From positions 38,565-102,564 of the forward strand of contig DASTWL010000012.1 of NCBI GenBank assembly GCA_035765895.1: a DNA stretch of 64,000 nt, written 5' to 3'. Of the stretch, positions 1 through 64,000 are shown piece by piece. This DNA is from Verrucomicrobiia bacterium (lineage in GTDB: Bacteria; Verrucomicrobiota; Verrucomicrobiia; Limisphaerales; DSYF01). A program made the position numbers and the translations under genes. Numbering within the stretch: position 1 is the stretch's first letter; the number at the start of each line of letters is the position of its first letter. A model generated the notes under the pieces. The model saw only the letters and a list, made by a program, of their open reading frames with translations. It ran no database searches and was not told where the DNA came from.

Positions 1-702
1 GACGGCATCGGCGTGCTTTACCTGGATGGTGCGCCGGTGGCGACGAATCAGGCGATGACCTTGACGCCCGCCGACCTCGGCAACACCACCCAGAACTGGC
101 TGGGCCGCTCGCAATATCCCGCCGATCCGTATCTCAGCGGGGTGGTGGATGACTTTCGCATCTACCGTGGCGTGCTGAGTCCGGCGGAAGTGGCGAGTTT
201 TGTCACGCCGTTGGCGGCGCCCAACGGCCTGGCGGCCGTGCGCGGTGATGGGCAGGTGCAGTTGAACTGGGACGCGGTCGCGACGGCCAATGGCTACAAC
301 CTCCGGCGCGCCACGCTGAGCGGCGGGCCCTACACGCTCGTGGCGACCAATCTGCCTGGGTTGGATGAGCTCGATGCCCCCGTGACCAACGGGACGCGCT
401 ACTACTACGTCGTTTCGGCCACCAACACGGTGACGGAAAGCGCCGGTTCGGCTGAAGTCTCGGTGGTGCCAACGGCCGCGACGCCAGCCCAACTCGCCAT
501 TGTCCGCGACGGCGGCCAGCTTCGGCTCAACTGGCCGGGTGATCACACAGGCTGGCGGCTGCAAACGCAGACCAACCCGCTGGCGGTGGGTCTCGGCGGT
601 GCGTGGTTCACCCTGCCGGACGCCGACCATACCAATCAATTCGCGCTGCCATTTGACCTTTCCAACGAGAGCGTCTTTTTCCGCCTGCAATCGCCGTATT
701 GA
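1..702 (+). CDS. secreted LamG (concanavalin-like)/fibronectin type III domain protein, C-terminal part; 5' end lies outside the window
   Basis: The frame is open from base 1. A LamG-like segment (LGRSQYPADPYLSGVVDDFRIYRGVLSPAEV) is followed by an FN3-like segment (GDGQVQLNWDAV..GYNLRR..TRYYYVVSATN). The C-terminal beta-module ends in FFRLQ. Confidence 0.7.
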   Translation, partial: DGIGVLYLDGAPVATNQAMTLTPADLGNTTQNWLGRSQYPADPYLSGVVDDFRIYRGVLSPAEVASFVTPLAAPNGLAAVRGDGQVQLNWDAVATANGYNLRRATLSGGPYTLVATNLPGLDELDAPVTNGTRYYYVVSATNTVTESAGSAEVSVVPTAATPAQLAIVRDGGQLRLNWPGDHTGWRLQTQTNPLAVGLGGAWFTLPDADHTNQFALPFDLSNESVFFRLQSPY

Positions 703-1007
703 GAGTCGAAGCGGAAGCGAAAATGGATTTGCCGCGCAACGCTCAGGAGGAGCGCCGGCGTCCTTGCCGGCTTGCACCGTCCGGACTCCTGCCCGCGTTC
801 GTCTCGCATTTGATTCCACCGTTTCACTGCTCGTCCGCCCCAAGCCGCTGGGGACAGCGGCGCTCCGGTTGGAGGGCGAGCGTCTCTCCATCCGAATTCC
901 CCAGCCCCAGCGGGGCGGCATCGGCGGGAACATGCCGCTCCTGAACGGAGCTTGGGATGGTTTTGGAACGGCTGGCTATAAACATGCCGCACCTACGGTG
1001 CTGTAGC

Positions 1008-1166
1008 GGCGGGCATCCTGCCTGCCGTGGAGCCGGTGCTTCCAGCCCGGCGGAAAAAACCGCACGCAAACACGAGGCGGTTGGCCAGTTCGAGCGGCCC
1101 TCGGTTCATCCACGCCCTTTCCGGGCGGCAGGATGCCGCCCTCTACGTCAGGCAGGATGCCTGACG
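1008..1166. repeat. cluster of three REP-like hairpins with the conserved core GGCA-GGA-TGCC
   Basis: Hairpins: 1008-1026 ggcgggca-tcc-tgcctgcc (opposite orientation), 1123-1141 gggcggca-gga-tgccgccc, and 1146-1166 cgtcaggca-gga-tgcctgacg. The same core occurs in the elements at 35730-35808 and 59571-59661. Confidence 0.7.
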
Positions 1167-1174
1167 CTACGTTG

Positions 1175-1258
1175 TCACTTCGCCGTCACGACGACGTGGT
1201 TCTTTTTGCCTTTGCGGAGGAGGAAGTGTTTGCCGAAGAGCAGGTCGTTGCTCGTCAT
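1175..1258 (-). pseudogene. displaced remnant of a tyrosyl-tRNA synthetase 3' end (last ~25 codons plus stop)
   Basis: The minus-strand translation is MTSNDLLFGKHFLLRKGKKNHVVVTAK*. This matches the canonical TyrRS C-terminus (..LFG..LLRrGKKN..) and the end of the live tyrS in this window (SGHYLLLRKGKKDYALV). An in-frame stop lies 4 codons upstream, so it is not a gene. Confidence 0.6.
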
Positions 1259-1520
1259 GGCTTCTTCCCATCATCTTCGCGCAACGCCATCGGCGAATGA
1301 AGTTCCGCCGCTGCGCCAGTCATCTCCTGATGCATTGTGCCCGGGCAACCGTGCAATCGCCTTGGAAAACTGGGGGGAATGAACCACGAAACACACGAAC
1401 CACACGAAAGGGAAACAAGGTCAGGGGAATAAGAGCGGCTCCATTCCCTTGACCCCAATTCCCCTGATCCAAGTTTTCAATACCCCAGCACCAGCACCGC
1501 CGCCTGCTCCGCCGGACAGT

Positions 1521-1547
1521 TCCCCTCCTGGGAGGGGTCAGGGGTGG
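1521..1547. repeat. solo arm of the CCTGACC-hairpin repeat family
   Basis: cccctcctgggaggggtcaggggtggg is a hairpin (cccctcc/ggagggg) followed by GGTCAGG.G.GGG. It has the same layout as the right arm of the element at 61444-61475. Confidence 0.45.
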
Positions 1548-1555
1548 GTTGTTCC

Positions 1556-1912
1556 TCAATACACCAGCACGAGAACAGCAGCTTGCTCGGTAGTTTTGAC
1601 AACCTCTTCAAACTTCCGCTCCTTGGTTTCGGGTTCCTTGAGCTTCGCGGCGACTTCGGGGACGGATTCGAGGAAGCCGAGGAGGAAGCTGCTCTTCACC
1701 GCGCAGTTCACGTTCTCCGGCAGTGCGCCGCTCGACGCCAGCGCGGCGCGGGCGCTCAACTTGGCCGACACCATGCCCGCCACGTTCCCGCGCTCATCCA
1801 CCAGCGCCCCGCCCGAATTGCCCGGCTGCATCGGCACGCTGATCTGGAAATGCCGCGCGTCACCCCCCGCGCCGGACAGCGACGCGACCTCACCCTTGGC
1901 CAGCCATAGCAT
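1556..1912 (-). pseudogene. truncated trypsin-like (S1C/DegP-type) serine protease, C-terminal half only
   Basis: It contains the catalytic-Ser motif GNSGGALVDERGNVAGMVS. No His/Asp-bearing N-terminal half is present. The ORF starts exactly where the lower-G+C segment begins (1913/1914). Confidence 0.55.
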
Positions 1913-1913
1913 T

Positions 1914-2768
1914 TTAGGCTTTTGAAGCGATGGAGCCAGACTTGAAAGTTGTGCTACTTGAATCGCTGGTGACCACTAAATCTTCGACAGAGCATTCCAG
2001 ACCTAAGTGAGGGGGAACCTCCACGAACCGGGTCACATATTCGAGGAATGCCTTATCTCCGATTAACTCCACCATTGTAAAAGTAAAACTTCCGTCGTTT
2101 GGCTGGTAAAGGTGCCACGCTCTGCCAGTTTTTGTTGCAGTCACTCGCTTCTGGCTCAGAAGCGTGAGGATTTTCATGAAAGCTGATTCTGAAGGCCTCA
2201 TTGGGGGCGGTTCTGTGCCTACTGGTTGGGGCAGCTTTACTGACACGCGGGCTTTCTCTTCTGCAACTCGATATTTGACATACAAAACTTTCTGGCGGAT
2301 TTCGTCTCCGTTTGCATCAGCAAAAGCTTTGGCCCACAAACCAGGCCGAGTTGCGCGGCTCTCGACTTCTTTCATGGCTTGCTCGTAGAGCGCTTCTTCA
2401 GAAATTGAAGTGAGGTGCGCTTCGTTCGTTGAAGGAACTGGTTCCAGGTGTTGAAACTGTTGGTGGGGAGTTGACGCCGGTGTTTCTCGGCTTGTTTCGG
2501 TAGGCTGAGTCGAACGACTGGACGCCGTCCGACTCCAAAGAATGGAAAACGAGATGACTCCAACGGCTCCAATTGTTGCTGGCGACTTGTCTCCAATCGC
2601 CTGCCAGAAGGCCAGAAGCCCAAGGCCGATGAAGAATGAGATAATGATTGAAGGCCACAACGAGAGCGGTCGCCGAAGTATTCCCCATCGAATTACGACT
2701 GCTGGAATCAATCCTACCAGTATCTTAAGCATAGTCCTCGGGAATCCTGTGCATTGGCTTTTCTTCAA
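1914..2768 (-). CDS. hypothetical membrane protein encoded on the lower-G+C segment
   Basis: 284-aa ORF with an N-terminal hydrophobic region (3 predicted TM helices). It has a soluble part with the motif RPGLWAKAFADANGDEIRQKVLYVKYRV. Its start overlaps the tyrS stop by 4 nt (ATGA); an alternative start is M13 at 2732. Confidence 0.5.
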   Translation of the reverse strand: MKKSQCTGFPRTMLKILVGLIPAVVIRWGILRRPLSLWPSIIISFFIGLGLLAFWQAIGDKSPATIGAVGVISFSILWSRTASSRSTQPTETSRETPASTPHQQFQHLEPVPSTNEAHLTSISEEALYEQAMKEVESRATRPGLWAKAFADANGDEIRQKVLYVKYRVAEEKARVSVKLPQPVGTEPPPMRPSESAFMKILTLLSQKRVTATKTGRAWHLYQPNDGSFTFTMVELIGDKAFLEYVTRFVEVPPHLGLECSVEDLVVTSDSSSTTFKSGSIASKA

Positions 2769-4057
2769 TCCACGATTTCTACCAATGCATAATCCTTTTT
2801 CCCCTTTCGGAGTAGAAGGTAGTGGCCTGAAAACTGGAAGATTCGCGTGCTAACGACCAAATTTTGGTCCTGTTCTCGGATATTGTTTAGATACACCCCA
2901 CCTTCTTGGATCTTTCTGCGTGCTTCGCCCTTGGACTTGAACAATCCCGCGAGGACTAGCAACTCTGCAAATGCCATCCCGGGATCATCCAATTGCCTTT
3001 TTGAAACTTTTATAGTTGGCACCTCGTTACTCAGCATCTCAAACATACCTGCTTCGTTTTGCCAGACCGTCAGCGGACTACCGAAAAGGATGTCGCTCGC
3101 TTGCAGCGCCAGTTTCGTCGCGTGTTCACCGTGGATGAGGTCGGTGGCGGCTTTGGCGAGCGCGCGGTGCGCGGCGCGGGCGCCGGGATTTGCGTTGTGT
3201 TGCGCTTCGAGCGTCGCGATTTCTTCCTGCGGCAGGAAGGTGAAGAATTTCAGGTAGCGGATCACGTCCGCATCGGCGGTGTTGATCCAGAACTGGTAGA
3301 AGCGATAGACGCTGGTCTTCTTCGGATCGAGCCACACCGAGCCGCCCTCGGTCTTGCCGAACTTGGTGCCGTCAGCCTTGGTAATGAGCGGGAGCGTGAG
3401 GCCGAACGCGGAGCGCTGAAGCTTCTTGCGGATGAGGTCCATGCCGGCGGTGATGTTGCCCCATTGGTCGCTGCCGCCGATCTGGAGTTCGCAGTTATGG
3501 TCGCGCGCCAGCACCATGTAGTCGAACGCCTGGAGCAGCATGTAGCTGAACTCGGTGTAGCTGATGCCGACTTCGCGGTCTTCCATGCGCGCGCGGACGC
3601 TCTCCTTCGCCACCATCTGATTCACGGAAAAATGCTTTCCGATGTCGCGGAGGAAATCGAGGTAGGTGAGGTGCGCGGTCCAATCGGCATTGTCCACGAG
3701 TTTGGCCGGGTTCGCTTTGGCGTCGAAATCGAGCAGCTTGGCGAGCTGCGGGCGGACGGCTTCGACGTTGGCCTTGATCTGGTCCTTGGTGAGCAGCGAG
3801 CGCTCGGCGGATTTGCCGCTCGGGTCGCCGATGCTGCCGGTCGCGCCGCCGGCGACGGCGATGGGATGATGGCCGTAATTCTGAAAGCGACGCAATGCGA
3901 GCAACGGCACGAGATGCCCGACGTGGAGCGAGTCCGCCGTGGGATCGAACCCGCAGTAAAGCGTGATGGGCGACGCGGCGAGGCGCTTGGTCAGCTCGGG
4001 CGTGTCGGTGCAATCGGCGAAGAGGCCGCGCCATTGCAGTTCATCCAGAATGTTCAT
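2765..4057 (-). CDS. tyrS: tyrosine--tRNA ligase
   Basis: The class I motifs are HVGHL (HIGH) and KFGKT (KMSKS), with a C-terminal S4-like domain. I prefer the start at MNILDELQWRG (4057) over the ORF-track start at 4198. The 3' end, about 2765-3080, has visibly lower G+C. Confidence 0.9.
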   Translation of the reverse strand: MNILDELQWRGLFADCTDTPELTKRLAASPITLYCGFDPTADSLHVGHLVPLLALRRFQNYGHHPIAVAGGATGSIGDPSGKSAERSLLTKDQIKANVEAVRPQLAKLLDFDAKANPAKLVDNADWTAHLTYLDFLRDIGKHFSVNQMVAKESVRARMEDREVGISYTEFSYMLLQAFDYMVLARDHNCELQIGGSDQWGNITAGMDLIRKKLQRSAFGLTLPLITKADGTKFGKTEGGSVWLDPKKTSVYRFYQFWINTADADVIRYLKFFTFLPQEEIATLEAQHNANPGARAAHRALAKAATDLIHGEHATKLALQASDILFGSPLTVWQNEAGMFEMLSNEVPTIKVSKRQLDDPGMAFAELLVLAGLFKSKGEARRKIQEGGVYLNNIREQDQNLVVSTRIFQFSGHYLLLRKGKKDYALVEIVD

Positions 4058-4234
4058 GGGGGCGCAGGCTAAATTGCCGTTTGCCGGATGCCAATAGCCA
4101 ATCGAATGCGCCGCCGGAAGCCGCGCAAGGAAATGCCGCTTTACTCGCAATTTTTCCATTCCTAGTTTGAGCGAGTTAATGTGGGAAGCGTTTTTCATGG
4201 AAACGCCGCAACATCAGCGCGCGGCCGCACAGGA

Positions 4235-6223
4235 ATGACTGGCAAAACCAAAATTGATCGGGCGGGCCTCGCCCTGGGCGTGGGCGTGTGGCTGGTCGTG
4301 CTGGCGGGCGTGGGCGTGGCGTTGCGGCAGATTCAGGCCAATCGGGCCGAGCTGGAGCATCAGGCGGAGCAGGAGCTGGAGTCGGTGGCGGCGTTGAAGG
4401 CGCAGCAACTGGCCGGCTGGCGGGCCGAACGGCTGGCGGATGCGAGTTTTTTCAGCAATGCCGAGTTTGTGCGGCGGGACGTGTCGGCCTTCCTGCGGGA
4501 CCGGGGTTCATCCGTCGGGCGGGAAGAAATGATCCGGTGGATGAACCTGCTCAAGGGCGGGGAGCGTTACGAGCGCGTGTGGTTGTTCAATGCGCAAGGA
4601 AACCGGCAACTGTCCGTTCCGCCGGACACCAATCCGCCTTGCGCCTGTTTGCAGGCGTTGTTGCCGGCCGGGCTTCATGCCGATCAGGTGTCGTTGAGCG
4701 ACATCGAACGCGATCCGGCTGACGGCCATCTTTGCCTCCAGGCGTTGCTGCCCGTGCGGGGGGGCAACCAGACGGAAGCGCCGGGCGCCGCCCATCCGTT
4801 GATCGTCGTCACCATCAATCCGCGCAGCGTGCTGTTTCCGATGATCCAGACCTGGCCGGTCGCCAATGCGACGGCGGAGGTTCTCCTGCTGCGGCTCGCC
4901 GGCGATGAGGCGGTGGTGCTCAACGAACTGCGGCATCGCACCAACACCGCCCTGCAAATGAAGCTGCCGCTCGATGCCTCGCAGGCGCTGACGCTGCAGG
5001 CCTTGCGCGCGGGCAAGGGCGTGTGGTGGGGCAAGGATTATCGCGGGGTGCCGGTGGTGGCGGCCGTGCGGCCGGTGCCCGGCACGCCGTGGGTGCTGGT
5101 GGCGAAAATGGATGAAGCCGAATTCTCGGCGCCGCTGCGGGGCTACTTGTGGAGCACCGTGCTGCTGCTGGTGGTGCTCGCCCTGAGCGGCCTGCTCGTG
5201 GGCAGCGTGTTGCTCCGCCGGCAGCGCACGCGGCATCTGCGCGAGGAACTGACGTTGGAACGCGCCGGCCGGGCACTGGCCGAGCGGTTCGCCATCCTGA
5301 TGGAGAATGCCGGTGACATCATTTTGCTGATGGATTCCGAATTGCGGGTGGTGGAGGCGAACCGGCAGGCGGTCGAGGTGTTTGGCTTTTCGCTGGCGGA
5401 GCTGCGGGAGAAGCGGCTGCCTGAGCTGCTCGCGCCCGGCGCCGCGGCGGAGTTGCCGCGCCGGCTGGAACAGGTGCAGGGCCACGACAGTCTCGTGGAG
5501 GTGGCGGAAGGCCGGCATCGCGACGGCCACTCCTTCCACGTCGAAATCAATGGCCGCCGCGTGATGATCGATGGCGTTGACCGGTTGTTGCTGGTCGGAC
5601 GCGACATCAGCGCGCGGTTGCAACAGGAGCAGGCCCTGCGCGAGGCGCAACGGGAGCTGCAAGCCATCGTGGATCAGGCCGGTTCCCTGATTGGCGTAAA
5701 GGCGTTGGATGGCCGTTACCGGCTGGTCAACCAGGCTCTGGCCGGGCGGCTGGGGCGTCCGGCCGAGGCGCTGCTGGGCTGCACTGATGACGAACTGCTT
5801 CCCCGCGAGGCGGCCGAACGGGCCCGGGGGCAGCACCAGGAAGTCGTTCGGCGGCGCAAGCCGCTGATCTGCGAGGAAACGTTCACCGAAGCGGACGGGG
5901 CGCACACGTATCTCTCCCTCAAATTCCCGCTGACCGACGAGCAGGGCGAACTTTACGGCGTGGGGAGCATTGCAACGGACATCACCGGGCGCAAGGAGAC
6001 GGAGGAAAAGCTTCGGGCGCAGGCGGACGAACTGCGCGCGAATTATGACGCGCTGGCGCGGTTCAATCGCGTGGTCGTGGGCCGGGAGTTGCGCATGATT
6101 GAACTCAAGCGCGAGATTAACGAGCTGTGCCGGCAACTGGGCCGTCCGGCCCCTTACGTGAGCGATTTGACGGCGGTTGGACTGGCCCCGGAAGACGTTG
6201 CGAAACCGGCAGCACAACCATGA
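4235..6223 (+). CDS. membrane PAS-domain sensor protein without a kinase or other output domain
   Basis: Layout: N-terminal TM helix, ~280-aa extracytoplasmic region, second TM helix (LWSTVLLLVVLALSGLLVG), two PAS-like segments, and a C-terminal coiled coil (RELRMIELKREINELCRQLG). No H-box or ATPase is present. The ORF opens at 4181; I prefer the start at 4235. Confidence 0.7.
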   Translation: MTGKTKIDRAGLALGVGVWLVVLAGVGVALRQIQANRAELEHQAEQELESVAALKAQQLAGWRAERLADASFFSNAEFVRRDVSAFLRDRGSSVGREEMIRWMNLLKGGERYERVWLFNAQGNRQLSVPPDTNPPCACLQALLPAGLHADQVSLSDIERDPADGHLCLQALLPVRGGNQTEAPGAAHPLIVVTINPRSVLFPMIQTWPVANATAEVLLLRLAGDEAVVLNELRHRTNTALQMKLPLDASQALTLQALRAGKGVWWGKDYRGVPVVAAVRPVPGTPWVLVAKMDEAEFSAPLRGYLWSTVLLLVVLALSGLLVGSVLLRRQRTRHLREELTLERAGRALAERFAILMENAGDIILLMDSELRVVEANRQAVEVFGFSLAELREKRLPELLAPGAAAELPRRLEQVQGHDSLVEVAEGRHRDGHSFHVEINGRRVMIDGVDRLLLVGRDISARLQQEQALREAQRELQAIVDQAGSLIGVKALDGRYRLVNQALAGRLGRPAEALLGCTDDELLPREAAERARGQHQEVVRRRKPLICEETFTEADGAHTYLSLKFPLTDEQGELYGVGSIATDITGRKETEEKLRAQADELRANYDALARFNRVVVGRELRMIELKREINELCRQLGRPAPYVSDLTAVGLAPEDVAKPAAQP

Positions 6224-9200
6224 GTCTGGAGCGGCAAACAACGCGGGAGACTTTGGAACAGGAAGTCGCGACATTGCGGCTGCGCCTGGCGCAACTGGAG
6301 GGCAGCCGGCCGGTCGGGGCGGCGTCCGCCGGTGCCGTTTCACCGTGGTCCGCGCTGATCGAAAACATGGGCGTCAGCGCCGCCTTGCTCTCTGCCGATG
6401 GCTTGATTCTCTGTGCCAGCCGCGTCTTCGCGGAAATGTTTCGCCTGCCGGCAGAACTGCTGCCGGGCACGGCGCTGGCCTCGTTCATCTTCGACGAGCA
6501 CCGGCACCGCTACCTGACGCTGTTCGGCAGCCTGCAAAACGGTCCCACCACCGGCGAACTGGTGGGCCTGCGTGCCACCCGCGAGATGTTTCCCCTGCGG
6601 CTGACCCTGTGCCCCATGCCTGCCGTCAGCGGCGGGGCGGTGGCGGCGCTGGTCATCGACCAGACCCAGCAGGACGAACTGGAGCGGCTGCGCCGGCACG
6701 TGGCGGAGATGGAGCGGGAGCGTGCACAGCGGGACGCGGAATCAGCCGCGGCGTTGCGCGAACTCGCGGACGCGCGACTGGCGGCGTTGAACGTGCTGGA
6801 GGACGCCGTTCAAGCACGACAACGCAGCGAGCAGATCAACCGCCAGTTGCGGGAGAGTGAGGAACGTTTCCGCACACTCGTGGAGACGGCGCCCGACGCC
6901 ATTTCCATTCAGAGCGACGGCTGTTTTCGCTACGTGAATCGGGCGGTGCTCACGCTCTACGGTGCGGAGTCGCCGGCGCAACTGCTCGGGCGGCCGGCCT
7001 TGGATCGCGTGCATCCGGATTATCACGCCATCGCGCTCGAACGCCGGCGCCGGGTGGATGATGCGCATGAACCGGCCGGCGCCATGGAGCAGGTGCACCT
7101 GCGCCTCGACGGCACGCCGGTCCATGTGGACATTTGCGCGGTGCCGTTCCAGTTCGAAGGGGAACCGGCGGTGCTCGTTTTTGCGCGAAATCTGACCGAA
7201 CGCAAGCAGGCGGAAAAGGCGGCCGAGGAACGCTCGGCCGAACTGGACCGGTTTTTCAGCCTGGCGCTGGACCTGCTGTGCATCGCCGATCCGGGCGGTC
7301 GATTGCTGCGGTTGAACCCGGCGTGGGAACCGTCGCTCGGTTATCCGGTGGCGGAACTGGCCGGGCATTCGCTGCTCGACTTCGTGGATGAGGATGATGC
7401 CGCCGACACCATTGCCGCGTTCGCGGAAGTCTGTGCGAGGGGGGGCATCGTCAGCTTCACGAATCGCTGCCGTCACAAGGATGGCACCCTGCGCTGGATC
7501 GAATGGCGGGTGGCGTCTTACTCGGGTTCCCTGGTTTACGCGGCGGCGCGCGACATCACCGAGCGCCTGCAATCGGAGGAGACGCTGCGCCTGCGGAACA
7601 CTGCGCTGGAGGCGGCGGCGAACGTCGTGGTCATTACCGACCGTCAGGGCCGGATTGTCTGGACGAACCCTGCGTTCACGCAGTCCACGGGCTACACGGC
7701 GGCCGAGGTGCTGGGCCGCAACCCGCGCTTGTTGAAGTCGCAGGAACAAGACCCGGCCTTTTATCGCCAGATGTGGGAGGCGATCACGGCAGGCGACGTG
7801 TGGCAGGGCGAGTTCGTCAACGTCCGCAAGGACGGCACGCGCTTCACCGAACACGCCACCATCACACCGGTCCGGAATGAATCCGGCCAGATCACGCACT
7901 TCATTGCCGTGAAGCAGGACGTTAGCGAGCAGAAGCAGGCCGAACAACGGCTGCGCGACCAGGCGCAACTCCTCGACCTCGCGAATGACGCCATCATCGT
8001 CTGCGCGCAGGACCAGACGATCGTGAACTGGAATCAGGGCGCCGAGCGGCTTTACGGCTGGAGCAAGGCGGAGGCCCTCGGCCGGGCATTGCATCCGTTG
8101 CTGGGCCGGCCCCAGTCGGTGTCCGAGGCCGAGATCACCCGTGAACTCGACGCGCGCGGCAGTTGGAATGGCGAGCTTCGGCAGCACAACCGCGAGGGCA
8201 AGGAGATTACCGTCATCAGCCGCTGGACTCTGATTCGCGAGGAGCACGGCGCGGCCAAGAGCATTCTCGTCATCAACGCGGACGTCACCGAACGGAAGCG
8301 GCTCGAGGCACAGTTCCTCCGCATGCAGCGTGTTGAGAGCATCGGCACGCTCGCGGCCGGCATCGCGCATGATTTGAACAACATCCTCGCGCCGATTCTC
8401 ATGGTCGGCCCGTTGCTCGAGGAGAAGGTCAAGGACGACGAAGGCCGCTGGATGCTGGAGGCGGCGCGTAAAAACGCCGAGCGGGGCGCGTCCATCGTGA
8501 AACAACTGCTGACCTTTGCCAAGGGCAGTGAAGGCGAGCTGATCCCGCTCGACCTGACGCGCCTGCTCAAGGACATGGCCGGCATCGTGCGCGAAACGTT
8601 CCCGAAAAACATCCGCTGTGAAACGTCCCTGCCGCCGCAGCCATGGCCCGTGCTGGGCAACCTGACGCAACTCCACCAGGTTGTGCTGAACCTGTGCCTT
8701 AACGCCCGGGACGCCATGCCGGACGGCGGCCAGCTGCGTCTCGCCATGGACAACATCGTCGTGGATGAGTCGTTCGTGGCGATGGAAATCCAGGCCCGGC
8801 CCGGGCCATATGTGGTATTGACCGTGGCGGACACGGGCCAGGGCATTCCGGACGACATCAAGGAACGCATCTTTGATCCGTTCTTCACCACGAAGGGACC
8901 GGACCGGGGCACGGGGCTGGGCCTGGCGACGGTGCTGGGCATCGTGCGCAGCCACAATGGATTCATCCGCCTGACCAGCCGGGTGGGGGAGGGATCACAA
9001 TTCAAGATTTACCTGCCGGCGTCCGACATTGTGGACACGGCGGGTCAGGCGGCCGAACAGACGGCGGCAGCGCCCCGCGGCAATGGCGAGTTGATTCTGC
9101 TGGTGGACGACGAGGAGGCCGTGCGTGCCACGAGCCGCCGGGCCCTGACCAAGTTTGGCTACCGCGTGGTGGAGGCGGCCGACGGCACCGAGGGGGTCAG

Positions 9201-9462
9201 CCGCTTCGTCCAGCAGGCGGAGGCAGTCCGGCTGGTGATCACCGATCTGCAAATGCCCTACATGGGCGGGGTCGCGCTGATTCATGCCGTGCGCAAAATC
9301 CGGCCGGACATCACGGTGCTGGCGGCGACGGGTTATGGCTCCAAGGAAACACTGCGCGAACTCGAGGCCCTCGGCATCGCCGGGGTGATGAACAAACCCT
9401 ACTCGGCGCGGGAATTGTTGGAGGCGGTGCGCAAGGTGTTGCTCGGCGAGCCGCTCAAATAA
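6220..9462 (+). CDS. multi-PAS hybrid sensor histidine kinase/response regulator
   Basis: Several PAS repeats are followed by an H-box (AAGIAHDLNNILAPI), a HATPase_c domain (DTGQGIP..GTGLGLA), and a C-terminal receiver (ILLVDDEE..ITDLQMP). The ATG at 6220 overlaps the upstream stop (ATGA). Confidence 0.85.
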   Translation: MSLERQTTRETLEQEVATLRLRLAQLEGSRPVGAASAGAVSPWSALIENMGVSAALLSADGLILCASRVFAEMFRLPAELLPGTALASFIFDEHRHRYLTLFGSLQNGPTTGELVGLRATREMFPLRLTLCPMPAVSGGAVAALVIDQTQQDELERLRRHVAEMERERAQRDAESAAALRELADARLAALNVLEDAVQARQRSEQINRQLRESEERFRTLVETAPDAISIQSDGCFRYVNRAVLTLYGAESPAQLLGRPALDRVHPDYHAIALERRRRVDDAHEPAGAMEQVHLRLDGTPVHVDICAVPFQFEGEPAVLVFARNLTERKQAEKAAEERSAELDRFFSLALDLLCIADPGGRLLRLNPAWEPSLGYPVAELAGHSLLDFVDEDDAADTIAAFAEVCARGGIVSFTNRCRHKDGTLRWIEWRVASYSGSLVYAAARDITERLQSEETLRLRNTALEAAANVVVITDRQGRIVWTNPAFTQSTGYTAAEVLGRNPRLLKSQEQDPAFYRQMWEAITAGDVWQGEFVNVRKDGTRFTEHATITPVRNESGQITHFIAVKQDVSEQKQAEQRLRDQAQLLDLANDAIIVCAQDQTIVNWNQGAERLYGWSKAEALGRALHPLLGRPQSVSEAEITRELDARGSWNGELRQHNREGKEITVISRWTLIREEHGAAKSILVINADVTERKRLEAQFLRMQRVESIGTLAAGIAHDLNNILAPILMVGPLLEEKVKDDEGRWMLEAARKNAERGASIVKQLLTFAKGSEGELIPLDLTRLLKDMAGIVRETFPKNIRCETSLPPQPWPVLGNLTQLHQVVLNLCLNARDAMPDGGQLRLAMDNIVVDESFVAMEIQARPGPYVVLTVADTGQGIPDDIKERIFDPFFTTKGPDRGTGLGLATVLGIVRSHNGFIRLTSRVGEGSQFKIYLPASDIVDTAGQAAEQTAAAPRGNGELILLVDDEEAVRATSRRALTKFGYRVVEAADGTEGVSRFVQQAEAVRLVITDLQMPYMGGVALIHAVRKIRPDITVLAATGYGSKETLRELEALGIAGVMNKPYSARELLEAVRKVLLGEPLK

Positions 9463-9492
9463 AAACGGGCGGACCGTGGCCGGTCCGCCCGT
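9460..9492 (-). terminator. intrinsic terminator downstream of rpsA; the hairpin is shared with the convergent kinase gene
   Basis: A 12-bp perfect stem, acgggcggaccg/cggtccgcccgt, closes a 4-nt loop. On the minus strand it is followed by TTTTTATTT. Confidence 0.65.
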
Positions 9493-9515
9493 GGTGAGAG
9501 TGACTGCGAAACGTC

Positions 9516-11183
9516 TTACTTCTGATCATCCCGCACTTCGAGCCCGTCGAAGGCGTGTTGCAGGGCAACGAGGTCTTCGCCCGGCTTGAGGGAATCCAGA
9601 ATCTTCTGTTCCTCCTTCAACTGCTCGTCCGAGTAGTTGGCCGCCTTGATGGACAGGCCGATGCGGCGCTCCGCCTTGTCGATCTTGATGACGCGGGCGG
9701 TGACTTCCTGGTCCGGCTTGAGCACGTTCTTGATCTTGTCCACGCGCTCCTCGCTGATTTGCGAGATGTGCACGAGGCCGTCGATTTCGTTGGCCAGGCC
9801 GATGAAGGCGCCGAAGCTCGCGAGCTTGGTGACCTTGCCCGTGACGAGGTCGCCGACCTTGTAATACTTGTCGATGTTGTCCCACGGGTCGGTGGTGAGC
9901 TGCTTCATGCCGACCGCGATGCGCTGGTTGGCCTTGTCCACTTCGAGCACAATGGCTTCGACTTCGTCGCCCTTCTTCAGGACTTCGCTCGGGTGGTTGA
10001 TCTTGCGGGTCCAGGAGATGTCGGACACGTGGATCATGCCGTCGAGACCTTCCTCCAGCTCGATGAACGCACCGTAGCTGGTGAGGTTGCGGATCTTGCC
10101 CTTGACCTTGGTGCCGGGCGGATACTTCTGGTCGGCGTTGTCCCACGGGTTGGTTTCCAACTGGCGGACGCCGAGCGAAATCTTCTGCTCGTCCTTGTTG
10201 ACGCCGAGCACGACGGCCTCGATTTCCTGGTCCTGCTTGAGGACGTCGGCCGCCTTGGCCACGCGTTTGGTCCAGGAGAGTTCGGTGACGTGCACCAGGC
10301 CTTCGACGCCGGGTTCGACTTCGACAAACGCGCCGTAGGGCACGAGGTTGACGACCTTGCCCTTGACCTTGGTGCCGACGGGATACTTGGCTTCGATGCT
10401 GTCCCACGGATTGGCCATCTTCTGCTTGAGGCCGAGGCTGACGCGTTCCTTCTCCTTGTTGATGTCGAGCACCACGACGTCGAGTTCCTGGCCAACCTTG
10501 AGCACGTCGGACGGATGGTTGACGCGGCCCCAGGACATGTCGGTGATGTGCAGCAGGCCGTCGATGCCGTCGAGGTCGATGAAGGCGCCGAAGTCGGTGA
10601 GGTTTTTGACCTTACCCTTGCGGATGTCGCCGGGCATCATTTCGCCGAGCAACTTGGCGCGGCGCTCGGAGCGTTCCTGTTCGAGCAGTTCGCGGCGGCT
10701 GAGCACGATGTTCTGCCGCTCCTGGTTGATCTTGACGACCTTGAAATCGTAGGTGTTGCCGACGTAGGTCTGGAGGTTCTTCGGCGTGATGACGTCGATT
10801 TGCGACGCGGGCAGGAACGCCTCGACGCCGATGTTGACGATGAGGCCGCCCTTGACCATGGCCTTGACCTTGCCGGCCACGCGGCCGCCTTCGTTGCAGA
10901 TGGAGAGGATGCGCTCCCAGTTCTTCTTGAACTCGGCCTTTTCGTGCGAGAGCACGACCATGCCTTCCTTGTTTTCGAGCTTTTCGATCAGGACATCGAT
11001 CTCGCTGCCGGCCTGGATGCCGGAGAGGTCGATGAATTCGTTGGTGGGGATGAGTCCTTCGGACTTGTAGCCGATGTCCACGAGGACTTCCTTGGGACGG
11101 ACTTCGATGACGGTGCCTTTTGTGATCTGCCCGACAGAGAACGCTTTTTCGCTCTGCTTCAGGGCTTCTTCCATGGTCAGCAT
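9516..11183 (-). CDS. rpsA: 30S ribosomal protein S1
   Basis: 555 aa with six tandem S1 RNA-binding repeats (G.V..v..fGafv.l..g.dGLvHiS pattern). Confidence 0.95.
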   Translation of the reverse strand: MLTMEEALKQSEKAFSVGQITKGTVIEVRPKEVLVDIGYKSEGLIPTNEFIDLSGIQAGSEIDVLIEKLENKEGMVVLSHEKAEFKKNWERILSICNEGGRVAGKVKAMVKGGLIVNIGVEAFLPASQIDVITPKNLQTYVGNTYDFKVVKINQERQNIVLSRRELLEQERSERRAKLLGEMMPGDIRKGKVKNLTDFGAFIDLDGIDGLLHITDMSWGRVNHPSDVLKVGQELDVVVLDINKEKERVSLGLKQKMANPWDSIEAKYPVGTKVKGKVVNLVPYGAFVEVEPGVEGLVHVTELSWTKRVAKAADVLKQDQEIEAVVLGVNKDEQKISLGVRQLETNPWDNADQKYPPGTKVKGKIRNLTSYGAFIELEEGLDGMIHVSDISWTRKINHPSEVLKKGDEVEAIVLEVDKANQRIAVGMKQLTTDPWDNIDKYYKVGDLVTGKVTKLASFGAFIGLANEIDGLVHISQISEERVDKIKNVLKPDQEVTARVIKIDKAERRIGLSIKAANYSDEQLKEEQKILDSLKPGEDLVALQHAFDGLEVRDDQK

Positions 11184-11860
11184 AATGACTTAACTTTCTG
11201 CGAACGGATGAGGGGAACTTGCAAGCGGGGCTTGGAAGCTCCATTGCCTAACGGACCGGCGTTGCGGGGCAACGGAGGTTGAAGGTTAGGTGACTCGGTT
11301 TATTGTTGTTTTTCAGCCTCTCACGAGCACCGCACACGCGGGCTCAGGCGAACGCGGAGAATAGGCGCAAACGCGGCGCTGGCAAGGGGAATCTGGGGGG
11401 CGAATCCGCCGCCATTCGCGCAAACCCTTCCCGGCGAGGGAGAACAGGGACGGCTTGTCGGCCAGACAGCCGGGGCGGGACCGAAAAACCCGAGGAGCGG
11501 AGCCTCCAGCCCGAAGAAATTTTGCTCCAGGCCCAGGGTTGGAGCCCCCAACTCCGGGAAATTTCTCTCCAGCCTTCGGGGCGGACGCTCCACTCCAAAG
11601 GTTTTTCTGGCTGGCCTGCGGGCCGGTCGCGTCAACCCGCGGGCGGACGGGAGACCATCCCGGCTTCCACGCCGGGACGCTTCAGCCCGGCCCGCGTTCC
11701 CAGGCACAGCGTTGCCGCGCCGCGGTGGTGCGACCATCGCGGGGATGGGGGCGATGTGGCTTTTGGCAAAAAACTTGGTGACGCCCGGACGGCGGCGTGG
11801 TTAAGCTGCGCGCTTTCTTGAGGTCGCCCCCTGATGGAAACCGGCGGCTTTGGCATTGCG

Positions 11861-12754
11861 ATGAAACATCTGCTGAGTCTGGAAAAGATGGCGCGAACGG
11901 ACATGGAAGCCGTGTTCGCGAGCGTGCCCGCGTTCAAATCCAACCGCCCCAACCACGCCCGCCCGCTGGCCGGCCAGACGTGGGCGATGATTTTCTCGAA
12001 ATCCTCCACGCGCACCCGCGTGTCCTTCGAGGTGGGCATCCACGAACTCGGCGGCCGGCCGCTCTTTCTCAACGCCGGCGACATCCAACTCGGCCGCGGC
12101 GAGCCGGTCAAGGACACCGCCCGCGTGCTGGGCCGCATGGTCCACGGCGTCGTCATCCGCACCTACGCCCAGACCGAGGTCGAGGAACTGGCCGAACTGG
12201 GCGGGATTCCCGTCGTCAACGCGTTGACCGACGAGGAACATCCCTGCCAGGTGCTGACCGACATTTATACCATCCAGGAAAAGCTCGGTGGCATTGCCGG
12301 CAAAGTCGTCACCTTTGTCGGCGACGGGGCGTGCAACGTGCCGGTGTCATGGATCTGGGCCGCGGCCCGGCTGGGATTTGAACTCCGCATTGCTGCGCCG
12401 GCGAATTATCAGCCCGCGCCGGAATTGTTGCAGCGCGCCGGCGCCAACGTGGTCGTGACCGACGACTTGAAGGCCGCCGCCCGTGGAACGGACGTGCTTT
12501 ACACGGACGTGTGGGTTTCGATGGGCAAGGAAGCCGAGTCCGCGCAGCGGCTGGCCGAGCTGGCGGGCTACCAAATCAACGCCGACCTCGTGAAGCTTGC
12601 CCGGCCCGGGGCGCTCGTCATGCACTGCCTGCCGGCGTATCGCGGGAAGGAAATTGACGACGCCACGTTCGAGGCGAATGCGACGACCATCTTCGACCAG
12701 GCGGAAAACCGGCTGCACGTGCAGAAGGCCATTCTGAACTGGCTGGTGAGTTAA
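11861..12754 (+). CDS. argF: ornithine carbamoyltransferase
   Basis: The motifs are SKSSTRTRVSFE, HPCQVLTD and HCLPAY. I prefer the start at MKHLLSLEK (11861) over 11834. Confidence 0.88.
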   Translation: MKHLLSLEKMARTDMEAVFASVPAFKSNRPNHARPLAGQTWAMIFSKSSTRTRVSFEVGIHELGGRPLFLNAGDIQLGRGEPVKDTARVLGRMVHGVVIRTYAQTEVEELAELGGIPVVNALTDEEHPCQVLTDIYTIQEKLGGIAGKVVTFVGDGACNVPVSWIWAAARLGFELRIAAPANYQPAPELLQRAGANVVVTDDLKAAARGTDVLYTDVWVSMGKEAESAQRLAELAGYQINADLVKLARPGALVMHCLPAYRGKEIDDATFEANATTIFDQAENRLHVQKAILNWLVS

Positions 12755-12879
12755 CCCGCAAGACTGGCAGTCCTTTGCGAGCGGCTTGCCAGGAGCGCCG
12801 ACATTTTGTCGGCTTTTGGCCGCACATGGAGCCGTAGCACGCTGGGGATAAATCGAAGTCAGCGGCAAATATGAGTGTC

Positions 12880-12900
12880 AAAAGCCGGTCAGAGACCGGC
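12880..12900 (-). terminator. candidate intrinsic terminator after the pseudouridine synthase gene
   Basis: The minus strand reads gccggtc-tct-gaccggc followed by TTTTGA, about 75 nt downstream of the stop at 12976. Confidence 0.45.
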
Positions 12901-12975
12901 GCTCCGGCCCGTGCCCGGCGTTCACATTCGCGTCCGGAAGGCAGCTGAGCATCCGGCGGACGATATCACCAAATC

Positions 12976-13782
12976 TCAGTAGCTCGCGTAGCGCCGCAGG
13001 TATTTTACCGCCACCGCAAAATCCTTCGGCCAGGGTGATTTGATGGCCACTGTTTCACCGGTGACGGGATGGGGCAGGGTCAATTCCTCCGCGTGGAGCG
13101 CCACGCGCGCCATCAAGGGCTTTTCGGTTTCGCCTTCCTTCAGCGTGTAGCGCCGTTTCAAGCGCGACAACTTCAGCGGCGCGCCGTGGTAGAGCGCATC
13201 GCCCACGATCGGCAGCCGCACGGAGCGCAGGTGGATGCGAATCTGGTGCGTGCGGCCGGTGACGGGCTCGCAGCGGAGCAGGGTGTGGTTGCGAAACTTT
13301 TCCAGCACGGTGAAACGTGTCCGCGACTTTTTGCCGTGCCGCGGGTCAATGCGCATCAGCCCGGGCCGGCCCGGATGCGGGCCGATCTTGGCATCCACTT
13401 CAAAGGTGTCTTCGGGCGGCGCGCCGTTGACGAGGGCGACGTAGTGTTTCAGGGGTTTGTTCGACCCGAATTGGTTGGCGAGGGCCACCAGCACCGGCTT
13501 GCTTTTCGCGAGCAAGATGATGCCGCTCGTCTCGAAATCGAGCCGGTGGGCGTTGGCGAGGTAACCGCGCTGATGAACAAGCGTCCACGGCTTGCCCTCG
13601 GCGATGCCCGCATGCAGCAGCTTCATCAGGTTCGGCCGCTCGCGGTCGTAACGGTCGGGCGACGTCAGCAGCCCGCTCGGCTTGTCCACGGCGAGCAGAT
13701 GCTCGTCCTCGAACAGGATGGGGATTTCCCAAAACTCCCGCGTGGCGGGGGAAGACAGCTTGATGACGTCACCGATGGGCAT
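12976..13782 (-). CDS. RluA-family pseudouridine synthase
   Basis: It carries the catalytic motif HRLDFETSGIILLAKS and a C-terminal HQIRIHL motif. I prefer the start at MPIGDV (13782), which avoids overlap with the upstream gene. Confidence 0.85.
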   Translation of the reverse strand: MPIGDVIKLSSPATREFWEIPILFEDEHLLAVDKPSGLLTSPDRYDRERPNLMKLLHAGIAEGKPWTLVHQRGYLANAHRLDFETSGIILLAKSKPVLVALANQFGSNKPLKHYVALVNGAPPEDTFEVDAKIGPHPGRPGLMRIDPRHGKKSRTRFTVLEKFRNHTLLRCEPVTGRTHQIRIHLRSVRLPIVGDALYHGAPLKLSRLKRRYTLKEGETEKPLMARVALHAEELTLPHPVTGETVAIKSPWPKDFAVAVKYLRRYASY

Positions 13783-13802
13783 GGCGCCGCGGCGGGCGCC
13801 GC

Positions 13803-15470
13803 TCAATTCGCTCCCGTCGGCGAGCCCACCTCGGCCTGTCGCAGCATGGGAATGCCGGCGAGCGCCTGGCTGGCCTCGCGCTGGAACCACGCCTCGAACG
13901 CCTCGCTCTCGCGGGCCTGCCGGAGCAGTTTGATGAAGTCGGGCAGATCCTTTTCCAGCTTGGTCTGGTCAATCGGCAGCTTGGCCTGCACGTAAACGAC
14001 CACGGAACCTTCCATCGTCGGCACCGCGGGGCTGACATGGCCGACGGCCGTGTTGAAGACCACCTGCTTGAATTGTTGCAGGCTGATGTGGTCCTCAACT
14101 TCCGGCAGTGACCGGCTGCTCAATGAAAACGGCGGCAACAGGACGGGGCTGGCCTTGGCTTCGGCGCACAGGCTGGTGAACGCCTTGCCTTGCGCGAGTC
14201 CGTTGGTGGCCTTGGTTTCGAATTCCGCCGCGGCCCGGCGCGCCGCCTGCAGGGCCTGCGCCAGCTTGAAGTCCTGCTCCACCTGCGTTTTGACGGTGGC
14301 AAAGCTCTGCACTTCGCTCGGCAGTTGCTTGTTCCGGGCGATGACGTAAACCGAATCACCGCTGAGCAACGGACCGGCGATGGGTTCGTCTTCCCGCAGG
14401 TCAAATGCCGCCTTGGTGAAATTATCCCGGGCATCGAGCCCGGCGGGCACGCTCGAACGGTCAAATGGTGCCGTGACGCTCACTGCCAAACCCTGTTCCT
14501 TGGCGCGGGCGGCCAGTGCTTCCGGCTTCACGCCATCCGCGCTGACCAGCGGGTCGGCAAATTCAGAGGCGCGCCGCCGCGCCGCCATGGTGGCAAATTG
14601 TTCGTGGATTTCCTCCCGGATGCTGGCCTTGGCATTTTCGGGCGTCATGCCGCTGTAGAAGTTGGTGCCGCGGCGCTGGTATTCCGCGTCAATCATCAGG
14701 TCCAGGTTGGTCATCTTGTTCATCTCGAGACCGCCTTCGGCCCAGAAGTTGGTGACCTGGAACTGCACGTAGCTGACCTGCACGCGGTCGGGCAGGCGGT
14801 AACGGACCATCTGGTTGGAATAAAACTCCGAGAGCTGGGCCGGCGTGGCCGTGATGCTGGCGAGATAATTCGAGGCGTTGAAGAACACGGCCTGCGCGCT
14901 GAGATCCTGGTTTTCGCGCTCGTAAATCGTCCGGGCTTCCTGCGGGCTGACCAGCTTGCCGCTCAGGCCCATGATCGCCACGATTTGCTGGATGCCGAGG
15001 TTGTGCCGCAGGAACCGCTCCAAGTCCGCCACGTTCAAGCCGCCCGGCGCCAGAACCTTCTGCTCAAACAACTGCATGCTGGGGCTGCCCGCCTGGCGGG
15101 CGAAGCTTTGCAGATAACGGGACGCCTCCTTGGCCACGGCCTCGTCGCTCACGTGCACGCCCAGCTCCTGCATCTTGCGTTCGAGGAAAAGCCGTTGGTA
15201 GGCCTGCGAGTTCAGGTTGAAGCCCAGGCGCTCGGCGCTGGCATCGGGCCATTCGCCGCGGGACAGGAAGTATTGCAGTTTGGCCTCCCGGGCGGCGTTC
15301 ACGAAGTCGTCCTGCGACACCTTCTTGCCGCCGATGACGCCGAAGTCCGCCGCCCCGCCGCCGCGGCCGTTGCCACCGCGATTGCCCGTCCAGACCACCA
15401 GCGAAACGGCCATGGCAGCGATAATCACGCCCCACAGGGCGGTTGAATGTTTGCGGAAAGTTCCAAACAT
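13803..15470 (-). CDS. PpiD/SurA-N-like periplasmic folding chaperone
   Basis: It has an N-terminal membrane anchor (ALWGVIIAAMAVSLVVW) and a long SurA_N-like helical region. I could not recognise a clear parvulin motif. Confidence 0.55.
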   Translation of the reverse strand: MFGTFRKHSTALWGVIIAAMAVSLVVWTGNRGGNGRGGGAADFGVIGGKKVSQDDFVNAAREAKLQYFLSRGEWPDASAERLGFNLNSQAYQRLFLERKMQELGVHVSDEAVAKEASRYLQSFARQAGSPSMQLFEQKVLAPGGLNVADLERFLRHNLGIQQIVAIMGLSGKLVSPQEARTIYERENQDLSAQAVFFNASNYLASITATPAQLSEFYSNQMVRYRLPDRVQVSYVQFQVTNFWAEGGLEMNKMTNLDLMIDAEYQRRGTNFYSGMTPENAKASIREEIHEQFATMAARRRASEFADPLVSADGVKPEALAARAKEQGLAVSVTAPFDRSSVPAGLDARDNFTKAAFDLREDEPIAGPLLSGDSVYVIARNKQLPSEVQSFATVKTQVEQDFKLAQALQAARRAAAEFETKATNGLAQGKAFTSLCAEAKASPVLLPPFSLSSRSLPEVEDHISLQQFKQVVFNTAVGHVSPAVPTMEGSVVVYVQAKLPIDQTKLEKDLPDFIKLLRQARESEAFEAWFQREASQALAGIPMLRQAEVGSPTGAN

Positions 15471-15604
15471 AGATTTTTCAGCGAAAATTAAGGCGCGAAC
15501 CCTAACTGGCTTGTGCCTGACCGGTCAAACGCAAAAGGGCCTGCACCGGGCTGGGAAACGATTCAGGGGGCAGCCGAAAGCCCCAACGAAGGCGGGGCCG
15601 GGCA

Positions 15605-16009
15605 TTACGCGGTCGCGGGGGGACGGGCCGGTTGCCGGCGCAGACCGGCCATCACCAGCCGCCCGCCGAACCAGATGCCCACGGCGTCGGCCGCCAAATC
15701 CAGCAGGTCGAACGTGCGCGAGCGGAAGAAGACTTGCGAACATTCCTCCAGGGTCACCACCGCCATGATGAGGGTGCTGCCCGACAGGGCCGTCCCGCCA
15801 AACAGCCGCAGGGTTCTGCCCCGCCAATGCCCGTTCAACAGGCAGGAAAGCGTCCCGAAGAGCAGAAAATGCCCCAGCTTGTCGCCCGCCGGAATCCGGC
15901 CGGCCAGCGCGAACAGCCAGCCACCGCGACCGCTGTCCGCAAGAATAACCAGGCCGGCGAGAAACATGCTGAAAGCAAGCAGGGCAGGTTTGGTGTAACG
16001 GGGCGGCAT
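15605..16009 (-). CDS. VanZ-like family membrane protein
   Basis: 134 aa with four hydrophobic helices. The motifs GDKLGHFLLFG and DLLDLAADAVG are typical of VanZ-like proteins. Confidence 0.7.
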   Translation of the reverse strand: MPPRYTKPALLAFSMFLAGLVILADSGRGGWLFALAGRIPAGDKLGHFLLFGTLSCLLNGHWRGRTLRLFGGTALSGSTLIMAVVTLEECSQVFFRSRTFDLLDLAADAVGIWFGGRLVMAGLRRQPARPPATA

Positions 16010-16041
16010 GAGGTTGGGCGGGGTGGCGGTTCAGTGGGATC

Positions 16042-16308
16042 TCAACTCGGGCGTGCTCCCCTCTCCAAGGTGGACAATCCGGGGCGACGGGTTTCAATGG
16101 TGACCGCGCCGCATTGGTCACAATAGTGCGCCGGCAAAACATCTGACTTCTCCTGCACAACATGCTCCCTCCAGCCGTCCGCCTGGAAGGTGAGGTTGGC
16201 CAGCGACAGCCCGCCGCCCAGGAACAGCGTGGCCATGCCGCCGCCAATATGAGCCCGGCCCGAGACCATCTCATTGCTGCAATTCGGACATTTCATAACG
16301 CGGTTCAA
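16042..16308 (-). CDS. small zinc-ribbon protein, hypothetical
   Basis: It has CPNC...CDQC cysteine pairs flanking a Gly-rich hydrophobic stretch. Codon third positions look coding. Confidence 0.45.
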   Translation of the reverse strand: MNRVMKCPNCSNEMVSGRAHIGGGMATLFLGGGLSLANLTFQADGWREHVVQEKSDVLPAHYCDQCGAVTIETRRPGLSTLERGARPS

Positions 16309-16321
16309 GCATGCGTGAGGT

Positions 16322-17032
16322 TCAGATCGTCAGCGCGCCGGTTGGTTGATCCATTCGCCTCTGGCGGTTGTTTTGATGCCGAACTCGTTGCCCTCGGAAA
16401 CATACGCGCGCCAGCAGAATAGTGGCAACGCCCCAAACGACAAACCAGCCGTAAACCGTGCCGCCGATTCCAGTGCCGAGCCGGAAATGCTGGATGCGGC
16501 CGAGCAAAGGCGCTTCTGATTCGTAACCGAAGCTGTAGCCATAGTGATTGGGTGGCGGCAGAGTGCCTTGTGCTGCTGCCCGCAAATAGCCAAAGACCTG
16601 CTCCACTTGGACGCTCCCGTTGTTTGCGGACGTCAGGCTCGCGCGGTCGAGAATCCAGCCCGCCAGAATCTCCGGGCTCAGCACTCCTGTCGAGCGTGCG
16701 GACTCATAACGGAAGTCTGGCAGGCTCAAGGTCGCCTTGCCCTCCGAGTCATTTGAGGAATTATGCCATTCCAGCGTGAGCAGTTTATAGGCGAAATTCG
16801 TTGGAAACGTCCAATACCAATGAGTTGCTGTCTGCCCCTCAAACGAGAATGAAAACATCTGGTCGGAACTGACGAAGTTTCCTTGCACCCTGCTATAGTA
16901 AATTCCTGTTTTCGCGCCATCATCGCGATGCTGCTTCCGCCAAAGCAGTTGAGCACCAAAACTCCCAACAAGGAGAAATGCCATGGATGCTGCAGAGAAC
17001 GCGAGGAGCTTGGTCAATGGAAGCAAGCGCAT
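16322..17032 (-). CDS. hypothetical membrane-anchored protein in a lower-G+C islet
   Basis: I prefer the start at MRLLPLTKLLAFSAASMAFLLVG (signal/anchor). A C-terminal TM helix is present. I recognise no family. Confidence 0.45.
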   Translation of the reverse strand: MRLLPLTKLLAFSAASMAFLLVGSFGAQLLWRKQHRDDGAKTGIYYSRVQGNFVSSDQMFSFSFEGQTATHWYWTFPTNFAYKLLTLEWHNSSNDSEGKATLSLPDFRYESARSTGVLSPEILAGWILDRASLTSANNGSVQVEQVFGYLRAAAQGTLPPPNHYGYSFGYESEAPLLGRIQHFRLGTGIGGTVYGWFVVWGVATILLARVCFRGQRVRHQNNRQRRMDQPTGALTI

Positions 17033-17264
17033 GCAAAGTCCCACATGGTCACGAGTAAAACAAACCAATAACCCACGGTGCCACCAGCAAGGCCGCGCCG
17101 ATCCCGAATATGACGAGATACGTGAAGCGTAAGCCTCTCGCAAGGTATGCCTTCGAGTGTGTCGGGCAAGCGGTTTTTAAAATCCCGCTCACTTCGATGC
17201 GGCGGACGAGTGGCGCGTGAGCGACGCGGATTTGTCGGATGGCGGCAGGATGCAGTGAGCAGCG

Positions 17265-18602
17265 TTATCCCGAATGATCCGGCCGTTTCCCGGCGGCGAC
17301 GTTTGCCGGGTTTTGGGGCGACGTGGTGGTCCGCCATTCGTTGAGGCTGCGTTCGTCCTGGTTGGGCGCGGCCGCCAGTTGCAGCGTCTCCATCGCCTCG
17401 CCGACCAGGTAGAGCGAGCCGGCCACCACGACGAAGCGCTCGCCGGCCACGCGGCGCAACGCATCGTGGGTGTCGGCAGCGGATTCCACGGCGGCTTGCG
17501 GGTTGGCCTGGCGGCAGGCAGCCACGAGCATGTCCGCGCCCATCGTGCGTTCGCTGTTCAACGGCACGCACACGATGCGCCCCGCGCAGGGCGCGAGGAT
17601 GTCGCACATCAAATGCCAGTCCTTGTCCTCGAGGATGCCCAGGACCAGCGTGGGGCGGGCCGCGGGGAAATGTTCGTCCAGTGCCGCGCGCAGGGCGGTG
17701 GCGCCGCCGGGATTGTGCGCGCAATCCAGCAACCAGCGCCGGCCGTCGGGCCGCTCCACCAATTGCAGCCGGCCCGGCCAGCGCACCGTCTGCAATCCGG
17801 CGCGCACCGTGTCGTCGGCGACGGGCAGGGTGTCTTGCAGGACGCCGACCGTGGCGAGCGCCACCGCGGCGTTCAACCTTTGATGCCAGCCGAGCAACGG
17901 CAGGGGCAGGGTGTCGAGGGGCGGATGTTGCGTGTGCGCCGGCGTGACGAGCGTCAGCGGACTTTGGCGGCGGCGCGCGACATCCTGTATGACGGCGAGG
18001 GCCTCGGGTTCATTGGCACCGGTGATGGCGGGCACGTGCGGCTTGATGATGCCCGCCTTCTCCGAGGCAATGCTGCCGAGCGTGTGGCCCAGCCAGCGTT
18101 CGTGATCGAATTGAATGTTGGTGATGACGCTGGCGAGCGGCGTGACGATGTTCGTGGCATCCAGCCGTCCGCCCAGGCCGGTTTCCCAGATGACCAGGTC
18201 GCAGCGTTGTTCGGCAAAGTAACGCAGCGCCAGCACCACGACGACCTCGAAGAAGGTGGGATGCGCGTCGGCCGGAAACTCCTTCAACAACGGCTGCAAC
18301 TCGCCCACAAGCCGCACGACGTCCGCCTCGGCAATCGGCCGGCGGTTGACCTGGATGCGTTCGCCGAAGCTGACGAGGTGGGGCGACGTGAACAGGCCCA
18401 CGCGCCATCCCGCCGTGCGATAAATGCTCTCGAGCATGGCGCACGTGGAGCCCTTGCCGTTGGTGCCGGCCACGTGGATGAACCGCAGCCGTTCGTGCGG
18501 CTGGCCGGCGAGCGCGGCCAGCTTGTGCGTGTTCTCCAAGCCGAACTTCGCCCCGAAAAAGCGGAGGCCGTAGAGGTAATCGATGGTTTCGCGATACGTC
18601 AT
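17265..18602 (-). CDS. folC: bifunctional folylpolyglutamate synthase/dihydrofolate synthase
   Basis: The N-terminus is TIDYLYGL..FG.K.GLEN with a Mur-ligase P-loop (HVAGTNGKGST). Confidence 0.9.
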   Translation of the reverse strand: MTYRETIDYLYGLRFFGAKFGLENTHKLAALAGQPHERLRFIHVAGTNGKGSTCAMLESIYRTAGWRVGLFTSPHLVSFGERIQVNRRPIAEADVVRLVGELQPLLKEFPADAHPTFFEVVVVLALRYFAEQRCDLVIWETGLGGRLDATNIVTPLASVITNIQFDHERWLGHTLGSIASEKAGIIKPHVPAITGANEPEALAVIQDVARRRQSPLTLVTPAHTQHPPLDTLPLPLLGWHQRLNAAVALATVGVLQDTLPVADDTVRAGLQTVRWPGRLQLVERPDGRRWLLDCAHNPGGATALRAALDEHFPAARPTLVLGILEDKDWHLMCDILAPCAGRIVCVPLNSERTMGADMLVAACRQANPQAAVESAADTHDALRRVAGERFVVVAGSLYLVGEAMETLQLAAAPNQDERSLNEWRTTTSPQNPANVAAGKRPDHSG

Positions 18603-18665
18603 CGTCGGTGCGCGCTAAAATGGGTGTCCGGGCGGCGGGCGTCAACGGGTGACCGCCCGGCCGGA

Positions 18666-20546
18666 TCACAGTTCGATTTGCATGCCCAGTTCGACCACGC
18701 GGTTGGCCGGCAGGCTGAAGAAGGCCGTGGCCGGCTGTGCGTTGCGCGCCAGAAAGGCAAACAGCCGCTCGCGCCAGATGGCCATGCCGGGCTTGGCCGT
18801 GGCGAGGATGGATTCGCGGCTCAGGAAAAACGTGGTGTCCTCCATGTTGATCGGCAATCCCTGGCTGGCGCAGGCGGCGAGAATGCCGGGGACGTTGGGC
18901 TTCTCCATGAAGCCCACCCGCACGACGATGCGCCAGAAACCATCCGCCAGCGGCTCCACCTTCACCCGCGTCGCGGCGGGCACGTGCGGCTCGTCGATGG
19001 TGACTAGCGTCAGCAGCAGCACCCGCTCGTGCAGCACCTTGTTGTGTTTCAAGTTGTGCAGCAACGCGAGCGGCGTGCCGTTCGGATTGCCGGACATGAA
19101 GACCGCCGTGCCCTTGACGCGCTGCGCCCGGCTGCTGCGGATGCCTTCGAGGAAAATTTCAAACGGCAGCAGCGAGGCGGACAGGCTTTCGCCCAGCAAC
19201 TGGCGGCCGCGCTTCCAGGTGGTCATCACCAGGAACACGGCGCCCGCGGCCACCAGCGGGAACCAGCCGCCGTGCTCGATTTTGACCGAGTTTGCCGCGA
19301 AGAACATGAGGTCCAGCATCAGGAACGCCCCGCACAGGGCGCCGGCCTTGGCGCGCGACCACTGCCAGAGCCGGCGCGCCGCAAAGTAAAACAGCAGCGA
19401 GGTGATGATCATCGTCAGCGTCACGGCGATGCCGTAGGCGGCGGACAGGTTGCTGGACGTTTCGAAGCCCAGCACCAGCCCGATGCAACAGCACATCAGG
19501 ATGCCGTTGATCAACGGCATGTAAATCTGCCCGCGCTCCTCCGACGAGGTGTGGCGGATTTCCATGCGCGGCAGATAGCCGAGCTGGATGGCCTGCATGG
19601 TGATCGAGAACGCGCCCGAGATGAGCGCCTGCGACGCGATGACGGTGGCCACCGTGCTCAGGGCCACCAGCGGATACAACGCCCAGGACGGGGCCAGCAG
19701 GTAGAACGGGTTCTCACTGGCACTGGGCCGTGTCATGAGCAGGGCGCCCTGACCGAAATAATTCAAGAGCAACGCCGGCAGCACGACGGCAAACCAGGTC
19801 CGCCGGATGGGCGTGGCGCCGAAGTGGCCGAGGTCCGCATACAGCGCCTCGGCGCCGGTCACGACGAGAAATACGGCGCCCATCACGATGAAGGCTTCCC
19901 ACTGGTTGGCGAGGATGAACTCCAGCGCGTGCCACGGATTGATGGCGGCGAGCACGCCCGGTGACTGGACAATGCCCTTCAAGCCCAGCAGCGCCAGCGC
20001 TCCGAACCAAACCACCATGATCGGGCCGAAAACCTTGCCCACCCGGCCGCTGCCGAATTTCTGCGCGGCAAACAACAGGACCAGCACCAGGATCGTGATG
20101 GGAATGATGAAGTGCTCAAACCGGGTGGTGGCCACGTTCAAGCCCTCGATCGCGCTGAGCACCGAGATCGAAGGCGTGATGACGCCGTCGCCGTAAAGCA
20201 GCGCGGCGCCAAAGATGCCCAACAACAGCACGGAAGCCCGCGTGCGGTTCTGAATGTGTGTGTCGCCAAACGCGAGGGCCAGCAGCGACAGGATGCCGCC
20301 TTCGCCCTTGTTGTCGGCGCGCAGGACGAAGGCCAGGTATTTGACGGACACCACCAACACGAGCGACCAGAAGATCAACGACAGCACGCCCATGATGTTG
20401 GCAGGCGTGGGCGCCACGCCGTGGTTTTCGTTGAAGCACTCGCGCAGGGCGTAAAGCGGACTCGTGCCGATGTCGCCATACACCACGCCCAGCGCACCCA
20501 CCATCAGACCGACCAAATAGCGTCCCTGAGGGGCCTCGCTTTTCAT
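18666..20546 (-). CDS. kup: KUP/HAK/KT potassium uptake transporter
   Basis: The N-terminal signature is GALGVVYGDIGTSPLYAL. The protein is 626 aa with a multi-TM core and a cytoplasmic C-terminal domain. Confidence 0.92.
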   Translation of the reverse strand: MKSEAPQGRYLVGLMVGALGVVYGDIGTSPLYALRECFNENHGVAPTPANIMGVLSLIFWSLVLVVSVKYLAFVLRADNKGEGGILSLLALAFGDTHIQNRTRASVLLLGIFGAALLYGDGVITPSISVLSAIEGLNVATTRFEHFIIPITILVLVLLFAAQKFGSGRVGKVFGPIMVVWFGALALLGLKGIVQSPGVLAAINPWHALEFILANQWEAFIVMGAVFLVVTGAEALYADLGHFGATPIRRTWFAVVLPALLLNYFGQGALLMTRPSASENPFYLLAPSWALYPLVALSTVATVIASQALISGAFSITMQAIQLGYLPRMEIRHTSSEERGQIYMPLINGILMCCCIGLVLGFETSSNLSAAYGIAVTLTMIITSLLFYFAARRLWQWSRAKAGALCGAFLMLDLMFFAANSVKIEHGGWFPLVAAGAVFLVMTTWKRGRQLLGESLSASLLPFEIFLEGIRSSRAQRVKGTAVFMSGNPNGTPLALLHNLKHNKVLHERVLLLTLVTIDEPHVPAATRVKVEPLADGFWRIVVRVGFMEKPNVPGILAACASQGLPINMEDTTFFLSRESILATAKPGMAIWRERLFAFLARNAQPATAFFSLPANRVVELGMQIEL

Positions 20547-20649
20547 ATCCTTAAGATGACTACCGCAGCCGCGCCGGGAAAATCAATTCCCGCGGGTTGA
20601 TCATGCCGGGGATCACCTCAGCCGCGCGGAGCGCGGTCTTGGCGGATCG

Positions 20650-20800
20650 CCCTTCCAATGGCCGACGAGGTTAGCTGTCGGGCTGGGCCTTGAAAGTGGC
20701 CTGAGCAGCGGTTGCCCGTCGCTCTGCGCCCCGCCCGGCGTGGTTCACACCGGGAATCTGGTTCCCCCGCCTGCAGCTTCAGGAAGGAAGCCGCAGTTAG
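20650..20800 (-). promoter_or_regulatory. candidate c-di-AMP riboswitch (ydaO-yuaA class) in the kup 5' leader
   Basis: The minus-strand RNA contains GGCGGGGGAACCA, CCGGUGUGAACC, GCCGGGCGGGG and CCCAGCCCGACAGCUAACCUCGUCGGCC. As I remember the ydaO consensus, these match its conserved blocks (GGGGGACCCA, GGGGUGAAUC, GGUAGGG, CCCGAAUCCG.CAGCUAACCUCGUAAGC). It ends about 105 nt upstream of the kup ATG. Confidence 0.55.
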
Positions 20801-21094
20801 GCTGCGTGGGTGAAGGTTACCGCAATGGTCGGACGGATGCAAACCCTCGGAAACATTGCCATTCGGGCAACGGCCCTTCACCGGCTGCGCCGAACCGGCC
20901 TGAAGGGCATTGTCACTTCAGGCGGCTTCATACCGCTCCAATCAAAAAATTTCGGTGTCGGCACGACGGGCAGAGCATGGTCACTCTGAGCGAACAAATC
21001 CGGGCGCCATCACCGCATAGCGGCCCATGACCAAAAACGGCAATCCACTTTCAGCCGCCTTGTTGATTATGGTTTGGAATGCGCCCCCGTCGCC

Positions 21095-22708
21095 TCAGTT
21101 CACCTTCTGGCTCGACCGCTGATACGCCGCGGCGATGAAACCCTTGAACAGCGGATGCGGCTGGTCCGGCTTGCTCATAAATTCCGGATGGAACTGGCAC
21201 GCGATGTAGAATGGATGGCCCGGGATTTCGATGATCTCGACCAGCTTGCCGTCGGGCGACGTGCCGCTGAAGACAAAACCGGCCTTGGTGAACTTGTCGC
21301 GGTAGTGGTTGTTGAACTCGTAACGGTGCCGGTGGCGTTCCTTGATGACGAATGCGCCGTAAAGCCGGGCCGCGAGCGTGTCCATGCCGAGCTGGCACGG
21401 CTGCGCGCCGAGCCGCATCGTGCCGCCCTTCTTCGTCACTTTGAGCTGGGTGTCGAGCAGTGCGATCACCGGATGCGGCGTGGCGGGGTCAAACTCCGCC
21501 GAATGCGCCTTCTCCAGCTTGAGCACGTGGCGCGCGAATTCAATGGTGGCGATCTGCATGCCGAGGCACAGCCCGAGATAGGGCACGTTGTTTTCGCGCG
21601 CGTATTTGGCCGCGAGAATTTTGCCCTCAATGCCGCGGTCGCCAAAGCCGCCCGGCACCAGCACGCCACCCAGGCCCTTCAACTGAGATTCTGCGCCGTG
21701 CCGCTCGATCTCCTCCGCATCCACGCGCACCAGTTCCACGCCGCAATCGTTGCCGATGCCGCCGTGGATGACCGCTTCGTAAACCGATTTGTAGGCGTCT
21801 TGAAGCCCGATGTATTTGCCCACCACGCCGATGCGAACGCGGTTTTGCGGTGCGATGAGTTTGCGGATGATTTCCTGCCAGTGCGTCATGTTCGCCGCGG
21901 GACGTTCCAGCCGCAACTGGTCGCACACCAGCTGGTCCACGCGTTCGCGTTGCAGCATCAGCGGCATTTCATAAATGCTGTGGTCCACGTCCTTCGCCTC
22001 GATCACCGCCTCGAAGGGCACGTTGCAAAACAGCGAGATTTTCTGGCGCAATTCCTTGTCCAGCGGCTTTTCGCAGCGGCACGCGATGATGTTCGGGAAG
22101 ATGCCGATTTCGCGCAGCTTGGCGACCGATTGCTGCGTGGGCTTGGTCTTGAGTTCGCCGGCGGCCTTGATGAACGGCACGTAGGTGACGTGGATGAACA
22201 TCGCGTTGTGCGGGCCCTGTTCCAGGGCAAATTCGCGGATCGCCTCCAGGAACGGCAGTCCTTCAATGTCGCCCGTCGTGCCGCCGATTTCGGTGATCAG
22301 CACGTCCGCCTTCGATTCCGCCGCCACATCGAGGATGCGCTGCTGGATTTCGTCCGTGACGTGCGGGATGACCTGCACCGTCTTGCCGAGGTAATCGCCG
22401 CGGCGCTCCTTCTCGATCACGTTCAGGTAAACGCGGCCGCTGGTCAGATTGTTCAGCTTGGTGAGCTGCGTATGGGTGAACCGCTCGTAATGCCCGAGGT
22501 CGAGGTCGGTTTCGGTGCCGTCGTCGAGCACATAGACTTCGCCGTGCTGAAACGGGCTCATCGTGCCCGGATCCACGTTCAGGTAGGGGTCGAATTTTTG
22601 CAGGGCGACCTTGAGACCGCGGTTTTCGAGCAGCGTGCCCAGGGCCGCCGCCGTCAAACCCTTGCCCAGGGAACTGACCACGCCGCCGGTGACGAAGATG
22701 TATTTCAT
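21095..22708 (-). CDS. pyrG: CTP synthase
   Basis: It starts MKYIFVTGGVVSSLGKG and has a C-terminal glutamine amidotransferase domain (GLCLGMQ). I prefer the start at 22708 over 22783. Confidence 0.95.
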   Translation of the reverse strand: MKYIFVTGGVVSSLGKGLTAAALGTLLENRGLKVALQKFDPYLNVDPGTMSPFQHGEVYVLDDGTETDLDLGHYERFTHTQLTKLNNLTSGRVYLNVIEKERRGDYLGKTVQVIPHVTDEIQQRILDVAAESKADVLITEIGGTTGDIEGLPFLEAIREFALEQGPHNAMFIHVTYVPFIKAAGELKTKPTQQSVAKLREIGIFPNIIACRCEKPLDKELRQKISLFCNVPFEAVIEAKDVDHSIYEMPLMLQRERVDQLVCDQLRLERPAANMTHWQEIIRKLIAPQNRVRIGVVGKYIGLQDAYKSVYEAVIHGGIGNDCGVELVRVDAEEIERHGAESQLKGLGGVLVPGGFGDRGIEGKILAAKYARENNVPYLGLCLGMQIATIEFARHVLKLEKAHSAEFDPATPHPVIALLDTQLKVTKKGGTMRLGAQPCQLGMDTLAARLYGAFVIKERHRHRYEFNNHYRDKFTKAGFVFSGTSPDGKLVEIIEIPGHPFYIACQFHPEFMSKPDQPHPLFKGFIAAAYQRSSQKVN

Positions 22709-22779
22709 GGAAAAATTCAACGGGGACGGCTTGCACACCGTCCCCGGGCCTATGTTGTAACCGAAACCGGCGTCCGGCT

Positions 22780-23523
22780 TCAAGCTTGGGCTGCGAGCCG
22801 TGCCTCCACGCGCGCCACGTCCGCCGGGACGTCCACGCCGATGCTTTCGTAATTCACTTTCACCACGCCGATGGCGATGCCGTTCTCGAGGGCGCGAAGC
22901 TGCTCCAGCTTTTCGGCATTTTCGAGCGGCGAAACCGGGAACTGCACCAGCCGCAGCAGCGTGTCCCGCCGGTAGCCGTAAATGCCGAGGTGCTTCAGGA
23001 ACTGAAACGCTGCCAGTTGCTCGGCCGCCGGACGGGCAGCAGCGTCGCGCAGGAAGGGAATCGTGCGGCGCGAGAAATACAGCGCGCGGCCATTGGCGCC
23101 AACAACCACTTTGACCACGTTGGGATTGTCGTATTCCGCGACGTCGCAGATAACGGCGGCAGCCGTGGACATTTCGTTGCCGGTCAGCGTGCCGGCCACG
23201 GCGTCAATCACCGCCGGGTCCATCAACGGCTCGTCGCCCTGCACATTCACCACGGCATCGCATTCGCAGCGCGTCGCGACTTCCGCGATGCGGTCCGAGC
23301 CGCTCGCATGATCCGCCCGCGTCATCTCCACGCGACAAAACTGCCGCGCACACGCCGCAATGCGCTCGTCATCCGTGGCCACGATGACATCCGCCAGCGA
23401 CTTCGCCTTGCGGCATTGCTCGACGACGCGCTGGATGAGCGGCCGGCCGGCGATGGGATGCAGTGGCTTGCCGGGAAAGCGCGTGCTGGCGTAACGGGCG
23501 GGAATGATGCCGAGAATGTTCAC
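22780..23523 (-). CDS. kdsB: 3-deoxy-manno-octulosonate cytidylyltransferase (CMP-KDO synthetase)
   Basis: The N-terminus is IIPARYASTRFPGKPL and the protein is 247 aa, a typical KdsB length. Confidence 0.9.
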   Translation of the reverse strand: MNILGIIPARYASTRFPGKPLHPIAGRPLIQRVVEQCRKAKSLADVIVATDDERIAACARQFCRVEMTRADHASGSDRIAEVATRCECDAVVNVQGDEPLMDPAVIDAVAGTLTGNEMSTAAAVICDVAEYDNPNVVKVVVGANGRALYFSRRTIPFLRDAAARPAAEQLAAFQFLKHLGIYGYRRDTLLRLVQFPVSPLENAEKLEQLRALENGIAIGVVKVNYESIGVDVPADVARVEARLAAQA

Positions 23524-23579
23524 GGGGCAAGTTTAGCCACGGATGAATCGCGGATGAAACACGGAAAGTGAAGCGGTGT

Positions 23580-24137
23580 TCAATTCGTGTTTGATCCGTG
23601 GCCGAGAATCTGCCGCGCCGCCGCGGCCAGATCATCCACCACCCACGCGTTGGTCAGCGCTTCCGGCGACTTCTGCTCCACCTTCGTCCCGTAACCGGTG
23701 CGGACGAGGATGGAGCGCTTCACGCCGGCGTTCCAGCCGCACTCCAGGTCAATCAGCTTGTCGCCGATCATGTAGCTGCGGGCGAGGTCCACGCCCAGTT
23801 CATCCCGCGCATCGAAGAGGAATTGTGGGTTCGGCTTGCGGCCGTAGCTCGGCTGGTCCGGCGCCTCGGGGGCGAAGTAAATCTTCTCGATCCGCACGCC
23901 GTCGGCGGCGAGCAGTTCGAGGAGCCGTGCGTTGACGCGGTGCAGGTCGTCCACGGTGTAATAGCCGCGGCCGATGCCGGACTGGTTGGTGACGATGACG
24001 AGCTTGAAACCGGCGTCCAGCAGGCGCCGCAGGGCCGCGCCGGCGCCGGGAAACACCACCACGCCTTCGGGGTGCGAGAGGTATTGCCTCTCTTCGATGA
24101 GCGTTCCGTCGCGGTCGAGAAAAATGGCGGCCTGCAT
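23580..24137 (-). CDS. gmhB: HAD-IIIA phosphatase, D-glycero-D-manno-heptose-1,7-bisphosphate 7-phosphatase-like
   Basis: It has the FLDRDGTL motif I, VTNQSGIGRG motif II, and GDK..D motif. I prefer the start at MQAAIFLDRDG (24137). Confidence 0.8.
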   Translation of the reverse strand: MQAAIFLDRDGTLIEERQYLSHPEGVVVFPGAGAALRRLLDAGFKLVIVTNQSGIGRGYYTVDDLHRVNARLLELLAADGVRIEKIYFAPEAPDQPSYGRKPNPQFLFDARDELGVDLARSYMIGDKLIDLECGWNAGVKRSILVRTGYGTKVEQKSPEALTNAWVVDDLAAAARQILGHGSNTN

Positions 24138-24304
24138 GGCGGCAGGATTCTGAGGGCGGAAGCCAGCATGGCAACGACGAAATCCGATGACGGAGCGGGA
24201 TCGCGATGTTTCGTGTTGGGCGCGTTTGCGGGAGCGATGTAATTTCGCCAGGTGCCTAATTTCTCGCTTTGCCACCCCTTCCGGGCTGTGGCTAACCTTG
24301 CGCC

Positions 24305-25834
24305 ATGCTTTCCAAGGTGTGTTCCGCTGCTGTGAACGGAATCGAGGCGTATCCGGTGGAGGTCGAGGTCAACGCGGGCTGGGGTGACACGTTGATCGTG
24401 GTGGTCGGCCTGCCGGACGCCGCCGTGAAGGAATCCAAGGACCGGGTGACCACCGCGCTAGCCAATTCCGGCTACAAATTTCCCATGGGGCGCACCACCA
24501 TCAACCTGGCCCCCGCCGACGTGAAGAAGGAGGGGCCGAGCTTCGACCTGCCCATCGCCATCGGGATGCTGGCCGCCTCGGAGCAGATTGAAACCGATCA
24601 ACTGGATAATTTCATCATCGTCGGCGAACTCGCGTTGACCGGCGCCGTGCGGCCCGTGAAGGGCGTGCTGCCCATCGCGTTGCGCGCCAAACAGGCCGGG
24701 ATGGTCGGCGTGCTGGTGCCCGCGGAGAATGCGCCCGAAGCCGCTGCCGTGGCCGGGTTGAATGTCATCCCCGTCCAGAACCTCCGCGAAGCCGCGCAGT
24801 TCCTCGAAGGCCAGATTCGCATCGCGCCAACCAAGGTGGACATGGCAAAGGTTTTTGCCGACGCAGCGCACGAGGAGGACGTGGACTTTGCCGAAGTGAA
24901 GGGGCAGGAGTCCGTGAAACGCGCGTTGGAAATCGCGGCGGCTGGCGGGCACAACATCCTGTTGATCGGTCCGCCGGGCACGGGCAAATCCATGCTCGCC
25001 AAACGGCTCGCGACCATTCTGCCGCCGCTGACCCTTGAGGAAGCCCTCGAAACGACCAAAATCCACAGCATCGTCGGCCTGCTCGCGCCGGGGCAGGCGC
25101 TCGTGACGCGCCGGCCTTTTCGTGCGCCGCATCACACGGCCAGCGACGCCGGTTTGCTGGGTGGCAATATCAATCCCACGCCGGGCGAAATTTCGCTGGC
25201 GCACAACGGCGTGCTCTTCCTCGACGAACTGCCCGAATTTAAACGCAGCGTGCTGGAAACCATGCGCCAGCCGCTGGAGGAAGGCCGGGTCACCATTTCA
25301 CGGGCCGCCGGCTCGATGACCTTCCCCGCCGAATTCATGCTGGTGGCGGCGATGAATCCGACACCGGACGGCAAAATGCCGCACGAGAGCAAGTCGTCGC
25401 CGCGGGAAATTCAAAATTACCTGGGCCGCGTTTCCGGACCGCTGCTGGACCGCGTGGATCTGCACATCGAAGTGCCGCCGGTGAAGTTTCGGGAAATGAG
25501 CGGCGAGGCCAACGGCGAAAGTTCCGCGCAGATTCGGGAACGCGTGGTGGCCGCGCGGTCGCGGCAGCAGCAGCGATTTGCCCGGCAGCCCAAAATCACC
25601 AGCAACGCCCGCATGGGCCCGCGCGAGCTGAAACAGCATTGTGCGCTGAACGACGAGGCGCGGCAGCTCCTGCAAATGGCGATGACCGACATGAACCTCA
25701 GCGCACGGGCCTACGACCGCATCTTGAAAGTGGCCCGCACGATTGCGGATTTGGCCGCGGCGGAAAACATCGCACCGGAACATCTGTCCGAGGCCATCCA
25801 ATATCGTTCCCTCGACCGGCAAATCTGGGGCTGA
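24305..25834 (+). CDS. YifB/ComM-family Mg-chelatase-like AAA+ ATPase
   Basis: It has an N-terminal Lon-protease-like fold region, a Walker A ([11 protein letters not shown]), and [10 protein letters not shown] as Walker B. Confidence 0.9.
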
Positions 25835-25893
25835 CGGCGGGCGGTGCAACTGTCCGATTGCCAGCCGCCCGAAATCACGCGAAGGTGGACGGC

Positions 25894-27957
25894 ATGGCGT
25901 TTTCCGATCGCAGTCCCAATCGTCTGGCCGGCGAAAAGTCACCGTATCTGTTGCAGCACGCGCACAATCCCGTGGATTGGTTTCCGTGGGGGGATGAAGC
26001 CTTTGCCCGGGCGCGCGCCGAACGCAAACCCATCTTCCTCAGCATCGGTTACTCGACGTGTCATTGGTGCCATGTGATGGAGCGCGAGTCGTTCGAAAGC
26101 GAAGCCGTCGCCCGCGCGCTCAATCAGGATTTCATCAGCATCAAGGTGGACCGCGAAGAGCGACCGGACGTGGACAAGATCTACATGACATTCGTTCAGG
26201 CCACGACGGGCGCGGGCGGCTGGCCGATGAGCGTTTTTCTGACGCCGGATTTGCAGCCGTTTTACGGCGGCACTTATTTTCCGCCGGCGCCGCGTTACGG
26301 CCGGCCCGGCTTTCTGCAACTGGTGGAACGCATTGCCGAACTCTGGCGGGAACGGGCGGATGAAATGGCACAGAACGCCGCGCGGGTGCACGAACAACTG
26401 GCTGCCGCCACGGCCGCGCCGGCCGTGGATTTGAACGCCGCGCTGAATCCCGAATGGCTGCGCGAAGCGGGCGTGGCATTCAAGGAACAATATGATCCGC
26501 AGCACGGCGGTTTCGGCCGCGCGCCGAAGTTCCCCCAACCCGCCATCCCGCAGTTTCTGCTGCGCTACGCGCACCGCTTCGGTGACGACGCGGCGAAACG
26601 CATGGTGCTGCACACGTGCGACGCCATGGCCGCCGGCGGCATCCATGATCAGCTGGGCGGCGGGTTCGCGCGTTACTCGGTCGATGCCGAATGGCTGGTG
26701 CCGCACTTTGAAAAGATGCTGTATGACAACGCGCAACTGGCGCAGCTCTATCTGGACGCCTGGCTGGTCAGCGGCGAGGAGCGGCACGCCGGCGTGGTGC
26801 GCGACATTCTCGGCTACGTGTTGCGGGACATGACGCATCCCGAGGGCGGCTTTTACTCGGCGGAGGATGCCGACAGCGAAGGGCACGAAGGAAAATTTTA
26901 CTGTTGGACGCGGGCGGAATTGTCACGCCTGCTGACGGTCGAAGAGTTCAACGTGGCGGTCCGCCATTTTGGCGTCACGGAGGCGGGCAACTTTGTGGAT
27001 CACAGCCATCCGCTTCCGCTGCCGGGGCAGAACGTGCTGAGCATCGCCGATCCCGATGTGCCGGCGGCGGACGCGCCGTTGCTGGCGGCGGCACGGGCAA
27101 AAATGATCGCCGCCCGCGCCCAACGGGTCCGGCCGCTGCGGGACGACAAGGTGCTCGCCTCGTGGAATGGCTTGATGCTGGGTGCCTTTGCGCGGGCCTA
27201 CGCGGTGCTCGGGGAAGAAACCTACCGCGTGGCGGCGGCCCGGAACCTCGCGTTCCTGCGGGACAAGTTATGGGATGAAACCACGCAGACCCTTTACCAT
27301 CGCTGGCGGGACGGCGCGCGGGATTCCGTGCAGTTGCTCGATGCCTACGCTTTTTTGCTCGACGGTGTGCTGGAGTTTTACCGTGCCACACTCGCGCCCG
27401 ACCTGCTGGCGTTCGCCGTGCAACTGGCGGAAGCCTTGCTGCGGCGGTTCCATGACGCGGAACACGGCGGTTTCTGGCAGAGCGCTGCTGACGCAACGGA
27501 TCTGATTCTGCGCGTGAAGGACGATCATGACGGCGCGGAGCCGGCCGGGAATTCGGTGGCGACGCTGGCCCTGTTGAAGCTGGCGGCCATCACGGACCGG
27601 GCGGATTTCCGGGACGCCGCGGCCCAAACACTTCGGGCGGCGGCGCCGAAATTGCAGCAAATGCCGCAGGTGGTTCCTTGTTTGTTGCAGGCGTTTGATT
27701 TTTGGGTCAACGAACCCAAACGGCTGGTCATTGCCGGGGAACCGGGCGCGGCGGCGGTCGCACGCCTGTTGCGGGCGGCCGGTTCGGTTTACGGACCCAG
27801 CACGTTGGTCCTGGGCAACCGCGGACCGGTCGATGCGTTCACGCGGTCATTGCCCGGCCGCGGGGCGGCCACTGCCTACGTGTGCATTGGTCAAACTTGC
27901 AAAACCCCGACGGACGATCCGGAGATGGTGCGGGCGTGGCTGCGCGACGGCGTTTGA
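25894..27957 (+). CDS. thioredoxin-domain protein of the YyaL/DUF255 family
   Basis: The N-terminus is [22 protein letters not shown]...CHWCHVM, followed by an (alpha/alpha)6-like domain. I prefer the start at 25894; the 25639 extension overlaps yifB. Confidence 0.85.
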
Positions 27958-28028
27958 TTTGCAAACAAAATCGACCCGAACTGGGACACTCGGACGGTGA
28001 ACGGCTGCACGGTTGCGGCCGCGGGTGG

Positions 28029-28043
28029 TGGCACGGGTTCTGC
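28029..28043 (+). promoter_or_regulatory. possible sigma-54 (-24/-12) promoter
   Basis: The sequence is TGGCAC-gggtt-CTGC. The correctly spaced GG/GC elements end 33 nt upstream of the ATG at 28076. Confidence 0.3.
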
Positions 28044-28075
28044 GATGAGCAATTCAGCCTGCGAAAACCACCCTT

Positions 28076-28351
28076 ATGAAATTCACCTTCGTCATTGGCG
28101 AAACCGAGAAGCACCACATCGAATATAGTTTCAACCAGCTCGCCGGCCGGCTGGTCGTCAAAGTCAACGAACAGCCCATCCGCCGTTCCGTCCGCCTGTT
28201 CAACGAGCCCACGTTTGAAGTGCATGACTTCACGGTGGGCGAACAGGAACGGCACCAGGTCCGCATCGAAAAGCAGCGCAAACAGCTGTTCGGTCATCGC
28301 AACCGCATCTTCGTGGACAACCGGCTCTACAAGGTGCTGGAAGCCAATTGA
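28076..28351 (+). CDS. hypothetical small protein
   Basis: 91-aa ORF with coding-like codon bias and no recognisable motif. It sits just upstream of the TPR protein on the same strand. Confidence 0.45.
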   Translation: MKFTFVIGETEKHHIEYSFNQLAGRLVVKVNEQPIRRSVRLFNEPTFEVHDFTVGEQERHQVRIEKQRKQLFGHRNRIFVDNRLYKVLEAN

Positions 28352-28399
28352 CGGCAAGCCGCGCCTCGACTTCGCCCCGGCGCGTGCTAGCGTGCCCGC

Positions 28400-29416
28400 G
28401 TGAAATGGCTTTGGTTTGGCTTGCTCGCCGTGTTGACGGCGGGGCGTTGTGGTGCGGAACCCGTCGGTCGGGAGCGCGCTGTCACCAGCGCTTCGGTGCC
28501 CGCGATTTCGGCCACGAACGATCCCGTCGAACTGGCTTACGAGAAGCTGATGACCGACGACGATGCGGCGCTGAAGGAGATTGATGGCTGGATTCAGGAA
28601 AACCGCACGTTTGCGGAGCAGGGCGCGGGCGTGCCGAATGACGAATTGAACCGGCGCATCATGACGCGGCTGGCGCCGATTCGGAAGGCTTACGAGGATT
28701 TTCTCCAGCAACATCCCAACCACAGCCGGGCCCGGCTCGCCTACGCCAGTTTCCTCGAAGACATCCACCAGGAAGACGCGGCTCTGGCGCAGATGCTCAA
28801 GGCGAAGGAGGTGGATCCCAAAAACCCGGCGGTGTGGAACAACCTGGCGAATTACTACGGGCATTACAGTCCGGTGACGAACGCCTTTGCGCATTACGAG
28901 AAGGCCATCGAACTCGACCCGAAGGAGCCGGTTTACTATCACAATTTCGGGACCACGGTGTTTCTCTTCCGCAAGGATGCCATGGCGTATTACGGCATCA
29001 ACGAGCAGCAGGTCTTCGACAAGGCGCTGATGCTTTATTCCAACGCCCTGAGCCTCGACCCGACGAACTTCCTGCTCGCGACAGACATTGCGATGACCTA
29101 CTACGGCATCAAGCCGCCCCGCTCCGAGGCTGCGCTGGCGGCGTGGAATTACGCGCTGAAACTGGCAGACGGCAGCCTGGCGCGTGAGGGTGTGTTCATT
29201 CACCTGGCGCGGACGGAATTGAACGCGGGCCGTTACGCCGCGGCGCGGCGCCATCTTGATGCGGTCACCCATCCCGAACTGGCCGAATTGCGGGATCGCG
29301 TGCGCCGCAACGTGGACGAGAAAGAACGGGAAGCCGCCGGGGCGACGAATCTTCCGGCGGCGGACGTCAAATCCGCGGCGGTCTCGGTCGGCGCCACCAA
29401 CGCGCCGGCGCCGTGA
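28400..29416 (+). CDS. secreted TPR-repeat protein
   Basis: It has a signal peptide (MKWLWFGLLAVLTAGRCGA) and TPR-like repeats (AVWNNLANYYG..AFAHYEKAIELDP). Confidence 0.75.
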   Translation: MKWLWFGLLAVLTAGRCGAEPVGRERAVTSASVPAISATNDPVELAYEKLMTDDDAALKEIDGWIQENRTFAEQGAGVPNDELNRRIMTRLAPIRKAYEDFLQQHPNHSRARLAYASFLEDIHQEDAALAQMLKAKEVDPKNPAVWNNLANYYGHYSPVTNAFAHYEKAIELDPKEPVYYHNFGTTVFLFRKDAMAYYGINEQQVFDKALMLYSNALSLDPTNFLLATDIAMTYYGIKPPRSEAALAAWNYALKLADGSLAREGVFIHLARTELNAGRYAAARRHLDAVTHPELAELRDRVRRNVDEKEREAAGATNLPAADVKSAAVSVGATNAPAP

Positions 29417-29621
29417 TTCGCCATTGGCGCCCGCATCGTTTCTCGCCGCTGGCTTGCGTGCGCGCCGCGCTGTGACGGCAAATGCGTTCTCGCAATCTGC
29501 GATTGGCGCCGTGCGATTTCCTTGCAGCCTGCAACGTTTCCTGCCCCCGCCCGGGCTTCACTTCTTCATGAAACGCCGGATTTTCCACGGTTGTCGCGGG
29601 TTGCAACATTTTCCGTGACGC

Positions 29622-29636
29622 TGGCACGCTCCTTGC
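29622..29636 (+). promoter_or_regulatory. possible sigma-54 (-24/-12) promoter
   Basis: TGGCAC-gctcc-TTGC is an exact match to TGGCAC-N5-TTGC. It lies about 210 nt upstream of the FN3 protein gene. Confidence 0.35.
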
Positions 29637-29847
29637 CAAGGGAGGCGGCGGAACCCGTGGCGGCAGTGTTTTTAACCTCGCCGTGCGGCTCCTGAATGGC
29701 TGGCGTGCGTCGGGGTGAGTTTTGTTTTGCGGCGGGTTCCGATTCGCGGGAGAGCTGAACCCGTCCCGGTCGAGATGGCCGGGCGGGCAGCCCGGGGATC
29801 AAGACAGCGCCACGTTCCGGAGCCGGGCGGCGTCATGGAAAGTTTGA

Positions 29848-30402
29848 GTGTTGAACAAGCGATTGTTGATGCGTGGCGGAATGCGGGCGATGGGCTGGTT
29901 GGGGTTGATACTGCTGGTGGCCGGCCTCGGCCCGGCGGCCCGGGCGGAACGAACCATTCAACTGGCGTGGGACGCCAGTGCCAGTCCGGACGTGGCCGGC
30001 TACTTCGTGTATTCACTGGAGGAAAACGCGCTGGTGCCGACCCGGCTGGATGCGGGGGCGGGCACGCAGGTGACGGTGACCGGACTGAAGGAAGGGTTGC
30101 GCTACGATTTTACCGTCACCGCCTACGATGCGAGCGGGCTCGAAAGCCTGCCGTCCAACCGCGCCACCTTCACGGTGCCCGTGCCCCTGAAAATTCTGCC
30201 GCCCGCGGCGGGTTCCCGCTTGATGCGCCTGCAATTTCCCGTGGCGCCGGCGCACTGGTATGAACTGCAGGTGTCCACGGATTTGAACTCGTGGAGCACC
30301 GTGTGGCAAACCGGGCTCGCGACCAGTTATAGTTGGACGGAGTTTCAAGATCCCCAGAGCGCCGGCGCGAGCAGCCGGTTTTACCGGTTGCAAATTCACT
30401 GA
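29848..30402 (+). CDS. secreted fibronectin type III domain protein
   Basis: It has a signal peptide and an FN3-like segment (IQLAWDASASPDVAGYFVY..YDFTVTAYD). The C-terminal module ends in FYRLQ, as in the protein at 1-702. Confidence 0.7.
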   Translation: MLNKRLLMRGGMRAMGWLGLILLVAGLGPAARAERTIQLAWDASASPDVAGYFVYSLEENALVPTRLDAGAGTQVTVTGLKEGLRYDFTVTAYDASGLESLPSNRATFTVPVPLKILPPAAGSRLMRLQFPVAPAHWYELQVSTDLNSWSTVWQTGLATSYSWTEFQDPQSAGASSRFYRLQIH

Positions 30403-30442
30403 GCGGTTTTGCGCGGCGCAAAACCGGCTGGCGGCCCTGGCT

Positions 30443-31078
30443 TCAGCGCCGGGCCGCGGGCGAAGCCAGCACTTCCAGCGCGCGCAGGCTGGCGGCAGTG
30501 CGTGTCTCGACGGCGAGCTTCGCGAAGATTTCGAGCACGTGCTTCTTAACGGTTGATTCGCTGTTGCCCAGGATGACGGCGATTTCCGCGTTGGTCTTGC
30601 CCTGGGTCAACCACAGCAACGTCTCCGCAGCTCGCGGCGTGAGCCCGAGTGATTCTTCCAGCGGCCTGGCGGAGTCAAAGTTGGGCCTGAATGCGGCGGT
30701 GCCCTGGTGTGTTGCACGTGCGAGGCGCGAGTGGATGGCCGCAAGCAATTCCGCCTTGGCCACGGGCTTGGTCAGGTAATCGTCGGCGCCCAGGTTCATG
30801 CCGGCGCGGACGTCCGGGCGCTCGCCTTTGGCCGTGAGAAAAATGAACGGAACGGCTGCCGTGGCCGCCTCGGTCCGCAGCGCGGTGAGGACGCCGTAAC
30901 CGTCGAGCTCCGGCATCATCACGTCGCACAGAATCAGATCGGGCTGTTCCTGCCGTGCGAGCGCCACGCCCACGACGCCGTTCTCGGCGGCCAGCGGCTG
31001 AAATTGTTCGAGCCGCAACACCGTGGTCAGGTTGCGGCGCATTTCCGGTTCGTCTTCGATGACGAGGATTTTCTTCAT
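30443..31078 (-). CDS. response regulator, REC plus LuxR-type HTH (NarL/FixJ family)
   Basis: The receiver reads MKKILVIEDEP...LILCDVMMPELDG. The C-terminal HTH reads GKTNAEIAVILGNSESTVKKHV. I prefer the start at 31078. Confidence 0.88.
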   Translation of the reverse strand: MKKILVIEDEPEMRRNLTTVLRLEQFQPLAAENGVVGVALARQEQPDLILCDVMMPELDGYGVLTALRTEAATAAVPFIFLTAKGERPDVRAGMNLGADDYLTKPVAKAELLAAIHSRLARATHQGTAAFRPNFDSARPLEESLGLTPRAAETLLWLTQGKTNAEIAVILGNSESTVKKHVLEIFAKLAVETRTAASLRALEVLASPAARR

Positions 31079-31506
31079 GGCATCAGACGGGAACTCGTGC
31101 CGATCCGCTTGTCCCGGTGGAATCGCGAGCGGGCCCGGAGCTGTCCCCACGTGGTGATATTGTCCTCCAGCCGCGGGCCGCGCGCACTGGACCTTTCGGT
31201 CCATTGTTCCTTCCACGGGTTGGCCGTATTCACTGCGGCATGACAAACGAACTGTTCAAAGTCCGCCGCACGCCGGTGGCGCTGGCCCTGGTGCGCGCGC
31301 AAAACCGGCGGCGGCTGCCCGCCGGGCTGGTTTCGTTCACGGTGCCGCCCCGGTCACGGGCCGCCCGCCCGTTGCACGCGGCGCGACTCGCCGCGGAGCT
31401 CGCGGCGTGGCAGGCGAGCGGCGGTGATGCGTGGCGCAAATCCGCGGCCGAGTGATTTCCGAATCTTGTTAAAAATCCAAACCTCAAAGCCAAACAACCT
31501 CATCCC

Positions 31507-32082
31507 ATGAAACCCATTCAACTCATCGTGCTGGCCGGACTTGTGGCCGTCTCCTCGCTGCTCCTGTTCGGCGCCAGCCAGCCCCAGCCCTCGGCCGCCG
31601 TTACGGAGGCGCGCGTGGCCCGGGGCAAATACCTCGTGCAATACGGCGGCTGCAATGACTGCCACACGCCGCTCAAGATGACCGACCAGGGGCCCGTGCC
31701 GGATTTCAGCCGCATGCTTTCGGGCCATCCGGAAGGCACCAAGCTGCCGCCGCCGGAGTTGAAGCAAGGTCCATGGTTCGCCGCGACGGCGGGCATGACC
31801 GCGTGGGCCGGACCGTGGGGCATCAGTTATGCCGCCAACCTCACGCCGGACAAGAATACCGGGCTGGGCATCTGGACGGAGGCGATGTTTGTGAAGGCGA
31901 TGCGCACCGGCAAACACATGGGCGACGGGCGCGGAATCCTGCCGCCCATGCCGTGGCGCGCCGTGGCCGGTTTGAGCGATGACGACATCAAGGCCGTGTT
32001 TGCCTACCTGCGAACCATTCCGGCGATCACCAATCACGTGCCGCATCCCATCGGACCGCACGACGAAGTCACCTTCGAGTGA
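31507..32082 (+). CDS. c-type cytochrome, periplasmic
   Basis: It has a signal peptide and a single CNDCH heme-binding motif. Confidence 0.65.
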   Translation: MKPIQLIVLAGLVAVSSLLLFGASQPQPSAAVTEARVARGKYLVQYGGCNDCHTPLKMTDQGPVPDFSRMLSGHPEGTKLPPPELKQGPWFAATAGMTAWAGPWGISYAANLTPDKNTGLGIWTEAMFVKAMRTGKHMGDGRGILPPMPWRAVAGLSDDDIKAVFAYLRTIPAITNHVPHPIGPHDEVTFE

Positions 32083-32199
32083 ACCGCCGCCGGGACGTTT
32101 AAAATCCTTCAACCCCGTCGTGTATCCGGCCCGCGCGCCGGAGGCCGGCGGGGTTCTGCTTTGGCGGGTCGGGAGCTGGAGATTTCGCGCGGAACGGCG

Positions 32200-32400
32200 T
32201 CACCGTTTGCGGGGCTTCTTCCAGCGAACGCTGAATTTGACGGCTGGCTGGCGGCGGCGATTGACGACGGGGCGATTGCTGCGCCGGCGGCGCCGGTCCC
32301 AGCGGGCCTGGTCGGATAGGAAATGGGTCGTCATCCAGTAACCGGCAAGCACCACCAGCACGACTCCGAGCAGGGCAAGCATCAGCGTGCCAAATCGCAT
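32200..32400 (-). CDS. possible small membrane protein with a highly basic tail
   Basis: MRFGTLMLALLGVVLVVLAGYW is followed by an Arg-rich tail. The longer 125-aa version overlaps the next gene and is unlikely. Confidence 0.3.
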   Translation of the reverse strand: MRFGTLMLALLGVVLVVLAGYWMTTHFLSDQARWDRRRRRSNRPVVNRRRQPAVKFSVRWKKPRKR

Positions 32401-32563
32401 GCCGCGTTTTAACGCGTTGGCAAACTCGTTGTAAAGCCCGGGGGAGTGTCGGATGTCCAACTTCTTGCCGCCGCCCGTCGGGCTGGCCTCGGCGCAGTTG
32501 ACGCCGGACTTGGCGTTTGCCAAGCTGCGCTTATTCCAGAAGCGCAGTTCGCCAAAAAAATTT

Positions 32564-33265
32564 ATGGCCGACTTCAAATTCTCCTGCCCCCATTGTCAGC
32601 AACACATTCAGGCGGATGAGGGCTACGCCGGCATGCAAATCAACTGTCCCGCCTGTCACGGCAGTTTGACGGTGCCGGCTCCCGCTACCGGGCCGGCCAC
32701 CGCCGCGCCACCGGTGCGGTTGACCATTCGCGGTTCCACGGCCGCTCCCGCTGCCGCCGAAGCGCCACCACCACTGCATCAGCCGCCGTCCGCCGGCACC
32801 AACGCCTGTCCGTCCTGCGGTAATGCCCTGGCGCGCGGGGCGGTGCTCTGCACCAAATGCGGCTACAATTTGGTGACCCGCCAACGCACGGTGGCCGGGC
32901 GTCCGGCCGCGCCGGGCAAGCCTCAGGTCCGTTCCGGCGAAGCGCCGTGGTATGCCACGCCGTGGCCGTATCTCGGGTTGGTGGTGGTTTTGCTCGGCGT
33001 GTTCTATGCGCTGGGCCGGCAGAATCCAGCCATGATGCTTGGGTTTGTCGCCGTGACGGTGCTGTATGTGCTCACCGTGCACATCATGGTGTTGGTGGCC
33101 GCGTTCCGCGAGAGCGTGGGGACGGGCTTCCTTGCCCTGTGCATTCCGATTTACGCGATCTACTTCGTCTTCAAGATCAGCGAGAACGACACCTTGAAGG
33201 TGCTCTATGGATTTGCCGTGGTGCTGAACATTGGATTGCGGTTTATTGGCAAATTTGCCGGATGA
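32564..33265 (+). CDS. double zinc-ribbon membrane protein, hypothetical
   Basis: Starting at MADFKF, it has CPHC..CPAC and CPSC..CTKC ribbons and a Pro/Ala-rich linker. The C-terminal half has 3-4 TM helices. Confidence 0.6.
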   Translation: MADFKFSCPHCQQHIQADEGYAGMQINCPACHGSLTVPAPATGPATAAPPVRLTIRGSTAAPAAAEAPPPLHQPPSAGTNACPSCGNALARGAVLCTKCGYNLVTRQRTVAGRPAAPGKPQVRSGEAPWYATPWPYLGLVVVLLGVFYALGRQNPAMMLGFVAVTVLYVLTVHIMVLVAAFRESVGTGFLALCIPIYAIYFVFKISENDTLKVLYGFAVVLNIGLRFIGKFAG

Positions 33266-33266
33266 C

Positions 33267-33746
33267 ATGACGCATGCCGGTCCAGTTCAACGGACGCCCT
33301 CCGCGGAGTGGCGGGGATTCCAGCGCGCGCAACCCGCGTCGGTGTTCTGGCTGGGGAAACACTGTGTCGTGGCCGCGTGGCTTGGGTTGACGTTGGCGGT
33401 GCTCTCGCCGCCGCACGGTTCGGGCGTGGCCCTGTGCTGGGTGGAAACGGCCACGGGCGTCCCGTGTCCCGGCTGCGGCCTGACGCGGAGCCTGAGTTGC
33501 GGCGTCCGGGGCCTGTTTGCGGCGAGCTGGCACTATCACCCCATGGGCCTGCTCATCCTCGGATTGTTTCTGTTCACCGCCGCGCAAAGCCTGCTGCCCG
33601 CCGTCGTGCGCCGACGGCTGGCAGGGTTTGTCGAGGCGCGGGCGCGCCTCTTCAACACGCTTTATCTCGCGTTCGTGGCGGTGTTCGTTGGCTTTGGTGT
33701 CGCGCGGGCGCTGGTGCACCTCGGCGCGGCCTGGCTGCGGGCCTGA
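33267..33746 (+). CDS. DUF2752-family membrane protein
   Basis: It carries the CPGCGLTRS motif characteristic of DUF2752 and several TM helices. The start lies 2 nt after the upstream stop. Confidence 0.65.
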   Translation: MTHAGPVQRTPSAEWRGFQRAQPASVFWLGKHCVVAAWLGLTLAVLSPPHGSGVALCWVETATGVPCPGCGLTRSLSCGVRGLFAASWHYHPMGLLILGLFLFTAAQSLLPAVVRRRLAGFVEARARLFNTLYLAFVAVFVGFGVARALVHLGAAWLRA

Positions 33747-33766
33747 CATGGCCCGGCAACGCGCCG

Positions 33767-34843
33767 TCAGTTGGTGCGCTTGGCGGTGTTGGCGCCTTCA
33801 CCGACGGACCAGACGACTTCCTGGGCCTTGCCTCCCGAGACGGATTTGAACTCCAACTGCACGTCGGTGGTCTTGGCGAAGAACTTCGTGGTCGATTCGG
33901 CGAACAGCACGAACTTCACGCCGCCGACGGTGGCGACGAGCTGGTCGCCGTCGCGCGCCACTTCCACGCCGCCGTATTTGCCGGTGTATTGGTCGAGCGC
34001 GTCCGTCGCGAGCGTGAATTCCTTTTTGCCGGGCTTGCCCAGTTCACGCACCCAGATGTTGCGGTAACGAACCGGGTTGCCGTGGTCCTGGAGGCAGAGG
34101 GGCTGCTTTTCCGGGTGCGGCGAGTAGGGCGCCCGCTCAAGCCAGCTGGTCGGGCCGGTCAGTTCCACGTTGTTTTGCACCAGCACGCCGTTTTGAAACA
34201 CCGTCAGGCGCGTCGGCGAAAGCAGCTTGCCGGCGGCGTCAAAGCGCGGCGCGGTGTAGAGGATGTCGTAGGCCTGCCATTCGCCGGGCGGCCGGCAGAC
34301 ATTCACGAGCGGCGGATACTGGCCGTAAACCGAACCAGCCGAGCCGTCGGCGTAGGTCTTGTTGCCGTAGGAATCGAGCACCTGCACCTCGTAACGATCG
34401 CGGCCCAGGAACACGCCGCTGTTGCCGCGGCCCTGGCCCTCGCCGTGCGCGGGAGACGGCGTCGCCCATTCCACATGGAGCTGGCAGTCGCCGAAATTTT
34501 GCAGCGTGCGAATGAAGCCGCTGCCGCGCACGCATTCCATGTAACCGTCGCGGACGATCCATTTCGTCGGCTTGCCGTCCATGTCGCACCACTGTGAGAG
34601 GTCCTTGCCATCGAACAGCACCACGGCATCGGATGGCGGCTGGCCTGCCTTGTCGGGCGTGCTCGCCGTGCCCGGGTTGACCACCGGCGGCAAGGGCCGG
34701 TCGCGATCATGATCCAGCCAGTTGGGATCGGGCGCGGCGCCGGCCGTGAAGTGGAAACCCAGCAGCGCGCCGAGCACGGACAAAGGACAGCAGCGCCGGA
34801 GCGCCAACGACAAGAGGTGGTTCTTCATAATTTGGTGCGGCAT
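33767..34843 (-). CDS. DUF1080 (3-keto-disaccharide hydrolase-like) domain protein, secreted
   Basis: It has a signal peptide and a DUF1080-like core (W.v.DG.m....G.i.T...FGD..LHVEW......NSGVF....YEVQVLD). Confidence 0.75.
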
Positions 34844-34919
34844 TGATAGCGCAGGGAAGGGGACAGCCCAAGGGATTTTATGCCGGTCTGCGCCGGCTGG
34901 TTCACGAGGCTCCGCCGGT

Positions 34920-37751
34920 TCACGCGCGTCCGTAGTGTTCGACCAGCGCGCGCAGCCGGGCGTTGAAGCCCCCGGCGGCGCGCAGTGTTTCGGTGGTCAG
35001 ATGCATCCGGTAGCGCCAGTAATGCCGCGGATTGGCGGGCACATTGATGCGCTCGGCGTGCGGATCCTCACGGCGCAACGATTCGTCCATGCCCAGCAAG
35101 TCCTGCAATTGAAAAATGCTCCACATGGCCGGCGATGCGAGATGCTGGCGGATGATGGCCTCGTTCAATTCGCCGGAACAATCTGCCGGCGCGGCGCCCG
35201 CCCGTCCGAGTTCCTCATTGAAGAAACGTTGCGTCAGTTGCGCATCCTCGGCCCACCAGCCGCGCAGGGTGCTCATGTCGTGCGTCGAGGGCGTGACCAC
35301 GCTGAGGTAGGGCGCCTCCGCGGGACGCGCGAAGGCCCGGTCCGGAGTTTTGGGCATGCGCTGGATTTCGAGGCTGAGGAGGCCGAGTTCCTTCATCACG
35401 CCGGGCACGCAGCCGGGCACGAGCCCGAGGTCTTCGCCGCAGATGAGCATGTTGGTGGCGCGCTTCAACCCTGGCAGCTTCTGCATGGCCTGCGTCCGCC
35501 AGAACCCATCCTGCCGGCGGAAAAAGTAATCCACATACAGCTCGCGCAACCGCGCCTGCGTGCCGGCATCCAGGGCGCGGAACGAGGCGGTCTTCTCCAT
35601 GTGAAACCGAAAATGAAACTGCCGTCCGCCGTCGCCGTCCGCCGCGAACAGCAGCACGTTGCTGATGAGTTCGAAGAGGCCGAGTTTGAGGCGTTGATCG
35701 TCCTGGGTTGGGGCCGCGGCGAATTCCGTAGTGGGACAGGCATCCTGCCTGTCCGGTGACTCATCCAATTCATCCGCCGCACTGGACCGGCAGGATGCCT
35801 GTCCCACTGCCCGGTTCGCGGGAGGCACGGAGGCGCGTTCGCTGAAATGCTCCTCCACCTGCCGCTGCGTGGCGAATTCCGGGCGCAACGCGAATTGCCC
35901 GGGCGCCACCGGCTGGAGGAACGTGGCTTTGACCGCCTCCGCCCCGGCACCGAACATTTCCCGCAGCACGGCGTCGGTGATGAACGGTGCGAGATAACGG
36001 GCGCGATCGAAGGGAATCCCGCGGGCCGCGAATTCGGCGAGGTCCACGGGAATCGCCGGCACGAAATGCCCCATGATGCCTTCCACGGCGTGCGCGGGAA
36101 TGCTCCAGATGCGAAAGAAGCCGAGGATGTGGTCGATGCGGAACGCGTCGAAGTAGTGGCCCATCTGGGCGAACCGCTGGCGCCACCACGCAAACCCATC
36201 CTCCATCATGCGCGGCCAGTTGTAGGTGGGGAAACTCCAGTTCTGACCTTTTTCTGCGAACGGATCGGGCGGCGCGCCCGCCTGGACGCTGAGATCGTAA
36301 AGTTCCGGCGCCTGCCAGGTATCCGCCCCGTAACGCGAGACGCCAATCGCAATGTCGCCCTTCAGAATCACGCCGCGCGCGTGGGCATGCTCGGCGGCCT
36401 CCTGCAACTGCCGGTGCAGGTGAAACTGGATGAAGTAATGCAACGCCACGGCGTCGAAGTCCGGCGCACTTTCGTCCGCGAGCGCGGCAATCTCCGCGGG
36501 CGTGCAACGCTGGTGTGCCGGCCATTGCCGCGGATCGGCCGAACCGTATTTGTCGCGCAGACAACAGAACACGGCGTAAGGCGTCAGCCAGGGCTGGTTT
36601 TCGGCGAAGAATTTTCGATACGCCGCGCTTTGAAACGTTTTGGCGCGTTGCGCGGTGCAGGCCCTTTTCAGGAACGCCAGCTTGGCCTGCATGACGGCGA
36701 CGTAATCCAGCTCGGGCAGGGCGTTGAGCCGCTGGCGCTCCGGTTCGAGCTCGCGCAACCAGGTTTTGGCCCGGCCCGTGGCCAGCGCCGCGAGGTTCAG
36801 GTAAAGCGGATGCAGTGCGAAGGCCGAAATCGCCGAATACGGATACGAATCCGTCCACGCATGCGTGGCGGTCGTGTCGTTGACCGGCAGGACCTGGATC
36901 AGTTTCAGGCCGGTCTGGGCGCACCAGTCGGCGAGCGGTTTGAGATCTGCGAATTCGCCCACGCCAAAACTGCTTTCGCTGCGCAGGCTGAACACCGGGA
37001 TGGCGACGCCAGCGCCCTTCCAGTCTGGGGCGGGCAGCCGCGCGAAGCCGTCATTCACGACCACCCGGCGCCGCGGCGCGGCAGGCTCTTCGAGTCGGCG
37101 GTTTTCGCCCGTTTCGTAAGCCAGCAGAAACCGCCGTTCCAGATCGAACACGCCGTATTTGTATTCGAGCGGCAACGCATCGCCCGCGAGGGCGAGGGTC
37201 GCCGTCAAAAAGTCCTCGCCGGGCATCCGGTTGAGCAGAACGGGATTCGTGGTTTCCCAACGGCCGAGCGCGGCGGCACTGCCGAGCAGGCACAACGTCT
37301 GGCCGCGCGCCAGCAGCGGGGCCTTCACCTTGAAGGTATGCGTGCCGTTGGCCGGCGCGGGCGTCTGGAACGGGGTTTGCCGCTCGCGCAAAAGCACGGC
37401 CTTGAACGGTTCGGTGTAGAAGGCGTTTTCGACGAAGCCAGCGGCGTTCCAGGCATCCACCACCAACACGTCGCCCTGTGCGCACAGTTCCCGCGTGAGC
37501 CGGCGATCCGTGCCCCAGTCGCTGACGATGGAACCGTCGGCTTCCCGGAGGAGGTAATGATAGGCCAGACCGTCGGCGGGCAGGGCCTCGGGAGTGGGGA
37601 TTTCGAGGGAACCGACCCAGCTTTCCGCGTCGTGATACTGCAACGGCAGGGCGTGGTCCGGGTGGTCGTTGCCGAGCCAGGGATGCGGACCGGTGAGGTG
37701 CAGGGATTGCCCGAATTCGGTGTGGAACCGCAGCTTGAAACTCACCTTCAT
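34920..37751 (-). CDS. malQ: 4-alpha-glucanotransferase (GH77, DPE2-like) with N-terminal starch-binding modules
   Basis: The N-terminus is CBM20-like ([19 protein letters not shown]). The GH77 core reads [30 protein letters not shown]. It carries an in-frame repeat insertion at 35730-35808. Confidence 0.88.
35730..35808. repeat. hairpin-pair (MITE/REP-like) palindromic element inside malQ
   Basis: The terminal inverted repeats are AGTGGGACAGGCATCCTGCC ... GGCAGGATGCCTGTCCCACT. Each arm is itself a hairpin (ggacaggca-tcc-tgcctgtcc and ggaccggca-gga-tgcctgtcc). It is translated in frame as [14 protein letters not shown]. Confidence 0.8.
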
Positions 37752-37869
37752 GCGCCAAGGTTTGCAACAACCGGCGGGCGATTGCCAATGGAAACAACCG
37801 GCGCCGGTTCAGACGACCGCAATGGCCGCCCATGCCGACTGGATGCGAAAACAGGAGGGAATTCCAAGA

Positions 37870-37954
37870 TGGTGCGCACGGCAGGACTTGAACCTGCACG
37901 ATGTTACTCACTAGAACCTGAATCTAGCGCGTCTGCCAATTCCGCCACGTGCGC
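37870..37954 (-). tRNA. tRNA-Leu (anticodon CAG)
   Basis: The reverse complement is GCGCACGTGGCGGAATTGGCAGACGCGCTAGATTCAGGTTCTAGTGAGTAACATCGTGCAGGTTCAAGTCCTGCCGTGCGCACCA. It has a 7-bp acceptor stem, an anticodon stem CTAGA/TCTAG with loop TTCAGGT, a long variable arm, a T-arm GGTTCAAGTCC, and an encoded CCA. Confidence 0.92.
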
Positions 37955-38015
37955 AGCGCGAGTTGCCCGAGTTTGATACGCCGGGGCGGGCGCGGGAGCA
38001 AGCCCAAATGCGCGC

Positions 38016-40796
38016 TTAGCGGCGTTCCAGTTTTTCGATGGCCCGGCGCAGGTTGCGTTCAATGGCCTCCCAGCGCTCCCCGGCCGCAATCTTTTTGCCG
38101 TCGGCTTCCCGCACGTAAAAGCTGTCAATGGCCGCCCCCTTTTCGGTGCTGATCCGCGCCGAGGAGATGTTGAGCTTCAATTCGGCCATCGCCTGGGAAA
38201 TGCCGTGCAGCAGGCCGATGGTGTCCTCGGTTTCGATGTCGATCAGCGAGCGTTCGGCCGACGCCTCGTTGTCGAGGGTGATCTGGGTGACGATGGGTTC
38301 GCCGCTGTAATCCTGGTAAAGCGTCCGGGCCCGGCGCTGTTTGGCAATCAGCGCGGTGAGGTCGAAATCCGCCGTGGTGAGCACGCGGCCCAGCAGGTCG
38401 TCAAATTCCTCGGTTTGTTCCGGGTCGGCGAGGGAGCCGGTGCGGCCGTCAGTGACGGAAAACACGTCGAGCACGATGCCGTCCTTGCGGGTGAACACCT
38501 GTGCGCGGAGGATGTTCAAGCCCGTGGCGCTCAGGGCGCCGGCAATGTGGCTGAACAGCCCGGCGCGGTCCCACGTGCAGATCCGCACGTCACTGTAACC
38601 GCGGTCGCGTTGATGCTGCCAGCGGGTCGCCGGCGCCAGCGCGTGCCCGTCTTCACCCACCTGCTGCTGCATGAAGCGGTGGACGAGTTCGATGTCCTCG
38701 ACAATCTGGTCCGCGTTGTTGTGCACGAGGAAATAGCGGGGCGGCATGGCGGCAAAATGGGCCTCCGCCTCGTCCGCTTCGAGGCTCGCCGGGAGTTCCT
38801 GGCAGACTTCGCGCATGAGGGACTCGCGCTGCTTTTCCTCGGCGCGGAGGAATTCCGTGCCGCCCGTCAACAGCTTCATCGCCTTGCGGTGCAGAATCCA
38901 CAGGAGCGAATCCTTGAAGCCGTTCCACAATTTGTCGCTCGTCGCCACCGAATCCACGAAGGTCAGCAGGGTGAGGAGCTTCAGGTTTTCAGGCGTTTGC
39001 AACTGGCGGGCGAAGGTCGCCACCACGTCCGGATCGTCCAGGTCGCGGCGTTGCGAGGTGATGGCCATGAGCAGGTGATGGGCGATCACGTTCTGCAACG
39101 TGTCAATGGCGCCCTCCTCCAGGTGTAGCCGGCGGGCCACGCGCTGGGCGAGTTTGCCGCCGACTTCGGCGTGTTTGCCATGGCCGCCCGCCTTGCCGAC
39201 GTCGTGCAGCAGCAGGGCGAGGTAGAGCAGGTAGGGATGTTCGAGTTCCTGCAACAGGCTGGTGTATTCCGCGTAGGGGGCGGTCTTGCCCTCCCACACC
39301 CGGTCAAGCTGTTCAAGGCACATCAGGGTGTGTTCGTCGGCGGCGTATTGGTGATAGAACTCGTGCTGCACGAGGCAGGTGAGCTTGCCAAATTCGGGAA
39401 TGTATTTGCCGAGCAAGCCCGTCTCATGCATGGCCCGCAGCACGCGCGCGACGTCGCCACGCTGGTTGAGGATGGCGAGGAAACTCTCATGCACATGGGC
39501 ATCGGCGAGGAACGCCCGGTCCACGAGCGGCAGTTGATTCCGGATCAACTGCACGAGGTCGGGATGCAACTGGAGGCCGCGTTGTTGGGCGTGCAGAAAC
39601 ACGCGCATCAGGCGCCGGGGGGAATCGCGGAACACCCGCGGCGAGGCGGCGTGAATCTCGCCGTTGATGAACTTGAAACCGTCCACTGGTTCGACGGCAA
39701 CGGGCTTCTGCCGCGGCAGGAGCTTGCGCAGGGAGAACCGGGACAATTGGGGCGGCAGGATGGCCATGCGTTGTTCCAGCGTGCGCGTGATCAAAAACAC
39801 GTTGCGGGTGTGCGTGTAGAAATCGCGCATGAAACGCTCGATGCGGCGGCTGGCCGAGCGTTCGTGGTAGCCCAGCCCGTGCGCGATGGCCGGCTGCAGG
39901 TTCTTCGTCAGCACATCCGTGAGGCGTGGCACCTCGTAGTGCATCTCCGTGCGCACGCGGAGCAGAAAATCGTAGGCAGCCTCGAGTTGTTTGCGTTCCG
40001 TGGCGCTGATGAATTCCCGCGCCTGCAGGTCCGCGAGCGAGCGGGTGCCGTGCTTGAAGAAGGCCATCCACAGCAGGTTCTGGTAATCCCGCAGGCCGCC
40101 GCAGCCGTTCTTCACGTTCGGCTCCAGCATGAACGCCGAATTGCCAAACTTGGTCCGCCGGGCGGATTGATCCTCCATGCGGGCGGCGATGTATTCATCG
40201 GCGTGGCCCTTGACGCATTTGGCCACGATGGTCTGCTGAAATTTCTCGAACAACCCCTGGTCACCGGCGATCAGCCGGGACTCGATCACGGAGGTTTTCG
40301 ACTGCATGTCGCTGTTGGCCACCTTGACGCATTCCTCCAGCGAACGGACCGAATGCCCGATCTTGAAGCCCAGATCCCACAGCGGATACAGGATGCCGTC
40401 CAGCATGCGGGCCAGATAGGGATGCGGCTTGCCCGCGCCGACCACCTGGCCGTTGTGCAGGAACATGAAATCAATGTCGCTGTGCGGATTCAACTCGCCG
40501 CGGCCGTAGCCGCCCAGGGCGATCAGCGCGATTTTGGGAAACTCCTTCTGCGCCTGCGGGGACAGGCTCTGCTTGGCCGTGTCCCAGAAATGCCGCAACA
40601 GCACGTCAAGGATGTGGGCACGTGCGGCGCAGACTTCGCGGCCGCCGGCGCCGGCGCGGTGCAGCATCTTGAGGCGGTGCGTTTCGACCTTGAGGAAGGC
40701 CTTGTAACGCGCGAGTTCCTGGGACGGCTGGCGTCCGGCGGGCAGGACCAGCCGGGTGGCGGCGCTGGTCTCGATTTTCTGGAGCAAGGTCTGCAT
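38016..40796 (-). CDS. glnD: [protein-PII] uridylyltransferase/uridylyl-removing enzyme
   Basis: It has the nucleotidyltransferase motif GGYGRGELNPHSDIDFMFL, an HD domain (LLHDVGK), and two C-terminal ACT domains. I prefer the start at MQTLLQK (40796). Confidence 0.9.
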   Translation of the reverse strand: MQTLLQKIETSAATRLVLPAGRQPSQELARYKAFLKVETHRLKMLHRAGAGGREVCAARAHILDVLLRHFWDTAKQSLSPQAQKEFPKIALIALGGYGRGELNPHSDIDFMFLHNGQVVGAGKPHPYLARMLDGILYPLWDLGFKIGHSVRSLEECVKVANSDMQSKTSVIESRLIAGDQGLFEKFQQTIVAKCVKGHADEYIAARMEDQSARRTKFGNSAFMLEPNVKNGCGGLRDYQNLLWMAFFKHGTRSLADLQAREFISATERKQLEAAYDFLLRVRTEMHYEVPRLTDVLTKNLQPAIAHGLGYHERSASRRIERFMRDFYTHTRNVFLITRTLEQRMAILPPQLSRFSLRKLLPRQKPVAVEPVDGFKFINGEIHAASPRVFRDSPRRLMRVFLHAQQRGLQLHPDLVQLIRNQLPLVDRAFLADAHVHESFLAILNQRGDVARVLRAMHETGLLGKYIPEFGKLTCLVQHEFYHQYAADEHTLMCLEQLDRVWEGKTAPYAEYTSLLQELEHPYLLYLALLLHDVGKAGGHGKHAEVGGKLAQRVARRLHLEEGAIDTLQNVIAHHLLMAITSQRRDLDDPDVVATFARQLQTPENLKLLTLLTFVDSVATSDKLWNGFKDSLLWILHRKAMKLLTGGTEFLRAEEKQRESLMREVCQELPASLEADEAEAHFAAMPPRYFLVHNNADQIVEDIELVHRFMQQQVGEDGHALAPATRWQHQRDRGYSDVRICTWDRAGLFSHIAGALSATGLNILRAQVFTRKDGIVLDVFSVTDGRTGSLADPEQTEEFDDLLGRVLTTADFDLTALIAKQRRARTLYQDYSGEPIVTQITLDNEASAERSLIDIETEDTIGLLHGISQAMAELKLNISSARISTEKGAAIDSFYVREADGKKIAAGERWEAIERNLRRAIEKLERR

Positions 40797-40887
40797 GTCC
40801 GGCGCACACTTTGGGGCATACCGGCTTGAACGCAAGCGCGGCGCAACCTTGTTCGCCTGCTGGTGTTTCCTTAACTTGGCCGCCGTA

Positions 40888-41490
40888 ATGCCCGCCCGTT
40901 CCGATCCTGATGCCGCGCTGATGCTCCGCGTTCAACGCGGCGACCGCGACGCATTCACGGAACTCGTGCGCAAATACGAGCAGCCCATCTATAACTTCAT
41001 CCTGCGCACCCTGCGGGACGAAACCGAGGCCGAGGATCTGGCGCAGGCCACGTTTGTGCAGGTCTGGAAATCCGCCCGGCGGTATCAGGCCAGCGCCAAA
41101 TTCTCCACGTGGATTTACACCATCGCCCGCAACCTCTGCCTGAATGAAATCCGCCGCCGCGCGCGGCACCCGGCCGAATCGCTCGACGGTTCGGCCCACA
41201 CCGGCGCCGAGGACATCGCGCCGCAAATTGAGGACCGGGCGGCGCCCCAGCCGCCCGGGGCCTTGCTGCATGGCGAACTCGAGGCGAAACTCGCCGAGGC
41301 CCTCGGGGATTTGCCCGAGAACCAGCGCACAGCCATCCTGCTGTGTCAGCGGGATGAGTTGAGCTACGAGGAGATTGCCCGCGTGCTGGGCTGCTCGCTG
41401 GCGGCCACGAAATCACTGATTTTCCGCGGCCGCGAAACGTTGAAGCAGCGGTTGAAGGCCTACTTGAAAACCGGAGAATGGACATCATGA
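40888..41490 (+). CDS. ECF-type RNA polymerase sigma-70 family factor
   Basis: Region 2 reads AFTELVRKYEQPIYNFILR..DLAQATFVQVW. Region 4 reads LSYEEIARVLGCSLAATKSLIFRGR. I prefer the start at 40888. Confidence 0.88.
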   Translation: MPARSDPDAALMLRVQRGDRDAFTELVRKYEQPIYNFILRTLRDETEAEDLAQATFVQVWKSARRYQASAKFSTWIYTIARNLCLNEIRRRARHPAESLDGSAHTGAEDIAPQIEDRAAPQPPGALLHGELEAKLAEALGDLPENQRTAILLCQRDELSYEEIARVLGCSLAATKSLIFRGRETLKQRLKAYLKTGEWTS

Positions 41491-41562
41491 GCCGGATCCA
41501 ATCGATTCCCTTTCAACGACGCAACTTTTCACCGGGACCGGTGATTAACCCCCTGTCGAGCC

Positions 41563-42087
41563 ATGAAACTTGACCCGCTTGAACAACTGCGTGAGCAGGC
41601 CTGGCGACGGCCTTTGACGCCGGCGGAACAGGCCCAGCTCGAAGCCTGGTTCGCGGCCCATCCCGGGGCGCGGGCCGATTGGGAAGCGGATGCCGCCCTG
41701 AGCGCGGCGCTCGCCCGGCTGCCCGAAGCGGCGGCGCCTTCCAATCTCACGGCGCGGGTGCTGGCGGCCCTTGAGCGGGGCGATTTGGCCACGGTCGGTG
41801 CGCGGGGAAAATTTTGGTTGGGTTGGGTTGGTTGGGTCCCGCGCACCGCCGTGGCCGCTGCCGTCGTGGCGGCGGGGTTGTTCGCTGGTGTGGCGGTGCA
41901 CCGGCATCAACAGCAGGTCGCGCGGGTCGAGGCCATGCGCCAACTCGCGGCGGCGGCGGAAGTCACGCCCGTGCCCAGCCCGGAAGTGTTGCAGGATTTG
42001 GAGGTCATCCGCCGCATCAATCTCACCCCGGCGGCGGACGTTCAACTGCTCGCGCTGGGACCGGAACTGCAGGCGCTCGCCAAATAA
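41563..42087 (+). CDS. putative anti-sigma factor, single-pass membrane protein
   Basis: It lies immediately downstream of the ECF sigma gene. The N-terminal cytoplasmic region is followed by a TM helix (AVAAAVVAAGLFAGVAV). Confidence 0.55.
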   Translation: MKLDPLEQLREQAWRRPLTPAEQAQLEAWFAAHPGARADWEADAALSAALARLPEAAAPSNLTARVLAALERGDLATVGARGKFWLGWVGWVPRTAVAAAVVAAGLFAGVAVHRHQQQVARVEAMRQLAAAAEVTPVPSPEVLQDLEVIRRINLTPAADVQLLALGPELQALAK

Positions 42088-43079
42088 TGCATTACGGAAA
42101 CCCCAGTGTGCGGCGTTGGACGGGGCTGGTGGCTCTGGCGCTTTGCCTGACGGCCACGGTCACGCCGGCGGCATCCACAAATGCCCCAACAAATGCCTCA
42201 GCGTCCACAACGACCCCGCCCGTCACGCTGGCGCCTTCTCCGGTGCAAGTGTTCCGTGAACTGCTGCTCAAGACGCCCGAAGAACGCGAGGAGTTGCTGT
42301 CCTTGCGCCCGCCCGGCATGCGCGAACCCTTGGAGGCCAAGATCAAGGAATACCTTGCGTTGTCTCCGGAAGAACGGGAGCTGCGTTTGCAGGCCACCGA
42401 ACTCCGGCATTATTTGCTGCAACTGATGCCGGTCCCCGCGACCAACCGCCCACCCTTGCTCGCGCAAATCCCCGAGCCGATGCGGGCGGTTGTGACGTCC
42501 CGCTTGGAGACGTGGAATTTGTTTCCGCCGGCCATGCAGGATGAAATGCTCGAAAACGAGCAGATGGTGCGCTACTTCACCCAGTTGCGCGGGGCGGACG
42601 CCACGCAACGCGAGGCCATTCTGGCCGGCCTGTCGCCGGCGCAGCAGGCCCGGGTCAAATCCGAGCTGGCACGCTGGCAATCGCTGTCGGACAAGGACCG
42701 GTCCGCCATTTTCACGCAGCTCAATCAGTTTTTTGACCTGAACCCGTCCGAACGCGAAACCGCGCTGCGCAAGTTGTCCGACCCCGAACGGGAAGCCATG
42801 GAGCAAACGCTGACGGCGTTTGGCCACCTGACGCCGCAGCAACGCGCGGTCTGCATTGCCGCGTTCGAGAAGTTTGCGAACATGACGCTCCCCGAACGGC
42901 AGCTCTTTTTGAAACAGGCCGACGCCTGGCAGCGCATGACGCCGTCGGAGCGCGAGCGCTGGCGGGAACTGGTGACGCGGGTGCCGGACTGGCCGCCGTT
43001 GCCGCCGGGCATGCTGCCCTTGCCGGCCGCGGCCCAACTGCATCCCGTGCCCGCCTCGGGTGGCTCGACGAACCCGTAA
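42087..43079 (+). CDS. DUF3106-like periplasmic repeat protein
   Basis: Its start overlaps the anti-sigma stop (TAATG). It has a signal peptide and repeated L(S/T)P(E/A)(E/Q)R...W helical motifs (LSPEERELRL, LSPAQQARV, LNPSERETAL, LTPQQRAV, MTPSERERW). Confidence 0.6.
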   Translation: MHYGNPSVRRWTGLVALALCLTATVTPAASTNAPTNASASTTTPPVTLAPSPVQVFRELLLKTPEEREELLSLRPPGMREPLEAKIKEYLALSPEERELRLQATELRHYLLQLMPVPATNRPPLLAQIPEPMRAVVTSRLETWNLFPPAMQDEMLENEQMVRYFTQLRGADATQREAILAGLSPAQQARVKSELARWQSLSDKDRSAIFTQLNQFFDLNPSERETALRKLSDPEREAMEQTLTAFGHLTPQQRAVCIAAFEKFANMTLPERQLFLKQADAWQRMTPSERERWRELVTRVPDWPPLPPGMLPLPAAAQLHPVPASGGSTNP

Positions 43080-43101
43080 CGTCCGTCCGTCCGGGAGAGG
43101 T

Positions 43102-43761
43102 TCAAGCAAACCGGCACTTCGCTTCGACGGCGCGCGCCAGCCGGCGCAGGTATTCCGCGCGGCGGATTTCTCCGGCGCCCAGCGCGGCGGTGGCCGGGGT
43201 GACCATTTGCACATCGAACAGCAGGAAGCCCCGTTCGCGCAGGCGTTCCACAAGGTGGGCGAGCGCAATCTTCGAGGCGTTGTCGGCGCGATGGAACATG
43301 GATTCACCTGCGAACAGACCGCCCACGTGCACGCCGTAAACGCCGCCGACGAGTTCCGCGCCCAGCCAGCATTCGACGCTGTGCGCGTGACCGCGCTCGT
43401 GCAGCGCCACGTAGGCGGCGATGAACTCGGGCGTAATCCACGACTGGCCACGGCGGGGTGTGGGCGTGGCGCAGCCGGCCATCACTTCCCGGAAGGCCCG
43501 GTTCACGGTGATTTTGTAAGGGCACTGGCGGATGATTTGCGCGAGCCGGCGCGGGACATGGAATCCGTCCAGCTCGATGATGCCTCGCGGATCGGGCGAC
43601 CACCACGTGACCGGCCGCGCGGTCCACGGAAAAATCCCGCTGCGGTAGGCGAGCAACAACCGGTCCGCCGACAAATCGCCGCCGAAAGCCACCATCCCTT
43701 CGGCATCCGCCAGGCGCGGATTGGGGAATTGCATCCGGTGATCGAGCAGGACGGGTGACAT
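43102..43761 (-). CDS. aat: leucyl/phenylalanyl-tRNA--protein transferase
   Basis: The sequence LLLAYRSGIFPW......WWSPDPR is typical of Aat. The protein is 219 aa. Confidence 0.88.
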   Translation of the reverse strand: MSPVLLDHRMQFPNPRLADAEGMVAFGGDLSADRLLLAYRSGIFPWTARPVTWWSPDPRGIIELDGFHVPRRLAQIIRQCPYKITVNRAFREVMAGCATPTPRRGQSWITPEFIAAYVALHERGHAHSVECWLGAELVGGVYGVHVGGLFAGESMFHRADNASKIALAHLVERLRERGFLLFDVQMVTPATAALGAGEIRRAEYLRRLARAVEAKCRFA

Positions 43762-43788
43762 GGGCGGGTGCGGACGAAGCGGGCGGCG

Positions 43789-44265
43789 TCAAATGGGCGA
43801 GCGGCCTTCCAGGCCGTGCAGGATGAACATTTCAAACATGCCGCTGATTTCCATCGCTGCCCAGATCCGGTTCAGCTGCGGATCGACGTCGCCGGGTTCC
43901 TGCCGGTCCTCGGGCGAACCGAGCAGCAGCCAGCTGCCCACGCGGATGTCGTTCAATACCTGCAACAGCCATTCGGAGTCTTCCCGCCGCACGGTGAGGG
44001 TGTAGCCGGCTTTGGTGCGGCGGAACCGCTTTTCGCCGGCCAGCCACGTTTTCACCCGTGCTTTGTGGTGGGCGCGCTGCTCAGCCAGCGCCTCATCAAG
44101 CAGCCGCCGGGCTTCCGCGGCGGGTTCGGCCGGGAGGGAGCGGCTCAGCGGTTGATGGGCCGCGGGCACCAGTGGATAGAGATCCAATATCTGGACCAGC
44201 ACGTCCCGCTCGGTGGTGTTGAGGCTGAACACAATGGCCTCGTCGGTGGCGCGCAGCAGTTTCAT
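43789..44265 (-). CDS. hypothetical protein between clpS and aat (possibly DUF2017-like)
   Basis: Only the last 158 codons of the 720-aa track ORF look coding (start MKLLRATDEA). That ATG overlaps the clpS stop (ATGA). The motif LQVLNDIRVGSWLLLG recalls the clpS-linked DUF2017 family. Confidence 0.5.
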   Translation of the reverse strand: MKLLRATDEAIVFSLNTTERDVLVQILDLYPLVPAAHQPLSRSLPAEPAAEARRLLDEALAEQRAHHKARVKTWLAGEKRFRRTKAGYTLTVRREDSEWLLQVLNDIRVGSWLLLGSPEDRQEPGDVDPQLNRIWAAMEISGMFEMFILHGLEGRSPI

Positions 44266-44570
44266 GCGTCGCGCTCCAGTGTGGCGTGCAACGTGTATTT
44301 TTGCAGTTGGTGGACGTAAAACTCGGCCTTTTCCAGCCCCTCGCGGGCGAGCACGCTGCGGCCTTCTTGATGCACCTGCAGCATGTGAAATTCGGCTTTT
44401 TGCCGGGGCCAGCCGAAGACTTTTTGGAAGACGTGCGTCACATAATCCATGAAGTTGACCGGGTCGTTCCAACACACGACAAGATAGCCGGGCTCCAGGT
44501 CCGTTTGGGACTGGGCGTCCGGCTCGAGGTCGGGCATGACGACAGGTGTGGCCGTGTCGGGCATGGCCAA
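44262..44570 (-). CDS. clpS: ATP-dependent Clp protease adaptor ClpS
   Basis: 102 aa with the core YLVVCWNDPVNFMDYVTHVFQKVF typical of ClpS. Confidence 0.9.
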   Translation of the reverse strand: MAMPDTATPVVMPDLEPDAQSQTDLEPGYLVVCWNDPVNFMDYVTHVFQKVFGWPRQKAEFHMLQVHQEGRSVLAREGLEKAEFYVHQLQKYTLHATLERDA

Positions 44571-44706
44571 AAAATACTTTTACGGGCCAAACTTGTCGAG
44601 CGGGCGGCGCAATCGGGGCTGGCCGCGGGCCATCGCCGCGCGGACAATGAACGGTTCTTGCTGCGGCCGGTCGAAAGGGTGTTATCTTGCGGCAAATTAA
44701 AACGAC

Positions 44707-47025
44707 ATGAAGCAAACAAAACGAATCTGGATCGGGCTGGTGTGGCTGTGCGGCTGGCTCGTGGTGGCATTGCACGCCGAAACCAATGCGCCCGTCGCGC
44801 TGACGGAATTGAAGCCCGGTCCGGATGATGGCCGCATTGCGTTCGTCTGCGCGCGGCTGCTGGAGCAGGGGCATTACTCCCGCCACCCCTTCGACGACGA
44901 ATACTCGGGCCGGATGCTGGACTACTACCTCAACACGCTCGATCCGCAGCACATGCATTTTCTCCAGACGGACATCGACAAGTTCGAGCCCTACCGCAAG
45001 CGCCTGGATGACCTGATCCTGCGCCGCGGGGACACGTGGCCAGCCTACGAAATTTTCACCGTGTTCCGCCAGCGGCTCGCCGAACGGACCGAGTTCGCCG
45101 AAAGCCTCCTCCAGACCAATCATTTTGACTTCACCCGGGATGACCGCGTGTTGATCAACCGCAAGGACCAGCCCTGGCCAAAGGACATGGACGAAGCCCA
45201 CCATCTGTGGCGCGAGCGGCTGCGCTTCGAGTTTTTGCAGGAGAAACTCGCGCGCACGGACGCCGCCAAGAAGAAAACCACCGCCAAAAAGTCCGGCGCC
45301 ACGAACGACGCCCCGGCGGAGGTGAAGTCCCCGAAAACAATGGATGAGGAAATCGCCGAGGTGCTTTCCAAGCGTTACCATCGCAACCTGCACATTTTCG
45401 AGGAAATGGACCACGACGACGTGTTCGAGCTTTACCTGAATTCGCTGGCCCGCATCTACGACCCGCACTCCGATTACTTCGGCAAATCCCAGCTCCAGCA
45501 GTTCCAGATCAGCATGAACCTCGCGCTGTTCGGCATCGGCGCACAACTGCGGATGGACGATGACGGCTACTGCACCATCGAACGCCTCATGCCCGGCGGC
45601 CCGGCCCTCAAGAGCAAACAGATCGAAGAAAAGGAACGCATTGTCGCCGTGGCCCAAAGCAATGCCGTGCCGGTGGACGTCGTGGGCATGAACCTGAACA
45701 AGACCGTGCAGCTCATTCGCGGCGCGAAGGGCACCGAAGTGCGGCTCACGCTGGAAAAGCCCGACTCCCCCGAGCGGCACATCGTGTCGTTGATCCGGGA
45801 CGAAATCCCGCTCGAAGACCAGCAGGCCAAGGCGAAGATCATCGATCTGCCCGGCGACGGCGGCGTGACCAACCGCATCGGCGTCATTGATCTGCCGTCG
45901 TTTTATGCGCCCATCGATTCGCCCACGGACAAGAACAAGGCAGAGCCGCACTACACCAGTGTGGACGTGGCACTGCTGATCAAGAAGATGAAGGAGCAGA
46001 ACGTCGGCGGCATCATTCTTGACCTGCGCCGCAATGGCGGTGGTTCCCTGGAAGAGGCCATCAAGCTCACCGGCCTGTTCATCAAGGAAGGGCCGGTGGT
46101 CCAGGTGCGCGGGCCGGAGGGCGATCCGATTGTGGATTCGGACACGGACCCGGCGATGTTGTGGGACGGGCCGTTGGCGGTGCTGACCAGCCGGTTCAGC
46201 GCGTCCGCCTCCGAAATTGTGGCCGCTGCGTTGCAGGATTACGGGCGCGCCTTAATTGTTGGCGATTCCTCAACGCACGGCAAAGGCACCGTGCAAAGCT
46301 TGAACCAGTTGCGGGCCTACTTGCGCATGGCGGATCTGGACACCACCACTGAACCAGGCGCACTCAAGTTCACCATCCGCAAGTTTTACCGGGCCAGCGG
46401 CGCGTCCACCCAGTTCAAGGGCGTGACGCCGGACATTGTGCTGCCCTCCGTGCTCAACTACGCCAAGGACGTGGGCGAGGCGTCGCTCGAATACCCGCTG
46501 CCGTGGGACACCATTGCCAGCGCCAAGTATCAGAAACTCGACCGCGTGGCGCCCTATTTGCCGGAACTGCACAAGCTCTCCGACGGCCGCATTGCCAGGT
46601 CGAAGGACTTTGAATACATCCGGCAGGACATCGCCCAGTATCTCAAGCGGCAGGATGACAAGACCATTTCCCTCAATGAAAAAGTGCGGCTGAAGGAAAA
46701 GGCCGAGGACGATGCGCGCCAGAAGGCCCGTGACGAAGAACGCCGCAATCGCAAAGGCCTCAAGCCTGTCATTTATGACATCAGCCTGAAGCAGGCGGAA
46801 CTGGCCGGATTGCCGGCGCCGGAAGCGAGCACCAATTCACTCGCCGGGGCAACCACCACGGCGGCCATGCTCACCGCCCACACCAGTGCCGGTGTCGACG
46901 TGGACGCGGAGGATGCGGCCGGCGCGGACAAGGCGCCGGTTGTGGATCCCACGCTCGACGAAACGGAGTCCATTCTCGTGGACTACCTGCACCTGCTGGA
47001 CAAGGTGATCACGGCGAAGAAGTAA
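44707..47025 (+). CDS. prc: tail-specific (C-terminal processing) protease, S41 family
   Basis: It has a signal peptide and a Prc-like N-terminal domain (HYSRHPFDDEYSGRMLDYYLNTLDP). The catalytic region includes RRNGGGSL, SASASEIVA and THGKGTVQ. Confidence 0.88.
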   Translation: MKQTKRIWIGLVWLCGWLVVALHAETNAPVALTELKPGPDDGRIAFVCARLLEQGHYSRHPFDDEYSGRMLDYYLNTLDPQHMHFLQTDIDKFEPYRKRLDDLILRRGDTWPAYEIFTVFRQRLAERTEFAESLLQTNHFDFTRDDRVLINRKDQPWPKDMDEAHHLWRERLRFEFLQEKLARTDAAKKKTTAKKSGATNDAPAEVKSPKTMDEEIAEVLSKRYHRNLHIFEEMDHDDVFELYLNSLARIYDPHSDYFGKSQLQQFQISMNLALFGIGAQLRMDDDGYCTIERLMPGGPALKSKQIEEKERIVAVAQSNAVPVDVVGMNLNKTVQLIRGAKGTEVRLTLEKPDSPERHIVSLIRDEIPLEDQQAKAKIIDLPGDGGVTNRIGVIDLPSFYAPIDSPTDKNKAEPHYTSVDVALLIKKMKEQNVGGIILDLRRNGGGSLEEAIKLTGLFIKEGPVVQVRGPEGDPIVDSDTDPAMLWDGPLAVLTSRFSASASEIVAAALQDYGRALIVGDSSTHGKGTVQSLNQLRAYLRMADLDTTTEPGALKFTIRKFYRASGASTQFKGVTPDIVLPSVLNYAKDVGEASLEYPLPWDTIASAKYQKLDRVAPYLPELHKLSDGRIARSKDFEYIRQDIAQYLKRQDDKTISLNEKVRLKEKAEDDARQKARDEERRNRKGLKPVIYDISLKQAELAGLPAPEASTNSLAGATTTAAMLTAHTSAGVDVDAEDAAGADKAPVVDPTLDETESILVDYLHLLDKVITAKK

Positions 47026-47087
47026 TTCCAACCATCGCGCCGCCGGCAGCCCAAGGCTGGCCGGCGGCGCCAAAGAGGTATCGACGC

Positions 47088-47405
47088 ATGAATGTCTCAT
47101 CCTTCAAAACCGCCGCTCTGCTGGGCGCGGCCAGTTTGATGCTCGCGCTGTCCGTGGGTTGTGAAGAAAAGAGCCCGACGGAGAAGGCCGTCGAAAAAAC
47201 CAAGTCCGCCGCGCAGGATGCCGGCGACGCCATCAAGAATGCGGCCAAGAAAACCGGGGACGCCGTGAGTGACACCGCCAACCAGGCCTGGGACAAGGTG
47301 AAGGACGGCGCCCATGAAGTCAGCACGGTGGCCACCAATGTGGCGGCGGAAGTCAAGCAAGGTGCCGAGCAGGTGGGCGACAAAATCCAGCAGGCGGTCC
47401 ACTAG
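47088..47405 (+). CDS. small lipoprotein with Ala/Lys-rich helical repeats
   Basis: It has a lipobox (LALSVGC) followed by repetitive amphipathic KxAxDAGDAxK-type segments. Confidence 0.6.
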   Translation: MNVSSFKTAALLGAASLMLALSVGCEEKSPTEKAVEKTKSAAQDAGDAIKNAAKKTGDAVSDTANQAWDKVKDGAHEVSTVATNVAAEVKQGAEQVGDKIQQAVH

Positions 47406-47416
47406 GGCCGCGGCGC

Positions 47417-48040
47417 CTACTTGAAGCGCATCCGGTAATGCTGGTAGCGGTTCATCACCGTCACGACGTAGTTGCTCGTGGTGGGGAAGCCGATCTGGGT
47501 GAGGAATGCCGCGCTGTTCGTCGCCGCCGCACCATTGTTCCAGCGCACCACGTTGCCGCGTCCCGCATTGTAGTCCGCCAGCGCATAGGGCAGGGGATTA
47601 TCCGTCTTTGTGTAACGCTTCAGCAGCTTGGCCAGGTAAAACGTGCCGGCCAGCGTGTTGGTGCGCGGATCAAGGCACAACGCGTGGTTGAAGCCGGTGA
47701 TGTGCTCGGCGTCCGCCCATTCGCCGGCGGCGAGATCCTGGATCTGCATCAGGCCCAGTTCGCCGGCCCGGCCGCGGGCGGCGGGATTGAACCGGCTTTC
47801 ACGCCACACCAGCGCCTTGACCAGTGCGGGTTCCACGCCGTAACGCCGGGCCGCCGCACGAATGGGTTCATCCTGGCTGTGCTCCAGCCGCTCCTGCCAG
47901 CCCCACCAGAGCGCGGCCGGCAGGGCGAGCAGCAACACCGTCACCGTCAGTATCCAGCTTCCTTTCACCGCAGTTTTTTTATCCCGACCTCCCCGGGCAA
48001 TGGAATCCTGAAATACGCGGCGGCGAAAAATGTTTTCCAC
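47417..48040 (-). CDS. lytic transglycosylase (SLT domain)
   Basis: It has an N-terminal anchor. The catalytic region is ALVWRESRFNPAARGRAGELGLMQI, with AGTFYL and YNAG motifs. Confidence 0.85.
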   Translation of the reverse strand: MENIFRRRVFQDSIARGGRDKKTAVKGSWILTVTVLLLALPAALWWGWQERLEHSQDEPIRAAARRYGVEPALVKALVWRESRFNPAARGRAGELGLMQIQDLAAGEWADAEHITGFNHALCLDPRTNTLAGTFYLAKLLKRYTKTDNPLPYALADYNAGRGNVVRWNNGAAATNSAAFLTQIGFPTTSNYVVTVMNRYQHYRMRFK

Positions 48041-48125
48041 CGGGCGATGGGCGGTTGGGTTTTGATTGGCCGGGTCGTGAATCGTTTGCTATTTTGCCCC
48101 GCACACTTACAACTTCAGGACCAAC

Positions 48126-48398
48126 ATGCCGCAAGCCATCATGGATCCCGGCGAGGTGCGCCGGTTTGCCGAAGAGTTGAAACGCTTCAACCTTGAGTTG
48201 CAGAACCGCATGTCGTTGCTGCAGGCGCGTTTCGCCGCGCTGGGCGACACGTGGTCCGACCAGGAACATGCCAAGTTCGCCGAGGAGTTTCGCGACACGA
48301 TGAAAGTGCTGAAAAAATTCATCGATGCCTCCAACGTCCATACGCCCTTCCTGCTCCGCAAGGCGAAGCGGATTGAGGAATATTTGGATCAGCACTGA
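48126..48398 (+). CDS. WXG100-like small helical protein (W-S-D variant)
   Basis: It is 90 aa with a predicted helix-turn-helix hairpin and a central turn LGDTWSDQEHAKFAEEF. Trp43 sits at mid-length and the aromatic residue at W+8 follows the WxGxxxxx[FY] pattern. Codon third positions look coding. Confidence 0.6.
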   Translation: MPQAIMDPGEVRRFAEELKRFNLELQNRMSLLQARFAALGDTWSDQEHAKFAEEFRDTMKVLKKFIDASNVHTPFLLRKAKRIEEYLDQH

Positions 48399-48503
48399 CA
48401 CGGTTGCATCGTTGCATGGTCACGGCGTTACATTGGATGCAGGCGGACGGCCTGACGGCCCCCGCGCGGCAACGGGACAACGATTCAATGCGGTAACACT
48501 CTC

Positions 48504-49046
48504 ATGCCCGAACGCGCCCAAGTCACCTCGCTGGAAGCCATCGAAGCCTTTCGCGCCCGCCTGACCATTTATCGCGACAAGGCTGCGCGCGTGCTCGATG
48601 AAGTGGCCGAAGAGGTGAAGCGCACCCGCGTGTGGCTCCAGAGCGATCGCGTTCCGTTTTGGGAGGGCCAGATTCGCCGGCGGCAGAAGGATCTCGAAAT
48701 GCGCCAGCAGGAGCTGTTCAGCGCGCAGCTTTCCGGCATGCGCGATGCATCGTTCGTGCAACAGCAGGCGGTGCAACGCGCCCGGCGCGCGGTGCAGGAG
48801 GCCGAGGACAAGCTGCGTTTGGTCAAGCAGTGGAACCGCCAATACGATCAGCGTGTCGAACCTGCGGGCAAGCAGGCGGAGAAGTTGCGTCACAATCTGG
48901 CGCACGACCTGGGACTGGCCATTGCCCATCTTTCGGAAGTCATCCGGACCCTGGCCGAATACAGTGAAATCCATCCCGCCGCACCGCCTGCTCCACCCGC
49001 GAACGGCGCGGAATCGCCGCCCGCATCGGAAGGAGGCGCCGCATGA
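48504..49046 (+). CDS. helical protein with a W-E-G turn and a Pro/Ala-rich tail
   Basis: It is 180 aa with long heptad-like helices and FWEG at residues 52-55. The C-terminus PAAPPAPPANGAESPPASEGGAA looks disordered. Its stop overlaps the next start (ATGA). Confidence 0.55.
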   Translation: MPERAQVTSLEAIEAFRARLTIYRDKAARVLDEVAEEVKRTRVWLQSDRVPFWEGQIRRRQKDLEMRQQELFSAQLSGMRDASFVQQQAVQRARRAVQEAEDKLRLVKQWNRQYDQRVEPAGKQAEKLRHNLAHDLGLAIAHLSEVIRTLAEYSEIHPAAPPAPPANGAESPPASEGGAA

Positions 49047-49252
49047 CCACGGGAGCGAAGAACAGATTGATTGGCCTCACGAAGGAATTGTCCGCAGATT
49101 GGGCCGTGACCAAGGAATCCTGGCGCGACGCCAAAAGTTTGGAATTTGAAAAACGTTATCTGGAAGACCTGATGGCCGGCGTGAATGCCGCCGTCACCAA
49201 CATTGATGCCCTTGAACGAATCCTCGGAAAAATCCACGACGACTGCCAGTAA
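49043..49252 (+). CDS. WXG100-like small helical protein (W-R-D variant), paralogous to 48126-48398
   Basis: It is 69 aa. ESWRDAKSLEFEKRY aligns with TWSDQEHAKFAEEF of the first protein (W-x-D-x5-F-x3-[FY]). It overlaps the 5' end of the ATPase ORF unless the ATPase starts at TTG 49293 or GTG 49305. Confidence 0.45.
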   Translation: MTTGAKNRLIGLTKELSADWAVTKESWRDAKSLEFEKRYLEDLMAGVNAAVTNIDALERILGKIHDDCQ

Positions 49253-52200
49253 GCTGGCGGGTGCGGGCGAAACCCTGGCGCTCCTGGACCGGTTGCGCCG
49301 CACGGTGCGGGAGACCGTCACGCGCCTGGAACAGGCGGAGCGCGATTACCAGGCGCGGGCCGGCAAGGTGCACGCCCAGTTTGAGCAGGCCATCGAAACC
49401 GAGCGTTCGCGGTGGGCCTCCGAAATGGAGGCGGAGCGCGCCGCCGCCGAAGCCCGGCGCAATGAAATCGAAGTCGCCCATGCCGCGCGCAAAAGCCGGA
49501 TCGCCCGCGCTCTTTCCAATGCGCGTCAGCGCAAGGCCGGTGAAATTGACGCCGAAGAGAGCCGGCACACGTTTGCGATCCAACGCGACCTGCTCGAAGC
49601 CGACCGCGTGCGCGAAGTGGAGGCCAAGGCCAACAAGGACCACTACGAAGCCGTGCAGGCGCGTCTGGCCGACGAGCTGGCCACCATCGAGCAGTTCGAA
49701 GCCCGCTACCGTTCCTCGCTGGGCGCCTATCGTTCGCTGGCCCGCCTGCTTCCCGTCGAATCACCCGCGCCGGAATTACAGCAGGCGCCCGACGCGTTTC
49801 CGCCCGAACCGAAGCTGCTCGAGGAGTTGCAGGCCAAGGTGGACGGAGCGGCGCACGAGCTGGCCCATATTCGCGGCGCCGTGCTGCCGTTGGGCTTCAA
49901 GTTCCTGCCCGTCTGGCTGTGGATCATTCTGCTGCTGGCGGCGCCCTTCATCTTCGTGCCCGCGCTGCGCAAATTCGATTTCCACGCGGCGCCGGTGCCG
50001 CTCGCGCTGGGCCTGGTCGTGGCCGGCCTCGCTTTGATCCTGGGATTGTGGTGGCTGGGCAAGCGGCTCGCCGCGGCGCCGGCCCGGGCGGCGGTCAAGG
50101 CGTTGCAGGAAGCGCGCCGGCTGCACCAGGTCGGTGGCGAAAAGGCCGCCGCGAGCTTTGCCGCCGAGGATGAGCGAATCAAGGTCACGCACGCGAGTGC
50201 GACGACCTTCAACAACAATCTCTGGAAGCAAAAGCAGGTGGAGGCGAAGGCGCTGCATGAGGACTGGGCGGAGCGCTTCGAGAACCGGGCGCGCACGTTG
50301 CGTTCGGCCGCGGACGGCCGGCGGTTGCATCGCCTGACGATGGTGGACCAGGCCCATGCCGAGCGGGTCAACGCCCTGGCCGAACAGTCCTCGGCGCGCA
50401 AGGCGCAGGTTGAGGCAGCCCAGGTCGAAGGTCTCGCCAAACTGGCCGTCGTGCGCGATGAAGCCCGCGCCAGCGCCGAGGCCAACTGGCAGAATCTCGT
50501 GTTGCCGGCCTACCGCGCCCTGCAAGCCGCCGCCGCCGCCGCGGATCAAGCCTTTCCCGCGTGGGAGCCGGCGCTGTGGCAACGCTTCTCCCTGCCGGAA
50601 CAGTTTCCCCATGCCGCCCGCTTCGCCGAACTGGCGGTGGACCTGGAACGGCTGGCTGGCGTGACGCTGGTGGATGACCGTCTCGGGCTGCCGGGGCCGA
50701 AGCGCTTTTCGCAGCCGCTGTTGCTCGATGTGCCCCGGCAGGCATCGCTGCTGTTTGAAACGAAGCAATCCGGCCAGGCACAGGTCGTCGGCGCGCTGAA
50801 CAATCTCGTGCTGCGGCTGTTCACGAGCGCGCCGCCGGGACGGCTGGCGTTCACCATTTTTGACCCGGTCGGGCTGGGCCAGAATTTCGCCGGCATCATG
50901 CATCTGGCCGACTTTGAGGAACGGCTCATCAACAGCCGCATCTGGACGCAGCAGGCGCAGTTCGAGCAGCGGCTGGCAGATCTCAACGAGCACATCGAAA
51001 AGGTCACGCAGATGTATCTGCGCAACGAATACGCGACGCTGGCCGAATACAATGCGCAGGCCGGGCGCATGGCGGAGAAATATCATTTCCTCGTCATCGC
51101 GGATTTTCCCGTGAACTTCAGCGATGTGGCGGTGAAGCGGCTGATGAACATTGCTGCGGCCGGACCACGTTGCGGTGTGCATTTGCTGATCCACTGGGAT
51201 CAACGCCGTCCCGCGCCCGTGGAGTTTGTGCCGGATGAACTCCGTAAGAACGCGATTTGTCTCGTGCCCAAAGGCGAGGGCTTCGCCGTGGCGAACTGTC
51301 CGGCGCTGGAGGCGAAGGACGGTGCGGCCATCTCGGGGGTCAACACCTGGGAGGGCGTCAAGCTCACGCTCGATGCACCGCCGGACGCCGAACTGGCCAC
51401 GCGTTTGTGGCATCAGATTGGGAAGGACAGCATTGATTCCAGCCGGGTGGAAATGCCGTTTGCGGAAGTGGCCCCCGGCCCGGACGAATTCTGGAGCCTC
51501 GACACCACCGGCGAATTGCGCGTGCCGATTGGCCGCACCGGCGCGACCAAGCTGCAATACCTCGCACTCGGCAAAGGCACGCGCCAGCACGCGCTGGTGG
51601 CAGGCAAGACCGGCTCCGGCAAATCCACGCTCTTCCACGTCATCATCACCAACCTCGCGCTCTGGTGCAGTCCCGAGCAGGTCGAGTTTTACCTTGTGGA
51701 TTTCAAGAAGGGCGTCGAGTTCAAGTGCTACGCCACGCAAAAACTGCCGCACGCCCGCGTCATTGCCATTGAGAGCGACCGCGAGTTTGGCTTGAGCGTG
51801 TTGCAGCGCCTCGATGAGGAACTGAAGCGTCGCGGTGATTTGTTCCGCAAGCTGGGCGCCCAGGACATTGCCGGTTACAAACGCGCGGGCGGCACGGAGC
51901 CGATGCCGCGTGTGCTGCTGCTGATTGACGAGTTTCAGGAGCTGTTCGTCGAGGACGACCGCGTGTCGCAGGGGGCGTCGTTGCTGCTCGACCGCATCGT
52001 GCGCCAGGGGCGCGCCTTCGGCATTCATGTCATCCTCGGTTCGCAGACATTGGGAGGCGCCTACACGCTGGCACGGGCGACCATCGGGCAAATGGTGGTC
52101 CGCATCGCGCTCCAGTGCAACGAGGCGGACGCCTACCTCATCATGAACGAGGACAATCCCGCGCCGCGGCTGCTCTCGCGTCCGGGCGAGGCGATTTACA

Positions 52201-53183
52201 ACGACGATGCCGGCGCGATTCAGGGCAACAGCCCGTTCCAGGTGGTCTGGTTGCCGGACCAGGAACGCGACCAGTGGCTGGAGCGGGCGCACCGAATTTC
52301 TGCCGGGACCACCGCGCGCGTGCCGATTGTTTTCGAGGGTAACGCGCCGGCCGATGTGCGGGAAAATCCCCTGTTGCGCGCGGCACTGGCGCAACCGGCA
52401 AAAGCCGCGGCGACCGCGCCGCACGTGTGGCTCGGCGCGCCCAATTCCATCAAGGGGCCGACTGAAGCCGTGTTCCGTCGGGCCAGCGGCAATCATCTGC
52501 TTGTCGTCGGTCAGCGCGACGAGGCGGCGCTGGCGATGCTGGGCATTGCCCTGGTGTCGCTGGCGGCGCAACAGCCCAAAACGGCAGCGCGATTCTTCGT
52601 GTTCGATTGCAGCGCGCCGGATGCCGCGGAGGCCCGGTTCCTGGAGCGCGTCATCGCGGCGGTGCCGCACGCCGTAAGGCTCGTCCGTCCGGGCGACGTG
52701 GACGAGGTCATGGCCGCGCTGGCCGGCGAACAGCAACGGCGCGCGGATGGCGGCGGGGCGGACGCGCCGGAAACGTATCTGCTCGTGCACGGGTTGCAGC
52801 GCAACAAGAAGCTGCGCTTCGATGAGGAAATGAGCTTTTCCATGGATGCCGACGCGGGTGCGAATCCGGGGTTGCAGTTCAACAAGCTGATTTGCGAGGG
52901 AGCGGGGCTGGGCTTCCACGTCATCGCCACCTGCGACACCTACAACAACCTCATGCGCATGCTGAGCCGGAAGGCGGTCAGCGAATTCGAGATGCGCGTG
53001 GTGTTCCAGATGAGCGCGAACGACTCGGCGAGCCTGATTGAATCGCCACAGGCCAACAACCTTGGCCTGCATCGCGCCCTGTTCTACAACGGCCACGAGG
53101 GCTGGCTGGAGACGTTCCGCCCCTATGCCTTGCCCGACGATGTCTGGGTGCAGGGCGTGCGCGAACAACTGGCAGCGACGTGA
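49185..53183 (+). CDS. membrane-anchored FtsK/SpoIIIE-family ATPase with three FtsK-like modules (EssC/EccC-like)
   Basis: Up to 1332 aa. Layout: coiled coil, two TM helices (about 49880-50060), a second coiled coil, then three FtsK-like modules. Only the middle module has an intact Walker A (GKTGSGKST, about 51603) and Walker B (LLLIDEFQ, about 51915). The first (ETKQSGQAQ / FLVIADF) and third (LLVVGQRDEA / LLVHGLQ) are degenerate. The start is uncertain: 49185, 49206, 49293 or 49305. Confidence 0.85.
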   Translation: MPPSPTLMPLNESSEKSTTTASKLAGAGETLALLDRLRRTVRETVTRLEQAERDYQARAGKVHAQFEQAIETERSRWASEMEAERAAAEARRNEIEVAHAARKSRIARALSNARQRKAGEIDAEESRHTFAIQRDLLEADRVREVEAKANKDHYEAVQARLADELATIEQFEARYRSSLGAYRSLARLLPVESPAPELQQAPDAFPPEPKLLEELQAKVDGAAHELAHIRGAVLPLGFKFLPVWLWIILLLAAPFIFVPALRKFDFHAAPVPLALGLVVAGLALILGLWWLGKRLAAAPARAAVKALQEARRLHQVGGEKAAASFAAEDERIKVTHASATTFNNNLWKQKQVEAKALHEDWAERFENRARTLRSAADGRRLHRLTMVDQAHAERVNALAEQSSARKAQVEAAQVEGLAKLAVVRDEARASAEANWQNLVLPAYRALQAAAAAADQAFPAWEPALWQRFSLPEQFPHAARFAELAVDLERLAGVTLVDDRLGLPGPKRFSQPLLLDVPRQASLLFETKQSGQAQVVGALNNLVLRLFTSAPPGRLAFTIFDPVGLGQNFAGIMHLADFEERLINSRIWTQQAQFEQRLADLNEHIEKVTQMYLRNEYATLAEYNAQAGRMAEKYHFLVIADFPVNFSDVAVKRLMNIAAAGPRCGVHLLIHWDQRRPAPVEFVPDELRKNAICLVPKGEGFAVANCPALEAKDGAAISGVNTWEGVKLTLDAPPDAELATRLWHQIGKDSIDSSRVEMPFAEVAPGPDEFWSLDTTGELRVPIGRTGATKLQYLALGKGTRQHALVAGKTGSGKSTLFHVIITNLALWCSPEQVEFYLVDFKKGVEFKCYATQKLPHARVIAIESDREFGLSVLQRLDEELKRRGDLFRKLGAQDIAGYKRAGGTEPMPRVLLLIDEFQELFVEDDRVSQGASLLLDRIVRQGRAFGIHVILGSQTLGGAYTLARATIGQMVVRIALQCNEADAYLIMNEDNPAPRLLSRPGEAIYNDDAGAIQGNSPFQVVWLPDQERDQWLERAHRISAGTTARVPIVFEGNAPADVRENPLLRAALAQPAKAAATAPHVWLGAPNSIKGPTEAVFRRASGNHLLVVGQRDEAALAMLGIALVSLAAQQPKTAARFFVFDCSAPDAAEARFLERVIAAVPHAVRLVRPGDVDEVMAALAGEQQRRADGGGADAPETYLLVHGLQRNKKLRFDEEMSFSMDADAGANPGLQFNKLICEGAGLGFHVIATCDTYNNLMRMLSRKAVSEFEMRVVFQMSANDSASLIESPQANNLGLHRALFYNGHEGWLETFRPYALPDDVWVQGVREQLAAT

Positions 53184-53192
53184 GCGAACGCT

Positions 53193-54038
53193 TCAGCGTG
53201 GCCGCGTGGCCCGTTCTTGAAGCCAGGTGATGTCCGGGTTGTTCGGCGAGGCGAAGAGGTCGTTCACAAATCCATCCCGGACCAGCGGCGGCGTCGTGCG
53301 GGGGTCGCGCCACTTCTTGATTTCCGAATGCCCGTCGGCGAAGGAGAAGCCGCAGGCGCCGTTGTGGTAAATTCCAGGCAAATCCCAGAAGACATACCGC
53401 TCGGGCTGATTGGGCCAGCCGCTCATGTTCACGCACAGGTTGCCCATATCGATGCTGTCCTCGCGCATGTCGAGCAGCACGAACATCATCGAAGGCGGCG
53501 GGTCGTTGATGTCGGAAAACTTCAGGTAGATGCGGTAATTGCTGATTTGCGGTCCCCAATTGCCGTCGGTGCCGCCCCAGCCGCCGAGATAGACATTCAT
53601 CGACATGCTGCGCACGCGCGGTTTGGCTTCGCCGTTGACGATGACCTTGGAGGTGTCCGCCGGGCAGCGCCAGATGCTGAGGTTCTGGCCGCAGTAGGGC
53701 CAGAGCGGGCTTTTCTTGATGCTGACATCGGGATCCCAGTTGGCGCGGTTCGCGGGGTTGTAGTCCAACGTGCCGGTGACCCATGCGTAAGGGTAGGTAT
53801 CGGGGAGCCAGGGCGCTTCGCTCGCGTAGGGGAGCAGATCGTGGTTGTCCTCGGCATACATCCGCCAGGCCAGCGCGAGCTGGCGGTGATTGTTCATGCA
53901 GTAAATGCCCTGGGCCTTTTGTTTGGCGCGATTCAAGGTCGGGAGGAGCAGCGCCGCCAGAATGCCAATGATCACAATGACGACCAGCAGCTCGATGAGC
54001 GTGAAGCCGGCCGAATTGGACAACTTGGGGCAGCGCAT
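53193..54038 (-). CDS. DUF1559 protein with prepilin-type N-terminal cleavage/methylation signal (H-X9-DG type)
   Basis: The N-terminus is [23 protein letters not shown]. The C-terminal motif [13 protein letters not shown] is typical of the large PVC paralog family. Confidence 0.88.
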
Positions 54039-54102
54039 GGTGGTTTAAGCGGGCCCTTCAAGGCTTGCCCACGCCGCCCGGCCTGTCAACCGCTGCAGCG
54101 CC

Positions 54103-54534
54103 TCAATTGCCGGGCTGGGCCAGCGTGCGCCAGTCCTTCAGCACGCCGTCCACAAAGTGCAGTTCGGCGCGGATGTAGGTGCGCGGCTGGTAATCGTTGA
54201 TGAGGTAGCGTTCGAGGAAACGGTCCCGGCCGGTGCCAATCTGCCGGTAGGCCCAGTAACGGGTTTCCTCCATCCAGCCGCCTTCGTAAAGCCACGTGGT
54301 GACGGCGCCGTGTTCGTCTTCGCTCTGCAACACCTGCGCGGGCTTGCCCCACGCGATGTAAACGGCGTCCGTGGTCATGCCGACCTTGATCTGCCCCTGA
54401 TCGACGAGTTCCCGTTGGGTGGATGTCAGGGCGGCGTAGGCGGCCGGTCGTTCTGCGGCGCGCGATGCCGGCGTTTTGGTGGCACAACCGGTCATGAGCA
54501 GGCCGGCCGACAGAAGTAACAGCCATCGTTTCAC
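54103..54534 (-). CDS. hypothetical lipoprotein
   Basis: It has a lipobox (LLMTGC). A likely GTG start at 54534 gives VKRWLLLLSAG. The ATG at 54594 would add a non-signal extension. Confidence 0.5.
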   Translation of the reverse strand: MKRWLLLLSAGLLMTGCATKTPASRAAERPAAYAALTSTQRELVDQGQIKVGMTTDAVYIAWGKPAQVLQSEDEHGAVTTWLYEGGWMEETRYWAYRQIGTGRDRFLERYLINDYQPRTYIRAELHFVDGVLKDWRTLAQPGN

Positions 54535-54718
54535 AGTAACAATGACGCAAACCGGCGGCTGGTATTCAAGCGCAAGCTGCGCAAGGCCGCCCACTTGGCG
54601 CCAAGCCGCGGGCCAAAATCAGTGCCCAAGGCCAAAACGCTGCCGTCATCCGGGCCCAATTCGCCCGTGCCCGGCGGGGAATCTTGCCACGCCGCGGGCG
54701 ACCGCGTATTCCCTGCGC

Positions 54719-55564
54719 ATGCGTTTTGGCATAAACACCTTCCTGTTCACCTCGCCGTTCACAAACCGCAGCACGCGGCTGTTTGGAACGTTCCGGCGCT
54801 GGGGGTTTGACAGTGTGGAAATCGCCGTCGAAGACCCGGCCGACATTGATCCGGCCCGCATCAAGGCGGAACTCGACCGCCACCAACTGGTCGCCGGCAC
54901 GCTCTGTGCCTGCTTCCCGCCGGCGCGCGATCTGCGCGGCACCGCGCGGCAACAGCGCGAATGCCAGCGCTACCTGCGGGCGTTGCTCCGGCTGATGCCG
55001 GCGCTGAATTGCCGCACGCTGATTGGTCCGCTGTATTCCGCCACGGGTCGCGCGGAAATGGTGCCGCCGGCCCAGCGGCGCGCCCAGTGGCGCCTGGTCG
55101 TGCGCCAGTTGCGGGAGATTTGCGACGTGGCCGGTGACGCGGGCGTGTCGATTGCGATGGAGCCGCTGAACCGCTTTGAAACGGATTTCCTCAACACGGT
55201 GGAGCAGGGGCTCGCGCTGATTGCCGAGGTCAATCGCCCGGCGCTGAAGCTGTTGCTCGACACGTTCCACATGAACATCGAGGAAAAGGACATTCCCGCC
55301 GCCATCCGCCGCGCGGGCCGGCACGTGGCACACTTCCATGCGTGTGGCAGCGACCGCGGCACGCCGGGCAGGGACCATCTCGACTGGCCCGGCATCCGGG
55401 CTGCGTTGCACGACATTGGTTACGCCGGCGATGTCGTCATCGAATCGTTCACACCGGACGTGAAGGTCATCGCCCGCGCCGCGGCCATCTGGCGGCGCAT
55501 CGAGCCGACGCGGGAGGAAATCGCCCGGCAGGGGCTGCATTTTTTGCGAGAAAATCTGAAGTGA
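54719..55564 (+). CDS. sugar phosphate isomerase/epimerase (xylose isomerase-like TIM barrel)
   Basis: MRFGINTFLF..WGFDSVEI and the motifs IAMEPLNRFE and LLDTFHMNIEE are typical of the family. I prefer the start at 54719. Confidence 0.8.
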   Translation: MRFGINTFLFTSPFTNRSTRLFGTFRRWGFDSVEIAVEDPADIDPARIKAELDRHQLVAGTLCACFPPARDLRGTARQQRECQRYLRALLRLMPALNCRTLIGPLYSATGRAEMVPPAQRRAQWRLVVRQLREICDVAGDAGVSIAMEPLNRFETDFLNTVEQGLALIAEVNRPALKLLLDTFHMNIEEKDIPAAIRRAGRHVAHFHACGSDRGTPGRDHLDWPGIRAALHDIGYAGDVVIESFTPDVKVIARAAAIWRRIEPTREEIARQGLHFLRENLK

Positions 55565-55570
55565 CCTGCC

Positions 55571-56479
55571 ATGCGGAGCGTCGTTAGAATGCCATCACTC
55601 AATCCCATGAAATCTCTCCTCCTTCTGCTGGCCCTGGGGCTGCTGGCCCAGGTTGCGCCGGCGGCCGACAAGAAAATCGTCTTCATTGCGGGCAAGCCCA
55701 GTCACGGCCCGGGGCAGCACGAGCATCGCGCCGGCTGTTTGCTGTTGAAGTCGTGCCTTGACCACGTGCCGGGCGTGACGTCGGTGGTGTATTCCAATGG
55801 CTGGCCGGACCAGCCGCAGGCATTTGACGGCGCGGCGGCCGTGGTCATCTACGCGGACGGCGGTCCCGGGCATCCGCTGCTGCAGGACGATCACCTCAAG
55901 ACGATCGGCGCGTTGATGGACAAGGGCGTGGGGCTGACGTTGCTGCATTACGCGGTGGAACCGACGCGCGAAGCCGGCGAGAAAGAATTGCTCGACTGGG
56001 TCGGCGGCTGTTTCGAGGTGTATTGGTCGGTGAACCCCACGTGGCGGGCCGATTTCAAAGCGCTGCCGCAACATCCGGTCACGCGCGGCGTGCAGCCGTT
56101 CGCCATTCGCGACGAATGGTATTTTCACATGCGGTTCCGGGACGGGATGCGGGGCGTGACGCCCGTGCTGTCGGCTGTGCCCACGCCGGGCACCATCAAA
56201 CGCGACGATGGGCCGCACGAGAACAATCCCACCGTCCGCGCGGCCGTGGAGCGCGGGGACATCCAGCACGTCGCGTGGGTGGCAGAGCGGCCCGGCGGTG
56301 GCCGCGGCTTCGGCTACACGGGCGGACATTACCACGAGAACTGGGGCAACGACCAGGCGCGCAAACTGGTGCTGAACGGCATTCTGTGGACGGCCGGAAT
56401 GGAAATTCCCCCGGACGGTGTGGTCTCCACTGTCACGGAAGAACAGCTCAAGGCGAACCTCGACCCGAAGGGGAACTGA
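55571..56479 (+). CDS. ThuA-domain protein, secreted
   Basis: It has a signal peptide and the sequence KIVFIAGKPSHGPGQHEH typical of PVC ThuA-like proteins. An alternative start is 55607. Confidence 0.75.
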   Translation: MRSVVRMPSLNPMKSLLLLLALGLLAQVAPAADKKIVFIAGKPSHGPGQHEHRAGCLLLKSCLDHVPGVTSVVYSNGWPDQPQAFDGAAAVVIYADGGPGHPLLQDDHLKTIGALMDKGVGLTLLHYAVEPTREAGEKELLDWVGGCFEVYWSVNPTWRADFKALPQHPVTRGVQPFAIRDEWYFHMRFRDGMRGVTPVLSAVPTPGTIKRDDGPHENNPTVRAAVERGDIQHVAWVAERPGGGRGFGYTGGHYHENWGNDQARKLVLNGILWTAGMEIPPDGVVSTVTEEQLKANLDPKGN

Positions 56480-56488
56480 ACCCGCCGC

Positions 56489-57520
56489 TTACAGCGCGTT
56501 CAACACATCCACCAGTTGCCGCAGCCGGCCGTAATCGCGGCGGTTGAAGCCAAACGCGATGCGCGGCAGATCGAGATGATTGCCGTCCTCGATCTCCTCC
56601 TCGGTGGGCGTCACGATCTTGATGGGGTCGCCGGTGATGATGTCGGCAAAGTCCTCGTTCATGGCGGCAAGCGCGGTGGCGGACGGCGCGTGTTTCAGCC
56701 GGATCACCAGCAGGTCCTTCACGAACCGGCTGGAGTGAAAGTTGCGGTAAAAGCGCGTGATGATCTTCACCGCGTCGTCCGTGCTGTCCGTGATTTGGTA
56801 AAGGTTCAAATCGTCGGGCGAGATGAGTTCGTCGCGCAGCAGGTGTTCGCGGATGTTCTTGTCCCACGTCTTCCAATACGTGCCGCCCGGCCGGTCAATC
56901 AGCACCAGCGGCATGAGCTGGCTCTTGCCCGTCTGCATCAGCGTGATGGCCTCGTAGCCTTCATCCATTGTGCCGAACCCGCCGGGGAACAGCGCGATGG
57001 CGTCCGAATGCCGGATGAAGATGAGCTTCCGGGTGAAGAAATACTTGAACGTGACGAGCTTCTTGTCCTGGGCGATGACGGGGTTGGCGGATTGTTCCCA
57101 CGGCAGGCGGATGTTCACGCCGAAGCTGTTTTCCACGCCCGCCCCCTCGTGGCCGGCCTGCATGATGCCCGGGCCCGCGCCGGTGATGACCATCCAGCCC
57201 GCGTTGACGATCTTCCGTCCGAAGTCCACGGCCTGCTGGTATTCGCGCTTCGTCGTTTCCGTCCGGGCGGAGCCGAAAATCGTGACCTTGCGTTTGCTGG
57301 CGTAGGGCGCGAACAACTTGAACGCGTAACGCAGTTCGCGCAGTGCCGTCTGGATGACCCGCACGTCGCCGCTGTCCTCCACGTCGGTCAGCAGCTTCAA
57401 CGCATTCTCCATGATGTCCGCGACCGCCGTCTCGTTGTGGCCGCCACCCTTGCAGGCAATCAATTCCGCGATGCGCCGTTTCAGCTCGGGATCCCCCGGC
57501 GCCTTCTCAACTTTTTTCAT
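56489..57520 (-). CDS. LOG/TIGR00730-family nucleotide 5'-monophosphate nucleosidase (PpnN-like long form)
   Basis: It has VTIFGSAR...GWMVITGAGPGIMQAGHEGA...PGGFGTMDE. I prefer the start at MKKVEK (57520); the upstream extension is non-coding-like. Confidence 0.8.
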   Translation of the reverse strand: MKKVEKAPGDPELKRRIAELIACKGGGHNETAVADIMENALKLLTDVEDSGDVRVIQTALRELRYAFKLFAPYASKRKVTIFGSARTETTKREYQQAVDFGRKIVNAGWMVITGAGPGIMQAGHEGAGVENSFGVNIRLPWEQSANPVIAQDKKLVTFKYFFTRKLIFIRHSDAIALFPGGFGTMDEGYEAITLMQTGKSQLMPLVLIDRPGGTYWKTWDKNIREHLLRDELISPDDLNLYQITDSTDDAVKIITRFYRNFHSSRFVKDLLVIRLKHAPSATALAAMNEDFADIITGDPIKIVTPTEEEIEDGNHLDLPRIAFGFNRRDYGRLRQLVDVLNAL

Positions 57521-57626
57521 AAGCGAAGGACTAATTACGCGACGAGGCGGGGAAAAGCAAACGGCGCGCGGCGAATGCGCGGTTGAAGTTGTCCACAGGA
57601 TATTCCAGTGTGCGGCTGCGTGACGC

Positions 57627-58205
57627 ATGAACTGGCTGGCCCATTTGCACCTGTCCGAACCGTCGCCGGAGTTCCGGCTCGGCAACGTGTTGCCGGACCT
57701 GCTGGGCGTGCGCGAACTGGCGTCGCTGCCGGCGGAATTCCAGCGCGGCGTGACGTGCCACCGGCGCATTGACGCCTTCACCGACGCGCATCCCTGCTTC
57801 CGGCAAAGCGTCGCCCGGCTGGCGCCGCCGTTCTGCCGCTTCGGCGGCATCATCATGGACGTGTTTTACGATCACCTCCTGGCCGTGAACTGGCCGGGGT
57901 TCTCGCCACACCCGCTGCGCCGGTGCTTGGACGAGTTTTACGCGTCGTTTGCGCCGCAGCGCTCCAGGTTGCCCGCGGCAGTCTGGCCGGTGCTGGAGCG
58001 GATGCGGGAGCAGGACTGGCTCGGCTCCTACGGCGATCTGGCCGGCGTGAGGCTTGCGCTCAACCGCATTGGCTGCCGCCTGAGTCAACCCCGCGAACTC
58101 GGCGCCTGCGGGCCCGAACTGGAACGGAATTATGCCGTGTTGGCGGACGATTTTGCGAGGTTTTACCCGGAATTGCGGGCGCACGTTGCGTTGTCCGGCG
58201 GTTAA
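57627..58205 (+). CDS. acpH: acyl carrier protein phosphodiesterase
   Basis: The N-terminus MNWLAHLHLS......GN.LPD matches the AcpH signature. The protein is 192 aa. Confidence 0.8.
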   Translation: MNWLAHLHLSEPSPEFRLGNVLPDLLGVRELASLPAEFQRGVTCHRRIDAFTDAHPCFRQSVARLAPPFCRFGGIIMDVFYDHLLAVNWPGFSPHPLRRCLDEFYASFAPQRSRLPAAVWPVLERMREQDWLGSYGDLAGVRLALNRIGCRLSQPRELGACGPELERNYAVLADDFARFYPELRAHVALSGG

Positions 58206-58284
58206 TTTTGTCCCCGCCGCCGGGGCCGTTCATTGACCCGCCCGCCGCCCGTTGTTAGTGTGCGCGGCACTTTTTAAGGCGCTC

Positions 58285-61200
58285 ATGGACTATAAAGAAA
58301 CGCTGAATTTGCCGCGCACGGACTTTCCAATGAAGGCCGACCTGGTCACCCGCGAGCCGGAACGGCTCAACCAGTGGCAGGCCAGCCGGCTTTACGAACG
58401 CATCCAGGCCTCGCGGGCCAACGCGCCCCGGTTCGTGCTGCACGACGGCCCGCCGTTTGCCAATGGCGACGTCCACATCGGCACGGCGCTGAACAAGATT
58501 CTCAAGGACATCATCCTCAAATACCAGACCCTGCGCGGGAAGCGGGCGCCTTACATCCCGGGCTGGGATTGCCACGGGCTGCCCATCGAATTCAAGGTCT
58601 CGCAGGAAATGCGCAAGGCTGGCAACACCGACGCCGATGCGGCGACCATTCGCAAGGCGTGCGAGGCTTACGCGCGCAAATACATCGACATCCAGCGCGA
58701 ACAATTCAAACGCCTCGGCGTGTTGGGCGATTGGGACCATCCCTACCTCACGCTCAACAAGGAATATGAGGCGGACGAATTGCGCCTGTTCGCGGACATC
58801 GTGGAGCAGGGTTTTGTTTATCGCGGCAAAAAGCCGGTGTATTGGAGCATTCCGTGCCGCACCGCGCTGGCCGAGGCGGAAGTGGAATACCAGGACCACG
58901 TCAGCCAGAGCGTGTTTGTGAAATTCCCGGTCGTTGGGCAGCCGAAGACCTTTGTCGTGATCTGGACCACCACACCCTGGACGTTGCCGGCGAACCTTGC
59001 GGTCGCCTACAACGCCAGTTTCCAATACGTGCAGGCCGAAGTGGCGGGCGAAACCTACATCCTGTTTCGGGACCTGCTGCCGCAGGTGGCGGACAAATGC
59101 GGCTGGAGCAGCTTCAGCCAGCGTGACCTGCCCACCGAAGCCCTGGCGAAGCTGGTGTATCAGCATCCGTTCTGCGATCGCACAGGCCGGCTGTTCCCGG
59201 CGGAGTTTGTCACGAGCGACACGGGCACGGGCTTCGTGCACATCGCGCCCGGGCACGGCCTGGAGGACTACGGCCTCGGCCGGCAGGTCGGGCTGCCGGT
59301 TTACTCGCCGGTGGACGACAATGGCTGCCTGACCTACACCAACGACCTGCCAATGGAGCAACAGATGCCGCCCGAAATGGCCGGCAAATCCATCCTCGAA
59401 AAACACGGCAAGAGCGACGCGAATGAAGCCGTGCTGCACGAATTGCGCGTGCGCCATGCGTTGCTGCATCAGGAGAATTACCACCACAGCTACCCGCATT
59501 GCTGGCGCAGCAAGACGCCGGTCATTTTCCGCGCGATGGACCAGTGGTTCATCAAGATTGACCACGCCGTAGTGGGACAGGCGTCTCGCCTGTCCAGCGA
59601 GCGTTCCAACGCGAGCAGTGCTGGCGACGCGCAACCGGAAAGGCAAGATGCCTGTCCCACTTTCCGCCAGCGAGCTCTCGCCGAGATTGATGCCGTGAAG
59701 TGGATTCCGGACTGGGGCATCAACCGCATCAAGAGTGCCGTGCAGACGCGTCCCGACTGGTGCATCAGCCGGCAGCGCACGTGGGGCGTGCCGATTCCGG
59801 CCTTTTACGACGCGCAGGGCGAGCCCCTGCTCGATGCCCGCGTCGTCCGCAACGTGGCGCAGCTCATCGAGCAGCACGGCAGCAACGTGTGGTTTGAAAA
59901 GGACGCCGCGGAACTGTGGTCCCTGGTGAAGCCCGCGGATTGGAACGGTCCGGAAGCCGTGGCCAAGTCCGGCGACACGCTCGACGTGTGGATTGATTCC
60001 GGCAGCTCGTCACGCGCGGTGCTGATGCAGCGCCCGGAACTTTCCCGCTCCGCACTTCGCACTCCGCACTCCGCACCCGACTGGCAGGCCGACATGTATT
60101 TCGAAGGCTCGGACCAGCACCGCGGCTGGTTCCAGAGTTCGCTCCTGCTCTCGCTGGCCGGCAATGGCGCCGCGCCGTTCAAGACCGTGCTCACGCATGG
60201 CTTCATGGTGGACGCCGACCGCGAAAAGATTTCCAAGAGCAAGCAGGGCGGCTACGAGAAGCCGCAGACCGCCGAGGCCTACGTGAAGAAGTGGGGCGCC
60301 GACGTCGTGCGCCTCTGGGTGTCGTCGCAGGATTTCCGCAACGACATCGTCGTGAGCGAGGAACGCATCAACAAGGTGGGCGAAACCTACCGCGGCATCC
60401 GCAACGCGTTGCGTTACCAGCTATCGAATCTCTATGACTTCGACCCGGCAAAACATACCGTGGCGGACGATAAACTGACCGGCCTGGACCGCTGGATTCT
60501 CGCCGAGTTCAGCAAGGTGGAGGCGGACGTGCTCAAGGCCTACGACGCGCAGGAGTTCCACGTCGTTTACCAGAAGCTCAGCCAGTTCATCGCGGTGGAG
60601 CTGTCCTCGGTCTATCACGATGTGATCAAAGACCGGATGTATACCGACGCCGCCAACTCTGCTCGCCGCCGCTCGACGCAGACGGCGTTGCATCGGTTGG
60701 TAATGGGCTTGTGCAAAATGCTCGCGCCGATTCTCGCATTCACGGCGGACGAAGCGTGGGCCTTCATTCCCGGCAAGCCGACGGAAACGGTGCATGAAGC
60801 AGAGTTGAAGTCGGCGAGTTTCGTTTTGTCAGAAGCGGAACAAGCCAGTTGGAAGATGCTCTTCGAACTGCGCAATTCTGCTCTTCCCCAACTGGAGAAA
60901 GCGCGCCAAGGCAAGCAGATCGGGAAATCACTCGAAGCTGCACTTGAGCTTCATGTGCCAAACGCATTGAAGGAGGTTGTAGCAGGTCCAATTCAAACCG
61001 AGGCTGCTGTTATCTGCGAGACTCCAACTGGGCACGGCTACTCTCAAGAATACATTTCTTTATGGCCTTCATTCCTCAAGGAGGAATGGCGAGTCCAGAT
61101 CCAGGAGTTGTTTGGCGTTTCCCAGTTCGCTTATCAGTTCGAGCAAACGAAGCGCCTCTGGTTTGTTGTCAAGAAAGCCGATGGCCAGAAGTGCGAGCGC

Positions 61201-61293
61201 TGCTGGCATTGGGAAACTGATGTGGGTTCCAGCCCAGAGCATCCCACCATTTGCGCCCGTTGCGTCGAGGCGGTGAAGCAGTTCAAAGCCTGA
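58285..61293 (+). CDS. ileS: isoleucine--tRNA ligase
   Basis: It has PFANGDVHIGT (HIGH region), KISKSK (KMSKS), a CP1 editing domain, and C-terminal Zn-finger cysteines (CERCW..CARC). The start is at MDYKETLNLP. It contains an in-frame repeat at 59571-59661 and a lower-G+C 3' end from about 60790. Confidence 0.93.
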   Translation: MDYKETLNLPRTDFPMKADLVTREPERLNQWQASRLYERIQASRANAPRFVLHDGPPFANGDVHIGTALNKILKDIILKYQTLRGKRAPYIPGWDCHGLPIEFKVSQEMRKAGNTDADAATIRKACEAYARKYIDIQREQFKRLGVLGDWDHPYLTLNKEYEADELRLFADIVEQGFVYRGKKPVYWSIPCRTALAEAEVEYQDHVSQSVFVKFPVVGQPKTFVVIWTTTPWTLPANLAVAYNASFQYVQAEVAGETYILFRDLLPQVADKCGWSSFSQRDLPTEALAKLVYQHPFCDRTGRLFPAEFVTSDTGTGFVHIAPGHGLEDYGLGRQVGLPVYSPVDDNGCLTYTNDLPMEQQMPPEMAGKSILEKHGKSDANEAVLHELRVRHALLHQENYHHSYPHCWRSKTPVIFRAMDQWFIKIDHAVVGQASRLSSERSNASSAGDAQPERQDACPTFRQRALAEIDAVKWIPDWGINRIKSAVQTRPDWCISRQRTWGVPIPAFYDAQGEPLLDARVVRNVAQLIEQHGSNVWFEKDAAELWSLVKPADWNGPEAVAKSGDTLDVWIDSGSSSRAVLMQRPELSRSALRTPHSAPDWQADMYFEGSDQHRGWFQSSLLLSLAGNGAAPFKTVLTHGFMVDADREKISKSKQGGYEKPQTAEAYVKKWGADVVRLWVSSQDFRNDIVVSEERINKVGETYRGIRNALRYQLSNLYDFDPAKHTVADDKLTGLDRWILAEFSKVEADVLKAYDAQEFHVVYQKLSQFIAVELSSVYHDVIKDRMYTDAANSARRRSTQTALHRLVMGLCKMLAPILAFTADEAWAFIPGKPTETVHEAELKSASFVLSEAEQASWKMLFELRNSALPQLEKARQGKQIGKSLEAALELHVPNALKEVVAGPIQTEAAVICETPTGHGYSQEYISLWPSFLKEEWRVQIQELFGVSQFAYQFEQTKRLWFVVKKADGQKCERCWHWETDVGSSPEHPTICARCVEAVKQFKA
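59571..59661. repeat. hairpin-pair (MITE/REP-like) palindromic element inside ileS
   Basis: AGTGGGACAGGCGTCTCGCCTGTCC ... GGAAAGGCAAGATGCCTGTCCCACT has the same termini as the malQ copy. It is translated in frame as VGQASRLSS..ERQDACPT. Confidence 0.75.
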
Positions 61294-61325
61294 ATTTCGG
61301 AGGTGAGAATTTGGTTGGTCGCTCT

Positions 61326-61475
61326 CCCTCATCCCGGCCTTCTCCCCAAGGAGAAGGAGAATTATTCGCCGGTTTTCTGAAAGATCGAGTGACTGGATTT
61401 GCCCGGCGACCTGTCGCAAAACCAAACACGCATCGGCGCGGTTCCTTCTCCCGGGGGAGAAGGTCAGGATGAGGG
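61326..61475. repeat. MITE-like element with ~32-bp terminal inverted repeats (CCTGACC-hairpin family)
   Basis: The left arm is ccctcatcccggccttctccccaaggagaagg. The right arm is ccttctcccgggggagaaggtcaggatgaggg, whose reverse complement is nearly identical to the left arm. Each arm has its own hairpin. The element lies 33 nt after the ileS stop. Confidence 0.7.
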
Positions 61476-61701
61476 CGGGCAACACACCATTTGCAGATCA
61501 GGCGCATTGTATTGTCGGCCTCCGAAAGCGGAGCTGAAGCGGCAGCACTCCAGGTGCTGTCGCGTTTAGATGGTAGGTGACGACGTAAGGAGTCTCACTT
61601 TAGAAACCGGCAGGGAGATTAACAGGCGAATGGGGAGAAACGAATTGAGGATAAGTTAGAGACTCGCCACCCCGTCTCCTACCATTGTTAAGGCGCTTCG
61701 C

Positions 61702-62136
61702 TCAATCCCGTTCCACGGCGTCCGGCAGTTCGTTCTTGTCGTCGGTGCGGCGGGGGAAATGTTCGCCCAGCAGGGTGCCGGCTTTTTGTATGGCACTGAC
61801 GATGCCCTGAGTGAATTCAGACTTCCGGAAGTGCGCGGTCATTTCCTCGGCCACCGCGCGCCAAAATGCTTCCCCGCACTTTTCATGCACGCCCTGGTCG
61901 CCGAGGATGGCAAACTTGCGTGAGCGTGGGGCCACGAAAATCAGCACGCCGTTGCGCTGCGCGGTGTTCGTCATGCCCAGGCGGGCAAATTCCTGTTGCG
62001 CGGCCACGAGCGGATCGGCGGCTTCACGGCGGCTGATGAAGACGCGGATTTCGCCGGACGTCTTCGCCTCAGCCGCCCGAATCGCGGTCACGATGGGCTC
62101 GTCGTGCAGGTGTTTGATGAATTCCTTGTCCTTCAT
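61702..62136 (-). CDS. TPM-domain protein (cytoplasmic-type, third gene of the lemA operon)
   Basis: I prefer the start at MKDKEF (62136). The sequence SGEIRVFI....A........F..LGM.....NGVLIFVA...R.FAILGD is typical of TPM/DUF477. Confidence 0.75.
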   Translation of the reverse strand: MKDKEFIKHLHDEPIVTAIRAAEAKTSGEIRVFISRREAADPLVAAQQEFARLGMTNTAQRNGVLIFVAPRSRKFAILGDQGVHEKCGEAFWRAVAEEMTAHFRKSEFTQGIVSAIQKAGTLLGEHFPRRTDDKNELPDAVERD

Positions 62137-62137
62137 G

Positions 62138-62896
62138 TCACCAGCTCCCTCCGGCGCCGCCGCCGCCAAAACTGCCGCCGCCCCCCGAGAACCCGCCTCC
62201 GGAAAATCCGCCGCCCGAGAAGCCACCGCCACCACCGGACCACCCTCCGCCGCTGCCCCAACCACCGCTGCTGTAGAAAAAGCCGCGCCGGCGGCGGGGA
62301 GACAGGAGTGAGAGAATGATGAAGCCCGCGATGATGAGGAAAAAGAGGAGCTGCGGGTTGAAGCCGTGCGAATGCGCGTCGGCGACCGTCTGGCCGGTGC
62401 CCTTGTATTCACCTTTGGTCGCGGCGAGGATGGCGTTCACCCCCGCGGTCAGTCCGCCGGCAAAGTCGCCATTGCGAAAGCGGGGCGTGATTTCGTCGTC
62501 GATGATGCGTTTGCACAGCGCATCGGGCAGCGCGCCTTCGAGACCGTAGCCGACCTGCAAATACAGCTTGTGATCCTGGACGAACACGAACAGCACCGCG
62601 CCGTTGTCCTGCTTTTGCCGGCCGACTTTCCACGCCTGGGCGACGCGGACCGTGTAATCCTCAATTGAGGAGTCCGACTGCATCCTGGGGTAGATGGCGA
62701 CCAGAATCTGGCTGGACGTCTGGCGCTCGAAGTTCTCCAGCGTCTGGTTCAGTTGCTGCCGCGTGCCGGGCGAAACGACGTTGGCATAGTCATTGAAGTA
62801 TTGCGCCGGCACCGGCGGGATGACCTCCGCCGCAAATGCGCCGCCGCCCAGCAGCGCGAGCAGCAGGACGGTGAACAGGCGTTGGACAGCCTTCAC
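62138..62896 (-). CDS. TPM-domain protein, YgcG-like, with a TM helix and Gly-rich tail
   Basis: It has a signal peptide and a TPM core (YFNDYANVVSP..QILVAIYP...GAVLFVFVQDHKLYLQVGYGLEG). A TM helix is followed by a GGGWSGGGGGFSGGGFSGGGF tail. Confidence 0.85.
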   Translation of the reverse strand: MKAVQRLFTVLLLALLGGGAFAAEVIPPVPAQYFNDYANVVSPGTRQQLNQTLENFERQTSSQILVAIYPRMQSDSSIEDYTVRVAQAWKVGRQKQDNGAVLFVFVQDHKLYLQVGYGLEGALPDALCKRIIDDEITPRFRNGDFAGGLTAGVNAILAATKGEYKGTGQTVADAHSHGFNPQLLFFLIIAGFIILSLLSPRRRRGFFYSSGGWGSGGGWSGGGGGFSGGGFSGGGFSGGGGSFGGGGAGGSW

Positions 62897-63522
62897 TTCG
62901 CGGGTGTCGTCGCGGGTTGGTTGAAGTCAAAGTTCACCTTCGGCGGCGTCTCGGCGCCGGTCGTGGCGGTGAAGAAGGGGCGCTCCTTGAAGCCGAGCGC
63001 GCCGGCGTAGAACACCGTCGGTGCCGACTTGATGGTGGCGTTGTAGGTCTGCACGGCCTCGTTGAAGCGGCCGCGTTCGACAGAAATGCGGTTTTCCGTG
63101 CCTTCAAGCTGCGCTTGCAGGTCGCGAAAATTCGCGGTGGCCTTGAGGTCCGGATAGCGTTCCGCCACGACCAGCAGCCGCGAGAGCGCGGAGGACAGGC
63201 CCTGCTGCGCCCGGTCGAACTGCGCCAGCGTTGCGGCGTCGGTGGGCGCCTTGCTCGCGTCAATTTTGACCTGGCCCACGGAGGCACGCGCGGCGGTCAC
63301 TTCCGTGATGGTGGATTTCTCAAAGTTGGCGGCGCCGGATACGGTGGCGACGAGGTTGGGGATGAGGTCCGCGCGGCGCTGATAAACATTCTGCACCTGC
63401 GCCCATTGCGCGTCGGTGGCGGTTTGCAGCCGGACCAGCCGGTTGTAGCTGCCAAAGGCCACCATGACGAGGAGCACTATCAGGCCGAGCACGATGCCGA
63501 GAGCGATGACGAGTTTTTTCAT
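62893..63522 (-). CDS. lemA: LemA family protein
   Basis: It has an N-terminal TM helix. YNRLV......W.QV.NVYQRRADLIPNLV is the LemA signature. Its stop overlaps the next start (ATGA). Confidence 0.9.
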   Translation of the reverse strand: MKKLVIALGIVLGLIVLLVMVAFGSYNRLVRLQTATDAQWAQVQNVYQRRADLIPNLVATVSGAANFEKSTITEVTAARASVGQVKIDASKAPTDAATLAQFDRAQQGLSSALSRLLVVAERYPDLKATANFRDLQAQLEGTENRISVERGRFNEAVQTYNATIKSAPTVFYAGALGFKERPFFTATTGAETPPKVNFDFNQPATTPAK

Positions 63523-63689
63523 AACGTTGCGCCCACGGTATCGCGGCGCCGGCGGCTGACAATTACAATTACCGCCGGCAATTCAAATGGGACGCGCGGC
63601 GGCGCGCCACGGCCGGCGGACTGCTGCCGGATTCATGGCTTGCCGCGGCGGTTTGAGTGCTGTTAAACCCTCCGCGCATCAAACACCAC

Positions 63690-64000
63690 ATGGACCCGGC
63701 CAAAACTCCTGCGCGCAATCCGTGGGCGTGGATTCCTTCGCTCTACTTCGCCGAGGGGCTGCCCTACGTGGTGGTCATGACGGTGTCCGTGATCATGTTC
63801 AAGGGGCTGGGCCTGTCGAACACGGACGTGGCGCTCTACACGAGCTGGCTTTACCTGCCGTGGGTCATCAAACCGCTGTGGAGTCCGATGGTGGACCTTT
63901 TGCGGACGCGCCGCTGGTGGATTTGGTGCATGCAACTGATCATCGGCGCCGGCTTTGCGGGCGTGGCGCTGGCCCTGCCCACGCCGCATTTCGTGCGGGC
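63690..64000 (+). CDS. AmpG-like MFS permease, N-terminal part; the gene runs off the window
   Basis: My own translation from the ATG at 63690 is MDPAKTPARNPWAWIPSLYFAEGLPYVVVMTVSVIMFKGLGLSNTDVALYTSWLYLPWVIKPLWSPMVDL. The KPLWSPxxD motif is characteristic of AmpG/muropeptide-type MFS transporters. It is absent from the ORF track because no stop lies within the window. Confidence 0.65.
   Translation, partial: MDPAKTPARNPWAWIPSLYFAEGLPYVVVMTVSVIMFKGLGLSNTDVALYTSWLYLPWVIKPLWSPMVDLLRTRRWWIWCMQLIIGAGFAGVALALPTPHFVR

Follow-up and report, generated by a model that had tools for sequence, protein, structure and literature searches.

Why does the gene of an essential, highly conserved enzyme carry, in frame, a repeat that also lies inside an unrelated gene nearby? 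The ileS gene of this genome (58285–61293, forward strand), whose 1002-residue product is identical to the database protein P0001, contains such an element, and a second copy lies elsewhere in the window, by which we mean the whole 64-kb stretch of DNA analysed here. Our analysis makes it very probable that we are dealing with two GT(A/G)G-headed REPs joined tail-to-tail (a REPIN), selfish or neutral DNA of the kind mobilised by RAYTs, which is tolerated in ileS.

The element spans 93 bp (59569–59661, forward strand) and reads GTAGTGGGACAGGC...GCCTGTCCCACT; its core, AGTGGGACAGGC...GCCTGTCCCACT, has 91 nt (59571–59661). It consists of two inverted REPs, arranged tail-to-tail with GT(A/G)G heads and separated by a short spacer. 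The left arm (59569–59595, forward strand) begins with a GTAG + GTGG head, followed by the hairpin GGACAGGCG-TCT-CGCCTGTCC, whose 9-nt stem (59575–59583 / 59587–59595) is 100% complementary. The right arm, GGAAAGGCAAGATGCCTGTCCCACT (59637–59661, reverse strand), is inverted and has one mismatch in its inner stem. With 9 bp, the REP stem, GGACAGGCN / NGCCTGTCC, closed by a TCY loop, fits the 5–13 bp of a REP palindrome. At its left end the copy reads GTAGTGG, and at its right end it is without a CTAC tail, the flank being tt. The variable spacer of 41 nt (59596–59636, forward strand) encodes SERSNASSAGDAQP and bears no resemblance to that of the second copy in the window or to that of the copy in an independent assembly discussed below (L106). 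Compared to orthologs with an empty site, ileS has a net gain of 90 nt, or 30 codons, an insertion length divisible by three. The gene reads GAC CAC GCC GTA GTG GGA CAG GCG TCT CGC CTG TCC ... AGG CAA GAT GCC TGT CCC ACT TTC CGC across the insertion. An Rfam scan of the 64-kb window at the gathering threshold yielded only tRNA and a c-di-AMP riboswitch, with no family over the element, and we found no intein-like junction residues in the ileS insert; both results speak against an intein, an intron or a known structured RNA.

The second family copy (35728–35808, reverse strand), both arms of which have the ATCCT loop type, lies in frame in a malQ-like gene (34920–37751, minus strand) that encodes a 4-alpha-glucanotransferase with CBM20 and GH77 domains. 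The two copies share the left end ccgtAGTGGGACAGGC and the right end GATGCCTGTCCCACT and have unrelated spacers, which bears out the description in the earlier note of a dispersed inverted-repeat family with identical termini around different spacers, present in ileS as a 91-bp copy. The exact terminal 12-mer occurs four times in the window, at both ends of the ileS copy and at both ends of the copy at 35730–35808, and the arm hairpin GGACAGGC-N(1-9)-GCCTGTCC was observed twice, against 0.00 occurrences expected. In either copy, each of the two strands folds much more stably than its shuffled versions (z −6.4 to −10.4). A cluster of REP-like hairpins with GTAG/CTAC tags (1003–1170, unstranded), in which the loop motif GGCATCCTGCC recurs on other stems, provides family context outside the ileS element, so that the window holds two family copies and one related cluster.

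The two host genes lie on opposite strands and both read their copy as VGQAS...RQDACPT, because the ends of the element are near-palindromic. This much had been proposed from the sequence before, together with the idea that the shared frame is used as the only one without stop codons. The latter does not hold, as the ileS copy is open in five of six frames and the malQ copy in three of six, the only closed frame type being the one that reads the TAG in the GTAG head. With five frames open in the ileS copy, we reject the view that avoidance of stop codons alone accounts for the shared frame.

Beyond the window, the family comprises 112 copies with identical 12-nt ends at 105 loci in MAGs of Verrucomicrobiota and Acidobacteriota, and single related MAGs (e.g. 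JACRJY01, JBIIUN01) carry at least 10 perfect-ended copies each. Cores are 69–99 nt long and contain mostly heterodimeric pairs of arms, the commonest being ATCTT with TTCCA (28 cases). Across 208 arms the closing pair of the stem is Watson-Crick in 96% (T-A 77, A-T 65, G-C 47, C-G 11). The GTGG head belongs to the invariant core A-GTGG-GACAGGC, which is preceded by GT, giving an extra GTAG ahead of GTGG, in 40% of ends; taken singly, the two positions before the core are G in 52% and T in 61% of ends. In one variant (L110), GTAG directly abuts GACAGGC. While copies also occur in intergenic DNA, 49 of the 112 (∼44%) lie in frame inside genes, with coding-type GC3 on both flanks, and are read in the frames xVGQAS.. 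(35) or SGTG.. (14). Pfam domains were found on both sides of copies in UvrA, RF3, UvrD, DnaE, AlaRS, LigA, PurH, PutA and MutS. An extragenic location, which is a usual trait of REPs, is seen neither for the ileS copy nor for these 49 copies.

In related MAGs, the repeats of this family flank RAYT genes, twice in L045 and once in L099. The L045 gene between two family copies passes as Y1_Tnp in Pfam (E 1.6e-7) and reaches 72.8 bits with the NCBIfam model REP_Tyr_transpos, which is under the cut-off of 80; homologs are named 'REP element-mobilizing transposase RayT'. Near position 2500, L045 has a frame break that is presumably an assembly error. A tblastn search of the 64-kb window found no RAYT gene. 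The family hairpin GTGGGACAGGC, or the REP sequence GTAGTGGGACAGGCNTCYNGCCTGTCC, is a candidate RAYT substrate.

Within IleRS, which has the Pfam domains tRNA-synt_1 (27–689), Anticodon_1 (735–887) and zf-FPG_IleRS (967–995), the insert forms residues 428–458 and the chain runs DQWFIKIDH-AVVGQASRLSSERSNASSAGDAQPERQDACPT-FRQRALAEIDAVKWIPDWG. The earlier note had placed it close to where the catalytic core meets the anticodon-binding region; it is in fact in the middle of the catalytic domain, about 190 residues ahead of KMSKS (648–652) and about 280 ahead of Anticodon_1. On the S. aureus IleRS structure (1FFY) it maps between residues 417 and 420, directly after the editing domain, and the solved IleRS structures that we compared have nothing at this position. 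An AlphaFold2 model of the 1002-residue protein, built with 76 close homologs, has a mean pLDDT of 53, with residues 369–458 all below 50, and cannot place the insert loop because these values are too poor. The peptide is small, polar and probably disordered, and its composition is of low complexity (S, A, G, Q, E). We infer that the loop is surface-exposed and disordered and that an IleRS with the insert is fully active.

A comparison of the 120 closest IleRS orthologs revealed 23 with an empty site, e.g. L108 and L109, and 97 (81%) with 6–46 extra residues at this loop. These inserts are of five or more kinds, three of which are further GTAG...CTAC dimers. Clearly, about 30 extra residues are tolerated at this position, as the earlier note had supposed. 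The two empty sites that we read as DNA (L108, L109) have CAC GCC AAC/GAT TTC CGC, and the empty-site protein P0036 has H-A-T-F-R. On the ortholog tree, sequences with and without an insert are intermingled. The insert is not an artefact of assembly, since P0001 stands on record unchanged and an independent assembly (L106), whose IleRS is 77% identical, has a repeat of this family with identical junctions. The arms of the window copy and the L106 copy agree at 90% of positions, compared to 62–74% at the flanking third codon positions, and the spacer cannot be aligned. Purely neutral persistence therefore fails to explain the arms, which must be subject to some constraint, to gene conversion or to re-insertion.

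These observations suggest the following course of events. RAYT, a single-strand-specific HUH tyrosine transposase, would mobilise REP dimers of this kind, and one copy would have landed in ileS, or have been inherited there, in a surface loop after the editing (CP1) domain. We presume that it was a RAYT that moved the ileS copy. The frame in which ileS reads it avoids the TAG of the GTAG head. The essential enzyme thus probably tolerates the copy, and the copy persists, because it is a multiple of three in length, is read in a TAG-free frame and encodes a small, polar and probably disordered peptide.

A bolder version, to which we give a small chance, is that the IleRS loop after the editing domain is more than a permissive loop and forms a true landing pad, at which successive families of GTAG-headed REP dimers insert next to or replace a resident repeat, and that REP dimers in genes are the footprints of whole REP-RAYT-REP cassettes able to sit in frame in essential genes. 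If this were true, cassettes in dnaE could lead to a replicative polymerase that includes the transposase as one of its domains and so brings it to its single-stranded DNA substrate.

The arms raise the further question whether the hairpin pair is kept in ileS for a role at the RNA level, for example by pausing translation, by serving RNase III or mRNA stability, or by controlling IleRS synthesis in the manner of an attenuator, the peptide being a by-product. The excess of arm over third-position identity beside an unalignable spacer would fit such a role, as would the strong covariation in the stems, the very stable fold in ileS (−57 to −61 kcal/mol, z about −6 to −7) and the fact that, in addition to 97 of 120 orthologs having an insert, palindromic folds are formed by five of the six filled sites whose DNA we read. 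However, 23 orthologs have no insert and one kind of insert, the heptamer repeats of L107, does not fold (z −0.9), the family also has members in dozens of unrelated genes and between genes, and Rfam has no match. Conserved arms are also expected from recognition by the transposase, recent re-insertion or gene conversion. We therefore regard an RNA role as improbable. Still less probable is that the clade recruited the loop for a function of the protein, such as a new contact to the tRNA or to a partner. This would explain why the insert is retained and why so many orthologs have extra residues at exactly this loop, but the inserts share no peptide motif beyond V at the start and T at the end, go back to five or more unrelated DNA repeats and have a low-complexity composition, and the scatter of empty and filled states over the tree also speaks against it. 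An ordinary MITE, i.e. a deletion derivative of an insertion sequence that a DDE transposase mobilises, would match the terminal inverted repeats of about 25–30 nt and the size of 70–100 bp, but we reject this reading as barely credible because target-site duplications of 2–8 bp were not above shuffled-partner controls under either definition of the boundary; moreover, each of the arms forms a hairpin of its own, headed by GT(A/G)G, and Y1/RAYT is the only type of transposase found beside family copies.

A mobile REP dimer thus remains our preferred explanation, and it has close parallels. The REPIN/RAYT system, which was reportedly described by Nunvar et al. in 2010, Bertels and Rainey in 2011 and Ton-Hoang et al. 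in 2012, likewise has two inverted REPs that, with their spacer, can fold into a single long hairpin, copies of the repeats on both sides of RAYT genes (here in related MAGs) and no target-site duplication. Classical REPINs are extragenic, however, whereas ∼44% of the copies in this family lie in genes, and mobilisation is predicted here. The Rickettsia palindromic elements (RPE), said to have been reported by Ogata et al. in 2000, follow the same mode, in that palindromic repeats sit in frame in many housekeeping genes and yield tolerated extra peptide loops. They differ in their unrelated sequence, the greater length of RPE-1 (about 100–150 bp) and their host, an obligate intracellular alphaproteobacterium, and we know of no link between RPE-1 and RAYTs.

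The nearest precedent is the study of Di Nocera, De Gregorio and Rocco (2013, BMC Genomics 14:522, PMC3733652), which describes intragenic GTAG REP dimers, most numerous in Opitutus terrae, and has intragenic REPs as accepted. As described there, these repeats, O. terrae GTAG-19 above all, also combine a head tetranucleotide with a short hairpin, form tail-to-tail dimers with variable spacers, and add in-frame inserts of 20–30 residues to uvrA, dnaE2, ligase, RF3 and tRNA synthetases. Two GTAG-19 peptides of O. terrae given in that text (PMC3733652), GTGVPPV and TGGTPVP, back-translate to the same core, GGGACAGGCGTCCCGCCTGTC. By comparison, the host here is a Verrucomicrobiae MAG other than Opitutus, and its arm variants, with GTCTC and ATCTT loops, are different. 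A REP dimer in an IleRS is already listed in the same text (Erythrobacter litoralis ELI_13550, residues 467–488; PMC3733652), but it is of the CGTC type, unlike the GTAG type here; a chimeric protein query for this IleRS returned only short verrucomicrobial IleRS fragments. In-frame REP dimers, including ones in Verrucomicrobia and in an IleRS, are thus already published, and the ileS copy therefore adds an example, not a new principle. The repeated use of one IleRS site, filled in 97 of 120 orthologs by at least five kinds of insert, does not figure in the accessible part of that paper. The earlier note had recognised neither a REP dimer of the RAYT-associated kind nor the published intragenic copies.

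An essential enzyme thus carries a 30-residue loop of selfish-DNA origin. Some close relatives have nothing at this loop and others have unrelated repeats there, so that nature has in effect run an insertion-tolerance experiment on IleRS. In annotation, such repeats explain much of the spread in length of verrucomicrobial IleRS (927–1034 residues), as well as peptide motifs seen repeatedly in proteins that are unrelated to each other (VGQASxLS, SGTGxxPV, TGxxPVPL, DRxDACPT).

A literature search for an in-frame RAYT in dnaE returned nothing beyond PMC3733652. In our data, one dnaE has two in-frame REP-RAYT-REP cassettes, and an orthologous dnaE has a solo dimer at the same site; among the side observations, these cassettes are of most value for follow-up.

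The ileS gene of the window (58285-61293, 1002 aa) contains, in frame and on the plus strand, a palindromic element at 59569-59661. Its core (59571-59661) reads AGTGGGACAGGCGTCTCGCCTGTCC...GGAAAGGCAAGATGCCTGTCCCACT, with ccGT directly before it, and the isoleucyl-tRNA synthetase (IleRS) reads DQWFIKIDH-AVVGQASRLSSERSNASSAGDAQPERQDACPT-FRQRALAEIDAVKWIPDWG. A second copy lies at 35730-35808 in malQ, a minus-strand gene encoding a CBM20 and GH77 4-alpha-glucanotransferase. Exactly four matches to the 12-mer AGTGGGACAGGC are present in the window, one at each end of each copy; the copies have ccgtAGTGGGACAGGC and GATGCCTGTCCCACT in common and their spacers are unrelated, which bears out the earlier note's description of a 91-bp ileS copy with malQ-identical termini and a different spacer. 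The arm hairpin GGACAGGC-N(1-9)-GCCTGTCC was observed twice in the window, against 0.00 expected, and all four strands of the two copies fold far better than shuffled controls (z −6.4 to −10.4). Rfam matched the window only at a c-di-AMP riboswitch (20645-20813, minus strand, 51.3 bits) and a tRNA gene (37873-37954, minus strand), with no family for the element.

When one genome per species was scanned for both 12-nt ends, 105 loci with 110 copies emerged, or 112 copies with the two in the window. The hosts are mostly Verrucomicrobiota MAGs (Limisphaerales and others); the remaining loci are from Acidobacteriota (Bryobacterales, Solibacteraceae) and a few MAGs with odd labels. Cores are 69-99 nt long and each arm forms a hairpin by itself, GGACAGGC-N-TCY-N-GCCTGTCC, with clear covariation of the loop-adjacent pair: among 208 arms it is T-A in 77, A-T in 65, G-C in 47 and C-G in 11 (96% Watson-Crick). 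Dimers mostly comprise two different arm types, the commonest being ATCTT with TTCCA (28 cases). The GTGG immediately 5' of the stem is part of the invariant core, and an extra GT ahead of the core at 40% of ends gives GTAGTGG...CCACTAC. Target-site duplications around the copies did not rise above the control level. The anatomy is that of a REP, a repetitive palindrome tagged by a head tetranucleotide, in a tail-to-tail dimer, a unit similar to REPINs.

In Bryobacterales copies (L015, L027, L046, L056, L063, L087, L104), stem and ends are the same and the loops have six bases (CTCCTG or CTCCCG); loop subfamilies therefore track phylum. A MAG labeled Kapaibacterium (contigs JBIIUN01...; L002, L018, L024, L026, L036, L051, L080, L085 and others) carries variants of 95-99 nt in which two additional inner hairpins (GGGGCTTCCAGCCCC) place the same loop on another stem. 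Some other MAGs with the family bear unlikely labels (Bifidobacteriaceae), perhaps through mis-binning or mis-labeling. Near the window start, a REP-like hairpin cluster between ORFs (1003-1170) has GTAG/CTAC tags and the loop motifs GGCATCCTGCC and GCTTCCAGC of the family on different stems. A 47-nt inverted repeat of a different family (CTCCCTCATCCCGGCCTTCTCCCC...GGAGAAGG; 61312-61489, 81% complementary, 84 nt apart) begins 19 nt past the ileS stop codon.

In the 120 closest IleRS proteins (71-100% identity), the site between KIDH-x and FRQ is empty in 23 and holds 6-46 extra residues in 97. Empty sites read ATT GAC CAC GCC AAC TTC CGC (L108) and ...CAT GCT GAT TTT CGC (L109), the filled site of the window CAC GCC [GTA GTG GGA ... 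TGT CCC ACT] TTC CGC, a net gain of 90 nt. One relative (L106, IleRS 77% identical) has a dimer of the same family at the same junctions, with another arm type (GGCTTCCAGCC) and an unalignable spacer. At the position corresponding to window 59563-59661, four others carry members of three further GTAG...CTAC dimer families and one TTGGAGTGCG-type palindrome: GTAGGACAGGCGTCGCGCCTGTC...GTCCTAC in L110 (fold z −11.1), GTAGGAGACGACGTGAGGAGTCTC...CTCCTAC in L111 (−4.3), GTAGCCGCCGACGTTAGTC...GCGGCTAC in L112 (−7.7) and TTGGAGTGCGGCGACATGTCGCCGC...GCACTCCAAG in L113 (−5.8). The closest relative (L107, 79% identity) has arrays of the heptamers GCGGAGT and TCGAAAC, without a palindromic fold (z −0.9). 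In a neighbor-joining tree of conserved IleRS columns, empty sites and insert types are interspersed, and the site has therefore seen many gains, losses or replacements. No other position in this IleRS takes inserts nearly as often; next come one near residue 556-562 and a rare one at 253. The window IleRS has a second insert, unique to it, of 31 aa (AAVICETPTGHGYSQEYISLWPSFLKEEWRV, 61003-61095; present in 1% of orthologs), which lacks palindromic structure and looks richer in AT than the sequence around it.

When aligned to solved IleRS structures, the insert is the sole unaligned stretch, flanked by residues 417 and 420 in S. aureus IleRS (1FFY) and by 415 and 417 in 8C9E. The earlier note had placed it near the junction of catalytic core and anticodon-binding region; it lies instead inside the Pfam domain tRNA-synt_1 (27-689), about 190 residues ahead of KMSKS (K648-S652) and about 280 ahead of Anticodon_1 (735-887), and so in the connective-polypeptide region directly after the editing domain (domain architecture from PMC11685878). 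The AlphaFold model of this IleRS (mean pLDDT 53) was too poor to inform on the insert. The class I HIGH signature (58474-58485, residues 64-67) is HIGT, with a threonine invariant in 76 of 76 aligned relatives, where the solved 8C9E has HMGH.

Copies were counted as intragenic if the frame ran for 40 codons or more without a stop in both directions and both flanks were of coding type (GC3 at least 0.15 above GC2, and GC1 > GC2), which held for 49 of 112. Ten hosts were confirmed by Pfam domains flanking or split by the insert: UvrA, RF3, UvrD, DnaE, AlaRS, a 4Fe-4S oxidoreductase, LigA, PurH, PutA and MutS. In L081 (1237-1431), a tandem duplication of the dimer with ~45 nt of host coding sequence has placed two in-frame dimers 120 nt apart in one protein.

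The intragenic copies are read as xVGQAS(S/R)LS... in 35 cases and as SGTG(F/I/V)xPV... in 14, and none of the 49 uses the frame that meets the TAG of GTAG. The three frames are open in 169, 146 and 55 of 224 strand-frames, counts that by arithmetic predict a use of ~22, 19 and 7; with 35 seen against ~22, the VGQAS frame is therefore over-used, in counts that are not independent since some copies are orthologous. This excess suggests, but does not prove, selection on the small, polar peptide encoded. Both window copies are read in the VGQAS frame, and their GTAG-to-CTAC spans of 83 and 95 nt both exceed a multiple of 3 by 2 nt; in that frame, VGQAS...DRxDACPT is the reading of either strand. 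The identical terminal peptides of hosts on opposite strands follow from the palindromic ends, as had been proposed. The accompanying claim of a single stop-free frame is wrong: of the six frames, five are open in the ileS copy and three in the malQ copy.

Between two family copies in L045 lie 634 bp that code for a Y1 HUH transposase with LPHW...YFVTFRL and NHVHLIV motifs. This protein matches Pfam Y1_Tnp (E 1.6e-7) and scores 72.8 bits, slightly below the cut-off of 80, on the NCBIfam model of REP-associated tyrosine transposases (RAYT). Its database homologs are mostly 200-230 aa long, under the JGI name "REP element-mobilizing transposase RayT". Searches with tblastn found relatives in L045 (a second copy), L099 and L007, and none in the 64-kb window; it is from adjacency in related genomes, not from the window's genome, that we infer a RAYT to have moved the family. 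Most likely, a RAYT-type system would spread REP dimers through these lineages, and gene insertions would survive only as multiples of three, off the TAG frame and in loops tolerant of a flexible peptide, such as the one that follows the editing domain in IleRS. Between window and L106, the arms are identical at 52 of 58 positions, flanking third codon positions at only 62-74%. Since the arms are more conserved than neutral sites, a force beyond neutrality acts on them; candidates, which the data do not separate, are transposase recognition, gene conversion among copies, re-insertion and a hairpin role in RNA or DNA.

The classic parallel to such insertions is provided by the RPEs of Rickettsia. 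Di Nocera et al. 2013 (PMC3733652) report REPs with GTAG or CGTC heads and dimers of them, and REPs inside genes of several species, foremost Opitutus terrae (Verrucomicrobia), many of them in genes for replication and repair (uvrA, dnaE2, ligase) and for tRNA synthetases. The peptides tabulated there for O. terrae GTAG-19, GTGVPPV and TGGTPVP, back-translate to the core of the window family. Further cases in that source are a CGTC-1 dimer in Erythrobacter litoralis IleRS (residues 467-488) and different REPs at about the same site in recB of two Xanthomonas species. By these cases and the RPE parallel, the ileS copy is thus a further case of an already described phenomenon.

In-frame RAYT cassettes, on which we found no paper among the searchable literature, may be new, as may a solo dimer at a cassette site. 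A single dnaE in L045 (561-4679, minus strand) carries two complete dimer-RAYT-dimer cassettes in frame with the polymerase, in the Pfam domain order PHP, Y1_Tnp, DNA_pol3_alpha, finger, Y1_Tnp, HHH_6; a frame break near position 2500 of this long-read contig looks like a one-base assembly error. The orthologous dnaE of L021 has a solo dimer (4304-4375) exactly at the site of the L045 cassette at 561-1367, with both flanks matching, which suggests either RAYT loss by recombination between flanking dimers or RAYT insertion into a resident dimer. In L099 (1100-2100), a RAYT with REP clusters on either side lies in frame in a large UDPGP-family gene, similar to UTP-glucose-1-phosphate uridylyltransferase, and a further REP cluster follows downstream in the same protein.
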